Source: a virus | Length of the DNA: 64,000 nt | IMG/VR virus record: IMGVR_UViG_2852409570_000001 | Location: 1,529 to 65,528 of that record | Reading direction: 5' to 3' (one strand) | Part shown: positions 1-64,000 of the stretch, piece by piece | Numbering within the stretch: position 1 is the first letter of the stretch | How the letters are laid out: each line of letters opens with the position of its first letter | Translations under genes and position numbers: made by a program | The notes under the pieces: model-generated | What the model saw: the letters and a program-made list of their open reading frames with translations, nothing else | Told to the model about the DNA's origin: nothing | Database searches by the model: none

Positions 1-281
1 GAGGGACTAGCCTTTTCTAATTTGAAAGTAAACTTTTGAATATAAATTCACAAAAAAAGTTTGAGTTCTATACTTCTTACCCCATAAATAATTTAGTTTT
101 CTTCCAATCATTGACTTGAGATTCACTACTAATAGAACTAATTATTTTTAAATCTTTTCATATTAATTGTATAGTTTAAATATTCAATTAAATATTTATA
201 AATAAATTCAAATGTTAGAAAATACAAATAATATGGTATTGTTATTTATGTAATATTCATTCCAAAAAAGGGGGATTTTTC

Positions 282-575
282 ATGTTCAAGAAAGTAATAA
301 TTGGAACATTAGCAACTGGAATTATGTTATCTGGTGCTGGAGGAGTACTTGCGGAAACACCTACTGATACAGGTGTAAAATTAAAAACGATTGATAATAA
401 AAAAAGTTTTGTTAAGAAAAAAGAAAAACAAGACTTTCCTGGTTACAAATCAAAAGGGGAAATACCTACTGTAAAAGAGTGGGATGGAGTGACTTGGTAT
501 TTAAAAGGAGCAACTGAAGTAAGTAAAAATTCATGGACAGGCCATTATGAAGGATGGCGAACAAGTAATAATTAA
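282..575 (+). CDS. Secreted LCI-fold (antimicrobial peptide-like) protein
   Basis: Signal peptide MFKKVIIGTLATGIMLSGAGGVLA; C-terminal WDGVTWYLK...WTGHYEGW resembles the LCI fold; GGGGGA RBS. Confidence 0.6.
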   Translation: MFKKVIIGTLATGIMLSGAGGVLAETPTDTGVKLKTIDNKKSFVKKKEKQDFPGYKSKGEIPTVKEWDGVTWYLKGATEVSKNSWTGHYEGWRTSNN

Positions 576-608
576 GAAACTTTAATTAAGTTTTCCAAGT
601 AAACAAAT

Positions 609-655
609 AAAAAGAAGACCGAACTAGATTGTTATTCTAGTTCGGTCTTCTTTTT
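609..655. terminator. Intrinsic terminator after LCI-like gene
   Basis: 20-bp perfect IR AAAAAGAAGACCGAACTAGA / TCTAGTTCGGTCTTCTTTTT. Confidence 0.85.
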
Positions 656-870
656 ATTTTAAATTCATTAATAATTAATTTTTTCATATCACTATAAAAT
701 ACCATTATTAACATCCCTAATATAGTTATAAATAAAGAAATTCCTTCAATGCCATTTTTCAAAATTAAGATGGTTCAAGTCGGAGGAAGGCACCTTTGGG
801 TGTCTTTTTTTCTACCTACAATCATTTAATTGTTATATAATAATATTATTGTATTTTAGGAGGAACATAA

Positions 871-1506
871 ATGAACAAAAAACTAATCATTGGAATTATC
901 GCTGTACTAGTAGCTATCATTGCTTCCGTAGCTATTTTTAAAGATTCCAAATCAGAAGATATGAAACCTAAGTATTCACAAAAAGATATGGATAAACTTA
1001 TCGATCAACACTTTAATGAACAGCAAGAATTAAAAACACAAATCAAAGAGTTGAAATCTAAAGTAGACTCCTATGAAAAAGAGCAAACTAGGTCACTTCA
1101 ACAAACTACACAGCCGAGTCAAGAAACACCTAAACCGCAAGAACAAGAACAGCCTAAAAAAGAAGACGTAAAGCCGGAGTCTCAACCGGAAAAGAAAGAA
1201 GTACCTAAACCGGAACAAACTACTGGAACATTAGCGAACCCAGTAAAGAACATCGACAAAACAGAAGCTATGAATAAGGTTAAAGAAAAAGCTAAGAAAG
1301 ACTTCCCAGATGATTATTCTACTCAAAATTATGTTGCAAATAAACAATCCAAAGCATTTGACTATTTAAATAACATTGAAATTAAGTCGCAAGAAGAATT
1401 AAATATTATAAATAAGGCACTACGTGATTTTCCTACTGATTTTTCAACAGCAAAATATGTATATGAAAAACAAATGAAAGCTAAAGGTGAGCAAGAGGCC
1501 CAGTAA
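871..1506 (+). CDS. Secreted/membrane-anchored hypothetical protein with Q/P/E-rich linker
   Basis: N-terminal hydrophobic anchor, coiled coil, QPSQETPKPQEQEQ linker, duplicated DFPxDYST motif; GGAGG RBS. Confidence 0.8.
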   Translation: MNKKLIIGIIAVLVAIIASVAIFKDSKSEDMKPKYSQKDMDKLIDQHFNEQQELKTQIKELKSKVDSYEKEQTRSLQQTTQPSQETPKPQEQEQPKKEDVKPESQPEKKEVPKPEQTTGTLANPVKNIDKTEAMNKVKEKAKKDFPDDYSTQNYVANKQSKAFDYLNNIEIKSQEELNIINKALRDFPTDFSTAKYVYEKQMKAKGEQEAQ

Positions 1507-1791
1507 TAATTTAATAAAACAGATAATAAACATGGTAAAATAATAATTGGATGGGAGTCCAATACATATTATTTTAATTAAGATGGTTCAAGTCAGAGGA
1601 AGGCACCTTAGGGTGTCTTTTCTTTATGAATAAGAGATAGATGGGAAAAATAAATTATAGGACAGAAATATAGTCTAAAACTTCTAAACTATCTTTTTAT
1701 TTCCTTTCGACATAATATGACAATATAAAGATATTTAATTTGTTATTATTAACGTGGCAATCTTACATTTTACATAATTGGAGGAACAAAC

Positions 1792-2310
1792 GTGGGAAAA
1801 ATATTTAAGTTTGGATGCCTAGGCATTATAGCTTTATTTGTAATCGGAATAATTGCTATGGTTGCTGGTGGTGGAGATTCAACAGAACAAACTTCAACAG
1901 ACACTAAAGCGGTATCAAAAGAAGGTGTATCTTCTGATGTGAAAATCTCTGTAGGATCTATGGAAACAGTAGATTCTGTGGGTAATGAATACTCAAAAGA
2001 ACAAGCACAAGGTGTCTTTAAGATTTTAGAAGTTACACTTACTAATAATCAAAAAGACGCTATCACTGTTGATACTAACAGCTTTAAATTGGTAGATAAC
2101 AAAGGTCGTGAATTCACATCTTCTGTACAAGGTCAATCATCTTTTGACTTAGCTAACGGTGGAAAAACTGACTTCTTCTTAAAACAATTAAATCCTGGTC
2201 TAACACAGACAGGGAAAATTGTATTTGATATACCAAAAGATGCTGAAGGACTTTTCTTAAAAGCTAGTGGCGGTATGACAGGTAAAGAAATTAATTTAAA
2301 AGTAGAATAG
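1792..2310 (+). CDS. DUF4352-like surface/lipoprotein
   Basis: GTG start with GGAGG RBS; FKFGCLG N-terminus, F.LVD..GREF and LNPGLTQTGKIVFDIP motifs. Confidence 0.75.
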   Translation: MGKIFKFGCLGIIALFVIGIIAMVAGGGDSTEQTSTDTKAVSKEGVSSDVKISVGSMETVDSVGNEYSKEQAQGVFKILEVTLTNNQKDAITVDTNSFKLVDNKGREFTSSVQGQSSFDLANGGKTDFFLKQLNPGLTQTGKIVFDIPKDAEGLFLKASGGMTGKEINLKVE

Positions 2311-2605
2311 GAAAAAGGTACTCGAAAGAGTGCCTTTTTTCTTAACAACTGACATTACTTAAGGTAGTAAAATAATGTTTGGACGGGATTCCAATACATA
2401 TTATTAAAATTAAAGTGGTTCAAGTCGGAAGGCACCTTTGGGTGTCTTTTTTTTTATAAAAAAGGACTCTAAAACGCCTTAAATTAGTAAACTTCAATAT
2501 TACTCTTTTTTATTATTCTGTTTTAACTTAATATATTAATATTAAGTTAAAAAATGTTATAATTAGTAAATAATTATATTAATTAGATGGAGAGGATACA
2601 ATATT

Positions 2606-3166
2606 ATGGGTTATAAATTTCGTAGAATTATCCAGTTTTCTCCGGGTGTGAAAATTAACTTTACATACACAGGTATGGGAGGGAACTCTATTTCACCTGA
2701 ATCAAGAACAACAACTTATGTACCTGGAACTGGAATCTCGTATACACCACGAATAGCTGAGTCAAACAATTATTATATACAACGAGGATATCAAGGACCA
2801 AACACTTCCTATCCCACTATGGATGAACAAGATGGCAATACGGTAAATGCATTTAGGCCAGTAAAAGAAACCCAAACTTACCTTGTTACTGCTTTTCGTA
2901 AAAAGGATAATCAAGTAAACTCCGTAGGTAGAAAACTAATGAAACCACTTTCCATAATTACAGGCGTTTTTGCGGGCCTATTCTTAATTATGATGCTTAT
3001 TATACCTGCTCTAATCATGGCATTCTTTTCTTTCCTATGCTATAAAAATATAAAAACACCATTTGCAGTTGTATGCCCAGAATGTGATGCTGAAAATCTA
3101 TTCATTTTTGAGGAAGAGAAGATTACTTGTCGTAAATGTGAGAGCACTCTTATAATCCAAAAATAA
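2606..3166 (+). CDS. DUF4236-like N-terminus, membrane helices and C-terminal Zn ribbon
   Basis: MGYKFRRIIQFSPGVKINF start, hydrophobic segment, CPEC...CRKC. Confidence 0.7.
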   Translation: MGYKFRRIIQFSPGVKINFTYTGMGGNSISPESRTTTYVPGTGISYTPRIAESNNYYIQRGYQGPNTSYPTMDEQDGNTVNAFRPVKETQTYLVTAFRKKDNQVNSVGRKLMKPLSIITGVFAGLFLIMMLIIPALIMAFFSFLCYKNIKTPFAVVCPECDAENLFIFEEEKITCRKCESTLIIQK

Positions 3167-3366
3167 ATAATTCTCAAATTAACGGCTTTTTTATTGGAAA
3201 ACTAAAGTCTTATCTACCTAAAAGGAAGGCGCCTTATGGCGTCTTTTCTCTATTTTCAAAAGGACCTTCTCAATTCATTCTTGAAAACATAAGGTAAAGT
3301 GAACCCATTAAAATCCATGGAATGAACCCTAGTTTTACCCTCTAATCTAAAGGAGGCACTATTGTT

Positions 3367-3477
3367 ATGGGATATGGTGGTAGTTGTGGCGAAGGCTGCG
3401 GTTTCGCTGGAGGTTTCGCTTTATTAGTTGTATTGTTTATTTTATTAATCATTATCGGATGCAGTTGTTTCTGCTAA
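3367..3477 (+). CDS. YjcZ-family small sporulation protein (36 aa, not in ORF track)
   Basis: Hand translation MGYGGSCGEGCGFAGGFALLVVLFILLIIIGCSCFC; GGAGG RBS; FALLVVLFILLIIIG is the YjcZ signature. Confidence 0.9.
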   Translation: MGYGGSCGEGCGFAGGFALLVVLFILLIIIGCSCFC

Positions 3478-3611
3478 AAACTATTGGAAAAGGCACCCTT
3501 ATATGGGCGCCTTTTTGTATATTAAAAACCTACCTATTTCCATAGGCGGGCTAAATATAATTTTGCACAATTGAGTTATAGCAAAATCATTTATATTGAA
3601 AGTAATTAAAA

Positions 3612-3917
3612 TTAACTTATTAATCCTAATACCTTAATAATCTCAATTGTTTTATTATCTTTTATTTTGAAATAAAGCCTTTTCCCTATACGTTCACTAA
3701 TTACAATATTTCCAGAGGCTAATTTACGCAAATGTTGTACAATCAAATCCTCTGTAATTCTTGTTTGCTTACTTAAATCAGAAACTGACAACGATCCATA
3801 TGTAATCAATTTACAAACAATTGATAAGCGAGTAGAATTCCCTAATAACCCTAAAACTTTTATACTTTCGGTATAGAAACTAAAATCCATATGAAAAGCA
3901 TGTAACAGATCTTCCAA
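3612..3917 (-). CDS. ArsR/SmtB (PagR-like) transcription regulator
   Basis: TRLSIV...LSVSDLS...QHLRKL...ERIGKRLYF winged-HTH pattern. Confidence 0.8.
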   Translation of the reverse strand: MEDLLHAFHMDFSFYTESIKVLGLLGNSTRLSIVCKLITYGSLSVSDLSKQTRITEDLIVQHLRKLASGNIVISERIGKRLYFKIKDNKTIEIIKVLGLIS

Positions 3918-4193
3918 CCTCCTAAAATAAGATGAATATCAACCAAAATATCTTAACATAAAAATAGTAAAAAACACCCTAAAATATACCAATTATTCAT
4001 TGAGAAAAATAATACTTGAATGGGAGTCCAATACATATTCTTAGAATTAAAGTGATTCAAGTCGGAGGAAGGCACCTTAAGGTGTATTTTTTTTGAATTT
4101 ATAACTTTTTTTAGAAATTATTTGAAAAAATATACATAATAGTATATCATTATATTGTAATTATTTAAATTAAAATATTTAGGGGGATTTTTA

Positions 4194-4664
4194 ATGAAAT
4201 TAGGAAAATTAGCATTAGTTGGAGTATTAACATTTGGGGGATTTACTGCAGTAGAAATGATTAAACCTACTTCACAAGCTGCAGCATCTTATGAAGAACC
4301 ATATTCTGATCCATATAATGATAGTTGGGGATTTTCATCACCAAATAATTTTGAATATCTATCCAAATTTCCAAATGCACACATGGTTAAAAAATCATAT
4401 AGAACTGGAGATATCTTAAATTACTCTCTTAGCTCAATAAAAGATGACTCAGGAGCTGTTATGAAGATTTTTAAAGTTGAAGCTGGAAAAAAACCTGTAC
4501 GCTATAGAACAATTTATCCTCAATTTGATGCTAATTACCAAAACCCTACTTGGTCAACTGTAATTACAGATGTATATACTCCTGGTAGCTATATTGCTGT
4601 TATAAAACATGTCAATGATTCAATAGGTTACGGCGTAAGTGATTGGTTTACAATTAATAAATAA
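4194..4664 (+). CDS. Secreted DUF5065-like protein, paralog 1
   Basis: MKLGKLALVGVLTFGGFTAVEMIKPTSQAAA leader; GAVMKIFKV and YTPGSYIAVIK motifs. Confidence 0.75.
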   Translation: MKLGKLALVGVLTFGGFTAVEMIKPTSQAAASYEEPYSDPYNDSWGFSSPNNFEYLSKFPNAHMVKKSYRTGDILNYSLSSIKDDSGAVMKIFKVEAGKKPVRYRTIYPQFDANYQNPTWSTVITDVYTPGSYIAVIKHVNDSIGYGVSDWFTINK

Positions 4665-4859
4665 TAACAATTATCCTTGTAAACGCCATCTTTATTGTAA
4701 TGATAAAGTGGTTCAAGTCACAGGAAGGCACCCCAAAGGTGCCTTTTTATTTATGGATTTTTTTAGAAAATATTTGAAATATAATACAGTGGATTATATT
4801 ATTATGTGTGTATGATTTCTGGTTTTAAAACTTACAAAAATTAATAGGGGGAAACAATA

Positions 4860-5303
4860 ATGAAGTTAGGAAAATTAGCATTAATTGGTGCGTTAACTTT
4901 TAGCGGTTTTACTGCAATAGAAATGAGTAAGCCTACCTCACAAGCAGCTGCAGCTTACTCAGATCCACTTAATGATGATTGGGGATTTAAAACCATTGTG
5001 GATTTACAAAATTCAGAGGAAAGTACATATCAACCAGATTGGAAGATTAAGAATTTAATAACTGGTGATACATTTTACTTAACACAGCACTTTGGTAGAG
5101 AACATTTTGGTGCGCAAATGAAAATTTTTAAAATCCACACAAATGGTACCCTAGAACGATTCCAAACAATAGAACCGGAATTTATTCCTGGAACAGAAAT
5201 TTGGCAAACCCCTATCACAGATAGCTATACAAGTGGTACTTATGTGGCTGCAATTAAATATCGTGGTGAATTCACGTATTCAAATCTATTTACAATCAAT
5301 TAG
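4860..5303 (+). CDS. Secreted DUF5065-like protein, paralog 2
   Basis: Same leader and GAQMKIFKI / YTSGTYVAAIK motifs as 4194-4664. Confidence 0.75.
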   Translation: MKLGKLALIGALTFSGFTAIEMSKPTSQAAAAYSDPLNDDWGFKTIVDLQNSEESTYQPDWKIKNLITGDTFYLTQHFGREHFGAQMKIFKIHTNGTLERFQTIEPEFIPGTEIWQTPITDSYTSGTYVAAIKYRGEFTYSNLFTIN

Positions 5304-5408
5304 GGATGTAATAAATTGAAAAAAGGCACCTTTGCGTATCTTTTCTTTTGTACATTATATCTATTACGTGCTCATTGATTTTTTATGTACATTTGATATA
5401 ATTGCTGT

Positions 5409-5563
5409 AGTAGTATTACAGTAATAGCTTGTGTATATAATAAAAGAAGAGATGCGCTAACATCTCTTCTAATAACTGCTACCGTCAGGGTGGTGGTTAT
5501 ATCATTTATTTTTTACGAAACCCACCCTTTTGCTTTGGACGGCGACGAGGAGTGGGTTTTTTG
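5409..5563 (+). ncRNA. Putative antisense RNA (type I antitoxin-like)
   Basis: TTGATT-16-TATAAT promoter (5375-5402), hairpin AGAAGAGATG-CGCTAA-CATCTCTTCT, terminator AAACCCAC...GTGGGTTTTTT inside the convergent ORF 3' end. Confidence 0.55.
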
Positions 5564-5661
5564 TTATCTTTTTCTAAAATTTGTTTCCTAAAAACATACG
5601 CAGAAACTTCACGTACAATGGCTTTCACAAATTCTTTTAGAAGCTCAAACAAAAACTCCAT
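5506..5661 (-). CDS. Small amphipathic/basic peptide (51 aa), type I toxin-like
   Basis: MEFLFELLKEFVKAIVREVSAYVFRKQ...KPTPRRRPKQKGGFRKK; AAAGGGGG RBS sequestered in a hairpin. Confidence 0.65.
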   Translation of the reverse strand: MEFLFELLKEFVKAIVREVSAYVFRKQILEKDNKKPTPRRRPKQKGGFRKK

Positions 5662-6483
5662 AGGTATATCACCCCCTTTCCTTCCAAATGGAAAGAAGGG
5701 ATAACCAATCACCCTCACAATATACAGTTAATCCTATTCTATCATACTAGTAAAATCTCACCAATATAAAAAAGACCACCATTACTGGCAGTCCTTTTTG
5801 GGTAGTTTTAGAAATCAAATTATAACATATTAATATACAAATTATAAATATGTTTTTCCCAAAGATACTATGAGTTTTTATAATTCTTAATTTCTAAATT
5901 TTCATTGCATGATAAATTTTCCTATAAGGATTAACAAATAACATTAAAATTATCAATTGATTAGATTATTAGAAAAAACTGGTTATCTATATAAGTATTT
6001 GGCAAAATATAGATATAATTTAAGAGGATAAAGTTAATATAGACCAACTAAGTAATGGTAAGAAAATGTTTTATTGCATAAAAAAAGGCTCCATTACTGG
6101 AGCACTCAAAATAAATAAACGAATTAAAACAAGAAACAGACAATTTAACTATATAGATAAAATATAGATAAATCTATATATATGTAAAAATGCATATAAA
6201 AACTCTATTTATTGATGCTATAATAGGTTTACTCGATGATTGTTATATTTTTTATGGTTTTCAAGCAATACAATACCTTCTTAACACCAAGTTTACCAGT
6301 AAAAGAAGACATCTTAATCGATGTCTTCTTTTCTTATATAATAACAACATAATAAAATTAAGATGGTTCAAGTCGGAGGAAGGCATCTTAGGGTGTCTTT
6401 TCTTATTCTTAAATCTATATTTTACAGTACAATTCCCTTATTATTATATAAAGGATAAATTAAAATAAGGAGGATATTTATAC

Positions 6484-6831
6484 ATGCAAAAAAGGGCTCT
6501 TATAATTACATCTGTATTACTTATAATTGGTTTATTTATAATCGGAAAAGGAATAATAGATCGTTATTTTATTACAGGTGATTCGAAATTAAGAGAAGAA
6601 GCCATTATAGGTATAATGTGGCATCTAGAAGAAAAAGGGTACGCAAAGTCAGATGTTTTAGAAATTAAACCTTTTTTTGATAGTAAACAAACTCAATATG
6701 GAGCACATGTTATATTTAAAGATGAACCAAACATATGGTACAAATACGTACGTTGGGATAATCCTCATACTGGCAAAATTGAATTTGGACAAGATTATGA
6801 CGAACAAGGAAAACACGACGAACTAAACTGA
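6484..6831 (+). CDS. DUF3139-like membrane-anchored protein
   Basis: N-terminal TM; HLEEKGY...VIFKDEPNIWYKY motif; AAGGAGG RBS. Confidence 0.7.
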   Translation: MQKRALIITSVLLIIGLFIIGKGIIDRYFITGDSKLREEAIIGIMWHLEEKGYAKSDVLEIKPFFDSKQTQYGAHVIFKDEPNIWYKYVRWDNPHTGKIEFGQDYDEQGKHDELN

Positions 6832-6942
6832 TTAATATTTAATCCAGTCGGAGGAAGATATCTTAGGATGGCTTTTTTAAAATAAAAAATGTCCTACATT
6901 TTATGTAGGACATTTTTATATTTTATATGATAGAGTTATATT

Positions 6943-8547
6943 TTAACCCCACCACATTCCACCCTTACCAAAGAAATAAGGTCTTAATCCAAGCGCAGCT
7001 GGCATTGGACGTAAGAAATCATAAGGATGTACAATATAGAAATTACTTACTGGGAAGAAATCTACTCCTGCTCCATCTCTGAATGATAAGTAAACTAATT
7101 TAGAACAATATGTTTTATAATCGTTACTCTTTGCAGAAGTTCCAAAAATATCGTATCGATATTTAGATCCATTCTGATAGAAATGATTATACGCATAATC
7201 AGCAGCTCTAAATGCAGCTCCCTTATCTTTTTTATACCTTAAATATACAAAGTTAGAGTATTCCTGATTTCCCTTATGGATAAACTCCCATTTTGATAAA
7301 GGCATTATTTTGATTGCAGGCGATGCTGATGTTCCTGGTGCATGTACTAATAGATATTCTCCTTTATTAGCACCCGAGAATCCTTGTGTTTCAGTGAAGT
7401 CTTTACCGATAATACCCGAATGTCCTGTAATACCGTAGTTAGAGTCTGGTGTAACAACAATGTCACCTTTTTGCACCCAATCATCTGGTATGTTCCAAGA
7501 TGAAGTTACTGTTCCAGCACGTGCTACGCCTTGCTTTGGATTCTGTTGTTTTTCTGCTTCTTTTCTTAAAAACTCAGCTTTTTCTTCTTCTGTAGGTATT
7601 CTTACAGCCTCAAATTTATCATCAAGTCCTTGTGCTCTTAAAGAAGCTTTTACTTCTGCAACTCTTTGTTGAGGTGTTTTATCTGGTCCAATATCATTTT
7701 CATTGTAACCTAATGCCTGACGGAGAGGTTCCCTTTTTTCATTGAACTCTTTTTCAGCATTAAGTGACATCCATTTCTGTCCCAAATATGTACCAACTAG
7801 ATAAAAATCTCCCTGCTCTGTCTTTTTTCCATCATAGGCAACTAAATTTTTTTGAGGACCAAACACAGAACTTTTTTTAGCTTCTAAATAAGGCTCATCA
7901 AAAGTAGTAAAATTAGCATTCACTGGCATTTTGATTCCGTCAGGAGCAATCCATTTATGACCTTCATATGTAATTACTTTCCACCAACCATCAGAACGTT
8001 TTTCTAATACTGGTAAGAATTTTTGAGGACCAAATTGACTTCCACCTGCTCCTTTAGTTGCTATAAGCGACGGTTCATTATAGCTATAGAAATTTTTATT
8101 AAGTGCTGCCGTCTCTGCAACACCTGGATACATCCATTTGTCGCCTTCCCAAGATTGAAACTTTAACCATCCCGCTGTATTTCCATCAATTACTCTAACA
8201 GTAGTAGGGCTATACGGTATTTCCATATTACCTTTTTGAGACGAAAATGAAGGTTCATAGAATGCTAAAAATGGTTTATCAAAGTATTGAAGTTCCCCAT
8301 CGGCATTAATCCACTTATCACCTTCCCAAGTTCCTATCTTCCACCAACCATTTGAACGCTTCTCTTTTACAGTTAGAGCTTTTTGAGGTCCATATTGAGC
8401 TCCACCATTTCCCTTTGCAGATGTAAACTTTGGCTCGTTATATGCAAAGAATGATTTGTTAAATGGTATAACCTCATCAGCAAATGAAATATTGTTCGCT
8501 GAAAAGATTACAAATACAAATAGTAAAAATGAAAACAACTTCTTCAA
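6943..8547 (-). CDS. Secreted cell-wall protein: repeated SH3-like modules plus permuted papain-like (YiiX/YebB, NlpC/P60) domain
   Basis: Signal peptide; four F.AY.EP...GPQ...GW.K..T.EG.KW repeats; GDIVVT..GHSGI and YCSKLVY catalytic motifs. Confidence 0.8.
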   Translation of the reverse strand: MKKLFSFLLFVFVIFSANNISFADEVIPFNKSFFAYNEPKFTSAKGNGGAQYGPQKALTVKEKRSNGWWKIGTWEGDKWINADGELQYFDKPFLAFYEPSFSSQKGNMEIPYSPTTVRVIDGNTAGWLKFQSWEGDKWMYPGVAETAALNKNFYSYNEPSLIATKGAGGSQFGPQKFLPVLEKRSDGWWKVITYEGHKWIAPDGIKMPVNANFTTFDEPYLEAKKSSVFGPQKNLVAYDGKKTEQGDFYLVGTYLGQKWMSLNAEKEFNEKREPLRQALGYNENDIGPDKTPQQRVAEVKASLRAQGLDDKFEAVRIPTEEEKAEFLRKEAEKQQNPKQGVARAGTVTSSWNIPDDWVQKGDIVVTPDSNYGITGHSGIIGKDFTETQGFSGANKGEYLLVHAPGTSASPAIKIMPLSKWEFIHKGNQEYSNFVYLRYKKDKGAAFRAADYAYNHFYQNGSKYRYDIFGTSAKSNDYKTYCSKLVYLSFRDGAGVDFFPVSNFYIVHPYDFLRPMPAALGLRPYFFGKGGMWWG

Positions 8548-8756
8548 GATAAATCTTCCTCCTTTGGAAAAATATTAAATAAAATAGAAATTCATGTTAT
8601 ATAATGTCATATTTTTATATTAAATGCTATATATTTATATGAAATAAAAAGATTTTATTATAATTTGAAAAATGATACGATTTAAAGTTAAAATAATTCA
8701 AGTCGGGGGAAGGCACCTTAAGGTGTCTTTTCTTCATAAAAAGTAATTTCAATATT

Positions 8757-9070
8757 TTAAGAGAAACTCCACCACATTCCACCATTACTGATAGTCTTTT
8801 TAGATAAATTTATAGATATTAATCATATTATAAAAATATTATGATTAATATATTGTTATTGTTCTCTTATAATCTTTATCATCCACCATTTAAAGTTTCT
8901 TTAAACTATTACCTAACATATGTTTTTTGTACCATGCTTTGTTAATGCATTTAACCTTCTTAGGTGTTGAGAATTTAGCATTATCCCTTGGTATAGCCAT
9001 ATCATTAGAACATCCTGCGATATTTAAACAAAATGTAGCCAATAAAGACAATAATATTAATTTATTCAAA
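8757..9070 (-). pseudogene. Eroded gene remnants (lipoprotein N-terminus; GGMWW C-terminal fragment resembling the neighbouring gene end)
   Basis: TTG-start LNKLILLSLLATFCLNIAGC lipobox truncated by an early stop; SNGGMWWSFS* at 8757-8790 resembles GKGGMWWG* of 6943-8547. Confidence 0.4.
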
Positions 9071-9223
9071 TAATCACTTCTAACTCTTTTTTAATTAACA
9101 TTTTGATATAAAATAAACCTCTCACTAACTTTACATTAGATTAAAAGTTGAAAACTATTCTTATAATCATAAAATGTTAAATTTTTATCCAATGAGATAG
9201 TAATACCCCTCCTAAAAACCTAC

Positions 9224-9901
9224 TTATTTCCCTAGATCGGTCTTCTTAAATTCTTCATCTTCAGCATCATGAAATCCTAAATCGAACGAATACAACGTTT
9301 CTAATGTCTCTGAAGCTCCAATATATATCAAAATACTCTCTATATCTTTGTAAGATTGAAAATATAAAATTTTTGCTTTTGGTATTTTCCCGTCAGTTTG
9401 TAATTTTTTCTTCTTAATGCCTAATTCTTCAAACATAAAATTATTTAAATGCTCCAAGATATCTTCAGACCCATGAATACGAAAGCGTGGTCTAACATAA
9501 ATTTTATTTTTAGGTCGTTTAACTTTGATCGTGCCAAGTTCATGCCTCAATAAAACATATTTTTTAATGAATATTTTTTTATTAAACTCACCTTTAGGAA
9601 ATAACCTAGATTTTCCTCGTATCGGTGACCAACCAAATTCTTTTACCTTTGTAATAAATGGATGGTCACTATTCATAGACATATACCATTCCACATACCC
9701 TTTATCTTCACAGTATCTTGATCTTATTTTTCTCCCAAAGAAATCAGCAAACTTTTTTACTATCACTTGTGACTTATGAGTGAATTGAAAATAACCTCCT
9801 GATTCATAACCATTACGCCATACCATACCTAAAGCCTCTGAAAATACATCTGTTTTAATAAAATCATCTATCCAATTCTTCTCTATAAGATTATTAGTCA
9901 T
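9224..9901 (-). CDS. Degenerate double-motif LAGLIDADG-like protein
   Basis: EALGMVWRNG and FIKKYVLLRHELG at the positions of the two LAGLIDADG helices, followed by RFRIHGSEDILEHL; catalytic acidic residues not retained. Confidence 0.55.
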   Translation of the reverse strand: MTNNLIEKNWIDDFIKTDVFSEALGMVWRNGYESGGYFQFTHKSQVIVKKFADFFGRKIRSRYCEDKGYVEWYMSMNSDHPFITKVKEFGWSPIRGKSRLFPKGEFNKKIFIKKYVLLRHELGTIKVKRPKNKIYVRPRFRIHGSEDILEHLNNFMFEELGIKKKKLQTDGKIPKAKILYFQSYKDIESILIYIGASETLETLYSFDLGFHDAEDEEFKKTDLGK

Positions 9902-19357: not shown

Positions 19358-19394
19358 AGAACATACATTCGTATATAATAAGAACTAACGTTCT
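19358..19394. promoter_or_regulatory. Two LexA/DinR (SOS) box-like sites
   Basis: AGAACATACATTCG (19358-19371) and AGAACTAACGTTCT (19381-19394) vs Bacillus GAAC-N4-GTTC. Confidence 0.7.
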
Positions 19395-19414
19395 GTTATT
19401 TAGGGGGAATAACG

Positions 19415-20680
19415 GTGTATGACTATTCAATATTGCCAAATCGAATTGTTTTATGTGTAGATCTTCGTTCGTTCTATGCCAGTGTATCGTGCATCAAAAT
19501 GGGATTAGACCCACTTCATACTAAATTGGCTGTAGTTGGTGATGTGAATAGGAGTGGTTCAATTGTTTTGGCTGCAACTCCACCATTAAAAGCATTAGGC
19601 GTTAAGAAAATGGCGAGATTGTATGAGATACCACGTCGTAAAGATATCCTTGTGATAAATCCAATTATGAGTACTTACATAAAATGTTCTAATTTCATTA
19701 CTAAGTTGGCCCTACAATACGTGCCAATTGAGGATTTTCACCAATATTCCATCGATGAGTTCTTTATGGACATTACGGATAGTATTCATTTATTTGCTAA
19801 TGATCCATATGAATTTGCATTGAAATTCAAACGAGAGATATATGCTAAGACGCGAATTGAATGCACGATAGGAATTGGTCCAAACCCTTTAATGAGCAAG
19901 GTTGCCTTAGATGTAGAAGCGAAGAAAACGAAAGATTGCATAGCATACTGGAAGTACGAAAATGTACCCATAAAATTATGGCCAATACAACCACTTAGTA
20001 AGTTTTGGGGGATTTCGGGTAAAACAGAAGCGAAGTTAAACCGAAAAGGAATTCATTCAATCGGAGACTTAGCGCAATACCCACTTAAATACTTAAAACA
20101 AAGCTTCGGGGTCATTGGCGAAGAATTGCACTTACATAGCAACGGCATAGATTTTAGCCGTATATCAGAAAAATATGTTCCAGCAACAACTTCTATTGGT
20201 AAAAGCCAAATACTTATGCGCGATTACACCATAGAAGAGTTTCCAATTATTCTACTGGAGCATATAGAAGAAGTTTGTTATCGAATGCGAAGGCAAAACA
20301 AACTAGCTCAAACTGTTCATTTTTCCATTGGTTATAGCAGAAATTACTCTGGTGGCTTCAGAAAAACTCACACTATGAACCGACCGACCAATTTAACAAT
20401 GGATATATATAAGATTTGTACATATTTTTTACACAAGTTTTACACTGGGGAGCCCATTAGATCCATAAATGTTTCTTTAACTAACTTAATCCATGAAGGC
20501 GAAGAACAAATCTCACTATTCGATAATGTAATACAACGAGAAAAAGAAATGAAACTAACGAAAGTAATGGACGAAATACGCACTAAATTTGGTAAGAACA
20601 GCATATTAAGAGGAATTTCGTATACAAATAGTGCAACAGCAAGATACAGAAACACATTGTTAGGGGGACATAAATCATGA
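19415..20680 (+). CDS. uvrX: Y-family translesion polymerase (UvrX/UmuC-like)
   Basis: CVDLRSFYASV, YSIDEFFMD, FWGISGKT motifs. Confidence 0.92.
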   Translation: MYDYSILPNRIVLCVDLRSFYASVSCIKMGLDPLHTKLAVVGDVNRSGSIVLAATPPLKALGVKKMARLYEIPRRKDILVINPIMSTYIKCSNFITKLALQYVPIEDFHQYSIDEFFMDITDSIHLFANDPYEFALKFKREIYAKTRIECTIGIGPNPLMSKVALDVEAKKTKDCIAYWKYENVPIKLWPIQPLSKFWGISGKTEAKLNRKGIHSIGDLAQYPLKYLKQSFGVIGEELHLHSNGIDFSRISEKYVPATTSIGKSQILMRDYTIEEFPIILLEHIEEVCYRMRRQNKLAQTVHFSIGYSRNYSGGFRKTHTMNRPTNLTMDIYKICTYFLHKFYTGEPIRSINVSLTNLIHEGEEQISLFDNVIQREKEMKLTKVMDEIRTKFGKNSILRGISYTNSATARYRNTLLGGHKS

Positions 20681-21018
20681 ACAACGCTAATATGCCAAAA
20701 GGAAGAGGAATGGTTAAATGGACTCCATTCGCAGCGATGCCAGAACAATTCGTAGGTATCTGTGAGATTATTAAAAACAAGACAAAAGTAGAACGCCCTA
20801 CATTAACCCAGGATGAACAAGAACTTATTGAGAATACACTATTATGTTCGCTGCTTTCTGAAGAAGAAATATTGATTACATATTATGAAGATGGATTTTT
20901 ACTTACTAGCTATATGACCGTCATTGATATTGATCCGTTGAATAAATCTATAATTTGTACGGATGCATTTTATAATAAAATAACGTTGAAATTTATTGAT
21001 ATTATTGATGCTAAATAA
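20677..21018 (+). CDS. yolD: YolD-like protein
   Basis: RGMVKWTPFAAMPEQ motif, coupled to the Y-family polymerase. Confidence 0.88.
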   Translation: MNNANMPKGRGMVKWTPFAAMPEQFVGICEIIKNKTKVERPTLTQDEQELIENTLLCSLLSEEEILITYYEDGFLLTSYMTVIDIDPLNKSIICTDAFYNKITLKFIDIIDAK

Positions 21019-21087
21019 AAAAATATTTTTACATTTTCCTCCTTAAATTGGTATGATTTACTTGTTTAAAAAAGGGGGGGGAGATTT

Positions 21088-22458
21088 TTGAGTTTAAATA
21101 TGTATTTAGGGGAAGTGCATACACAAACACAAGATATGAATGCTGTATGTACCGCTACCATTCAAGGTATGGAACAAGTTATTCAGTCGATTGATGCTTT
21201 TGCAATTGATACTGTTCTACAAGGACAAACATATAGTAGTGCCAAAGCATTTTTTGTACAAACCTTCCGTCCCTTAGCCCAAGGGATTATTTACTTGTGT
21301 GAAGAACTAATTCATCAGAATGATGCCTTTCCAAGTCAATTTCAATCACAGGTCGCTTCAACTGATGTAATTGAACAAGAAATATTAGAACAAATTCGAG
21401 AAATTGACCGAATGAAGGCAAGTATGGAAGCTATCAGTCAAGCTATGCCGATGCCAAGTATGGACGCTATGGCGAATCTTTTTACTGTCATGAGACACAA
21501 ACTTCAAGAAAAGTTAAATCACCTATATGAATTTAATCAAGCGTCTAGCAATAACTATGCTACAGCACTTCAACTAGCTGCGAGTATCGCACAAGGTCTT
21601 GCGGAAGTGCAAAGTGGCAAAGGATTTAGTCCTGCAAGCGGAACATTTAGTACGCAAGTGTTGAATATGGAGTGGACTACTTCTATTCAAGCGATTGAAG
21701 AAGATAGGAAGCGTCAGGCTGATAAATCAATCGAAGAAGGTGCAATGTGTGGTAAACTTTCTTCGGAGGAAAAAGGATTTGATGGTAAAAAATTAGCTAG
21801 AGATATTGCTGGTGAAATAAGTGGTGAATACGATGTTCGTCGTGCTTGGGACGGTATCGATCCATCTACTGGCGAAAAACTTTCCACTTGGGAAAGGGTT
21901 TTTGCTGGAGGAATGGCTGTAGCTGGTCTTACACCAGTCGGAAAAATTGCCAAAGTTGGCAAAGGGGTAAAAATGACTGCGAATGCAGTTGAAGCTGCTA
22001 ATACTATTAAAAAAGCTGATCGTGCCTCAGACATAAAAAAATATGCTACAAGTATCGATCATCAAGTAACTGAAATAGAAAAAGCGAATTTACCACCTTG
22101 GATTGGAGATTCATTTACAGATGGAGTATTTAGAACTGTAAAAACTAATGAAGAGGTAACATTATATCGTACATTTGGGCATAGTGCTGATGCAGGCGGT
22201 GGTTTCGCTACAACTGTCCCCGCTCAAAATCGAATACAAGCGAAACTAGATACAGCTCTTTTACCGGAATGGAAAAATAGTAGAATGTATGAGGCTACGA
22301 TTAAAGTTCCGGAAGGCGAAACTCTTAATCTTGGAAAAGTAGCTGAACAATACACAATGAGCGGGACTACGTTGAAAGGTGGTGGAGATCAAGTTTTACT
22401 TCCACAAAACTGGCCTTTAGAATGGATTTCAGATGTACGAAAAGTACCAAATAAGTAA
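21088..22458 (+). CDS. LXG-type T7SS polymorphic toxin with pre-toxin TG region and ART/TNT-like (TreTu-like) C-terminus
   Basis: LXG-like N-terminus, GEYDVRRAWDGIDPSTGEKLS, C-terminal YRTFG...ALLPEWKN...GKVAEQ...GGGDQ. Confidence 0.75.
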   Translation: MSLNMYLGEVHTQTQDMNAVCTATIQGMEQVIQSIDAFAIDTVLQGQTYSSAKAFFVQTFRPLAQGIIYLCEELIHQNDAFPSQFQSQVASTDVIEQEILEQIREIDRMKASMEAISQAMPMPSMDAMANLFTVMRHKLQEKLNHLYEFNQASSNNYATALQLAASIAQGLAEVQSGKGFSPASGTFSTQVLNMEWTTSIQAIEEDRKRQADKSIEEGAMCGKLSSEEKGFDGKKLARDIAGEISGEYDVRRAWDGIDPSTGEKLSTWERVFAGGMAVAGLTPVGKIAKVGKGVKMTANAVEAANTIKKADRASDIKKYATSIDHQVTEIEKANLPPWIGDSFTDGVFRTVKTNEEVTLYRTFGHSADAGGGFATTVPAQNRIQAKLDTALLPEWKNSRMYEATIKVPEGETLNLGKVAEQYTMSGTTLKGGGDQVLLPQNWPLEWISDVRKVPNK

Positions 22459-22483
22459 TTGAAATGAAAATGGAGGTATTTAA

Positions 22484-22786
22484 ATGCTTACACAGGACCA
22501 AAATATTACTGAATTAAAAAAACAAATGAATAACATCATTCAAACTCTTGAAAAAGAAAATCAAGTAAAAGGCAAAAGAATGATTGATGATATAATTAAA
22601 CGCTATAAATCAGCTGTAACCATTTTAGAAACTAAAGAACATACTTCACTATCTAGAGTGGATTTCAAAATTTTTGGTGGAGTAAGAGCATATCTTGATT
22701 GTTCAAGTGACTATGACAACCCTGTATTAGGTGAAATGCATAAGGTAGAACAATCACTTCAAAGTATATTAAACGAAAGTAAATAA
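22484..22786 (+). CDS. Putative cognate immunity protein
   Basis: 100 aa ORF directly downstream of the toxin, GGAGG RBS, followed by terminator 22791-22826. Confidence 0.65.
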   Translation: MLTQDQNITELKKQMNNIIQTLEKENQVKGKRMIDDIIKRYKSAVTILETKEHTSLSRVDFKIFGGVRAYLDCSSDYDNPVLGEMHKVEQSLQSILNESK

Positions 22787-22986
22787 TATTAGACCGCCCT
22801 TCCCAAAAAAAGGGCGGTCTTTTTCTTCTCACTTCACATACACATAGGCTTCATTTGCAGTAATATAGTATGTTTTCCCTTTGCTATTGTGAACTTTATA
22901 TTGTGGTGATCCATTGACAAAAAAGACTCCCCATTAAGGACAGCCTTTGTTTTTTACCAAACTATTCTTTTGCATAGTAATATATT

Positions 22987-23922
22987 TTACTTTTCAAACT
23001 TTACATATTCACCAGAAACCCATTGGTCGCCACCAACATTATACCAACCGTCTCTATATCCCCACGTTTGATATTTTTCACCTTGATACACATTCTTCAC
23101 GACGCCATAGTTAGTTCTCGGACCAGTACGAACACGTAATACATCAGCTGTAATGGTCACTACACCAATGCCATCATTTGTAGGTTTAGAAGATTCCGGT
23201 GTATCCCCTCCTGTATAACGAATATATGATGAATCATTATATACCCACTGATCGCCGCCTAAGTTTAGCCACCCATTTGAATCGCCCCATACTTGGTAGG
23301 ACTCACCTTTACCTAATTGGCGAATAACTCCATATCCTGTACCTGGACCTTTACGAAGATTAACATTATTCCCTTCAATATATGCAATGCCTGTCTCACT
23401 ATTTGAAGGCGGTGTAGGGGTTGGGGATACGTTATTTTCACCACCGTAATATGCGTTTCGGACTCTTTCGATAAAGTTATCCCAACGTCCTTCTGCTAAC
23501 ATTCGATGCGGACAATATTTCCCACTCCACGATTGGTGTGTACGAACTTTGCTAATCGGAATATTGTACTGTTTCATCAGTTGAGCTACAATGATGGCTG
23601 CATTATCTTCAGCTTTATAATATCGATCTCCACCGTTTAAAGAGTAGCAAATCTCAACCCCGATAGACTTTCTATTACCATTTCCGCCACCATCGCCACA
23701 ATGCCACGCGTTACGCTCTAAAGGAATTCCTTGTACAGCTTCCTTATCATCTACCGCGATATGAAACGAAACCTGATTATCGTTACGAATCATATAAGCC
23801 ACTTCGTTTTCTGCTGTAGCATCGTTGTAAGTATTGTGGACCGTGATTAATTCAGGGTTCATTGTATACGGACACTTTGTACCATATTTACTTGGGTCAA
23901 CTAATTTTTTTCTGATTTCCAT
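22987..23922 (-). CDS. Endolysin: Amidase_2 plus two SH3b domains
   Basis: ITVHNT, SFHIAVDD, HQSWSGKYCPHR; NLRKGPGT and RVRTGP SH3b repeats. Confidence 0.95.
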   Translation of the reverse strand: MEIRKKLVDPSKYGTKCPYTMNPELITVHNTYNDATAENEVAYMIRNDNQVSFHIAVDDKEAVQGIPLERNAWHCGDGGGNGNRKSIGVEICYSLNGGDRYYKAEDNAAIIVAQLMKQYNIPISKVRTHQSWSGKYCPHRMLAEGRWDNFIERVRNAYYGGENNVSPTPTPPSNSETGIAYIEGNNVNLRKGPGTGYGVIRQLGKGESYQVWGDSNGWLNLGGDQWVYNDSSYIRYTGGDTPESSKPTNDGIGVVTITADVLRVRTGPRTNYGVVKNVYQGEKYQTWGYRDGWYNVGGDQWVSGEYVKFEK

Positions 23923-24347
23923 TATTGAACATCTCCCTTTTTCTCTTCTTGTTTTTGTTTACCACCTAAAATTTCAACTGCATTTGTTAAAGCTTGTGGC
24001 AACGGAATACCCATTCGACCAGCATTTTCTAAAAGTGAAAGTAGCTCATTACCCATGAAGAAGAAGATAGTCGCTTCACGAATTGCACTGTTACTTCCAA
24101 GTGCTGAATCTAGTTGTGCAGCCGCTCCGACCAAAAGAAAAAGCACCACCTTTTTGGCGATGCCTTTGAAACCAACTTTACTTTTTAATTCTCCGTTATA
24201 TCCTGCTGCAACTACTCCTGTGATATAGTCGATAACTGCCATGATTACTAGGACTTTCAATGTTGCATCCCATCCTCCCAAGAAATACCCACAGAAGCCA
24301 CCAAAAGTGGCAATAAAGGTTTTTAATAATACATCAATACGATCCAT
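23922..24347 (-). CDS. Holin (phage holin 4 / toxin secretion-lysis family)
   Basis: DYITGV, GFKGIAKK, NELLSLLENAGRMGIPLP. Confidence 0.93.
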   Translation of the reverse strand: MDRIDVLLKTFIATFGGFCGYFLGGWDATLKVLVIMAVIDYITGVVAAGYNGELKSKVGFKGIAKKVVLFLLVGAAAQLDSALGSNSAIREATIFFFMGNELLSLLENAGRMGIPLPQALTNAVEILGGKQKQEEKKGDVQ

Positions 24348-24386
24348 CTTTTCCTCTCCTTTTTTAGATAATAAATAAAGACCAGC

Positions 24387-24755
24387 TTATGGCTGCTCTA
24401 TTCGCGTTTTATTTTCAGTTTTTTGTGTCTCTTGCGGAGGGCGTTGACCAGTAAATGAAAAATAATCATCAGAACAAAGTCTCTTTTTCCCAAAACCCGT
24501 TTCTAATTCATACAAACGCGCGCCACGTTTACATATTTCGCATCTTGTTGCAATACGGAAATATATCGTTCCATCTGTTTCTCCCCACACCTCTACTTTA
24601 TTCGCACCATATAAACCGGCATTGTTTAGCATATCAAAAGGAATTCGCACAAATACTCCGTTTTCGTTTCTTTCTGAATCTACTAACCTACCAGCAAACG
24701 GAGCACCTTGCCCTGCTTGTAAGGGGGAACCTTGTAAATCTTTGTAATCATTCAT
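24387..24755 (-). CDS. Hypothetical protein with AbrB-like segment and Cys motif
   Basis: GVFVRIPFDML...VEVWGETDGTIYF, RCEIC; located between the tail and lysis genes. Confidence 0.6.
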   Translation of the reverse strand: MNDYKDLQGSPLQAGQGAPFAGRLVDSERNENGVFVRIPFDMLNNAGLYGANKVEVWGETDGTIYFRIATRCEICKRGARLYELETGFGKKRLCSDDYFSFTGQRPPQETQKTENKTRIEQP

Positions 24756-24766
24756 ATATTTTCCTC

Positions 24767-27700
24767 CTAAACGTTAGGTAGCTTGTACCATTGTCCTCCC
24801 ATTCCCATAAAATAAAACCCATAGCCTTGACCGCCATCAAAGAAACGAATGGACCCAGCTTGGCCCATTTTATTACGCCCTAAATTTATTCCCTGCGTTA
24901 GAATAGGTTGATTTATGAATACATCCTTTTCTGTACTTATATCAAAGGTCTGCCCATGAGCAGCTGGACCTATGTTGTTATTTACGCTGCCTATAGCAAT
25001 TCTATTAAACGGTTGAAGACCATCGGCCCTTTCTGCTGCCGCACGATCCCAGTTATACATGCAAGCATAGTTACCACTAACCAATGTTATCCCTGAAACA
25101 CAAACAGCCCTCCCCGCAGAAACTTGCGCATTTGCAGCTGTAACTTTAACTACAATCATATGTTCTTGTGGATTGTAATTGTTAGGAACGGTAAATGTGA
25201 AATTATACCTTCTAATTTCACCATAAAATGTAGATGGCTCTGGAAAATCTTTATATATTTCATGCCAAATTTTATAACTCACTTCATCCAATGGCGTAAC
25301 AAAACATACCTGCAATCGTGGTTTTGCAGTTGTACGCACACCGTTAATCTGTGCGGTTCTATAATGTGCTGACAATGTATAAGAGTTTCCTGGATGAATC
25401 CCGTTTTGAACCTTTGTTTCTGGATAATTATACGTGTCGACACGGACTGCATTTACCATTTGTTCATAGTTAAATATAAAAGTGTTATTTTCTATCACTA
25501 CACCGTTTCCTTGTACTTTCCAAGGTAGACCATATCCAGCACCAAACCCCTGATAATTTGGGTTACCTATGTTCAATTTTGGAACACTAGAAAAATCATG
25601 ATCGGCTATTAAATTTCGTTTTGGCATAACAGTTGTTTTCGTTCCCCATTCATCTTCAAAAAGGAAGTCTAACATTTTAATAGTAACGCCGTTTTTATCG
25701 ATGGTAATTTTATCGCCATTAACTTTGATGATATTTGTATCAATACCCTTTGCGGTTAACCATTTCACCATTGTATCGGCATTAATGGCTACCTTTGAAA
25801 CATCAATTTCTAATTTTTCCGATGAAAAGTTAATAGCTGCGATGATATTACCTTTTTTAACTTCTGCAAGGATTCCTTCATCAAGAACTTTAAGTTTAGA
25901 ACCCGTTTCTTTTACATAAACGGCGTAAGTCTCATTAATAAACTTTTCTTGTTTCTTCGATGTTATTTCGACGCCTTCTGCAGTAGCGCTAATACCTCTT
26001 TCTAATTCGGTTACTTTTCTATCGTAATCTTTAGTTGCTATCTTATCGGCCAATTCTTCCATGATTTTATCTTTATCTACAATATCAACAGGGTTCTCCA
26101 TAAACGAAGAAGGTTTATCACCAATTTGTAGCATGGGTTGTGCCATCCATAGACGACCATTTTTACGAACCCAAAACAGCACTTTAACTTTTTTTGTGCC
26201 TTCGATTAATAGCCCTGCCACATGTGTACGAATCCATGTTCCTTGTGAAATAGTTATTTCTTGCAAGTAACTTTTAATCATTTTATTGTTTACATCGTAA
26301 CATTGGAGCTCGATAGCAGCTCCGGCATCTATACTAGCTTTGTTATCTGTATAAAAGTAAGCAGAGAAAACATAATTCCATCCAGGCCCCGCATTTATAT
26401 ACTCGTGCGATGCACCTTTATACAAATTGCTCGCATTACCTGCAGTAATAACACTAAGTGAATTGCATCCCTTATAAGTGACTTGTGTATCTCTTGTTGC
26501 ACCTGATTGAAGAACCCAATATTTTGTGTCATTCTTCCAAAGAACATTCCGTAATACAGTTTGATTACCGATCCCACCAACATAATCTTCAACATCTTTT
26601 ATTTCAACTTTTCCTTCCAAAGCTTTTGCAGTAGTTTCCCAACCTGCTTTAGCCTCCTGTAACTGCGTACCTTGTTTAGTTTGTATCTCTTGTAAACTAG
26701 TAACTTTTTCTTTAATACCGTCTGCTGTTTTCTCTACAGTAGTCACACGCTCGCTAAAATCGACTTGTGTTTTTTCTACCGTTTTAATACTTTCTTTAAT
26801 ACCATTCACACTTTTTTCAATCTCGGTTGTTTTTTTAGTGAATTCATCATTCGTTACTTGATTTTCTGGAGCTGGTGTCCAATCCTGCGGCTTATTCCCT
26901 TTATATAAAGCAACCCATTCTACAATTGCCTTTGTAGCATTATTTGGATAATTATATAAGTTTAATCTCCGTTCATTCCCACTTGTAGTTGCAACAGCTT
27001 TGAAAGTTACATAAGTTATTCCGTTAGCATAGGCACTTGTTGCATATCCAACATTATTTGAACCACCATTCTGCCAAATTCCAAATTGTTGGCCTTGCGG
27101 GACACTTCCTTTAATTACAAAAGTGTATTCCTCGCCTGCAACAAAATTTTCAGTTAAAGAATATGGATTGATTAGATAATCTGTTTTTTCGTATTTAACA
27201 TTTGAATCTAATAAAAGATTACGTCCTCCAGCTTTATCATTATTAACTTTCTTTTCTACGCTCTCCAACTTCTCACTAACCTGGCCAGCTTTTTCTGTAA
27301 TTTCAGTTGTGGTTTTCTTTAGATTATTAGTTGTTTGCTGCACCTCAGAGATGGTCTTTTTCGTAACTTCAGCAGTCTCTACCACTTTATTTAATTTTTC
27401 AGCGATTTCACCATCTTTTTTTGTTAACGATTCAATAGATTTAGTAAAACCCTCGTTAGTTTGTTTCATTTCAGAAACAGTTTTATTAATTTCACCTTGA
27501 GAGTTTTGTACATTTTTAATAGTTTGTGAAACTCCTTGGAGACTGTTTTTAACTTCCTTAAATTGTCCATTGGTTTCACTTTGCGCTTCTTCTACTTTTT
27601 TGTTTAATTCTTCTTTTGTAAGCTGAATATCTTTATTAACTTGTTTCAGTGTTTCTTCCTTTACTGACTCTACATCAGGAATAAGAAGTTCCCAATCCTT

Positions 27701-29083
27701 ACCGTTCCACACTTTTAAAAAACCAGGCTTACCGGTACTAATATCTCGCCATATCGTTTTACCAATTTGAAGATTCTCTGTGGGTGGCTGCTTAGATTCA
27801 ATGATATTAACGGTATTATTCTTCAAATTTTCTTGAACTTTTTGTGCTAACTCTTTAACGGCTTTAGACTCTTCTCGTATGGTTTCAATTGTTTTTCCGT
27901 TCTCTTCTACCAATTTTTCTAGCTGATCCAACAATTCTTTGTTTGCCTTACCAGTTAATTGCCCAAGAAGCCTATTGTATAATTTCCGCATTTCTTCATT
28001 CGGATCGGTAATTTCGCGATAATCACCAAATACATATTTATCTTGTGAAGGGTCTGTAAATGATTCATCACCACCGATTACCCGTGCTTCTAAATAAAGT
28101 TTCGGTGTAAATCCAGTATCTTTAATTCGAATTGTATCGCCTTCATTAATTAGCTCGTGAGATAATCCGAATACACGCCCTATAGCCGCTGCTTCTACAT
28201 CGTAAACAACAGAAGTATTAACGCGTTTTGCGAACTCTGTTTTCATAAGAGTAAGGAGACGCTTTGGTGTCATATTTTGTTCTTCTGTCTCCGGAGAATA
28301 GAAACCAAATTTATGTTTACCGTTCTCATTCCAGCGTTGATAGGCATCGCTATCAGTAATATAAGGTAAACCATCATTAATGCTTTCAACTGTAATAATG
28401 GTATCCCCTTCGCCCTGGACGAATCCGACTAAGGCAGTACAGACATCCCGAGAGTGCTCAATACGTCTAACACCGACTAAATCTTTACCTAAAGTGACTT
28501 CCTTACCAGTGTCTCTACCACGTTTTTTCACCATATCCACGTACCAACCTACAATCTGTGAACCGACTACTTCCACACGGTATTGAACCTCTAAATCGAA
28601 TAAAGCAGCTATCTTCTTTAAAAAGGTAAGAGGATCTATAATGGTATCGATGGTCATTGTATGGAAACCTGCATACTCAGTTTTTCCGCGTTTCCACTTC
28701 GTACCTACAAGAGCCATATCCATGAATTGATTTACTGTTTTACCTTCTATACGTTGCGGCATGATATAACCGTCTTTTGCTATCTGAACCCATGCACCCG
28801 AAGTACGTACAGTAAGTGATCTATCTCTTGAATCCTTTTCAACTTCATTATTTATAACATAAGGAACAATCCGTCCATCACGTACTTCTTTTAATACTAA
28901 ATTTTGCTGCATAAGTGTCACTGCATGCTCTGTATTATCAAACACTTTAAACTCTAAAGTATCGATATTGTTCTTAATCTCCCAATGACGTATATCATCC
29001 CAATAATTTTGTGGCTGGATATTAGCAACAATTTGGTCCGTTTTAAAATCAATGACATGAAGTGTGCCGCTAGGTGCTCTCAT
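24767..29083 (-). CDS. Tail-associated (Tal/endopeptidase-like) host-recognition protein
   Basis: Prophage-tail N-terminus, long coiled coil, GGRNLL and DWTPAPE carbohydrate-binding-type modules. Confidence 0.88.
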   Translation of the reverse strand: MRAPSGTLHVIDFKTDQIVANIQPQNYWDDIRHWEIKNNIDTLEFKVFDNTEHAVTLMQQNLVLKEVRDGRIVPYVINNEVEKDSRDRSLTVRTSGAWVQIAKDGYIMPQRIEGKTVNQFMDMALVGTKWKRGKTEYAGFHTMTIDTIIDPLTFLKKIAALFDLEVQYRVEVVGSQIVGWYVDMVKKRGRDTGKEVTLGKDLVGVRRIEHSRDVCTALVGFVQGEGDTIITVESINDGLPYITDSDAYQRWNENGKHKFGFYSPETEEQNMTPKRLLTLMKTEFAKRVNTSVVYDVEAAAIGRVFGLSHELINEGDTIRIKDTGFTPKLYLEARVIGGDESFTDPSQDKYVFGDYREITDPNEEMRKLYNRLLGQLTGKANKELLDQLEKLVEENGKTIETIREESKAVKELAQKVQENLKNNTVNIIESKQPPTENLQIGKTIWRDISTGKPGFLKVWNGKDWELLIPDVESVKEETLKQVNKDIQLTKEELNKKVEEAQSETNGQFKEVKNSLQGVSQTIKNVQNSQGEINKTVSEMKQTNEGFTKSIESLTKKDGEIAEKLNKVVETAEVTKKTISEVQQTTNNLKKTTTEITEKAGQVSEKLESVEKKVNNDKAGGRNLLLDSNVKYEKTDYLINPYSLTENFVAGEEYTFVIKGSVPQGQQFGIWQNGGSNNVGYATSAYANGITYVTFKAVATTSGNERRLNLYNYPNNATKAIVEWVALYKGNKPQDWTPAPENQVTNDEFTKKTTEIEKSVNGIKESIKTVEKTQVDFSERVTTVEKTADGIKEKVTSLQEIQTKQGTQLQEAKAGWETTAKALEGKVEIKDVEDYVGGIGNQTVLRNVLWKNDTKYWVLQSGATRDTQVTYKGCNSLSVITAGNASNLYKGASHEYINAGPGWNYVFSAYFYTDNKASIDAGAAIELQCYDVNNKMIKSYLQEITISQGTWIRTHVAGLLIEGTKKVKVLFWVRKNGRLWMAQPMLQIGDKPSSFMENPVDIVDKDKIMEELADKIATKDYDRKVTELERGISATAEGVEITSKKQEKFINETYAVYVKETGSKLKVLDEGILAEVKKGNIIAAINFSSEKLEIDVSKVAINADTMVKWLTAKGIDTNIIKVNGDKITIDKNGVTIKMLDFLFEDEWGTKTTVMPKRNLIADHDFSSVPKLNIGNPNYQGFGAGYGLPWKVQGNGVVIENNTFIFNYEQMVNAVRVDTYNYPETKVQNGIHPGNSYTLSAHYRTAQINGVRTTAKPRLQVCFVTPLDEVSYKIWHEIYKDFPEPSTFYGEIRRYNFTFTVPNNYNPQEHMIVVKVTAANAQVSAGRAVCVSGITLVSGNYACMYNWDRAAAERADGLQPFNRIAIGSVNNNIGPAAHGQTFDISTEKDVFINQPILTQGINLGRNKMGQAGSIRFFDGGQGYGFYFMGMGGQWYKLPNV

Positions 29084-30552
29084 CGATATCTCTCCCTATA
29101 TGTTACTTTGGCTATTCCCACATCGGAAGGCATAATTTCAAGCTTGTTTGATCCTTTGCTAACAACTGGATAATCACTGAATATATCTTTTAAATTTATA
29201 ACTTTTTTACCATTAATCGATACAAGGCTTCGCTCGGTGTCAATAACTACCTTATCTCCAACATCAAAAATGTAAGGTGGATTATCTTGTGTATTCATAT
29301 TGACCTTCCAGATTTTCAAATCATCAATGCTCATGTCTGTACAGAACATGTTATCCGAAAATTGACTGATGCTAATTTGAACTTGTGCCACTTTGTCCAT
29401 ATTCACATTGTTTTCATCTTCCCACACAACAAAGCGTTCCGAGTCATCCTTTTCGGTATTCCATAAAAACTTAGAAATATACGCTTCCCACCTATTACCG
29501 GTACGTGCTAACCACAAGCGACCACGATATTGATTCCATGTAGTAGGATGGTCCCCTGGTTCATTTATAAGTACTTGCTCACCAGCTGGTTTCTTTTTGT
29601 TGCCAAGCTTAGCGAACCCTGTATTTTGTTCAGCTTGCCAATGGACATCATTCATAGAAATACGCGCTACATAGTCGCTGTTTTCATCCAATAAACCTAT
29701 TTCAACGCGTCCCATTTGATCTGGATGCGAGCTTCTTACCCCAACATACGCCTGCATAATAAAGTCTTGCAGTGGCCCTTGCGGAATGTTCTTTTTGGCT
29801 ATGCAACCATGCCATCCTTTTATGTTTGTTTCACCTAAATAAACCGGAACTAGGCGTGAGCCTGCATCCACTTTGAAAGCTCCTCCCCCTACCATATCTT
29901 CTGCATTCGGAACATCCGTCCATCCTATAGTGGTAGACATTTCATCCCACATAACACGCTGATTTCTCTCAACAGGTACCTGATCCATTCTAAGCGGCCA
30001 TCCAATACGAAAGTAATTATCTCCATTCCATACATCAAGAAAAGTTGAGGGTTTCGTTACCTCAATTTTAATAATTGGGTTAGATTCAAGACTTCCTTTG
30101 TTTTGAATATTCGCCACTAGCCCACGCTCATTAGCTTGAAATTCTACGATTCTTGTAGGACCTAATTTATATGGCATTTCACAAATAAAAGTAAGTACTC
30201 CTTCTCCTAAATTCACTAATTGCTGTGGGTCAAAAGATTCATCAATAACGGCCAAATACGTACGATCTTTTTCATCATCAAAGATCAGTTCTTGAGGTTG
30301 GTCTGTAATAAGCCAATTAGCTATTTCTTCCTTTAACTTTTCGGCTTCTTCCATAGATTCATAAAATAATGAAACTGGTACAATTATTTTCCTCATTTTT
30401 GTTTGTGTTCTTATCAAACGCCCACCTGGATAGTGGGGAACTTCAAGAAATGTACGTTCCAAAGGAGCCCATGCAGGGCGTTTTTTACCCTGCAATGGTA
30501 TTACATTCGGATTCCTCTCCCCATTAAAACTAAAGAAACTAATTCCCGTCAT
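29080..30552 (-). CDS. Distal tail (Dit) protein
   Basis: LIFDDEKDRTYLA, FICEMPYK; position after tape measure gene. Confidence 0.88.
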   Translation of the reverse strand: MTGISFFSFNGERNPNVIPLQGKKRPAWAPLERTFLEVPHYPGGRLIRTQTKMRKIIVPVSLFYESMEEAEKLKEEIANWLITDQPQELIFDDEKDRTYLAVIDESFDPQQLVNLGEGVLTFICEMPYKLGPTRIVEFQANERGLVANIQNKGSLESNPIIKIEVTKPSTFLDVWNGDNYFRIGWPLRMDQVPVERNQRVMWDEMSTTIGWTDVPNAEDMVGGGAFKVDAGSRLVPVYLGETNIKGWHGCIAKKNIPQGPLQDFIMQAYVGVRSSHPDQMGRVEIGLLDENSDYVARISMNDVHWQAEQNTGFAKLGNKKKPAGEQVLINEPGDHPTTWNQYRGRLWLARTGNRWEAYISKFLWNTEKDDSERFVVWEDENNVNMDKVAQVQISISQFSDNMFCTDMSIDDLKIWKVNMNTQDNPPYIFDVGDKVVIDTERSLVSINGKKVINLKDIFSDYPVVSKGSNKLEIMPSDVGIAKVTYRERYR

Positions 30553-30564
30553 ACCATCACCTGC

Positions 30565-33504
30565 CTAAAATACTTTACGTCTTTCTTTTTCTTGTTCTTG
30601 AAATTCATTAACATCTGAGTAAATTTCCTTCGCTATTTCTCGTCCGTTTAGATTGATTTGCAAAACAGTTGGGCTTTGTGATGCGTATTGTTGTGCCCCA
30701 GCTTGTTGTACTAATGGTAGCGATCCCATTATTCCATTGGCAATCGCATCGAATGTTTGTTTACGGAGAGGCAAAACAGTTTCGTCATATCCTCTCGCGT
30801 CGCCGACACCAATCAATGTAGGATTACCAGGCTTGATTAAAGCGCCGTTTGCTGCCCATTTGACACTAAATGAAGGAAGCCCCTCACTTGCCCAATTTAT
30901 CGGGTTTAATGATCCATTTACACTAATCTTCGGAACAGGAATGTGAACGCCACTAAACATATTCGCTACACCGTTTTTAATTTTATCAATCCAGCCCATA
31001 ATTCCACTCCAAGCTTCTTTAATAGGATTAATCAGTTTGTCTTTAATTTTCATAGCAGCTTCACCTATATCAATTGCCATACGAACTACAGAAGCGATTG
31101 GTTCCTTAATAAATGTCTTGAAATATCCAACAACAGTAGACCACATGCTACTAATCGTAGAGCCAAAAGAAGATGCGAGCCCTTTCACTGCACCAAAAAT
31201 TTGTTTAACAAACGAAAATTGGATAAGCCCCCAGATTAACTGGATTGCACCGCTGAAGATTTGTTTTATCCCTGCCCACATTCCAGAGAAATCACCAGTT
31301 AAAACAGATGCGAAAAATTTAATAATTCCCATAATGAGATTAACAGCACCCTGGATAATATCTTTTATAGCGTCCCATGCACTTTTTACAATCATCATTA
31401 CAGCTGGCATTACAAAAGCTATAATAGATTGAATGATTGAGAAGGCATTTTTTACAGCTTGTACAATTTGATTTCCGTTTTCTTTCCAAAACGAAGTGAT
31501 TTGAGATATAATCCCATTTACAAACGACATTACATCTGTCAGTAAAGGCATTAAGTAAGGAGCTATTGTATTGAATACACCTTTAATAAAGTCCCAAGTA
31601 GCGCCGATTATTCCCATAATTACTGGTGCTTGCGCTGCTATCAAAGCTTGTACATTTTCTATGAAACTACTCAATTGAGCGTGCACATCCTGAACGAACA
31701 TAATAATATCTGCTTTTTGTTCAGGTGAAAAACCTAACTTATCTAAGAAGTTACTAGCAGATCCCCAATCGCCAGATACGAGAGCTTTCATCGTTTCTAT
31801 ACCATACTGTACAGCGGCGGTAGTTTCTTGTATAAACTGAATTGCATTAGATGAAAAACCTAGTTTAGTAAGGATGTCATACCCTTCAACTAGCGCATCT
31901 CTATCTCCAGTTGCAGCAATCCAGAACTGCTCAATCGCAGCGCCTACTTGTTGGATGATACCAATGGCATTACGAAGTGGTTCGAATACCTTATTCATAG
32001 CTTCTTGCCGTTGACGTGTTTGTTCAATACCTTGTTGAAGTTTTTGATATTCAACCTCAGACTCATCAAGAATTTTATTAGCTTCTTCCTGAGTCATTTT
32101 CCCTTCTTCAACCTTCATTTTTAACTCTTCTTTTTTCTGAGCTAACATACCATCAGCGTTCATCATATCTTCGGCATGCTTCTTAGATAGAGCTAACTTT
32201 TCGTTATACTCTTCTTGCGTTATTTTCCCCTTTTTGAGATTCATATCAAGAACAGCTTTAGATTGAGCTAACTGCTGATCAGTTTGTTGCATTAATTTAG
32301 CTGCTTCGACCGCTTTACCAGATGGATCAAGCCAGTCAGTAAGAGATTTCACTGCGCTATTTGTTCCATTAGTCATAGCAACAAGTGCAGGTTCAACATG
32401 AGAAAATACAACAAGTCCCAAATTCTCTAATCTAGATTTAACTCCGTCAACTGCACCCGATAAGTTGTTGGCCATTGTTTCAGCCATAACTTTGGCAGAA
32501 CCTTCAGAAGTTTCTAGTGTATTTACCATATCATCAAATGCAGGTTGTCCACCCTTGATAACTTGAATCCACCCTGCATAGGCTTCCTCACCGAATATTG
32601 CTTTTGCAGCGGCAATTTGTTGAGATTCAGATAACTTTCCAAATCCGTCATGTAACTGTCCGATGATTTCATTCATTGGTTTCATGTTACCTTCAGAATC
32701 TTTAACAGTTACATTTAATGCAGATAATGATTTAGCAGCCTCTTTTGGTGGTGCTGCTAACCGAGATAAACCAGCACGTAATGCCGTACCAGCCATTGAA
32801 GCTTTAATACCGTTATTTGCAAATATCTGAGCAATTGCGGCAGTTTCTTCAATATTCAAACCAAATGTAGCCGCTACTGGAGCAGCGTATTTCATGGTTT
32901 CGCCCAGCTGCTCAACGTTTAAATTGGCAGTCGCTTGGGCCAGCGCGAATACGTCAGCAGCTCTTCCTGCTTCTGAAGCTTTCATACCAAATGGAGTCAT
33001 TGTATCGGTTACTATATCTGAAGCTTTTGCAAGGTCTAATGCACCAGCTGTCGCTAAGTCAAGTAGCGGTTTACTAGCTGCAATCATTTGGTTGGAGTCC
33101 CAACCTGCAAGGGCCATATATTCATAGGCTTGAGCTACGTTTGTAGCTGACCAACGTGTTTCAGCACCTAATTTACGTGCGTTCGCTCCCAGTTCAGCCA
33201 TTTGTAAAGCATTAGAACCAGAGAGAGCTTCTACTTTTGACATCTGTTGGGTATATTCAGAACCGACTTTTACTACACCAGCAATCGCAGCTCCTACCCC
33301 TACTGTAACACCGACTAATCCACCCATAGCTATAGCAGCACCGCCAACAGAAGAACCTAATCCTACTGCTGCTTGCCCGACTTGTCCGAATCCACGACCT
33401 AAAATACCAGTTGTTCGTTGTCCACTTCTTTCAGCGTTAGCCAATCCTCTTTGTAGCTGATCGTCCTTTAAGAAGATTGATCCAAACATCTTAAATAATT
33501 CCAT
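30565..33504 (-). CDS. Tape measure protein (TP901-like core)
   Basis: AQAYEYMALAGW, LGETMKYAAPVA, GIKASMAGTALR; W-spaced repeats. Confidence 0.95.
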   Translation of the reverse strand: MELFKMFGSIFLKDDQLQRGLANAERSGQRTTGILGRGFGQVGQAAVGLGSSVGGAAIAMGGLVGVTVGVGAAIAGVVKVGSEYTQQMSKVEALSGSNALQMAELGANARKLGAETRWSATNVAQAYEYMALAGWDSNQMIAASKPLLDLATAGALDLAKASDIVTDTMTPFGMKASEAGRAADVFALAQATANLNVEQLGETMKYAAPVAATFGLNIEETAAIAQIFANNGIKASMAGTALRAGLSRLAAPPKEAAKSLSALNVTVKDSEGNMKPMNEIIGQLHDGFGKLSESQQIAAAKAIFGEEAYAGWIQVIKGGQPAFDDMVNTLETSEGSAKVMAETMANNLSGAVDGVKSRLENLGLVVFSHVEPALVAMTNGTNSAVKSLTDWLDPSGKAVEAAKLMQQTDQQLAQSKAVLDMNLKKGKITQEEYNEKLALSKKHAEDMMNADGMLAQKKEELKMKVEEGKMTQEEANKILDESEVEYQKLQQGIEQTRQRQEAMNKVFEPLRNAIGIIQQVGAAIEQFWIAATGDRDALVEGYDILTKLGFSSNAIQFIQETTAAVQYGIETMKALVSGDWGSASNFLDKLGFSPEQKADIIMFVQDVHAQLSSFIENVQALIAAQAPVIMGIIGATWDFIKGVFNTIAPYLMPLLTDVMSFVNGIISQITSFWKENGNQIVQAVKNAFSIIQSIIAFVMPAVMMIVKSAWDAIKDIIQGAVNLIMGIIKFFASVLTGDFSGMWAGIKQIFSGAIQLIWGLIQFSFVKQIFGAVKGLASSFGSTISSMWSTVVGYFKTFIKEPIASVVRMAIDIGEAAMKIKDKLINPIKEAWSGIMGWIDKIKNGVANMFSGVHIPVPKISVNGSLNPINWASEGLPSFSVKWAANGALIKPGNPTLIGVGDARGYDETVLPLRKQTFDAIANGIMGSLPLVQQAGAQQYASQSPTVLQINLNGREIAKEIYSDVNEFQEQEKERRKVF

Positions 33505-33847
33505 CTATTCACCCGCCTTTCCGCGGATTTTCGCAACTCGAGCGAACACTTCTTTTTTCGTGAGTTTCTGTTTCGGTAGTTGTTCGATTAAATCATTGTA
33601 TTGTTGTACCTGTTCTTGCGTTGGATTTTCACGCTTATGTTTAAATTGAGGAAATGTTTCATCGCAGTATGGTTGTAGGGCGCACCATTCTTCCCATAAC
33701 ATGCGGTCCATCTCTTTTTTCTTTGCGGTGAGATACAAATTAATAACTATCTCGGCATCCAAACCACGTATGTACTCCATGTTCGGATAACGAGAAGCTA
33801 ACGTATCGATGAAGTCTATTTCATCAAGTTCACCGCATTGGAAAAAA
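33505..33847 (-). CDS. Tail chaperone GT extension (-1 frame)
   Basis: Frame open from the TTTTTTC site through FFQCGELDEIDFIDTLASRYPN into MEYIRG... Confidence 0.8.
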
Positions 33848-34244
33848 GCTTAACCAGTCCAACTTCTGAGTTTTTAATTGCAGTAAACAACTTCGCTAAC
33901 TCTTCTAGATTTAAAGTTCGTATTGTTTCCCAATCTGGGGATGTTTTTTTACCGTTTTCATCTTCACACACTAATAGATCAGAAATAAACTCGAAAAATT
34001 CTTGCTCAGCTTCTTCTAATCCAAAGATAAACTTCATAATGATGTCGTAACCGAACATCTCTTGTGCAGCTAATACATCTGCTTGTGTTGCACCTTCTTT
34101 ACTTCGTACACCCATCATTAAATCTTTAAGCAAGTTAATATCAACCTTGAATTTTGATTTCTTCAAAATACGAACTACGGAAAATAAATCTCCGCCATGA
34201 ATTTGTCTCACTTTGTATTCTTTTTCTTGAATTGCAATAGTCAC
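33816..34244 (-). CDS. Tail assembly chaperone G
   Basis: Between major tail and tape measure genes; AAGGAGG RBS. Confidence 0.85.
   Translation of the reverse strand: MTIAIQEKEYKVRQIHGGDLFSVVRILKKSKFKVDINLLKDLMMGVRSKEGATQADVLAAQEMFGYDIIMKFIFGLEEAEQEFFEFISDLLVCEDENGKKTSPDWETIRTLNLEELAKLFTAIKNSEVGLVKLFSNAVNLMK
33841..33847 (-). other. -1 ribosomal frameshift slippery site T TTT TTC
   Basis: CTT TTT TCC in the chaperone frame; the -1 frame has a TAA just before and is open after. Confidence 0.8.
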
Positions 34245-34290
34245 ATTTATTCCTCCTTAAAATAAAAAGAGCAGGGATTTCCCCTACTTT

Positions 34291-34884
34291 TTAACCTGCC
34301 GGTATTAATTTTGCTGCTTCTGTCGCTGTTAAAATACGTTTTTTCCATGGTACTTTTCGAATGTTTTCTGGATCACGATGTCCTGTGAATGTTACTTCTG
34401 GAACAACTTCACTCTCATTTTCAAATCCTAGTTCTAATGAACCGTCAGATAATGCGTTATATACGATAATTTCAACAATATCGCCACCTAAAGTTTCGCC
34501 AACCCATGCTACATTTTTAAGATAGCTTTCTTTCGTAAGACGTTCCGTTGCTTCAATTACATCGTATTTGAGGGTTTTTCCATCTTTCGTAACAGTCTCT
34601 TCTGATACTTTTAATCCAGCAATAAAGTTTTTAATTTTATCTTTATCAAGGAATTCAAGTGTTTTAAAACTGATTTGAGTTTTTGATTTCGTAATACGTT
34701 TCATCCCCATAGTGTCACCAGGAGAACCATCATATTCAATTTCTTTAAACTCTGGTTCATACTTAAAAGAACCGCCACCTTGTGTGGCACCTACTGGTAG
34801 TTCATCTTTTTCCCCGTAATTAAAGAAGAATGCCCCCCAGTCTCCGAAGAGAACATTTTCTGGTTTTGGTTGTGGAGCTGCCAT
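34291..34884 (-). CDS. Major tail protein
   Basis: GATQGGG, IEYDG, EVTFTGH; synteny. Confidence 0.88.
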   Translation of the reverse strand: MAAPQPKPENVLFGDWGAFFFNYGEKDELPVGATQGGGSFKYEPEFKEIEYDGSPGDTMGMKRITKSKTQISFKTLEFLDKDKIKNFIAGLKVSEETVTKDGKTLKYDVIEATERLTKESYLKNVAWVGETLGGDIVEIIVYNALSDGSLELGFENESEVVPEVTFTGHRDPENIRKVPWKKRILTATEAAKLIPAG

Positions 34885-34898
34885 ATAATCAACCCTTT

Positions 34899-35261
34899 CT
34901 ATTGTTTAAAATAAGTTCTTAAAATGAACCGCACTTCTTTGCGTATGATATTTGGGTCTGAATCAGGTACTTTCTGACTCGAAAGATAAGAAATAGCAGC
35001 ACCAAATTCAGCGCTGCTTAATCTTTTTCTATGAAGATTGCTTTCTAGTTTCGTAATCAGTTCATCTATTTGAGCAAGATGAGCAGAAGTACCGTAAATA
35101 TCAATTGTAAGCATGATATTTTTTCTTCCCCATGGTTCTTTATCATCATTAACCATGTACACCAAATAAGGCATTACAGCGGTTGTTTTAGCGATTTCAT
35201 AATACGTTTCTTTATGAATCTGTTTTAATTCACTGTGTAATATATTTATAAAGTCATTCAT
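34899..35261 (-). CDS. Tail terminator/completion protein
   Basis: PYLVY, TIDIYG; synteny. Confidence 0.8.
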   Translation of the reverse strand: MNDFINILHSELKQIHKETYYEIAKTTAVMPYLVYMVNDDKEPWGRKNIMLTIDIYGTSAHLAQIDELITKLESNLHRKRLSSAEFGAAISYLSSQKVPDSDPNIIRKEVRFILRTYFKQ

Positions 35262-35266
35262 GCTAT

Positions 35267-35674
35267 CTACCTCATTAACGACGAATAGGTTCGCGTGCCA
35301 ACTTGTGTAATTTGCGGTTTATTGCTCTCTGCTGCTGGTCTAAGAAAAGGCTGTGCATGTTGCCCTTGAGTTTTAACCATCTTCCCTGTTTTAGGGTCAC
35401 GGTACATCCAAGGAGTTTTACGCCCATCACCGTCTACAGCATAGATTCCTGTTCCCTTCTCAACATAAATACCATGATCAGCAGAAGTACCGATAACAAC
35501 TTTTTCTTGCTCTGCTTTAGAACTAATGCTTCTTCTTAAATTGCCAGTGTCGACAGCAGCAAGTAATTTAGCTTTAGAAGATACAAATTTACCAATAGCA
35601 GTATGAGCTGCTTTCTTTGCAGCCAAATGTCTCGCCATAACAGCGGCTCTATTGGATTGGAATTTCATGCTCAT
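35267..35674 (-). CDS. HK97 gp10-like tail component
   Basis: VDTGNLRRSI, YVEKGTG, QPFLRPA. Confidence 0.9.
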   Translation of the reverse strand: MSMKFQSNRAAVMARHLAAKKAAHTAIGKFVSSKAKLLAAVDTGNLRRSISSKAEQEKVVIGTSADHGIYVEKGTGIYAVDGDGRKTPWMYRDPKTGKMVKTQGQHAQPFLRPAAESNKPQITQVGTRTYSSLMR

Positions 35675-35993
35675 ATGGCAACATCTCCAATTCTATTTGA
35701 AAGAATCTACCCGCATTCATTGGATCGCCCGGATAAGTAACGCTGTATACCTTCTTATCGATAACTAATCTATCTTGAATAGTTACGTCGAAAAGCATGC
35801 AGTAAAAGAAATGTGTGCTTTTCTCTTCTATTTTTTTATTGCGAGCATCCTTTGTCCCTTGGATAGCATCCAATACACCTTTAACAGTATTGATTTCTTT
35901 CCATTCTTCTGTTGGATATGGTCCATCATCAGAACCAGCGTTGCGAAGTACTGTAGCATCTTTTCCAAACTTGCGTATCATTGACTGAATCAT
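35649..35993 (-). CDS. Head-closure/head-tail adaptor
   Basis: Synteny; DRLVID..YSV..PGDPMNAG. Confidence 0.78.
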   Translation of the reverse strand: MIQSMIRKFGKDATVLRNAGSDDGPYPTEEWKEINTVKGVLDAIQGTKDARNKKIEEKSTHFFYCMLFDVTIQDRLVIDKKVYSVTYPGDPMNAGRFFQIELEMLPYEHEIPIQ

Positions 35994-36301
35994 CGAACAC
36001 GTAACCTCACTTTCAGCCCCTTTGTGACGCTTGCTGGATAATCTCCCACATCATCATAAGTAACAGAATAGTTACCTAACGATTCACTTTTCTTTCCTTC
36101 TCTCTCGTGCTCCATATACTGATGAACCACCATTTTAGCGATGATACCAATATAAGCAGGAGGGAATTCAGGAATAGTTCTATTGGTGTACTCAGCAACC
36201 ATTAACATTGTATCTTCAATGCTTATTAATAAATTTTCATCACTTATATTAGGTACTTGCAGTTTTACACGTTTTAAAATTTCTGCTTTCATATCTTTCA
36301 T
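35990..36301 (-). CDS. Head-tail connector
   Basis: KKSESLGNYSVTY. Confidence 0.82.
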   Translation of the reverse strand: MKDMKAEILKRVKLQVPNISDENLLISIEDTMLMVAEYTNRTIPEFPPAYIGIIAKMVVHQYMEHEREGKKSESLGNYSVTYDDVGDYPASVTKGLKVRLRVR

Positions 36302-36344
36302 CTAATCACCTACTTACGTAAAAGAAAAAAATGGAGAAGGCTTA

Positions 36345-37190
36345 TTAAGCCCCTCCACCTGGTTTTTCCGGAGTAATTGATGTAACTGTAGCTGTAAGTA
36401 CCGCTATTGACTCTTGACGAAGGATATCTCCACCATAAACCATAAGACCACGAATACCATCTGCAAAGGAATTTTGCAGACGTTGTGCCTCTGTTTCAGT
36501 TAACTGTGTCCCGTATCCAATGGCAGACTTATGAAGACCTAAAATTTTATACTTACCACTAGTACCGTGAATTTCTTCTGATACAACGATTTGTGATCCA
36601 TTAATAATCTGTCCTTCAACAATACCATTTTCTAAAACAACAGGTTGCTTAGTAAAGCGATCATCTTTAGATAATAAACCTAAAACCTGAGAATTGATGA
36701 TTGTGAATCGTTCAGTTTTAGGAACCTTTTTAATATTTAAAATCGTATTTAAGTCTACAATGTAATCATATGCATTTTTAGGTGATAACTCAATTGGACT
36801 AGAGTCACTCCCAATTGTATGAGTTTTATGAGCGCCTTTATAAAGCCCTAATACGAATGTATCAACGGTTTCCTGAAGTACCGCTCCTGCCTCTTGTGTA
36901 TGTGGGTCGATTAAATCTCCAGCAGCCTGAACTGCATCTACATCATCAACTTTGAAAGCAAAATACTTTTGTTGATCCATATTAATTTCTACTTTAGAAG
37001 GGTTAGTATCATCCCATTCGATTGTACCATTATAATCTTTTACATTTACTGCGCCTACACGATTAAAGATAATCTTATTACCTTCGATTTTCGTTGGCGT
37101 TGTTGTAATTAAATCCGCAATAGAACGCTTGTGAAAGTTCGCCATCAAGCGCGCTTCCCAAATTGTTGGAATAAAAGTTGATACTGACAT
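36345..37190 (-). CDS. Major capsid protein
   Basis: FIPTIWEARL, IDQQKYFAFKVDDVD-type motif, FADGIRGLMVYG; follows the scaffold gene. Confidence 0.9.
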   Translation of the reverse strand: MSVSTFIPTIWEARLMANFHKRSIADLITTTPTKIEGNKIIFNRVGAVNVKDYNGTIEWDDTNPSKVEINMDQQKYFAFKVDDVDAVQAAGDLIDPHTQEAGAVLQETVDTFVLGLYKGAHKTHTIGSDSSPIELSPKNAYDYIVDLNTILNIKKVPKTERFTIINSQVLGLLSKDDRFTKQPVVLENGIVEGQIINGSQIVVSEEIHGTSGKYKILGLHKSAIGYGTQLTETEAQRLQNSFADGIRGLMVYGGDILRQESIAVLTATVTSITPEKPGGGA

Positions 37191-37307
37191 ATATTAATTC
37201 CTCCTTAATGTTTTTCCATAACAAAAGAGATTACTAAACTAGCAATCTCTTTTGTTCGTTTTATATTTTTTTGACTGTACCATTCAAATCACTTAACTTT
37301 CCTAGTG

Positions 37308-38039
37308 CTACTTACCCCAATTGCGCATATCCTTCTGAATTTGTGGCCAGTTCGCATTAATTTCAGCTTGACTCATTGAATTTACTTGTTCTCTCGTAAA
37401 TCCCCCTCCAGTTCCGCCACTAACATGGATTTCTCGGCCAGCAGCTTTAAACTTTTCAGCCACTTTTACTTCTAATGCACTAGAGAATAAATCATTAAAC
37501 TTTGACACCCTAACTTTTGTATCTTCTACATCTGAACCAATAACAAAATCTACAAATTTAAGATCCAATCCAACCGCTGATAAACCATCTGATGCAACAC
37601 TCTGCATTTCTTTCTGATGAAGTACTCTTTCTCGCTCTTCTAGTTGTTCCTGAAGTTGCTTCATCTCATATTCAGCTTTCTCTTGGGCAGTCATAGACGC
37701 GGTTTTATAGTTCTCTAATTCCTTCTTTGTTGCATTCAGTTCTTTCGAATATTTAGAGCGCACTCTATCTTCCGCTGATTGTACCATCTTCTCAATAAAT
37801 GTTTTTGTTGCATCATCTAATTTCGGTTCTTTTTGTTCACCAACTGGCGGTTCTTTTTGCTCTTCAACTAGTGAATCTTTTATATCATCCGCAGGTGATG
37901 TTTGTTCATTCTGTAGTGTCTCATCTGCAGGTATTACAGGATCAGAAAAGAATTGCAGATTTGATAAACGAAACGGTAACTTTGTTAGTTCTCTTTCTTT
38001 TAAAAACTGTACTTCCGCTTGCTTTTGTAATTGTTTCAT
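37308..38039 (-). CDS. Capsid scaffolding protein (DUF4355-like)
   Basis: NLQFFSD, acidic linker, MTAQEKAEYE coiled coil. Confidence 0.85.
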   Translation of the reverse strand: MKQLQKQAEVQFLKERELTKLPFRLSNLQFFSDPVIPADETLQNEQTSPADDIKDSLVEEQKEPPVGEQKEPKLDDATKTFIEKMVQSAEDRVRSKYSKELNATKKELENYKTASMTAQEKAEYEMKQLQEQLEERERVLHQKEMQSVASDGLSAVGLDLKFVDFVIGSDVEDTKVRVSKFNDLFSSALEVKVAEKFKAAGREIHVSGGTGGGFTREQVNSMSQAEINANWPQIQKDMRNWGK

Positions 38040-38113
38040 TATTATTCCTCCTCTGAGTTCCTATAATTGCGCCCTATTAAGTTCGTAATCTATAAGCCCT
38101 CAAGTGTTTTTTA

Positions 38114-39040
38114 TTATTCAAGAGAGTCTTTCCATTCTTCATAACTAACTGCGGTAATAACCTCATTCTTACCTGTAGTTGGGTTTCTGGCCCTTCTCTC
38201 AATAAATGGGCTAACATCCGCTACCTCAGTAATGAAAGTACAGCGGCATCGTACAACTTCTTTAGCAGGTAAATTACTATCATGTGGATATTCGCAACTA
38301 TAACCACCGACTTTAAATAATCCTTTAAACGGTACTTTTTGATGATCTGCTGCTTGGTGAGTGGGACGCGTACGTTTATCTAATGTAGCAATCCAAATCT
38401 TCTTCATTGATACACCTTCATCAAAAGCGTGAGAAGCACTGTCATAAGTACCTAAGTTTTGCACCCTAGCACTTTCTGTCCAAGCGACCATTTGGGCTTT
38501 CTTCGCATCACCATCAAGTATCGGCTTAATCCGATTTGCCATTGTTGCATATCCTTCGCCTTTTCTAAGACCGATAGATAACTCCCTGCGTATTCGGTTA
38601 ACTATCTGTACTCGATGTGTACTTAACCTTTGATTGAGTGTCATTTTATCGATTGGCATTTGTACCGCTCGTTTAATGACATTCGGGTCAATAAGACCAT
38701 ACGAAAGAGCCACGCCGACTTCTTTCTCGATGAGATAACTCGTATAATAAAAAGACTCTCCATACTGATTGGAGAGCGTTTCATTGAGAGTTTTCTTTTT
38801 CTCATATGTTATTTCATTAATTACTTGTTGCAGTTCACTTTGCATGCTCTTATATCGATTGAATCGGCGCATTTCCTGCATACTCAACTGCTCATTTACG
38901 GCATATTTGGCATAATAAAAAGCCAGTATTCCTCTGACTTCTTCTAAAGCATCTTTATACAGGTAGAGAATCGCCTTTTCCAGTTCGTCCTCTATCTTTT
39001 GGAGGTGTTTCTGCTTCTTGTCCCATTCCATTAGGCTCAC
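38114..39040 (-). CDS. Minor head protein (SPP1 gp7 / Mu F-like)
   Basis: LDKRTRPTH, PH...RCRC. Confidence 0.9.
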   Translation of the reverse strand: MSLMEWDKKQKHLQKIEDELEKAILYLYKDALEEVRGILAFYYAKYAVNEQLSMQEMRRFNRYKSMQSELQQVINEITYEKKKTLNETLSNQYGESFYYTSYLIEKEVGVALSYGLIDPNVIKRAVQMPIDKMTLNQRLSTHRVQIVNRIRRELSIGLRKGEGYATMANRIKPILDGDAKKAQMVAWTESARVQNLGTYDSASHAFDEGVSMKKIWIATLDKRTRPTHQAADHQKVPFKGLFKVGGYSCEYPHDSNLPAKEVVRCRCTFITEVADVSPFIERRARNPTTGKNEVITAVSYEEWKDSLE

Positions 39041-40379
39041 CTACCTTGTCGAGATTCATGGAATCCGCTTCTTCTTCCTGCATCTTCTGTATTTCCGCTT
39101 TCGGATCAGAAACAACAGATAACATAGATAATCGTGTTTCTTCACTTACTAAACCTTGTAGTTTAGACTGCACATCAGCTTCATCAGCTAAGTTGGCTGG
39201 AAGGTTTCGCGTAAATTGAAACGTCATACAAAGGTAGTCTAGTTCTCTTTTATTTGAGCGTAAGTTCCAAGCATCAAACAATAACTTAAATTGTTGTCGC
39301 AATGACTTAGTAAACTTCATTTCTAATGTTCCTGATTTAGTTTCTAAAGCTAATAACTTGTAACGAATAGCAACACCAGTAAGATTACCACCAAATGATT
39401 CATCAGAAAGGTTCACATGCTTTGTGAAACGGCATATATTCTTTTCTAATCTGTCAAGATGGTGTTCTAAGATGTTGTCATTAAGGTCCTTAGTTAAGAA
39501 AGAAGCCTCACCATCTTCACCTACATCAAGAGCACCAGTTTTTCTTAGCTTCTCGATAGTATCATCATCTATATCAACGCCTTTAAAGATCATATAAGCC
39601 AGACGAAACTGTTCAATCTCACTGTTTACATCGGAAAACGAACGGTCATAACCTTCAATAAGGGAAATAGCTTTATCTACATCGCCTTGTAATTCTTCAT
39701 TATTAGGAAACCCAATAAGTGGCACACCTTTAAATAAGTTAGGAATACGGTCAGTCTCTGTTAACTTATCTAAATCTTCACCAGTGTACTCAATAATGTT
39801 TGTTTCATTGTAAAACTCTACTTTGTAACCATCCTTGAAATCATCACCATCAATTACTTTGATTGGATAGCAGCGTATAGCGTATTTAGGTTCTGCAATG
39901 CTTGAATTCGTAAGAAATATAGCTTCGTAAGGTTTGATATTCATAACCTTTTCGATGCCTTCTTTATCGTGATACAGTAGTCTCGCTCCGTATCCACAAA
40001 TAGAAGCGAACTTCCCTGTTTCTGCGTCAGCATCCTCAGTATGATTCGCTTTTAAAAAGTCCTGAATACGTTTCAATACTTCATCATCTTCATGATCTAA
40101 GCTGTATGAGATAGGCAACCCAAACATATAACCGATTTTTGTATCGATAATTTCAGAAAAGAAGTCATTGTTTAGCTTATTGTTAACCTTGTCTTTATTA
40201 CCATCACCTTTAAACTCGCGAGTAAAGATAGGCACTCCCTTTTCACTTGCTTTGTATCGCTCGTACCTGTTAATCATACGTTGTTTTAATGGTTCAAACT
40301 CATCAATAATTTTTTTTAGTAACTTTGAGGTAGGCTCGCCATTCTGTTCATCCAGCAACGGAATATAGTGTTCAAACAT
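38955..40379 (-). CDS. SPP1-type portal protein
   Basis: IIDTKIGYMFG, NLTGVAIRYKL, VSEETRLSML. Confidence 0.93.
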   Translation of the reverse strand: MFEHYIPLLDEQNGEPTSKLLKKIIDEFEPLKQRMINRYERYKASEKGVPIFTREFKGDGNKDKVNNKLNNDFFSEIIDTKIGYMFGLPISYSLDHEDDEVLKRIQDFLKANHTEDADAETGKFASICGYGARLLYHDKEGIEKVMNIKPYEAIFLTNSSIAEPKYAIRCYPIKVIDGDDFKDGYKVEFYNETNIIEYTGEDLDKLTETDRIPNLFKGVPLIGFPNNEELQGDVDKAISLIEGYDRSFSDVNSEIEQFRLAYMIFKGVDIDDDTIEKLRKTGALDVGEDGEASFLTKDLNDNILEHHLDRLEKNICRFTKHVNLSDESFGGNLTGVAIRYKLLALETKSGTLEMKFTKSLRQQFKLLFDAWNLRSNKRELDYLCMTFQFTRNLPANLADEADVQSKLQGLVSEETRLSMLSVVSDPKAEIQKMQEEEADSMNLDKVGEPNGMGQEAETPPKDRGRTGKGDSLPV

Positions 40380-40391
40380 CGTCTCACCTCC

Positions 40392-41621
40392 TTAATAAAT
40401 TGATTTAACAGCTCTTGCTTTTCTATTTTCACTTTTCTCTGTATAAATAGCATATCGTACAGCATCTAATACATCGTCCCATTCCTTCACTGGTTCACCT
40501 GTTTTCTCATTCCAAACATACATGAATACTTCTTTCTTAAATCGCTCCACACGCTCAGATACAGCCTTGAAGCTTTCTGTTTTGATGTACTTTGCAACCA
40601 TTTCTATACCAGATAAGACAGATTTATCAGCGTTTCTTGCTCGTAATCCCTCTCGTTTGAATCGTTTTATATGTTCAGGCCTTGCACTGTCACAATAAAA
40701 AAAGATGTTACCATAGCGTGATTTTACGTCTTTAGCGACACCTACCCAGAAATCTATTTCTTCATGTTGTTTTGCATGTTCTTCTAAAAGGTATAGATTC
40801 TCTTCATCATCTTCACCAATAACAACAATGGAGCCAAAATGCTCGTAACCCCAATCGACACCAGCGAAGTATTTCGTGAATTTAATATCTTTTAGATCAG
40901 TTTCTTCTATATAATGTACATCCTTATTAAAGTCTTTATATACAACTCCATCAGCACTGCACCATAATCCCTTTATGTTACGGTCATAAAACATTCCTTC
41001 AGGAGTAGAAGCTTTAATACGCTCTCTGTATCTTTCGTTTAAGAATGTATTATCATCTAATTCGTATTGAAATGCTTTGATTGTTACGTTGTCGTCTTTA
41101 TCAATGTAATCGACTTTAAGCCAATGTTCCGGATGATCTGGGTTCGTATCGACTAATATACGAGCACCTTCACCACTACAACGTGATTTAATCTCATCGA
41201 ATACATCTTTATTAGCAAGAGAACCTTCATTCACATAAGCGCCGTAAGCAGTCATACCACGAATAGTATCTAAATGGCTTATCTTAGAATGACCCGTGCA
41301 ACAAACAAGAACGCCAAATAATTTAAAACGATTGTATTTATCCATTTGAAAATCAAGTCCATACTTATTTGTAAGTTCAATGAGTACGTTCTTTGCTAAT
41401 GTACCTAATGATGCGCCAGCCAATATATACTGTGGTAAATCTACACCTTCATTATCAGCAATTCTTCTTACTCGTCTTAACTCAGCAAGGAACAAATCAT
41501 TGTTTAAGATTGTTTTACCAGTACGTTTAGCTCCATGCTGTATTAACATGAAGTAGTCATTGTTATAAACGTAATTCAATACTTGTTGTTGCTTTTTGTT
41601 ATATAGCTCGTTCATGCTCAT
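40392..41621 (-). CDS. terL: Terminase large subunit, PBSX family
   Basis: GAKRTGKT Walker A, DTNPDHP, GVDWGYEH, DDVLDAVRYA. Confidence 0.95.
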   Translation of the reverse strand: MSMNELYNKKQQQVLNYVYNNDYFMLIQHGAKRTGKTILNNDLFLAELRRVRRIADNEGVDLPQYILAGASLGTLAKNVLIELTNKYGLDFQMDKYNRFKLFGVLVCCTGHSKISHLDTIRGMTAYGAYVNEGSLANKDVFDEIKSRCSGEGARILVDTNPDHPEHWLKVDYIDKDDNVTIKAFQYELDDNTFLNERYRERIKASTPEGMFYDRNIKGLWCSADGVVYKDFNKDVHYIEETDLKDIKFTKYFAGVDWGYEHFGSIVVIGEDDEENLYLLEEHAKQHEEIDFWVGVAKDVKSRYGNIFFYCDSARPEHIKRFKREGLRARNADKSVLSGIEMVAKYIKTESFKAVSERVERFKKEVFMYVWNEKTGEPVKEWDDVLDAVRYAIYTEKSENRKARAVKSIY

Positions 41622-42376
41622 TTCTTAAACGCACCTTCTAACTTATCCAAGTATTGACCGATTTTGTCTTCTGCTGGATTTTCGTCTTTTAATTCATTTC
41701 TAATCTTGTCTATTTGAGCATTCATCAGGCTCAATTTAGCACGTCTTTCATCATCTATATTAGCTAACTTATCAAAGTCTCGAATAAGCGAAGACAAAGT
41801 GCTCATTGCTCTGGATTGAGCGTTTAGGAATGTGGCATGTTTGTCCCAAGCGAATTGGATTTCCCATTCTTCTTCAAATCCACCCTCTGTAACTTTATTC
41901 TTGCGTAGTTCCTTCGTCGTATCTTCTTGGTATCTAACAAACATCAATCGTTGTGCTCTAATAATAGCTGTGTATTGAATCGTTATGTTTTCCCATAACA
42001 TATCAATTGGATGCTTCTCCATGATTTCAGCAGCTAAATCCGCCACATCTTCTGGAAAGTGTTTGCGGAAAAATCCATGCGTCATAGCGTTATGGTTCCC
42101 TTTTGGAGCGCCATGACCCACAGCATTCTTATTACCCCATTTAGGGTTCTTGTTACCCGAATTACCCACCGCATTCTTATTGCCAAAGGGTGCACCTGTT
42201 TTCTTGGTTTGGGTGCACCCTTTTTCATCTTTTTGGTGCACCCTCTTTCGATTCCAACCATGCCTTTTTCTCCAGGACTTAATTGTATTAACACTAACCT
42301 CATATTTCTCAGCCAGTTCCTTATACTTCATACCTTGCATGTAATCTTCTTGAGCTAACTCATGTTTTTGTTTCAC
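41618..42376 (-). CDS. terS: Terminase small subunit (YqaS-like with HTH and GAPxGNxNA repeats)
   Basis: LAEKYEVSVNTIKSWRKRHGW; GAPFGNKNA / GAPKGNHNAMTHG. Confidence 0.9.
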   Translation of the reverse strand: MKQKHELAQEDYMQGMKYKELAEKYEVSVNTIKSWRKRHGWNRKRVHQKDEKGCTQTKKTGAPFGNKNAVGNSGNKNPKWGNKNAVGHGAPKGNHNAMTHGFFRKHFPEDVADLAAEIMEKHPIDMLWENITIQYTAIIRAQRLMFVRYQEDTTKELRKNKVTEGGFEEEWEIQFAWDKHATFLNAQSRAMSTLSSLIRDFDKLANIDDERRAKLSLMNAQIDKIRNELKDENPAEDKIGQYLDKLEGAFKK

Positions 42377-42396
42377 TTCATATCACCCACCACCTT

Positions 42397-42423
42397 CTAT
42401 ATTAATAGGATGAAACTCGTCAT
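42397..42423 (-). CDS. Putative 8-aa leader peptide upstream of terS
   Basis: GAGGAGGAG RBS then ATG ACG AGT TTC ATC CTA TTA ATA TAG (MTSFILLI). Confidence 0.4.
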   Translation of the reverse strand: MTSFILLI

Positions 42424-42732
42424 AACTCCTCCTCATGGTAATCCCAAATTTAGTATTGAAATTCTCTAAAACTCGATGTATTATATTTTTGTGTTTTTCT
42501 CAGTTCTCGAGCCGAGAATACATCATCACTTCTGAAAGGACCCGAACTCCAGCGGGTTCTTTTTATTTACTTGAACTCATTTTTGAATTGTTGTATTATA
42601 TTTTCGGGTCTTGCTCCATAAATCATTATCAGGAGAATCTGCAGGTTTGCAGGTTCTTTTTTTATTCCTCTTCTTGTAAATCTATTTATTTAAATGTAAA
42701 ATTGTAAATAAGTTCTAACATTTTGAATTGAG

Positions 42733-42939
42733 GTGAAAATCATGAGAAGTTTTGGCTCATTAATGATCTCCACTGTCTGTTCAGTACTTCTTGTAATTTG
42801 GAATGCCTATGAATTCTATAACGGATTCACAACAGGGCGCACATACTACTGGATTAATGGCATCGGAGCTGTTATCTTCCTTCTATTCTTTATCCTCAAC
42901 ATGCGCGATTTTAAAAAGAAAAACTACAGAACCTCATAA
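42733..42939 (+). CDS. Small two-TM membrane protein
   Basis: GTG start with GAGG RBS; ends KKKNYRTS. Confidence 0.75.
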   Translation: MKIMRSFGSLMISTVCSVLLVIWNAYEFYNGFTTGRTYYWINGIGAVIFLLFFILNMRDFKKKNYRTS

Positions 42940-42948
42940 CATTAGGAG

Positions 42949-43179
42949 TTGATACATATGTGGAAAAAAATCAATAATTACAAATATCATTTAAAAGATT
43001 TGAAATTTATGATTTGGCTATTCCCCATCATCGGTCTAATATATGCTTTTGATTTCTTCTATGGGCTAATGTTCCATCAAGAATTTTATTGGACTAAATT
43101 AATATTTATAGCAATTATGCTTATAGGATTTTTAGATATAAAAAAGAAAATTAGAAACAACGATTACAGAACAGACTGA
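42949..43179 (+). CDS. Small two-TM membrane protein, similar to the previous
   Basis: FY.G....YW pattern and NDYRTD end shared with 42733-42939. Confidence 0.75.
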   Translation: MIHMWKKINNYKYHLKDLKFMIWLFPIIGLIYAFDFFYGLMFHQEFYWTKLIFIAIMLIGFLDIKKKIRNNDYRTD

Positions 43180-43310
43180 ATCAACAAGCGTTCTTGAACT
43201 CATTTTCGAATCTTATTTATATAAATCATTATCAGGAGAATCTGCAGGTTTGCAGGTTCTTTTTTTATAAAATAAAAAAGCAGCTGTTAGGCTACTTAAA
43301 GTTCTTCTTA

Positions 43311-43586
43311 TCACCAAATAAAATGATATATATATTCTCCCGTTATACTTTCATCAACTCCTGCAACCCTAGCAAATCTCACCATGTCCGCCCCCTGAAT
43401 GAAATACATTGTTAGCATGACTGGCACCCGCGACCACATAACACGATAAAGCTCATTCACTCTTTGCCTAGTCGTAACAATTAAATCATTTGCAGGTCCA
43501 TTAATCCATGCAGTTGTCCTAACTGAAGTAAACGGAAGATTTATCCCATTAACAACTATTCTTGCCATACTTTTCGTTATATCCAC
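43311..43586 (-). CDS. Hypothetical protein
   Basis: GTG start, GAGGGG RBS, clean 91 aa ORF. Confidence 0.7.
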   Translation of the reverse strand: MDITKSMARIVVNGINLPFTSVRTTAWINGPANDLIVTTRQRVNELYRVMWSRVPVMLTMYFIQGADMVRFARVAGVDESITGEYIYHFIW

Positions 43587-43757
43587 ATCGATCCCCTCAT
43601 TCCAAGAATCAAATCTGTTACCATATTTACATAAGTATTCTTAACTATGAAAAATGTTTAAAGTGAATTCTTTATAAAATAAAAAAGCAGCGGATTCGCT
43701 ACTTTAACTGATTACTTATATTTCAAAATTCCTGCCGTAGCTGTTCATATTCCTCCA

Positions 43758-44342
43758 TCATAATTCCTCCTCTTTTAATTCTTTCGCTTTAGCATAAAGA
43801 GTAGAACGCGGAACTCCCGTCATTTTTGAAATATCATTTACACTCAAACCATTCTCTTTCCTATTAAAGAATAAGTTCATAGCCTGCTTCACCTGTTTTT
43901 CATCCTGCCCCTTACGCCCCATATGTTTGCCCATTGCTTTAGCTCTTTCTCTTCCTTCAGCTGTTCTTTCGTTAATTAAATCCCTTTCAAACTCAGCAAT
44001 AGCCCCTAACATAGTAAACATCAATTTACCTGCTGGTGTAGAAAAATCAATTTGTTCTTTAAGAAATACCACCGCTATTCCTCTATCAGCTAATTGATTT
44101 ACAATCTTATGCAAATCAAATATCGATCTAGCTAAACGATCTATTTTACAAACAACAAATTTATCCCCTTCTCTCATATACTCTAATGCCTTTTGTAATT
44201 CTTCCCGATCACTATTAGCTCCACTGTACTTTTCAGAATATATTTTTTCACATCCATATTCTGTTAACCTTTCAATTTGTGCATCTAAGTTTTGATCTTT
44301 TGTACTCACCCTTGCATAACCAACGATAGCCATCCAAATCAC
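43758..44342 (-). CDS. Small serine recombinase (resolvase/invertase)
   Basis: GYARVST, KIDRLARS, AEFERDLINERT, C-terminal HTH. Confidence 0.95.
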   Translation of the reverse strand: MIWMAIVGYARVSTKDQNLDAQIERLTEYGCEKIYSEKYSGANSDREELQKALEYMREGDKFVVCKIDRLARSIFDLHKIVNQLADRGIAVVFLKEQIDFSTPAGKLMFTMLGAIAEFERDLINERTAEGRERAKAMGKHMGRKGQDEKQVKQAMNLFFNRKENGLSVNDISKMTGVPRSTLYAKAKELKEEEL

Positions 44343-44344
44343 CT

Positions 44345-44480
44345 CAAAATAGTCTAAAAGTCTTAAGAATTATATACTTTTATTTTAGACTATCTTTTAG
44401 ACATTAACAACTATCTGTTTACAAAGTTTTTACCCTATACATTTCTACTGTACAAAAGGGTCAACTTTTAGACAGTTAAG
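44345..44480. promoter_or_regulatory. Putative res site upstream of resolvase
   Basis: Repeated TTTTAGAC/GTCTAAAA half-sites (ATAGTCTAAAA...TTTTAGACTAT). Confidence 0.55.
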
Positions 44481-44624
44481 TAGGACATTTATTTTCGTTC
44501 GTTGTGTTCGCTTGTTTTGTAAAATGTTAAATCCAATTGAAACTGCATCCTTCGGGTTAATAAGTACTAATTAAAAACATAACAAAAAAGAGTGCGTTTT
44601 TTCATCGCACTCTTTCAAAAGGCT

Positions 44625-44837
44625 TTACCAATCTTGATGCTCACCATGTCCATGTTCATGCTCACGATCGCGGTCATGATTACGTCTACGACGACACTCA
44701 TCACAATCGCAGTCACGTCTACAATGACAGTCGTTAAAATCGTTTCTTCTTCGTCTACGGCCGCAACCGCAAAATACTAAATCATCCCAAAATCTATTAC
44801 AATCTCGAGAATGTCCAAAATTATTATCCCATCCCAT
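44625..44837 (-). CDS. Small Cys/Arg/Asp/His-rich protein (spore-coat-like composition)
   Basis: CGCGRRRRR..DCHCRRDCDCDEC..HEHGH; GAGGAGG RBS. Confidence 0.65.
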   Translation of the reverse strand: MGWDNNFGHSRDCNRFWDDLVFCGCGRRRRRNDFNDCHCRRDCDCDECRRRRNHDRDREHEHGHGEHQDW

Positions 44838-44954
44838 AGATATGATTCCCTCCTCTAAAAATAGAATTCATCATATTCTATGATTAAAAGGTAGAAATAG
44901 TTTGTTTACTAGTCTATGTTTCAAAATAATAATATTTCAATTTGCAAGTCTATC

Positions 44955-45044
44955 TCACGTCTTATCTTTCCTTAACAGCAAACAAGACGCCACCCAGATC
45001 ACGGCAGCGCCTACGATAATTGCTATACACTTAATCAAAATCAT
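44955..45044 (-). CDS. 29-aa single-TM peptide (not in ORF track)
   Basis: MILIKCIAIIVGAAVIWVASCLLLRKDKT; GAGGA RBS. Confidence 0.55.
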   Translation of the reverse strand: MILIKCIAIIVGAAVIWVASCLLLRKDKT

Positions 45045-45055
45045 TTATCCTCACA

Positions 45056-45247
45056 TTATTTATTTCTTTGCTTCCATACCCCATTTTCTTTACGATAAGT
45101 ATTCTTGCCATCCATGAAGTCAGCTGTATTACCTGGAATACTATATTTCTTATTCTTTTTCTTAGCCTTCTTCTTCATCCTTTTCTCTTCTTGAACAGCT
45201 TGCAAATCCGCCTTCCATTGTTTCAACAAATCCTTTTCACGTCGCAT
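45056..45247 (-). CDS. Small basic hypothetical phage protein
   Basis: 63 aa K-rich ORF co-oriented with neighbours. Confidence 0.65.
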   Translation of the reverse strand: MRREKDLLKQWKADLQAVQEEKRMKKKAKKKNKKYSIPGNTADFMDGKNTYRKENGVWKQRNK

Positions 45248-45411
45248 CGAATTTGTACCCCTTGGATTAAAATGTAAACCAAGTAATTAGATTCTACCTA
45301 TTTATATAGAATCCTCCTAACCAAATGTCCATTTTGTTCAAATTCACATTTAATGTGTAATTTATATATAACAAAGAAAAGTGCACCCATTATGGATGCA
45401 CTTTTCTTTAT

Positions 45412-45867
45412 TTATAGCATTGTGTATATACGTTCAATTTTATTTGTAAAGGAATCTACCTTGCCGGCTTTAGAATCTTCTAAGCTATCCAGTTTGATTC
45501 TTTTTCCATTATTAAATCCAATTTCAATTGCTTTCGCATGCAGAAAATATGTATCATCTAGGTGTAAAATCTTAATTTCGTTTATATTTTGGTACTTCAT
45601 TCTAGTAATCGTGACGAATTCTTTTTTATTTTCATCCTTAACACTTTCTCCGATAACAACTTCATTTTTGAAGAAGAAGTACAATTTGTAAGTTTTTTCT
45701 TGATCGTACATGTTTTGTGGATAGAATACATGAAATTCCTTATCATAATCATGAAATTGAGACACGCCTTTTAGAATATCTCTAAGTTCTGCTTCTCGGT
45801 CCTTTATCATTGCTTGACCAATACAAGTTTCAATAGTAAAAGAATCATTAACTTCTACGCTTTTCAT
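45412..45867 (-). CDS. Hypothetical protein
   Basis: 151 aa ORF with GGGGGA RBS. Confidence 0.75.
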   Translation of the reverse strand: MKSVEVNDSFTIETCIGQAMIKDREAELRDILKGVSQFHDYDKEFHVFYPQNMYDQEKTYKLYFFFKNEVVIGESVKDENKKEFVTITRMKYQNINEIKILHLDDTYFLHAKAIEIGFNNGKRIKLDSLEDSKAGKVDSFTNKIERIYTML

Positions 45868-45929
45868 ACTACATTCCCCCTTTGGATATTTGTGCTAACC
45901 ACCTTTATTTATTCGACAATTGACAACAA

Positions 45930-46740
45930 TATCCTTTTATAAAAAAAGCCATCACCGGAGTGACAGCTTTCTTTCAAGGGGATGGAAGAAACATTTACGA
46001 AAGGGAAATTTCGCAATCATTTTAAGGCTGATTACTCTCAACCTTCTCCAAGCCACCGCATCATGTAATTTTTTAGCTCTTATTAGCTACGCGCTTTACG
46101 TTCGGTGGCTAGGAAAAGACTAAGAATCTTCTCGTTTATACTCCGTAGAGCTGGTCAATATATCGGCTGTCGCATGGCCTTAGCTGATTAAATCGTTTAT
46201 ACAATAATTTATATCCAAGACGTATATGTTTCTTCCGACGCCTTGTTTGAACCAATACACTAGAGGGACGGAAGGGGAATGTTTCCGCTGTATTGGCTCA
46301 AACAAAGAGTGGAACTCTTTGCCCTCGTTTTGGTCATTAATAAGAATCTTGAGTAATTACTAATGTACGAGATACGTATACTTTTTAGCTTTTTAGAATG
46401 CAAGTGTCACTCAATCATGAGCAACCACCCCCATTTCATTTTCAAGAACCGACATATTAGAGAGAAATAGACTTATATTTATTATCAACCCAGAGGACGC
46501 ATTCTGAGCTGATTGATAAATACAATAGAAACAGCATGACAAATGCGAGTTATCTCACACCCGCCATACTGAAATATGTCATTGTTATACATTCATTGGT
46601 CTTTTCGTCTTAACGCGGGTTCTTACCGCCTTGCCCGCCCTACCATGCGGTATACGTTAACGTGACATTCTCGCATAAGAACGTTTCACTTATAGGTGTA
46701 CTAATCCTCTTCGATATGCGGTTGTCAAAGGGCTTGTACA
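45930..46740 (-). ncRNA. Long structured non-coding leader downstream of the putative late promoter
   Basis: No convincing ORF; 17-bp stem 46243-46305 pairs fully only on the - strand; ends in hairpin plus U-run near 45940. Confidence 0.45.
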
Positions 46741-46744
46741 TTAA

Positions 46745-46812
46745 GAATACCGTTGATTTCATTATCAAAATTCCCCCTATTTAGTCCCCATTTTTGTCGG
46801 TATTTTGTCGAA
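46745..46812 (-). promoter_or_regulatory. Putative ArpU-dependent late promoter region
   Basis: CGACAAAA direct repeats (46792-46810) followed by a TGATAAT -10; analogous to RinA/ArpU-type targets. Confidence 0.5.
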
Positions 46813-46940
46813 GTTTTAAAAAACATAAACATTCCAATTTATTATATTTTTTCTTTTTTTGATAATATTTGTATCCAGTTCAGGTGATAATATCATATAA
46901 TTAAGCTATTATAATTTTATAAAAGCAAGGATGGTTAGAC

Positions 46941-47279
46941 ATGACGGTACAACAAGAAAAAGTAACAAAGCGCGTGGTTTGTAGGAAATGCAAATCAGAT
47001 CAAATAGTCGGTAATAAGCGTGGTTATAATTTCAAAAGGGCGTTTTTTATTCTGTTTCTTCTGTTAGGTACACTTATAACTATTGGAATAGTTTCTAATT
47101 TTTTATATGTTATAGTTCCTCGAAATTCTATGGATGGAGTTGTTGGACTTTCTGCAATTGTTGGTCTTCTTATTGTACTTCTAGGACCACCGATAATTTT
47201 ATTCAGTGGATTTGTTGGTAGAAAAAATATTGTTAATGGTTGCATGAATTGCGGACATACATGGATGCCTAAAAAATAA
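46941..47279 (+). CDS. Membrane protein with two Cys-x2-Cys pairs (moron)
   Basis: CRKC...two TM...CMNC; opposite orientation to the phage operon. Confidence 0.8.
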   Translation: MTVQQEKVTKRVVCRKCKSDQIVGNKRGYNFKRAFFILFLLLGTLITIGIVSNFLYVIVPRNSMDGVVGLSAIVGLLIVLLGPPIILFSGFVGRKNIVNGCMNCGHTWMPKK

Positions 47280-47337
47280 AACATAAAAAGCCAAATGGAT
47301 AGTTAATTAAAAACTGTTAATTTGGCTTTTTTTATTA

Positions 47338-47724
47338 TTAAATCATCCCTAAAGATGTAGCGATCAATCGAATTGCATTTTTCTTCTTATAATAGAAGTG
47401 ATCTTTCTTCATCGATAATTCAGTGTAAATAAAGCTGTCTTTCGGCTTATCTGCATTTAAGTATTTCTTCTTGATGATTTCTGCCTCGTCATAGTCTAAA
47501 ACGTACCCTAAAGCCTTATCGATCTGCTTGAACTTGATATTGCTAATATATCTCGTGTCTCTAATCTCCGGGAACAAACTGATTCCTTCGTGTTTTAACT
47601 CCACTTCATTCTCAAAACGCGTTTTCAATGCGCGGTATTCCTTTAGTATTTTCACTACTTCTTTCTGAACCTGTTTTTCTGTCTCTCTATCAATAGTCGG
47701 TAATAATGTTAATTGTCTCTCCAT
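47338..47724 (-). CDS. arpU: ArpU-family transcriptional activator
   Basis: LKEYRALK, IIKKKYL, FYYKKKNAIRLIATSLGMI. Confidence 0.9.
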   Translation of the reverse strand: MERQLTLLPTIDRETEKQVQKEVVKILKEYRALKTRFENEVELKHEGISLFPEIRDTRYISNIKFKQIDKALGYVLDYDEAEIIKKKYLNADKPKDSFIYTELSMKKDHFYYKKKNAIRLIATSLGMI

Positions 47725-47862
47725 GAAGGAATCCCCCTATTTCTGAATTTGTCTTTTTACATTCACATCAGGTACGTGAAATTTTACTATCTCTTTGTTG
47801 AATAAGGGAAACATGCATAGCGAATAGTCCCCACCATCCACCTTGCAAGGTTCCGTTATCCA

Positions 47863-48492
47863 TTAAACTCTTAATAATTTACATTTCTTGTTGGCCATCT
47901 TCTCTTTTGCTGCTTCAATATTATTCGCTACCTTTTGATAGTCCTGATCAAATTGAATCATTCCATCAAACATGACTGGTGCTACTACTTCGTCAACATA
48001 TTGCAAGTAATCAATCGGCGCTCGTTCTGTCTGTTCTACTAAGTATCCATAAATATCAAAGTCTGCTCTTGGTATAGACTTCTTGCCTTTTGGTTGATGA
48101 GACATCCTTACATAAGATTGAATGACTGATAGTGGCACTGCGAATACTGACTTATCCTTACTGAATTCTATAAGGAAGAAACATACTGCCCCCATCTTCT
48201 CCGCTTTCTCCAAGTAATCCAATTGATGCTGTGCAATGTTCTTTAAATCAAAACGTGTATCTTTCTCTGTAGACTTCGCTTCAAATGCGATAGCTCGTCC
48301 CTTATACACGCCGTCATAGTCTACTGTGCTCTTTGCTTCATAGAATCCATTTAGTACACGACCACTTTTGCTCTTTAACACCTTCACAGGAGTCGGACGC
48401 TTGTTTATAAGCGCCACTCCCCCTCTTTGATACATTTCATTCGCTAGATTGATAAGCATTTCAAATGCCATCCCACGGTTTCCTAGCCCCAT
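47863..48492 (-). CDS. recU: RecU Holliday junction resolvase
   Basis: NRGMAFE, KRPTPV, STVDYDGVYKGRAIAFEAKST. Confidence 0.93.
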   Translation of the reverse strand: MGLGNRGMAFEMLINLANEMYQRGGVALINKRPTPVKVLKSKSGRVLNGFYEAKSTVDYDGVYKGRAIAFEAKSTEKDTRFDLKNIAQHQLDYLEKAEKMGAVCFFLIEFSKDKSVFAVPLSVIQSYVRMSHQPKGKKSIPRADFDIYGYLVEQTERAPIDYLQYVDEVVAPVMFDGMIQFDQDYQKVANNIEAAKEKMANKKCKLLRV

Positions 48493-48514
48493 TGTTATTC
48501 CCCACTTTCTATTA

Positions 48515-49790
48515 AAAGGATTATTTTGTTGAATTTTTTACTACCAATCACCGAAAATATCTTATAATCTTTATATACAAACTTATTTTTAGGAGTAGAT
48601 AGAATGCCAGTTACACTTGAACTTATTCTTTTCATTCTTATAGCAATTAGTGCTGTTGGCTATTTGATAAAAGAATCTCAAAAAACTAAGAAAAGAACCC
48701 TTGGAATTTCACTAGAACTTTTAATTCTTTTCTGGTCAATATGGAGAATATCGACTATCATAATCCAAATTTCAGAATATAATCTCTCGTGAATAAAATT
48801 CAATATTCCGTCAATACTGTATATGACATCAGATTTTCTCCTTGTTCCCCCTTGGAGAACCGAGCAGTTAGCTTTTGCTAGCTGCTTTTAATTCGTAAGA
48901 AGCACTCAATTAACTGGAATCACATATAATATTCTGATTTCCTTTCTCTATAAAATAGTCGTTATAAAATGAGACTCGTCACGAGAGCACTTTACTAAGT
49001 GCTCTTTTTATATTCCAACCTAATACAAAATGAAGTTTTTATATAAAGTTTTCTCAATATCTACAACCTGGAAATAAATTACCTTTTATGGTAATATATT
49101 GGTAATCCCATAAAGTTCTATTGTTCCATTAAAAAGGACCCCTACCCCTTTTCCGGGTCCTTTTTCAACGTTTTCTACTAAAATAGCGTTTTTTTATTCA
49201 AATTGATGCCCTGCTCATTTGGGCACATTTACCAGTATTTTTACCAAAAAATTCATGATATTGTTAATTAGTCGAGTACGTCATTACTTGACGATTACCC
49301 TTAGGGGCTCCCCAGACAAATGGGGCTCCTTTTATTCAAATAACTATTTTGTTTAAATTTCATTAACCTTATTGATTCCTTTACATACAGTATTATCACA
49401 AGAAATTCAATAAGTGCTCCGGTCTAGTTATCTTGAATTTCTTGCAAATCTTGTGGGAAGAATCCGTTTATAACAAACGGGTTCTTTTATTTATTCATCA
49501 TAAAATAACTATTTTGTTCACTTTTTTGATACATTTACGAAACATTTATGTGTTATCTTCAGTAAGTTCTTTTCTTTTCATAAAATTGTGTGAGTTATAC
49601 CGACACAAGAAGCCCTAGATCCCTAAATCTAGGGCTCCTTCGTTTAAATAACTATTTTGTTCACTTTGTTGTATAGACAACTATATATTTAGATGTTAAA
49701 ATATTATTGTGATTCCCACTTGGTTTCACATACGACTTTTTTTCTTCGATTATGGGGTTCTTACGTAATAGTAAGGACCATTTTTTTATT
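48515..49790 (+). repeat. Tandem array of ~150-bp units: AAATAACTATTTTGTT boundary, promoter-like sequence, short hairpin, terminator
   Basis: Boundary motif at 49338, 49503, 49646 (exact) and 48515, 49181 (degenerate); seven + strand terminators at ~48862, 48983, 49131, 49304, 49458, 49609, 49756. Confidence 0.8.
48604..48792 (+). CDS. Small two-TM peptide (moron)
   Basis: AGGAG RBS; two hydrophobic segments. Confidence 0.7.
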   Translation: MPVTLELILFILIAISAVGYLIKESQKTKKRTLGISLELLILFWSIWRISTIIIQISEYNLS

Positions 49791-49936
49791 TAGTTCCCCT
49801 AGCCAGTAAATCTGAAGCCCATATTTCTTTCTGATTCCAATAATCCCAACGTTTCTACTGACGCTATGACGCCTACTGGTGCCTCGTTCAATCAAATGAG
49901 TTTCTGCCCTTTAAATACGTCATAACGCTATGTCTC

Positions 49937-50200
49937 CTAATCCAAATTCATTATCTCTTCTAAGCTTCTATCAGAAATATACGTGGTGATAATCTGTATC
50001 TTTCCGTATTTTCTTTTAACCATTTCTATAGCTTCGCTCTCGGACTTCGCCTCAAACCAACGAAGCTTCCACTTCTCGTCTTTGTCGTAAAACTCTACTG
50101 AGTACGTCATAACGCTATTACGCTTCAAAAATTTATCCACGGTACTTGTTGCGGTATAATCAAAACTTCCGACTACATCCTCCAATGTTAGTTGTTTCAT
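49937..50200 (-). CDS. Hypothetical early phage protein
   Basis: Coupled to upstream ORF; MKQLTLEDVVGSFDY. Confidence 0.75.
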   Translation of the reverse strand: MKQLTLEDVVGSFDYTATSTVDKFLKRNSVMTYSVEFYDKDEKWKLRWFEAKSESEAIEMVKRKYGKIQIITTYISDRSLEEIMNLD

Positions 50201-50487
50201 GCCCCTAACCCCATTGGACGCGATTTGATTTTGTTCTTATCTGCCTGATCCATAATTAATGCGGCGATTTCTAGTTGATGCCTTCCTAACTCTTTTGCTA
50301 TTTCAAGAATATCTTTATCCTCATCCCACATTTCTCTTAATTGAATCACTTCGCTTTCATCAAACACTAAATCCAACTCTTCTAAAGCGATATATAAGTT
50401 ACGACGCGACTTCTTCATGTACTTTCCCTGCTGCAACGCCATTGTGTAATTCTCCTTTTCCAAATCCGTTCCAAGTCGTGGCATCCC
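50197..50487 (-). CDS. HTH-like early phage protein
   Basis: Probable start MPRLGTD; LYIALEELDL..IAKELGRHQLEIAALIMDQA. Confidence 0.7.
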   Translation of the reverse strand, partial: GMPRLGTDLEKENYTMALQQGKYMKKSRRNLYIALEELDLVFDESEVIQLREMWDEDKDILEIAKELGRHQLEIAALIMDQADKNKIKSRPMGLGA

Positions 50488-50662
50488 ATTTCCCCTCCAG
50501 TTGTAATTGATGAATTTCTCGTAACTCCGCCATAACGGCATGACGTCTTCTATCCACTTCTTCAGGACTGCGATTCCCTGCTTCGCAAATACACGGTGCA
50601 AATTGATAGCAGCCATTCCCCATATCGTTCCTAATTACTCCCGTTCCTTCGCATACACACAT
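50399..50662 (-). CDS. Small Cys-containing early phage protein
   Basis: MCVCEGTG...PCIC directly after the helicase-loader gene. Confidence 0.55.
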   Translation of the reverse strand: MCVCEGTGVIRNDMGNGCYQFAPCICEAGNRSPEEVDRRRHAVMAELREIHQLQLEGKWDATTWNGFGKGELHNGVAAGKVHEEVAS

Positions 50663-50677
50663 CGTTTATTCCCCCTT

Positions 50678-51487
50678 TTAAAATGGCAATGCCTTTCTTC
50701 TGTAATCCTTTGTTTCTTTGAAAGTAATCGTTCTGAAATTATTGAGAATCCGCGATACAATTCGTTCATCGTATGCCTCGTCTAAACGCTTCCCTGTGAG
50801 GTTTGTCGTGAAGATAGTAGATTTACCTTGCCTACCATCGAAAACATCGAATAGCACCCTATTAATGAAGTTTGTTGCTTTCGTATTGGCATCTAATGCG
50901 CCTAACTCTGCTCCTAAATCATCGACTATTAATACTTGTGCTCTTACTAAACTTTGAATTATTGCGTCCTCAGTTAAGGAGGAATCTTTATTGAACGTAC
51001 TTTTAATCTTCCGTAGCAATTCGCCAACTGTGACGAAGACAACAGATATCCCCGCACCTGCAAGTTCTTCCGCTATAGCGTAAGCAAGATGTGTTTTCCC
51101 TGCCCCGCAATTCCCGGCCATAATCGTGTTAAACACTTTCCCTTTGAGATAATCAGTTGCAATGACCTTTGCAAGTTCAAGGTTCTTCGCTCCTTCCTCG
51201 CTAGTAGGTTGGTAGTTTTCAAAGTTAGCTTTCTTAATGTTGCTATCGGCAATCATGCTTTGCTGATGGAACATGAACTTCTTCTCATTCGCTTTACCTG
51301 CATCGTACTTTTCTTGTTCTTGTTGCTGAAGCTTCTTACTTTCGTTTTCAAGGAAGCAGCGAGGGCAAACAACTTGTCCACCGAACTTCATCTTATTCAT
51401 GCCGTGCATCACACACACATCAGAATCCATAGTCATATTCACCTTTTTGGCTATATCGATTGGTATTGCTGCCGCCGCTCTTTGCAT
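50678..51487 (-). CDS. DnaC/IstB-like helicase loader ATPase
   Basis: GNCGAGKTHLA, LIVDDLGAE, TIFTTNL, ERIVSRI. Confidence 0.92.
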   Translation of the reverse strand: MQRAAAAIPIDIAKKVNMTMDSDVCVMHGMNKMKFGGQVVCPRCFLENESKKLQQQEQEKYDAGKANEKKFMFHQQSMIADSNIKKANFENYQPTSEEGAKNLELAKVIATDYLKGKVFNTIMAGNCGAGKTHLAYAIAEELAGAGISVVFVTVGELLRKIKSTFNKDSSLTEDAIIQSLVRAQVLIVDDLGAELGALDANTKATNFINRVLFDVFDGRQGKSTIFTTNLTGKRLDEAYDERIVSRILNNFRTITFKETKDYRRKALPF

Positions 51488-52193
51488 TGTTCTTCGCTCC
51501 TTTATTTCGTTGGTATTCAGCTTCTAAAGCTTCCACATCACTTAAAGTCTTAATGTTTTGGTTAGCCCACTGTTTTAAGATGCCTTCAGCATAATTCCAT
51601 TTCTTCTGTTGCTTTAATGCACGTTCCATAGCTGCTATAACAAGTTCCTCACTTGTATCGTTAGCCCATTGTGTAATACTGTCAGCTACGAATGGATTTA
51701 GAATCCCGAAGTTATTTTCATAGAATGCGAAGATATTACTACTACTTACTTTCTTTGTTGTATTCTCTGTAGTAGTCTCTGTTAAAGATTCCAACGTTTT
51801 GTCAGAATGGATTCCAACACTTTGTAAGGTTGGATTCTGACAAAGTGTAAGAATGGATTCTACCAATTTGTTATAATCCAATTTGTAGTGAACTGTAGGA
51901 GCTCCATTTGCTTTTTTTAACACTGTTTCTACTAAGCCTCTATCAACTAACTTCCTTGTCGAATACCTAACTTGCCGTTCTGTTAAACAAATTTCGTCTT
52001 TCCATTCTTTATATGTTTTATAAAAGAATCCATCTATTCTTTTTGATTTATCGCTATAAAATACGATTTGGTTTAAAAGGATTGCTGTTGTAATGTCCCC
52101 TGTTAATTTAACGAACAATTTTGGTACAACAACTATATTATCTTGTCCACTTATTTGAGAAATAATGGTCCGTATCGTTTGGTAATTGCTCAT
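51420..52193 (-). CDS. Phage replication initiator with DnaD domain
   Basis: N-terminal wHTH (LLNQIVFY), ENNFG..NP...YAEGILKQW DnaD motif. Confidence 0.9.
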   Translation of the reverse strand: MSNYQTIRTIISQISGQDNIVVVPKLFVKLTGDITTAILLNQIVFYSDKSKRIDGFFYKTYKEWKDEICLTERQVRYSTRKLVDRGLVETVLKKANGAPTVHYKLDYNKLVESILTLCQNPTLQSVGIHSDKTLESLTETTTENTTKKVSSSNIFAFYENNFGILNPFVADSITQWANDTSEELVIAAMERALKQQKKWNYAEGILKQWANQNIKTLSDVEALEAEYQRNKGAKNNAKSGGSNTNRYSQKGEYDYGF

Positions 52194-52436
52194 TTAGTTC
52201 ACCTTCTTCATCCAGCATTCATAACTCACATTGTCCTCCATGCCAGTAAACCGCACCTTTTCTCTCCCCCTGAACTTACCTTCATGATAAAAAGTTCTTT
52301 CTGCCCTATATATTCGTTTGATTGGCGTTACATAGTCATAACCTCGTTTCTCTAAATCACGAACTGCTATTAGCATCTCTTTCATAGATCCACGCCTTAC
52401 AGGTATCTTAAACATCACGCATTCGCCCTTTCGCAT
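52194..52436 (-). CDS. Hypothetical early phage protein
   Basis: Clean ORF in the early operon. Confidence 0.7.
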   Translation of the reverse strand: MRKGECVMFKIPVRRGSMKEMLIAVRDLEKRGYDYVTPIKRIYRAERTFYHEGKFRGREKVRFTGMEDNVSYECWMKKVN

Positions 52437-52606
52437 ACCGCTATGTCGCCTTGAACCTTAATTACTTTGTATCCTGGATAGCGATCAGGAGTAATGTACT
52501 CAATCGCCTTTACTCTTGCTTCTTTTTCATTGCGTGCGCCCCTCCACACCCATTTCGGAAGGACGACTTTAGATTGATTTTTGTCTAACATAGGCTTAAC
52601 ATCTCC

Positions 52607-53233
52607 TTAGTTTGTTTGTTCTATTTTTTCTACTTGTTTTTCGATTTCAGAAATTGCTTTTTCAGCCTGTTTAACCCACTTTGTTGATTTCTTAAGTACT
52701 TCTTCAGCTTGTTTTAATGTCAATTCGCCAACTTCTTTAATACTTAAGTGTCCTTTAATTGTGTCTTCATCCACTTTTCGAAGAGTAGCTAATTTTTTTA
52801 TGTTTAATTTGATTGCACCGACTTGTTGAGCAGTAATCATTTCTTCTTGTACTTCCGGTAGGTCCTCACCCGCATAGATGTATAATCCCAATCCGTGAAG
52901 CGCTATTGCCTTTACTAAACAACGTTGAATACTTGTGTTAATGTCAAAGCTGTTAGGCTCTGCGATTGGCTTATTTTGATTGTTAAGTATTGGGTGAATC
53001 TGACTTAGTGGGATTCCTTGTACAGTTACTTCAACCTCAACAAAGTAACCACAATCTGTTTTGAGGTAAGGCGCTCCATCAAATCGTTTTACCTCCCATG
53101 TTGCTGTTGGATCTACTTCACGAAGTTTTTTAACCGCCCACGCCCATGATAAGTAGTTAAATCGTCCTTTCTTTTCAACGTGTTCCGTACAATCTATTTG
53201 AGCTAATTTAGAAAAGTAATTTTCAGTTGTCAT
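52607..53233 (-). CDS. Sak / Rad52-like single-strand annealing protein (DUF1071)
   Basis: YLSWAWAV, RCLVKAIALHGLGLYIYAGEDLP. Confidence 0.92.
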   Translation of the reverse strand: MTTENYFSKLAQIDCTEHVEKKGRFNYLSWAWAVKKLREVDPTATWEVKRFDGAPYLKTDCGYFVEVEVTVQGIPLSQIHPILNNQNKPIAEPNSFDINTSIQRCLVKAIALHGLGLYIYAGEDLPEVQEEMITAQQVGAIKLNIKKLATLRKVDEDTIKGHLSIKEVGELTLKQAEEVLKKSTKWVKQAEKAISEIEKQVEKIEQTN

Positions 53234-53250
53234 ATGAATCTCCCTCTCTT

Positions 53251-53436
53251 TTAAAATGGTACTAATTCCGTTTGTTTACTAGCTTCATACACTTCCGTAA
53301 GTGCCTGTAATCCATGTTCATAAGCCACAACCATTGATGCGGCATTAGGTTCGTTACTTCGCTTATATCGTTCGACTAAACTCTTCATAATTTGAATTTC
53401 AGCCTCAATTTTGTTTTGAAAGGCCATCTTATTCAC
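53251..53436 (-). CDS. Hypothetical early phage protein
   Basis: Coupled to the upstream ORF. Confidence 0.7.
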   Translation of the reverse strand: MNKMAFQNKIEAEIQIMKSLVERYKRSNEPNAASMVVAYEHGLQALTEVYEASKQTELVPF

Positions 53437-53638
53437 CTGCTACTTTCTTCATCGAATGTTCTTCAACATACTGTTTGATACATTCGAATTCGGTATGAAT
53501 TGGATCACCACTAAAATCAAGGTAGCCTTCTCCGTAGAAGATTTCTCCGCCACATCCTTGGCAGTAATCCATAAAGTCTCTTGCTGATGAATCGTGATGA
53601 TTTCCGTAAATAATCGGATTTTCAATCATTTTTTGCAT
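53429..53638 (-). CDS. Small Zn-finger-like early phage protein
   Basis: CQGCGGEI...H.EC; GGAGG RBS. Confidence 0.7.
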   Translation of the reverse strand: MQKMIENPIIYGNHHDSSARDFMDYCQGCGGEIFYGEGYLDFSGDPIHTEFECIKQYVEEHSMKKVAGE

Positions 53639-54413
53639 TCCTCCTTATTTACTGAGAGAAAACTTATGGTATAATAGAGGTAGCTAATTTTAGGGAATGT
53701 TTTCTCTACAGCGCTCGTTGACATCGAGCGTTTTTTCGTTTTTAATAGCTAACTTTCTGAAAGTCTGTTAAAATTTAGTTACCGATATGTGTAACAACCG
53801 GCCTGTGCTTCTGTACGGGCTTTTTTGATGCTTTCACGCATCGTAATACCCAGGAACCTGTCTATTAGGTGGGGTATTCTATTAGATTCCTGAATATTAC
53901 GACAAGCAAGAGCTTGTCTTATTAACTCTGTAAAGACGCTATTACAAACATAAGCCCTTATGGATTCTTTAGATTATCAACTTTTTTCATAATTTTTATC
54001 ATAGATTTTTACATTCATATTTCTGTAACTTCTATATATAACATTTAAAGGAATTATGTGTTAAACTTATAACATTCCAAGAAGTCCTTTACTTTTAGAA
54101 TCGACAATTCTTCAATACCCTTAGTCTTGCCCTGCATCCCCTTGCAGGGCTTTTATCATTTAGCTAGAGTGATATACCTCTTGTATGTTTCTTCAACCTT
54201 ATCTGCGCTGTTATGTACACCCTTTGCTCTTAAATCCTTTATAATCCACAAGATTTTCTTTCGTTCATATTCATCACGCTGCTGTTTATTTATCATCTTG
54301 CGACCATCCTGTCTTTTTATCCCAGACATCAATTCTGTATATTAGGTATGCTGATAGACATATAGCTGCTGATACAATCGCCAATGATAATGTACTTTCC
54401 TCCATCATTTAAA

Positions 54414-54466
54414 CCGCCTCCCTATCCATTTCTGGAATGATTCCACGTTTCGTTAGAAGTTCGTTA
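54414..54466 (-). pseudogene. Orphan C-terminal tail of an antirepressor-type gene
   Basis: ELLTKRGIIPEMDREAV* directly after the HNH stop codon. Confidence 0.55.
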
Positions 54467-55000
54467 CACATGCTTCCAAGTCTCATTTCTTACAACCTTC
54501 CCTATAGTTGAATGTGATATTCCGAATGTTCTAGCCATTGCTCTAGCTCCATATTTAGAGTGGCCTGGTTTGTAGTGTTTTCTTATCCATTCAATTTGTT
54601 CTTCAGTAAAAACAGCTGTATGAATCTGTTCACCTTTTGCGTTTAAATCATTTTTAATTGCATGTTTTTTATTTTCCTTATCTGTCACAAATTCCAAATT
54701 GCTTAATCTGTTATTAGTCTTATCTCCATCAATATGATTAACTTGCATCTTCTCTTCTTGGCACTTATTAAAAGATTCAATAACTAATCTGTGTATATAA
54801 AATCTCCTTTGTATTCCTTTTTCGTCAGTTAATCCTATTCTTAAATAACCTTTTTTGGTAACAACAGGTGTTAAGATTCTGCCTTTTACGCTATTCCCTC
54901 TTTTTATAACTGTTTTAACTCTACCTAGATTGCTAATCACATATATCCCTTCATAACCTATTAAATCTACCCATATCTCATTTTGTTCTTTTGATTCCAC
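54464..55000 (-). CDS. NUMOD4-HNH homing endonuclease
   Basis: W..LIGYEGIYVISNLGRVK (NUMOD4); IHRLV, VNHIDGDKTNN..SNLE..N..H. Confidence 0.92.
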   Translation of the reverse strand: MESKEQNEIWVDLIGYEGIYVISNLGRVKTVIKRGNSVKGRILTPVVTKKGYLRIGLTDEKGIQRRFYIHRLVIESFNKCQEEKMQVNHIDGDKTNNRLSNLEFVTDKENKKHAIKNDLNAKGEQIHTAVFTEEQIEWIRKHYKPGHSKYGARAMARTFGISHSTIGKVVRNETWKHV

Positions 55001-55004
55001 AGTT

Positions 55005-55203
55005 CATTTCCTCCAAACGATTAATTATGTACACCTGTCCTTTTGGAGTGACTCGCATTGTGATTCAAGTTAATGCTCATTTTGATGTTTCAAAATAACC
55101 ACAATCAATATATTTTTGTAATGGCTCATTTTTCTTCTCAAAAACTAGTTACCGTTCGAACTTTACCGAACTCTTCATTGTTGAAAACCTGTAATTGATT
55201 CAT
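55005..55203 (-). pseudogene. Internally deleted BRO-N/ANT antirepressor
   Basis: MNQLQVFNNEEFGKVRTV joined to KNEPLQKYIDCGYFE, then stops, then MRVTPKGQVYIINRL. Confidence 0.7.
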
Positions 55204-55444
55204 TTTCTTTCTCCTCCGGCCTTCCAGTTGTCATTATGACAACTTTTTGAGTAAAAAAAAGTTCATCTATTGATACTCCAAGTGCATTTGCTAAAATAGG
55301 TATCTTTTCAGCATCTAATCTTCTCTTGCCATTTTCTATGAAAGAAATAGCTGAAGCGTGACTAAAACCAAGACTCTTAGCCAGTTTTGATTGTGTTATA
55401 TCTTTTTGTTTGCGAATATCTCTAACTCTGTTTCCAAATGTCAT
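55175..55444 (-). CDS. Cro-like XRE regulator
   Basis: MTFGNRVRDIRKQKDITQSKLAKSLGFSHASAISFIENGKR. Confidence 0.88.
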   Translation of the reverse strand: MTFGNRVRDIRKQKDITQSKLAKSLGFSHASAISFIENGKRRLDAEKIPILANALGVSIDELFFTQKVVIMTTGRPEEKENESITGFQQ

Positions 55445-55648
55445 ATCCGCCTCACCTCCTATAGTTGTCATTTCGACAACAGCTTAATTTCATTATAAGT
55501 TGTCATTTCGTAAATGTAAACCCCTGTTTTGTCACTTTGTTTTAATTTTTTTTACAAATAGTGAAAAGTTGTCAAAAAGTATATATACTGTAATTAAAGA
55601 ATAATACTTCGCAATGGGATCTTATTTATAAAGGGGAATAATAAAATT

Positions 55649-55993
55649 ATGAACTTAAACGAAAGATTGAAAGCGTGCCGCGAAAAGAAGGGGTACACAC
55701 AGACTTTCATCTCAGAAAAATTAGACGTAAACAAAGCCACTTTATCTAGTTACGAATCAGGAAGACGTAAACCTGACTACGAAACATTAACTAAACTAGC
55801 AGACATATACGAAGTTTCTATTGATTACTTATTAGGAAGAGCGATGCATCAAAAGTTAACAGTTAAAGAAACAGAAGAGATAAGTAAAGAAACTAACGAA
55901 TGGATGACACTGATTAATCAACTATCAGAGGACAACAAAGAGTTGTTTAAATCAACAATTCAAAGCTTTATATCTAAAAACAAAGCTCCGTAA
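55649..55993 (+). CDS. CI-like XRE repressor
   Basis: RLKACREKKGYTQ..LSSYESGRRKPDYETL; divergent from the cro-like gene. Confidence 0.92.
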   Translation: MNLNERLKACREKKGYTQTFISEKLDVNKATLSSYESGRRKPDYETLTKLADIYEVSIDYLLGRAMHQKLTVKETEEISKETNEWMTLINQLSEDNKELFKSTIQSFISKNKAP

Positions 55994-56021
55994 GACTAAT
56001 TACTGTCTACGGAGTTTTGTT

Positions 56022-56135
56022 TTACTCTTTTCCTTCGTTTGATAATTCTAGTAGCATTTCACGGAGATGTTCAATATTTACCCCTTCGACCGTCTCCATT
56101 ATCAATAACTCTGTAACTAAATTCTCCATGTTCAT
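56022..56135 (-). CDS. 37-aa acidic protein downstream of aimP (AimX-position gene; not in ORF track)
   Basis: MNMENLVTELLIMETVEGVNIEHLREMLLELSNEGKE; GGGGGA RBS; convergent with the repressor. Confidence 0.6.
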   Translation of the reverse strand: MNMENLVTELLIMETVEGVNIEHLREMLLELSNEGKE

Positions 56136-56227
56136 TCCCCCTGCATCCTCTATATAATTTGTGAACAATTCACATTCGTTAATTATTTATTTTTTTTGAA
56201 AAATAGTTAACATTCCCTAAAACGACG

Positions 56228-56261
56228 AATGACATCTTCTAAAAAAAGAAGATGTCATTCA
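56228..56261. terminator. Hairpin after aimP
   Basis: GAATGACATCTTCT-AAAAA-AGAAGATGTCATTC. Confidence 0.8.
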
Positions 56262-56274
56262 TTAAATATATAAT

Positions 56275-56430
56275 TTAAACGCCCGTCCCTGGATCAGACA
56301 TTTTTAATGTAATTGTAAGTTGAGTATCCTTAGCTAACTGCTGAGGTTGCTTTTTTTGGCTATCAGAAGGAGCGAATAAAAATCCACCTGACAACGCTAA
56401 AATAGTAATAAGCGATAAAACCTTATTCAT
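56275..56430 (-). CDS. aimP: Arbitrium pro-peptide AimP (51 aa; not in ORF track)
   Basis: MNKVLSLITILALSGGFLFAPSDSQKKQPQQLAKDTQLTITLKMSDPGTGV: signal peptide plus DPG-G-type C-terminal peptide, directly after aimR. Confidence 0.85.
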   Translation of the reverse strand: MNKVLSLITILALSGGFLFAPSDSQKKQPQQLAKDTQLTITLKMSDPGTGV

Positions 56431-56469
56431 TTATGTATCACCTCACTCTCATAAATTATAACATTTTTT

Positions 56470-57618
56470 CTATATAATCCCTAGAGATTTCTTAGGTAAT
56501 TGAGCATAAAAAATATTTCCTAATCGCTCAAACATATCTAGTGATTTCAATAACAGTTCTTTGTCATTTTTCGCTAGGCCTAAATAGTAAATTTGAAATG
56601 CGCTCAGTTCCCCGTTCTCTTCTTTCAACTTCATTAAAATTTCAATTGCATGTTCATTATTACCCTTTTGTATTTCTAAATATGCTTGTTCAGCAGCATG
56701 TAATGGTTTAATATTTTCTAAATCAACTTTATGATGTATTTTTAGAAACTCAATAGTATTAGCTATCATTGTTCTTCTCATTTCCATTTGATTACTCGAC
56801 TCTTTCTCTAAAATGCTCAATGCTTTTTTCAGATAAAATATCGATTTGTCAAAGGATTCATCACATAGCATAAACGATTCTCCCAATACACCATATACTG
56901 TTGCTTCTACAACAGGAAAACGATTATTGATAGGTATACTTTGTATCACTTCTTCGCATATTTCTCTTAGTTTTTCTAGTTCGTATGCGGTTAAATGACC
57001 ATGAATTGCACATTCCTTTATCTTATAAAAAAACGATTCTTTTAGATAAGGATCTTTAATATCATTTAGTTTCTCCATTAAAAAATCGGATTTGTTAACC
57101 ATTAACTTAAAGTTACCTTGATCGTAAGCTGATAGCATTTCTATTTCTTCGGATAAAATCTCTAATTCTTTACTTTTTAATTTGAGGTATTTCTTTCTCT
57201 TATTTAATTCCAAAAGTAATTTTTCGCCTTTTATGTGTCCTTTATATCTTTTATAAATCAGTTCATACAAGCTTGCCCATTCGCGATTTTCTTTATTTGC
57301 TGAAGTCATTTCTTGGTCTACTAGTCGTTTTAAAAGTTCCAACTCTCCATGAGCCATTAAATAATTCATCGCAATTTTTTTATTAAGATGTCTTTTAGTA
57401 TTAGTAAAGTATTTAGCGCAAAGATCTCGACGTAACTCTACATCATTAGGATAAGCGATTTTTAAAAGTTCTCCGTACTTGTCGAATCTAATTCCATCTT
57501 TCTCCTTAAAAAATTTAGAAACCGTCACGTTGCTTAAACTGATTTGTTTTGAAATATTTCTATCGCTTATTCCTTTAGCGTACAAATCATTTTGCAACTT
57601 CACTATTGAACTTTGCAC
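56470..57618 (-). CDS. aimR: AimR-family (RRNPP/TPR) arbitrium receptor
   Basis: 382 aa; N-terminal HTH, AMNYLMAHGELELLKRLV..N.EWASLYEL, helical repeats, YAQLP C-terminus; followed by a peptide gene. Confidence 0.88.
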   Translation of the reverse strand: MQSSIVKLQNDLYAKGISDRNISKQISLSNVTVSKFFKEKDGIRFDKYGELLKIAYPNDVELRRDLCAKYFTNTKRHLNKKIAMNYLMAHGELELLKRLVDQEMTSANKENREWASLYELIYKRYKGHIKGEKLLLELNKRKKYLKLKSKELEILSEEIEMLSAYDQGNFKLMVNKSDFLMEKLNDIKDPYLKESFFYKIKECAIHGHLTAYELEKLREICEEVIQSIPINNRFPVVEATVYGVLGESFMLCDESFDKSIFYLKKALSILEKESSNQMEMRRTMIANTIEFLKIHHKVDLENIKPLHAAEQAYLEIQKGNNEHAIEILMKLKEENGELSAFQIYYLGLAKNDKELLLKSLDMFERLGNIFYAQLPKKSLGII

Positions 57619-58113
57619 AATCTTTGTCCTCCTTGTTGGACAAAAAAGACACGTTACCCTAGATTTCTTACATTTAAGGAAAACGCGTCACTATATCTAG
57701 GATGTGTGTTATAATTATGTACGAGACTTATGACAAGTGTTCCCCTAGGCACATTAGGGCGGACCGTGGAAGAGTGTTACCAGCACTACTTGCACAGCCA
57801 TGAGTCTTTTTTACGTCCGTTTATTTTATTATTTTCATAATATCATATTTTTGCCAAAATTCAGTCGTGTGGTTATCAGAAAAATGTTGAGAAAGTTTGA
57901 AAATAGCTTTATATCAATGGTTTCTCACACTTATGGATAAGGATATGCAATAGTGCATCTTTCTGTATGAAGTACTCTTACGCATGTTTTACCGTATTAA
58001 GCATGAGAGCTACGGCTCTCTTTTTTATTTTCTTTCGACATAATATAACGATATTGTTATAATTAAATTTATTGTGATTAATTTAAAGTTTTACATTTGG
58101 GAGGGACAACTGA

Positions 58114-58368
58114 ATGGGAGCGAAAACATTTAATAATTCCATTGAAAAACTAGCAGAAGGAATTGCAAACAAAGAAGTCAAATTTAAAACAACTGTACCA
58201 ATTGAACTTCGAGATACAGAAAATTCAATCGCTATTCTCTTATCGAAAGAACAATCAATCGAGTTAGCACATATGCTAATTAATGGAAATATGTTATTTG
58301 AGAAAGACCGTATTGTTCTTACTATCAAAAAAAACTCGCAATGTAGTATGTCTGTTACAAGTTATTAG
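58114..58368 (+). CDS. Hypothetical protein
   Basis: GGAGG RBS; followed by the cassette repeat. Confidence 0.6.
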   Translation: MGAKTFNNSIEKLAEGIANKEVKFKTTVPIELRDTENSIAILLSKEQSIELAHMLINGNMLFEKDRIVLTIKKNSQCSMSVTSY

Positions 58369-58391
58369 AAAGTAATACCATCAAGAATACT

Positions 58392-58468
58392 TAAATAGGA
58401 TTCCAATACATACTATTACAATTAAGATGGTTCAACTCAGAGAAAAGGCACCTTAGGGTGTCTTTTTT
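58392..58468 (+). repeat. Cassette repeat copy
   Basis: GGATTCCAATACATAC...AAGATGGTTCAACTCAGAGAAAAGGCACCTTAGGGTGTCTTTTTT. Confidence 0.92.
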
Positions 58469-58616
58469 GATTATAAACAGTAGTTTTAAATAATAAATAT
58501 ATTCAATACTTAGGAGAGATAAAGAATTTTTTTAGTTTATTTAACATCTTTTTAGCTCGTTGACAATTTAAAGTTAATGAATTAACATATCAGTTACTAA
58601 TATATCAGTAACTGAT

Positions 58617-59069
58617 ATGTTTTCGTGGAGGGAATGTATGGAAGCTATTCAAAATAGATTGTTACTAGGGACAAACTACATAGAGGAGATCCAAAGCAAT
58701 ACTAGGATTGAGTTTAATGAACTAAAACCAAGTCAACTTCCTAGCGCCCCAGGTGTGTATATTATAAAAAGTAAGATAAACGACACAGTTCTATATGTTG
58801 GAAGAACTTTAAATTTGCAAAGAAGAATTTATACGAATCATTTACAAGGAAATTTAAGCACAGCACGTTTAAAGAAATATCTGATTGAAGATCCTTCTAG
58901 AAGTGAAGTTGTTGATTTAAACAGTGCTAAAGAATTTTTAAAAAATCAGTGTTATGTTCAATTTATTATTATAGAAAATGATCATAAATTACGTGGTAAA
59001 CTAGAATGTTTGTTTACATTTGCATTTGATACTTATTATGTAGAACCAGAGAGAGGAAAAAGAAACTAA
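58617..59069 (+). CDS. GIY-YIG nuclease
   Basis: GVYII..LYVGRT.NL.RRI..H. Confidence 0.85.
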   Translation: MFSWRECMEAIQNRLLLGTNYIEEIQSNTRIEFNELKPSQLPSAPGVYIIKSKINDTVLYVGRTLNLQRRIYTNHLQGNLSTARLKKYLIEDPSRSEVVDLNSAKEFLKNQCYVQFIIIENDHKLRGKLECLFTFAFDTYYVEPERGKRN

Positions 59070-59108
59070 GTATCCAAGACTGACCTGTGAATTACTAATC
59101 TAGAGTAG

Positions 59109-64000: not shown

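Follow-up and report, generated by a model that had tools for sequence, protein, structure and literature searches.

The 64-kb window analysed here (the whole stretch of 64,000 nucleotides, to which coordinates refer unless marked as plasmid positions) belongs to pBCK802, a B. cereus phage-plasmid of 71.9 kb. RefSeq annotation and Pfam place a series of genes on both strands at 282..8547. They comprise an LCI gene (282-575), a gene for a 211-aa protein (871-1506), a DUF4352 gene (1792-2310), a DUF4236 gene (2606-3166), a YjcZ gene (3367-3477), an ArsR gene (3612-3890, minus strand), two DUF5065 genes (4194-4664 and 4860-5303), a 51-aa ORF (5506-5661, minus strand), a DUF3139 gene (6484-6831) and a gene for a 534-aa protein (6943-8547, minus strand). 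A previous sequence-only reading described these genes as cargo of unrelated function separated by one conserved repeat. Pfam and RefSeq bear out the cargo identities, although the "amidase" named there is a sub-threshold C92 match (E 0.009). The two DUF5065 units arose by tandem duplication, in which their upstream regions were copied too (repeat families D4, D5 and D8).

The phage core encodes a single-strand annealing protein, Sak (52607..53233, minus strand; Pfam PF06378, E 4.5e-52), which is a candidate catalyst of short-homology exchange. Annotation adds a RecU Holliday-junction resolvase (47863..48492, minus strand) and a small serine recombinase of 191 aa (43758..44333, minus strand), probably a plasmid resolvase. 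The remark in the sequence-only reading that no dedicated recombinase is visible in the window thus has to be amended for these core genes. No integrase is annotated in pBCK802, nor does one adjoin the arrays of five further replicons.

Copies and anatomy of the repeat

The repeat, named E here, is intergenic, and its model positions refer to an nhmmer profile of the ~100-nt element. The copy at 1528..1628 is full length, with the TGGTAAAAT box, GNRA hairpin, linker, core and terminator, and was recovered by repeat finding, nhmmer and RNA folding (-26.9 kcal/mol, z -3.6). Repeat finding and nhmmer also detected full-length copies at 2359..2454, which has a 3-nt GGA deletion and follows the DUF4352 gene's own terminator, and at 3996..4096, between ArsR (minus strand) and the first DUF5065 gene. 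Four copies consist of the 3' part. One follows the terminator of the LCI gene itself and precedes the 211-aa gene (747..811, plasmid 2275-2339; model 35-99; nhmmer, core match and repeat finding). The others, found by core match and nhmmer, lie between the two DUF5065 genes (4693..4751; model 45-100, with a differing loop and 3' arm), upstream of the DUF3139 gene (6350..6404; model 45-99) and between two minus-strand genes (8682..8736, the array's last copy). Terminator-only remnants are located upstream of yjcZ (3223..3253; compensated stem GGCGCC/GGCGTC; repeat finding), 3' of the second DUF5065 gene (5320..5350; repeat family D3) and, in degenerate form, 3' of the DUF3139 gene (6852..6882; repeat families D2 and D3). 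The array's first copy, a diverged near-full E at 58383..58468 (plasmid 59911-59996; nhmmer), comes after the first gene past AimR, and a copy with an internal deletion at 63647..63714 separates the genes for a HEPN-like nuclease and an AAA ATPase (core match and nhmmer). A profile search located two more copies just beyond the window (plasmid 67117-67201 and 1412-1512). All of these copies are on the plus strand.

The previous count of 11 copies, seven near-full and four partial, is too high for the near-full ones: the same range contains three full-length copies, four 3' halves and three terminator-only remnants, which makes ten, or 11 if the YjcZ terminator is counted. Repeat finding registered 6-10 copies within 1-10 kb of the window, and the core GGTTCAAGTCGGAGGAAGGCACC gave seven plus-strand matches in the window at ≤3 mismatches, with 0 expected from shuffles. 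The whole of pBCK802 carries at least 14 copies, many of them 3' remnants, and the uniform plus orientation noted earlier extends to every one. They are restricted to an accessory arm of ~23 kb that spans the plasmid origin. The phage core has none, and the profile search found no E between 8.7 and 58.4 kb of the window, as the sequence-only reading had stated.

A full E has, from 5' to 3', a promoter-like box of the extended -10 type, a hairpin capped by GNRA, an AU-rich linker containing GGAGG, the core GGTTCAAGTCGGAGG and an intrinsic terminator. The module is ~100-150 bases long (50-150 nt counting shortened forms), and the conservation upstream of the stem, previously put at ~20-50 bp, extends to about 100-150 nt. 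The -10 box TAAAAT with its TG extension hardly varies; an alternative 5' module retains TGATACAAT with its 21-nt spacing to TTTCTCAAT unchanged. A generic promoter scan returned 57 sites against 43 expected and is uninformative in such AT-rich DNA. Among 91 copies, the small hairpin has a GNRA loop in 73, closed by a U.G, U-A or C-G pair. The terminator stem is perfect, with 8-10 bp and a 4-nt loop followed by a T-run, is paired in >95% of the 91 copies and is maintained by compensatory changes. In 13 of the 91 copies, one stem position of E is an uncompensated C.A. About half of the copies lack the promoter part. The 5' truncations form a continuous gradation, and one subclass has a sharp 5' boundary directly after stop codons. 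Many copies end in ...CTTTAT, many lie 3' of the upstream gene's own terminator, and some come after the ...GCTTTTAT of that terminator. Two other readings of the element were rejected. A tRNA T-arm reading of GGTTCAAGTC fails because the flanks cannot pair as a 5-bp stem and one subfamily has an AT insertion inside the motif, and small ORFs on either strand have no ribosome-binding site, lose their starts in variants and contain 3- and 4-nt indels.

The gene upstream of E shares its strand 113 times and is on the opposite strand 44 times, whereas the downstream gene gives 90 versus 73. Together with the compensatory changes in the stem, this orientation supports the predicted built-in terminator. 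In the phages IEBH, PfNC7401 and 0105phi7-2, a single E ends a repressor-plus-moron operon at a convergent junction. In 22 copies, both neighbouring genes are oriented against a terminator role.

Distribution and cargo variation

E is present in 52 of 71 genomes of the B. cereus-group genus and in none of 34 genomes from sister genera of the same family. Chromosomes and megaplasmids carry it, as do about 65 viral contigs; its copy number is low (1-14 per genome), and plasmids and phages are rich in it. Copies are co-oriented in 37 of the 38 viral loci with more than one E. As in pBCK802, E in other replicons is confined to accessory regions. One chromosomal copy occupies the same locus in several species, with the same upstream flank, ~240 nt downstream of the nearest co-oriented ORF. 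The plasmid pXO1 contains no match to the E core at ≤3 mismatches. Rfam gave nothing at the gathering score over the whole window and nothing relevant to E at E-values up to 10 over 600-9000, and a full-text literature search by the E sequence returned no match in searchable papers. The known sRNAs XrrA and XrrB (182 and 224 nt, pXO1) and BtsR1 (51 nt) differ from E.

The cargo between copies varies among relatives. The plasmids pFORC087.3, pLVP1401, pHS18-1, the c25 plasmid and pBT62A have partly the same cassettes in different order, with E in between. A 13.5-kb block that is 99% identical between pBCK802 and pBCA2 and pBTHD521-3 begins within the E at plasmid 1468, and to the left of this copy the three plasmids carry 11-14 kb of unrelated cargo, consisting of defence and accessory genes. 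Homology boundaries fall inside E in 12 of 31 unique cases, while E makes up 5% of the region and 15% of its intergenic DNA (p about 1e-8 when all positions serve as the reference and 4e-4 when intergenic DNA alone does). The other 19 boundaries lie outside E, and at least one array indel, at plasmid 4721, shows TTTA microhomology only. The proposal that the repeat is a recombination or capture site therefore stands in the sense of a cassette-boundary marker enriched in breakpoints, and not in the sense of attC-like site-specific capture.

Eight independent polymorphisms have a single E in one replicon and E-cargo-E in another. In all eight, the lone copy is chimeric, with its 5' part from the left E and its 3' part from the right E, and the switch lies at about model positions 20-25, 30-45, 33-46 and 70-85, at the loop/3' arm boundary (twice), in the T-run, and at position 67 or beyond. 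A junction hot spot at the boundary of the terminator loop and 3' arm was considered and rejected: loop alleles show no linkage to the flank on either side, three-way alignments place crossovers all along E, and hypervariability of the loop explains the apparent hot zone. Crossovers scattered in this way point to homologous recombination between direct repeats rather than to a fixed-site recombinase.

Proposed exchange and its alternatives

We consider it likely (probability roughly 0.7) that E, an intergenic element of the B. cereus group, is a portable regulatory module and that recombination between its copies swaps cargo among plasmids, phages and chromosomes. Its 3' half would act as an intrinsic terminator that stops transcription from the upstream gene, and its 5' half resembles a sigma-A promoter in which the extended -10 box is followed by the small GNRA hairpin. 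Since E is reused in one orientation amid many unrelated accessory genes, its copies would serve as direct repeats for homologous recombination, driven by host RecA or by the plasmid-encoded Sak/RecU. A crossover between two copies would remove the intervening cargo, presumably as a circle with one chimeric E, and the reverse reaction, or exchange with an E on another replicon, would add or replace cargo. Incoming cargo would arrive at a safe spot between genes, where a terminator is already in place. The arm downstream of the AimR/repressor module would thereby be hyperplastic, with genes for small secreted or membrane proteins and for defence being gained, lost and reordered. Homologous exchange through Sak/RecU, offered earlier as a fallback, fits best, and so does the earlier analogy to moron-flanking repeats.

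The integron analogy, which had been put forward alongside, is not sustained. An attC-like site recombined in trans by a site-specific enzyme, which would exchange strands at one set point of the hairpin, would account for arrays in one orientation, in which a hairpin-forming repeat separates unrelated units of one or two genes and moves mainly with the upstream gene, and several junctions between the terminator loop and T-run resemble the cassette boundary in the attC 3' arm. The pBCK802 core also encodes a serine recombinase. However, we found no IntI tyrosine recombinase, attI or Pc adjoining any E array examined, and the arrays span unrelated replicon types and chromosomes without a common recombinase. 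The stem of E is a perfect one of the ordinary terminator type, and E shows neither extrahelical bases nor the R''/L''-L'/R' architecture nor the GTTRRRY core. Unlike attC sites, E copies share about 90% identity. Its cassettes have promoter-like regions of their own, and the terminators would insulate them. With crossovers that run from about model position 20 to the T-run and show no fixed point, site-specific capture is very improbable. Still less probable is a MITE-like or bcr-type repeat that inserts itself at TTTAT, so that arrays record repeated insertions. The CTTTAT ends, the position of some copies behind an upstream terminator and the sharp boundary of one subclass would suit this explanation, as would specificity to the B. 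cereus group, which E shares with the bcr repeats (PMC6542083). Yet E has no terminal inverted repeats and no consistent duplication at both ends (TTTAT occurs at some ends only), its 5' truncations are graded, and 348 flanked copies yielded one or two candidate empty sites, neither of them a clean excision. The families bcr1-bcr18 (Kristoffersen et al. 2011) are compared here through the accounts in PMC6542083, PMC3446304 and PMC3184786, so that E is set apart by descriptions rather than by consensus sequences. In these accounts they are, like E, genus-specific intergenic repeats, of 100-400 bp; some are transcribed within UTRs, bcr4-6 are linked to rearrangements, and TTTAT occurs at their ends. 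The ~155-bp cruciform bcr1 as described does not match E, chromosomal-only families are excluded by its low copy number and abundance on plasmids and phages, and bcr18, described as exclusive to pXO1-related plasmids (PMC3446304), is disfavoured by the presence of E on chromosomes and phages and its absence from pXO1. Least probable of all is a common terminator merely inherited with tandemly duplicated genes. The DUF5065 duplication is of this kind, but the genes flanking E are mostly unrelated, the conserved stretch runs about 100 nt past the needs of termination, and the breakpoint enrichment, the comparison with pBCA2 and pBTHD521-3 and the chimeric copies contradict it.

A different alternative is that E is primarily an sRNA gene of ~80 nt, with its own promoter, a GNRA hairpin, a single-stranded AU-rich GGAGG linker and a terminator, that its copies persist because of an RNA function, and that recombination is a by-product. 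The near-invariant box with its preserved 21-nt spacing, the GNRA loop under varying closing pairs, the 22 copies with unfavourable neighbours, the copies placed after an existing terminator and the chromosomal copy ~240 nt after the nearest co-oriented ORF all speak for such a gene. Against it, about half of the copies are without the promoter part, the C.A mismatch is uncompensated, and no Rfam family matches. RNA-seq was consulted in two contig runs and two raw-read runs from other strains, which are ambiguous as to strand convention and do not capture small RNAs. Reads from two strains cover E and both flanks, from at least 70-97 nt upstream to past the T-run, suggesting incomplete termination at E in those strains; they enter the putative start from upstream with no 5'-end pile-up, as read from libraries that lose small RNAs. 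As the primary role of E, an sRNA gene seems unlikely. The high conservation of E, including the chromosomal copy kept across species, could nevertheless reflect an RNA function of its own rather than a role in recombination. More tentatively than the module reading, E may be dual-purpose, full copies being sRNA genes and the same sequence a universal homology handle for E-bounded cargo circles under phage Sak-type catalysis. Cargo including whole defence systems would then hop between chromosome, megaplasmids and phage-plasmids, in an integron-like gene-exchange economy without an integrase.

Related systems and implications

The closest known analogue of E is the PeSL of T4-type phages, promoter-early stem-loop mobile regulatory cassettes of ~100 bp (Arbiol et al. 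2010, PMC2839356; Comeau et al. 2014, PMC4122927). These combine a promoter and a stem-loop, and shuffling proceeds via chimeric copies and mini-circles. E is likewise a conserved intergenic composite of ~100 bp, with a sigma-70-type promoter-like box and a predicted terminator stem-loop. Both cluster in hyperplastic regions, where genes of unknown function adjoin them. In both, indels are bounded by the motif and one chimeric motif replaces motif-ORF-motif (eight independent events for E), with homologous recombination as the explanation. The two are unrelated in sequence and differ in the order of parts: the promoter-like box of E stands upstream of the terminator and would therefore yield a short RNA rather than drive the next gene. 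PeSL occurs within one lytic phage genome, whereas in a Gram-positive genus E is common to chromosomes, megaplasmids and phage-plasmids of the temperate kind. For E, mini-circles and promoter and terminator activities are predictions. The moron boundaries or "boundary sequences" of temperate phages are also comparable, in that accessory genes with their own promoter and terminator lie amid core modules and short conserved intergenic sequences are the exchange points. In contrast to these, E is a single defined element that is reused at least 14 times within one replicon and also occurs on non-phage replicons.

If the module reading is correct, it would explain why, in the B. cereus group, genes for small secreted proteins and anti-phage defence pass so freely between chromosomal islands, phage-plasmids and other plasmids, since a shared terminator module that doubles as a homology handle would let new genes arrive at harmless, pre-insulated intergenic sites. 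The principle of PeSL, described in lytic T4-type phages of Gram-negatives, would then also hold for chromosomes and temperate elements in a Gram-positive group. The group includes pathogens and biopesticide strains. The possible sRNA from E is a separate lead, and E itself would provide a simple annotation marker for hyperplastic regions.

The repeat E along the accessory arm of pBCK802

The window corresponds to bases 1529-65528 of pBCK802 (NZ_CP016597.1), a circular plasmid of 71,854 bp from B. cereus K8. pBCK802 is a phage-plasmid, combining a siphovirus structural and lysis block and an AimR arbitrium receptor with ParA-type partition genes and FtsK/replication-relaxation genes. Among its other products are three recombination enzymes, namely a Sak annealing protein (PF06378 match, E-value 4.5e-52), RecU and a small serine recombinase. 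A continuous accessory arm of ~23 kb starts just past AimR, crosses the plasmid origin and reaches the minus-strand genes ahead of parA.

The core of the intergenic repeat E (GGTTCAAGTCGGAGGAAGGCACC) had seven matches in the window at ≤3 mismatches, all on the + strand, with zero expected from shuffles. In the range of the array described by the sequence-only reading, repeat finding and profile search classified three copies as full-length (1528-1628, 2359-2454 and 3996-4096), four as 3′-halves (747-811, 4693-4751, 6350-6404 and 8682-8736) and three as terminator-only remnants (at 3223, 5320 and 6852), all in + orientation. The right window end adds two + copies (58383-58468 and 63647-63714), and the 7.9-kb remainder of the plasmid outside the window another two (plasmid positions 67117-67201 and 1412-1512, both +). 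pBCK802 thus carries at least 14 copies, all +, spread along the ~23-kb accessory arm, and no copy was found in its phage core. That reading had proposed a co-oriented array absent from the core, which is confirmed and extended here; its count of seven near-full and four partial copies held for orientation and is replaced by the above classes.

Pfam and RefSeq agreed with the proposed identities of the cargo between E copies (LCI, DUF4352, DUF4236, YjcZ, ArsR, two DUF5065 and DUF3139), while the “amidase” call came down to a sub-threshold match. At the right window end and beyond, the arm encodes restriction-modification, DUF262/HEPN, AAA-ATPase and DUF4365 genes. Weak sub-threshold Rfam matches (RatA-like, 28 bits) at 5429-5575, opposite a 51-aa minus-strand ORF, are consistent with a type I toxin-antitoxin system as previously called, and are no proof of it.

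Probable exchange of cargo at E

Plasmids pFORC087.3, pLVP1401, pHS18-1, the c25 plasmid and pBT62A contain overlapping sets of the same cassettes with E between them, and the order and combination of cassettes differ among them. We compared the pBCK802 arm with five replicons from this set, assigning a homology boundary to E if it fell within ±10 nt. Twelve of 31 unique boundaries were inside E, which occupies 5% of the arm (p ~1e-8) and 15% of the arm's intergenic DNA (p ~4e-4). The other 19 boundaries were outside E, and a 1.1-kb indel at plasmid position 4721 showed TTTA microhomology only; not all rearrangements use E.

The clearest example is that of pBCA2 and pBTHD521-3, which share 99.0-99.5% identity with pBCK802 over 11-13.5 kb from plasmid position 1468, a point inside an E copy. 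Left of this position, back to ~59.5 kb beside AimR, the cargo (11-14 kb) of each plasmid is unrelated to that of the other two: restriction-modification, DUF262/HEPN, AAA ATPase and DUF4365 genes in pBCK802; a DUF4435/AAA pair, another AAA ATPase and other genes in pBTHD521-3; and FRG, TM2, excalibur and other genes in pBCA2. The DUF4435 and AAA pair is PARIS-like by domain names. Compared with loci L128 and L129 (L numbers denote loci), the interval at plasmid 59.5-1.47 kb (partly window 58000-64000), directly 3′ of the AimR module in these phage-plasmids, looks like a defence hot spot.

A flank test of 348 E copies uncovered eight or more independent cases of a single E in one replicon at the place of E-cargo-E in another; the inserts measured 0.7-5 kb. 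In three-way alignments the single E was always chimeric, matching the left E on its 5′ side and the right E on its 3′ side. Along the E profile, the switch point varied by event: positions ~20-25, 30-45, 33-46 and 70-85 (one event each), the boundary of the loop and 3′ arm (two events), the T-run, and at or beyond position 67. A preferred crossover site immediately 3′ of the terminator loop was considered and dropped: loop alleles showed no linkage to the flank on either side, so the loop is simply hypervariable.

The sequence-only reading had regarded E as a site of cargo exchange. The breakpoint enrichment, the variable cargo and the chimeric copies bear this out. It had likened the process to attC/integron capture, with homologous exchange through Sak/RecU as a fallback. 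None of the three integron features tested was seen: the switch points are scattered, no integrase or attI was found in pBCK802 or beside the arrays examined, and the stem of E is perfect, lacking the extrahelical bases of attC. Arrays occur in unrelated replicon types. Crossovers scattered over a homologous repeat of ~100 nt are the pattern that direct repeats show when they exchange by homologous recombination. As judged from these sequences, exchange at E is homologous and not attC-like capture; the Sak annealing protein and RecU, both encoded on pBCK802, would be supplied by the plasmid for this process.

Anatomy and transcription of E

Alignment A2 comprised 91 full-length copies, none identical to another, taken from ~40 species representatives, plasmids and phages. 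The 5′ end consists of TTTCTCAAT, 21 nt and a TG-extended -10 box TGGTAAAAT; copies with an alternative 5′ module retain TGATACAAT at that distance. The 6-bp hairpin after this (UUGGAU-loop-GUCCAA) has a variable closing pair (U.G, U-A or C-G) and a GNRA loop in 73 of 91 copies (GGGA 61, GGAA 7, GAGA 5). Next come an AU-rich linker, GGTTCAAGTCGGAGG, and a terminator with an 8-10-bp stem, a 4-nt loop and a T-run. The terminator stem is paired in >95% of the 91 copies, and fully compensated variants occur. One subclass is conserved for ~25 nt further upstream, beginning immediately 3′ of the stop codons of unrelated genes. Truncations form a continuous series from the 5′ side to the bare terminator. 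Rfam contained no family matching E, and a full-text literature search did not find its sequence.

At loci L020, L031, L067, L055 and L022, in several species, the 3′ core and terminator of E are fused to another 5′ module (GATTCTGTTTTATAGG...), which brings a separate hairpin (ACACGTAT/ATACGTGT). A paralogue of the same plan, with a TGTAGTAAAAT box, a GGGA-capped hairpin (TTGGGT/ACCCAG), the same terminator type and an unrelated linker, lies in an IMG/VR contig (L198:5409-5510). It follows a yjcZ terminator there and is missing in a relative (L025) as a ~230-nt indel. Their sequences suggest that E and its paralogue belong to a family of small, modular transcription units that have the 3′ end in common.

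Among 185 copies examined, the nearest upstream ORF was on the strand of E in 113 and opposite in 44, while downstream ORFs had no strand bias (90 versus 73). This one-sided bias indicates that E functionally belongs to the upstream gene, as a terminator would. The claim that the repeat brings a terminator is accordingly upheld by its features: a predicted terminator with a paired stem, compensated variants and the upstream bias. About 22 of the 185 copies lie between genes both pointing the other way, and many copies are preceded by a terminator belonging to the upstream gene itself; either observation suits a small transcription unit that stands by itself. RNA-seq of two other strains showed contiguous read coverage of E and both flanks, i.e. 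transcription, with an ambiguous strand convention; a discrete small RNA was not seen in these data, nor was efficient termination. A second role as a small RNA gene is plausible from the sequence.

The commonest downstream neighbours of E are yjcZ cassettes. At 3247-3366 and many other loci 3′ of E, a recurrent CAAAAGGACCTGCTCAATTAAT...CATAAGGTA, resembling a sporulation-sigma promoter, precedes yjcZ-family genes. A recurrent TTCGACATAATATGACAATATA (1700-1730 and many loci), 10-80 nt 3′ of E, precedes several cargo genes of different kinds, DUF4352 and SHOCT among them, and may be their common operator or promoter.

Distribution and related systems

Within the B. cereus-group genus, 52 of 71 genomes had the E core, at 1-14 copies per genome, and none of 34 genomes from sister genera had it; a reversed control pattern had no match in any genome searched. 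Copies are clustered, several complete chromosomes having a group near 0.95-1.0 Mb. Megaplasmids have local arrays with strong orientation bias (e.g. 13 forward versus 0 reverse in one plasmid), and 519 plasmid records matched the array region. About 65 IMG/VR contigs (45-87 kb) contain the exact 21-mer, and E is co-oriented in 37 of 38 multi-copy viral loci. Phages IEBH, PfNC7401 and 0105phi7-2 have one copy each, at the end of a repressor-plus-one-gene operon at a convergent junction. The pBCK802 array looks like an expansion of this single-E site.

The closest described system is the promoter-early stem-loop (PeSL) “mobile regulatory cassette” of T4-type phages. These conserved motifs of ~100 bp combine a promoter with a stem-loop terminator and border orphan genes in hyperplastic regions; sister-phage indels are explained by PeSL-PeSL recombination, after which a single chimeric copy remains, and mini-circles were detected as well (PMC2839356, PMC4122927). 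E resembles PeSL in distribution and in its chimeras but is unrelated in sequence, has its promoter-like box before the terminator, occurs in different hosts and, unlike PeSL, is common to chromosomes, plasmids and temperate phages. The obvious local candidates are the B. cereus-group repeats bcr1-18, compared by description. E is plasmid- and phage-rich, low in copy number and was not found in pXO1, which argues that it is not bcr1, bcr18 or a chromosomal-only family (PMC6542083, PMC3446304); compared by description only, E may be identical to another bcr family. E is a PeSL-like recombination-prone regulatory module, a variant of an already known principle.

The 326-kb plasmid NZ_CP022346.1 (W03) has the same four-copy E pattern twice (4.5-7.3 kb and 313.4-316.2 kb), which indicates segmental duplication of an array. 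A full-length chromosomal E (L035:2280-2400) adjoining an ECF sigma/anti-sigma gene pair has orthologous loci in several species (L062, L040, L027, L061, L032, L044 and L048). Its upstream flank is conserved, and the sequences diverge straight after the T-run, 3.2-kb insertions included.

Follow-up and report, generated by a model that had tools for sequence, protein, structure and literature searches.

To our knowledge, small RNAs (sRNAs) encoded by phages have been described as scattered single cases only, almost all of them in Gram-negative hosts. OOP of phage lambda, a single small RNA, has a promoter and a terminator of its own; embedded in the early rightward operon close to the replication genes, it is transcribed in the opposite direction, and it overlaps and acts on the cII mRNA. 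Tandem arrangements exist in LhrC1-4 of Listeria monocytogenes, which are head-to-tail sRNA genes with their own promoters and terminators and with C-rich unpaired motifs; the copies are chromosomal and near-identical siblings. The anti-sRNAs AsxR and AgvB of EHEC are 51-60 nt long and occupy moron sites of lambdoid prophages, singly or as convergent pairs downstream of PR'; they form related, non-identical families in which the 3' terminator part is conserved and the 5' end is variable, are Hfq-bound, and have proven expression and targets (Tree et al. 2014, PMC4104026). Prophage regions of B. subtilis are likewise rich in sRNAs, with 16 candidates in SP-beta, skin, P6 and P7 (Irnov et al. 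2010, PMC2965217). Of a different nature are the PeSLs (promoter-early stem-loops) of T4-type phages, mobile regulatory cassettes that are repeated intergenically in a plastic early region. Each joins a promoter to an AT-rich stretch and to a stem-loop that serves as terminator; the stems contain G-T pairs, and a stem-loop can extend over the -10 box. When copies recombine, the units flanked by them are gained, lost or put in a new order (Arbiol et al. 2010, PMC2839356).

We analysed a window of 64 kb (the whole stretch of DNA considered here) out of a 71.9-kb IMG/VR virus record, the source of which is a phage-plasmid of the Bacillus cereus group. The interval at 48515-49790 (~1.3 kb) fills a 1.4-kb gap amid - strand early genes, which beyond the 87-aa gene that borders it include DnaC/DnaD-like genes and a Sak annealing protein, also on the - strand. 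When ORFs flanking the array were counted across related loci, they were found ~2:1 on the strand opposite to the units. The features of the interval and its immediate flanks, in window coordinates, are as follows.

47338-47724: ArpU-type activator (phrog_248), on the RecU side of the array
47863-48492, - strand: RecU (Pfam RecU, E 6e-46), one flank of the array
48515-48540, + strand: degenerate junction motif that opens unit 1, with three mismatches to the 16-mer discussed below; 88-95% conserved in many related loci
48515-48890, + strand: unit 1, which holds a 62-aa protein gene followed by module U1b
48604-48792, + strand: cargo of unit 1, the gene for a two-TM membrane protein of 62 aa (phrog_8028, E 3.5e-33)
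48789-48889, + strand: module U1b, with the 5' block TGAATA-17-AATACT, a C-rich hairpin (48838-48857) in the middle and terminator T1 (48862-48889)
48890-49009, + strand: unit U2, with a hairpin (48916-48942), the box AC-N17-CATATAATA (48923-48931) and terminator T2 (48983-49009)
49010-49165, + strand: unit U3, with hairpins at 49070-49083 and 49084-49115 and terminator T3 (49131-49165)
49166-49337, + strand: unit U4, with a linker variant (49180-49199), the extended -10 TGATATTGT (49256-49264), a hairpin (49271-49292) and terminator T4 (49303-49333)
49338-49502, + strand: unit U5, with an exact linker (49338-49353), AC-N16-CATACAGTA (49384-49392), a stem-loop (49399-49444) and terminator T5 (49456-49492)
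49503-49645, + strand: unit U6, with an exact linker (49503-49518), a promoter-like block whose -10 is at 49546-49557 and terminator T6 (49608-49645)
49646-49790, + strand: unit U7, with an exact linker (49646-49661), TAGACA-17-TGTTAAAAT (49674-49702), a hairpin (49709-49729) and terminator T7 (49756-49787)
49937-50200, - strand: 87-aa gene, on the opposite flank of the array from RecU

A first-pass annotation, made from the letters of the sequence, had described seven + strand intrinsic terminators ~120-170 bp apart and directed against the early operon. This description was confirmed, since from T1 to T7 the terminators end 120, 156, 168, 159, 153 and 142 bp apart and the flanking genes are on the - strand. 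A consensus scan of 47500-51000 detected seven terminator-like sites, versus 1.8 +/- 1.3 in shuffled sequence; all belonged to the + strand, leaving the - strand without any, and five were inside the array. T1 and T3 miss the tail or loop rules of that scan and have perfect or near-perfect stems followed by U-runs. A G+C-rich stem, short loop and 3' U-tract, as expected of intrinsic terminators, were present on the + strand in T1-T5 and T7. The U-tract of T6 is interrupted or weak, and its stem is nearly symmetric between the strands. T3 is bidirectional, having an A-run upstream and a U-run downstream, and qualifies on the - strand as well. Other structures that had been pointed out at the outset were also present, namely the 12-bp stem at 49399-49444, the GTGA...TCAC hairpin at 49709-49729, and the CUCCUU/UCCCCC tracts, which take the form of the hairpin at 48838-48857. 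The claim that the unit interiors are unique and non-coding was correct in its first part, as BLAST within the window found each interior to be single-copy; its second part holds for U1b-U7 and fails for unit 1, the 62-aa gene of which makes it the exception among the seven unit cargoes, the other six being ORF-less.

The anatomy, strand, modularity and promoter statistics of the array best fit non-coding morons that would be sRNA genes, part of them possibly expressed during sporulation, a reading to which we would give about an even chance of being right. Under it, the array would be a set of independent small + strand transcription units placed against the - strand early operon. U1b, U2, U4, U5 and U7 clearly, and U3 and U6 less so, would most likely be genes for small RNAs of 60-100 nt, each putative gene combining a promoter of its own with an intrinsic terminator and with a stem-loop at the 5' end or inside. 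The promoters would be heterogeneous, being of sigma-A type with an extended -10 in U7 and U4, and having a mother-cell-type box in U2, U5 and approximately a third of the families of related units. The units would belong to a large pool that phages exchange, with the AT-rich junction motif and the terminator tails as the sites of homologous recombination. On this reading the boxes would fire, and the RNAs would regulate host or phage through base-pairing or protein binding.

The units differ in how completely they display this anatomy. The 62-aa gene of unit 1 has a good RBS at 48590-48596, and a TATAAT box at 48562-48567 is its likely -10; homologs of its product (n=56) were all from the B. 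cereus group. Adjacent to it, U1b has 36 distinct homologs, some with an upstream ORF and some without one, in which the promoter-like 5' block and the terminator are invariant while the middle is variable from the would-be transcription start onward. Its folding z is -5.1 on the + strand versus -2.9 on the - strand. In some loci, U1b is preceded by small hydrophobic peptides (62 aa, or 34 aa in relatives). The hairpin of U2 encloses its putative -10 box and has two compensatory pairs, and no convincing promoter for U3 was found in the window sequence. A 25-nt inverted repeat (48566-48590 and 49027-49051) probably reflects two AT-rich promoter regions and not RNA-RNA pairing.

In U4, U5 and U7 a -10 box is followed by a hairpin. 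The U4 hairpin begins 7 nt past the -10 box, the 12-bp stem-loop of U5 begins 7-8 nt past the -10 hexamer, and the U7 hairpin begins 7 nt past the -10. Based on these stem-loops ~7 nt after the -10, RNAs of approximately 65, 95 and 80 nt, respectively, are predicted, each starting with a hairpin and ending in the terminator, with an unpaired stretch in between. Catalogue-wide, stems at the predicted start site gave no more than a weak peak at +6. The body of U4 is nearly invariant across 11 homologs, a G:U pair in its 5' hairpin is kept in 11 of 12 homologs, and in the most divergent homolog its extended -10 reads TGTTAAAAT. U5 has 17 homologs, in all of which the 3' arm of the stem is invariant, and a folding z of -5.4. 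The predicted U7 promoter is of near-consensus sigma-A type (10 of 12 positions plus TG); homology to U7 in one related locus (L057) begins at the -35 box, and its folding z is -3.6 on the + strand versus -1.0 on the - strand. The promoter-like block of U6 is conserved and its -10 is CATATGTTA in five of 13 homologs; in the window copy this -10 is degenerate through loss of an A, and no convincing promoter was found in that copy.

For a broader view of these units, we oriented 64 related loci, called their + strand terminators and took the segments of 85-260 nt between terminators as units. The resulting catalogue comprises 231 units in 91 families, 22 of which have three or more members, with runs of up to eight consecutive units. 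At least 75 families across the 64 loci are ORF-less and fall in a narrow size class, and the top families mostly have no SD-preceded ORF on the + strand. Genuine small-protein cassettes are also present among the families, including those for a 46-aa CxxC protein and a 34-aa TM peptide. In phage McSteamy, a cassette on the + strand, in an array of the same type, holds a GerPA/GerPF-family gene downstream of AC-N16-CATATACTG, which is a near-match to the AC-N16/17-CATANNNTA box considered next. In B. subtilis, the gerP operon is sigma-K dependent.

Promoter statistics were obtained from one representative of each of 75 families, among which some promoter blocks are common to several families, so that the motif counts that follow are not fully independent. 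Sigma-A-like -35/-10 pairs numbered 40 on the + strand versus 19 on the - strand, with a peak 60-100 nt from the unit end. The motif CATANNNTA, which base composition alone predicts to be equally frequent on both strands, occurred 31 times on the + strand versus four times on the - strand (shuffles, 7.2 +/- 2.4), and its sites cluster 73-103 nt upstream of unit ends. The full box, AC-N16/17-CATANNNTA, was found 14 times on the + strand of the representatives and not at all on their - strand, versus an expected 0.7. Over all loci, its density within units was 1.68 per kb on the + strand and 0 on the - strand, compared to 0.07 and 0.04 per kb, respectively, outside units. In addition, CA ahead of TANNNT was 2.6 times the base-composition expectation, on the + strand only, and the box has the T-rich part of the linker ~30-36 nt ahead of it, where an UP element would lie. 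In 26 of the 75 families the mother-cell-type box is kept in at least half of the members.

A CATA-type box is the canonical -10 of the mother-cell sigma factors, the consensus being CATA---TA with either AC (sigma-K) or ATA (sigma-E) ~16-17 nt upstream (PMC3789822). At the sequence level, U2 (48923) and U5 (49384) match this consensus, and the putative holoenzyme for the CATANNNTA boxes would be one with a mother-cell sigma factor. We can only infer this assignment because CATANNNTA overlaps a sigma-A-like TANNNT hexamer. Since approximately a third of the families carry AC-N16/17-CATANNNTA, part of the pool may be transcribed in sporulating lysogens. The initial proposal that every unit has its own promoter may hold for U7, U4, U2 and U5, which have sequence-level matches, and agrees with the + strand enrichment across families; it is unconvincing for U3 and U6. 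An extended version of the sRNA-gene reading would have the pool as a recombining pan-library, carried by temperate phages and phage-plasmids of the B. cereus group, of at least 75 sRNA-gene families, a large share of them driven by sporulation sigma factors, through which phage RNA reprogrammes or monitors the mother cell or fights rival phages; we offer this as a tentative possibility that we would sooner doubt than adopt.

The units are joined in a manner that is modular and not specific to them. A 16-mer is exact at 49338, 49503 and 49646 and has a three-mismatch copy at 48515, so its early description as a separator of units was accurate as to the three exact sites, and incomplete in that these are only three of the six boundaries. 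In 55 distinct contexts in related phages, the 16-mer had a + strand terminator upstream in at least 27, and in ~19 what lies upstream is the RBS and start codon, in reverse complement, of an ordinary - strand gene. Because it also fronts ordinary - strand genes, the 16-mer is not unit-specific and is the general early-region junction motif of cereus-group phages. For that reason, the analogy with spacers between repeats that had been drawn for the array is misleading.

Pieces of the interval were found by BLAST in 56 of 50,697 phage records, all 56 of them Bacillus phages, including phBC6A52, McSteamy, Tavor_SA, IEBH, 250, PfEFR-4/5, Wbeta, Gamma and Fah; two further matching records are labelled Staphylococcus phage SpaA1, which is a near-twin of Bacillus phage BceA1. 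None of the 50,697 records matched the whole interval, the matches being to unit-sized pieces at 70-95% identity. The units recur separately, in varied orders and combinations, in more than 60 IMG/VR loci holding the 16-mer. The first-pass annotation had suggested a comparison of cereus-group phages for unit-wise gain or loss at the boundary motif, and this was seen: in one locus (L038) U5 is joined directly to U7 with a single linker between them, and in phBC6A52 U6 precedes U5. In addition, U7 precedes U6 in L057, and U5 has at least five different downstream neighbours among the related loci. One raw-read RNA run has a homologous U6 with its break exactly at 49504, within the first linker bases. 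The break-points fall at the linker, between copies of which the units are shuffled as in a PeSL-type system, and the mechanism by which the units are exchanged would agree with that of PeSLs. The unit bodies are conserved across phages as specific sequences, with identities at least as high as those of neighbouring genes.

In the main rival of the sRNA-gene reading, the units would be PeSL-like regulatory or recombination cassettes, consisting of a terminator, an AT-rich linker and a promoter, that insulate and shuffle cargo, and the short RNAs would be functionless by-products. In line with this rival, the architecture is the one found around real small-protein cassettes (the 62-aa gene, the 46-aa CxxC protein, the 34-aa TM peptide and GerPA), and the linker also joins ordinary - strand genes. 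The stem-loop of U2 overlaps its -10 box as in PeSLs, and a design with a stem-loop over the promoter would fit U2 better than a simple sRNA gene does. Against it stand the conservation of the bodies, such as that of U4 in 11 homologs and of the U5 3' arm in 17, the existence of 75 or more distinct body families in a narrow size class, and ORF-less units without a leftover SD. On balance, we consider it rather unlikely that the units are no more than cassettes of this kind.

The first-pass annotation had also named eroded small protein-coding morons as the alternative to its own reading, and alignments of 6-36 distinct homologs per unit spoke against that alternative, as no excess of synonymous-only variable codons was found in any of the six frames; unit 1 is a real gene. 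In a wider form, this rival holds the units to be decayed or very small protein-coding morons on either strand, or genes for tiny peptides. It draws on the presence of coding cassettes in the same arrays, and on a - strand frame of U5 (~30-44 codons, roughly ...QEIQGNWTR.TCGIPCDNTVCKGINKVNE*) which is open in 10 of 17 homologs and whose stop codon is fused to the linker as in ordinary early genes. However, that frame has no usable SD or start codon, other frames of U5 are open as well, and no conserved frames were found in the other ORF-less units. In the window, the U5 frame is frameshifted by a 1-nt deletion. Furthermore, relics of - strand genes would not be expected to contain + strand terminators whose G:U pairs are +-specific. 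An origin of the units as decayed or tiny coding genes is thus improbable, and it fits the data less well than the sRNA-gene reading, as does the cis-element reading considered below.

That the structures belong to the + strand is indicated by several features. G:U pairs had been proposed at first to fix the strand, and this was borne out, as in helices predicted by RNAalifold on both strands there were 135 G:U pairs on the + strand versus 37 on the - strand. The split (+:-) was 53:2 in T1, 16:0 in T4, 6:0 in T7 and 14:0 in the 5' hairpin of U4, and was essentially symmetric in T6. T4 and T5 have compensatory changes in which both sides of a pair are altered, and one-sided changes are G:U-compatible on the + strand. 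Folding z was better on the + strand for six of the seven predicted RNAs, the exception being U6, which folds better on the - strand, and U-tracts were present on the + strand only, T3 excepted. Whole-unit alifold energy totalled -150 on the + strand and -117 on the - strand, with U2, U3 and U6 equal or better on the latter. Energy alone is therefore insufficient, and the strand call is based on the G:U asymmetry in shared helices together with the U-tracts and the promoter boxes. The weakest rival, in which the hairpins act in cis on the early transcript of the - strand as it passes from the replication genes into recU-arpU (by attenuation, 5' stabilisation or processing), has in its favour that the linker-then-hairpin order on the - strand puts hairpins at the RBS position, that several hairpin arms read AAGGAG on that strand, and that T3 is bidirectional and T6 better folded on -, but is very improbable given that the + strand G:U pairs of T1, T4, T5, T7 and the U4 hairpin become A.C mismatches on the - strand and that U-tracts and promoter-box enrichment are confined to the + strand.

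With respect to expression of the units as sRNA genes, contig sets from RNA libraries of two studies contained related units that continue into RecU and into the gene downstream with little change in depth, and so show no discrete RNAs. Two raw-read RNA runs with the same species label yielded 33 and 10 reads, mostly at <95% identity, which are too few to define strand or ends. A BLAST search for antisense complementarity between the units and other sequence of the window gave nothing significant and lent no support to the initial suggestion that the RNAs target host or competing-phage mRNAs. No Rfam family scored above its gathering threshold; the best, ncr1015 on U3 (26.7 bits vs 60), was driven by the terminator, and the ncr1015 locus of B. 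subtilis is not prophage-borne. A match of tsr26 to U1b was also sub-threshold in Rfam (E 4.3). No similarity of the units to described Bacillus sRNAs was found by sequence or Rfam comparison, no tRNA or tmRNA was found in the interval, and literature searches found no published description of these arrays.

Several other candidate identities were considered and rejected. A CRISPR, integron or ToxI-type array does not agree with a repeat that is present at only three to four of seven boundaries, is AT-rich and non-palindromic, and is common to ordinary gene junctions; the neighbours of the array are RecU, the ArpU-like gene and replication genes, with no Cas, IntI or ToxN-type enzyme among them. 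A type I toxin-antitoxin pair formed by unit 1 and U1b was set aside, as an ORF ahead of U1b is missing from most copies and a convergent promoter for an antisense RNA was not found. A general use of C-rich (UCCC) terminator loops resembling those of staphylococcal sRNAs was limited to T3, T6 and a few relatives, and fails for most of 27 terminators that precede the linker.

If the units are transcribed, no phage sRNA genes described to date would form a larger or more modular set than those of the cereus-group phages; the means of exchange would be visible in the junction motif and the terminators, and the link to sporulation would be open to test. For temperate phages of spore-formers, sporulation is the point at which the manner of persisting has to be decided, and the host group includes B. 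anthracis, B. cereus and B. thuringiensis. Homologous units are present in the well-studied phages Wbeta, Gamma, Fah and phBC6A52 (a prophage of B. cereus strain ATCC 14579), the last of which has homologs of U1-U6 at 14384-15626 of NC_004821.

Each of the known systems resembles the array in part. Like OOP, the units are antisense-oriented within an early operon near replication genes, but they are many and overlap no gene. Like the LhrC genes, they would stand head to tail with their own promoters and terminators and have C-rich unpaired motifs; compared to the LhrC copies, they are mutually unrelated and shuffle between phages. The likeness to the EHEC anti-sRNAs is closest in U1b, with its invariant promoter block and terminator and its variable middle. 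However, those anti-sRNAs belong to Gram-negative hosts, whereas here up to eight unrelated putative units follow one another in the replication/early region of Firmicute phages and are known from sequence alone. With the PeSLs, the array has in common intergenic repeats in a plastic early region, G-T pairs in stems, shuffling by recombination and, in U2, a stem-loop over the -10 box. The two systems differ in what recurs, which in PeSLs is a common strong sigma-70 early promoter and here is the 16-mer and the terminator tails, with promoters and stems that differ between units. They differ also in cargo: PeSLs flank ORFan protein genes that run in the direction of their region, and the cargo here is mostly non-coding and set against the operon. 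Should the RNAs prove functionless, the arrays would still be a Gram-positive counterpart of the T4 PeSL cassettes and a clear case of the mosaic building of phage genomes.

Besides the main array, the window holds a second mini-array of sRNA-like units on the + strand (53648-54150), with Sak-side genes on one flank and an HNH/NUMOD4 gene on the other. Its features, and the neighbouring endonuclease-like gene, are as follows:

53648-53675, +, promoter-like pair TTTACT-16-TGGTATAAT, opening the array
53710-53732, +, first terminator, following that pair
53766-53774, +, box TGTTAAAAT, followed by a small hairpin
53800-53821, +, second terminator, 3' of the box and hairpin
53901-53918, +, third terminator
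54129-54150, +, fourth and last terminator
54464-55000, -, free-standing homing-endonuclease-like gene (NUMOD4 + HNH_3 + HTH) of the early region

Two units of this mini-array are also present in the related phage loci L029 and L119, and its last terminator is similar to that of a divergent homolog of U4, an ORF-less unit of the main array, in L012.

The mother-cell-type promoter box may not be confined to units of this kind. Because a full AC-N17-CATAGAATA box stands approximately 45 nt upstream of the Shine-Dalgarno sequence and start of a 70-aa gene, boxes of this class could, judging from sequence, serve a phage gene as well, possibly a late one:

44837-44905, -, stretch holding the AC-N17-CATAGAATA box
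44625-44837, -, 70-aa gene downstream of arpU

Within the main array, a 25-nt inverted repeat (48566-48590/49027-49051, 84% complementary) has one arm just upstream of the ribosome-binding site of the 62-aa membrane protein gene and the other in the 5' conserved block of unit U3. Two AT-rich promoter regions may resemble each other by chance here; alternatively, the two + strand RNAs may pair.

The ORF-less U1b module recurs at 84% identity in records named 'Staphylococcus phage SpaA1' (HE614281/NC_018277), at a position identical to that in Bacillus phage BceA1, and the host label of SpaA1 looks doubtful.

Several + strand cassettes in relatives encode proteins. One, in phage McSteamy (L002, 1020-1425), carries the gene for a spore germination protein of the GerPA/GerPF family (Pfam E 8e-20). 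Ahead of this cassette stand a linker-like motif and AC-N16-CATATACTG; behind it the U1b 5' block recurs, but the U1b terminator is missing. A zinc-ribbon-like 46-aa CxxC...CxxC protein cassette (family F12; L039 ~2661-2801, L119 and L112) stands between U4 and U5 homologs, which shows that the same slots are used by coding and non-coding cassettes. Other cassettes adjoining ORF-less units, located upstream of the U1b copies of L063, L018 and L033 and after U4 in L005/L082, encode small single-TM peptides with strong Shine-Dalgarno sequences; these peptides, including one of 34 aa (MKNPWKK...) and another beginning MKKIF..., resemble either type I toxins or holins.
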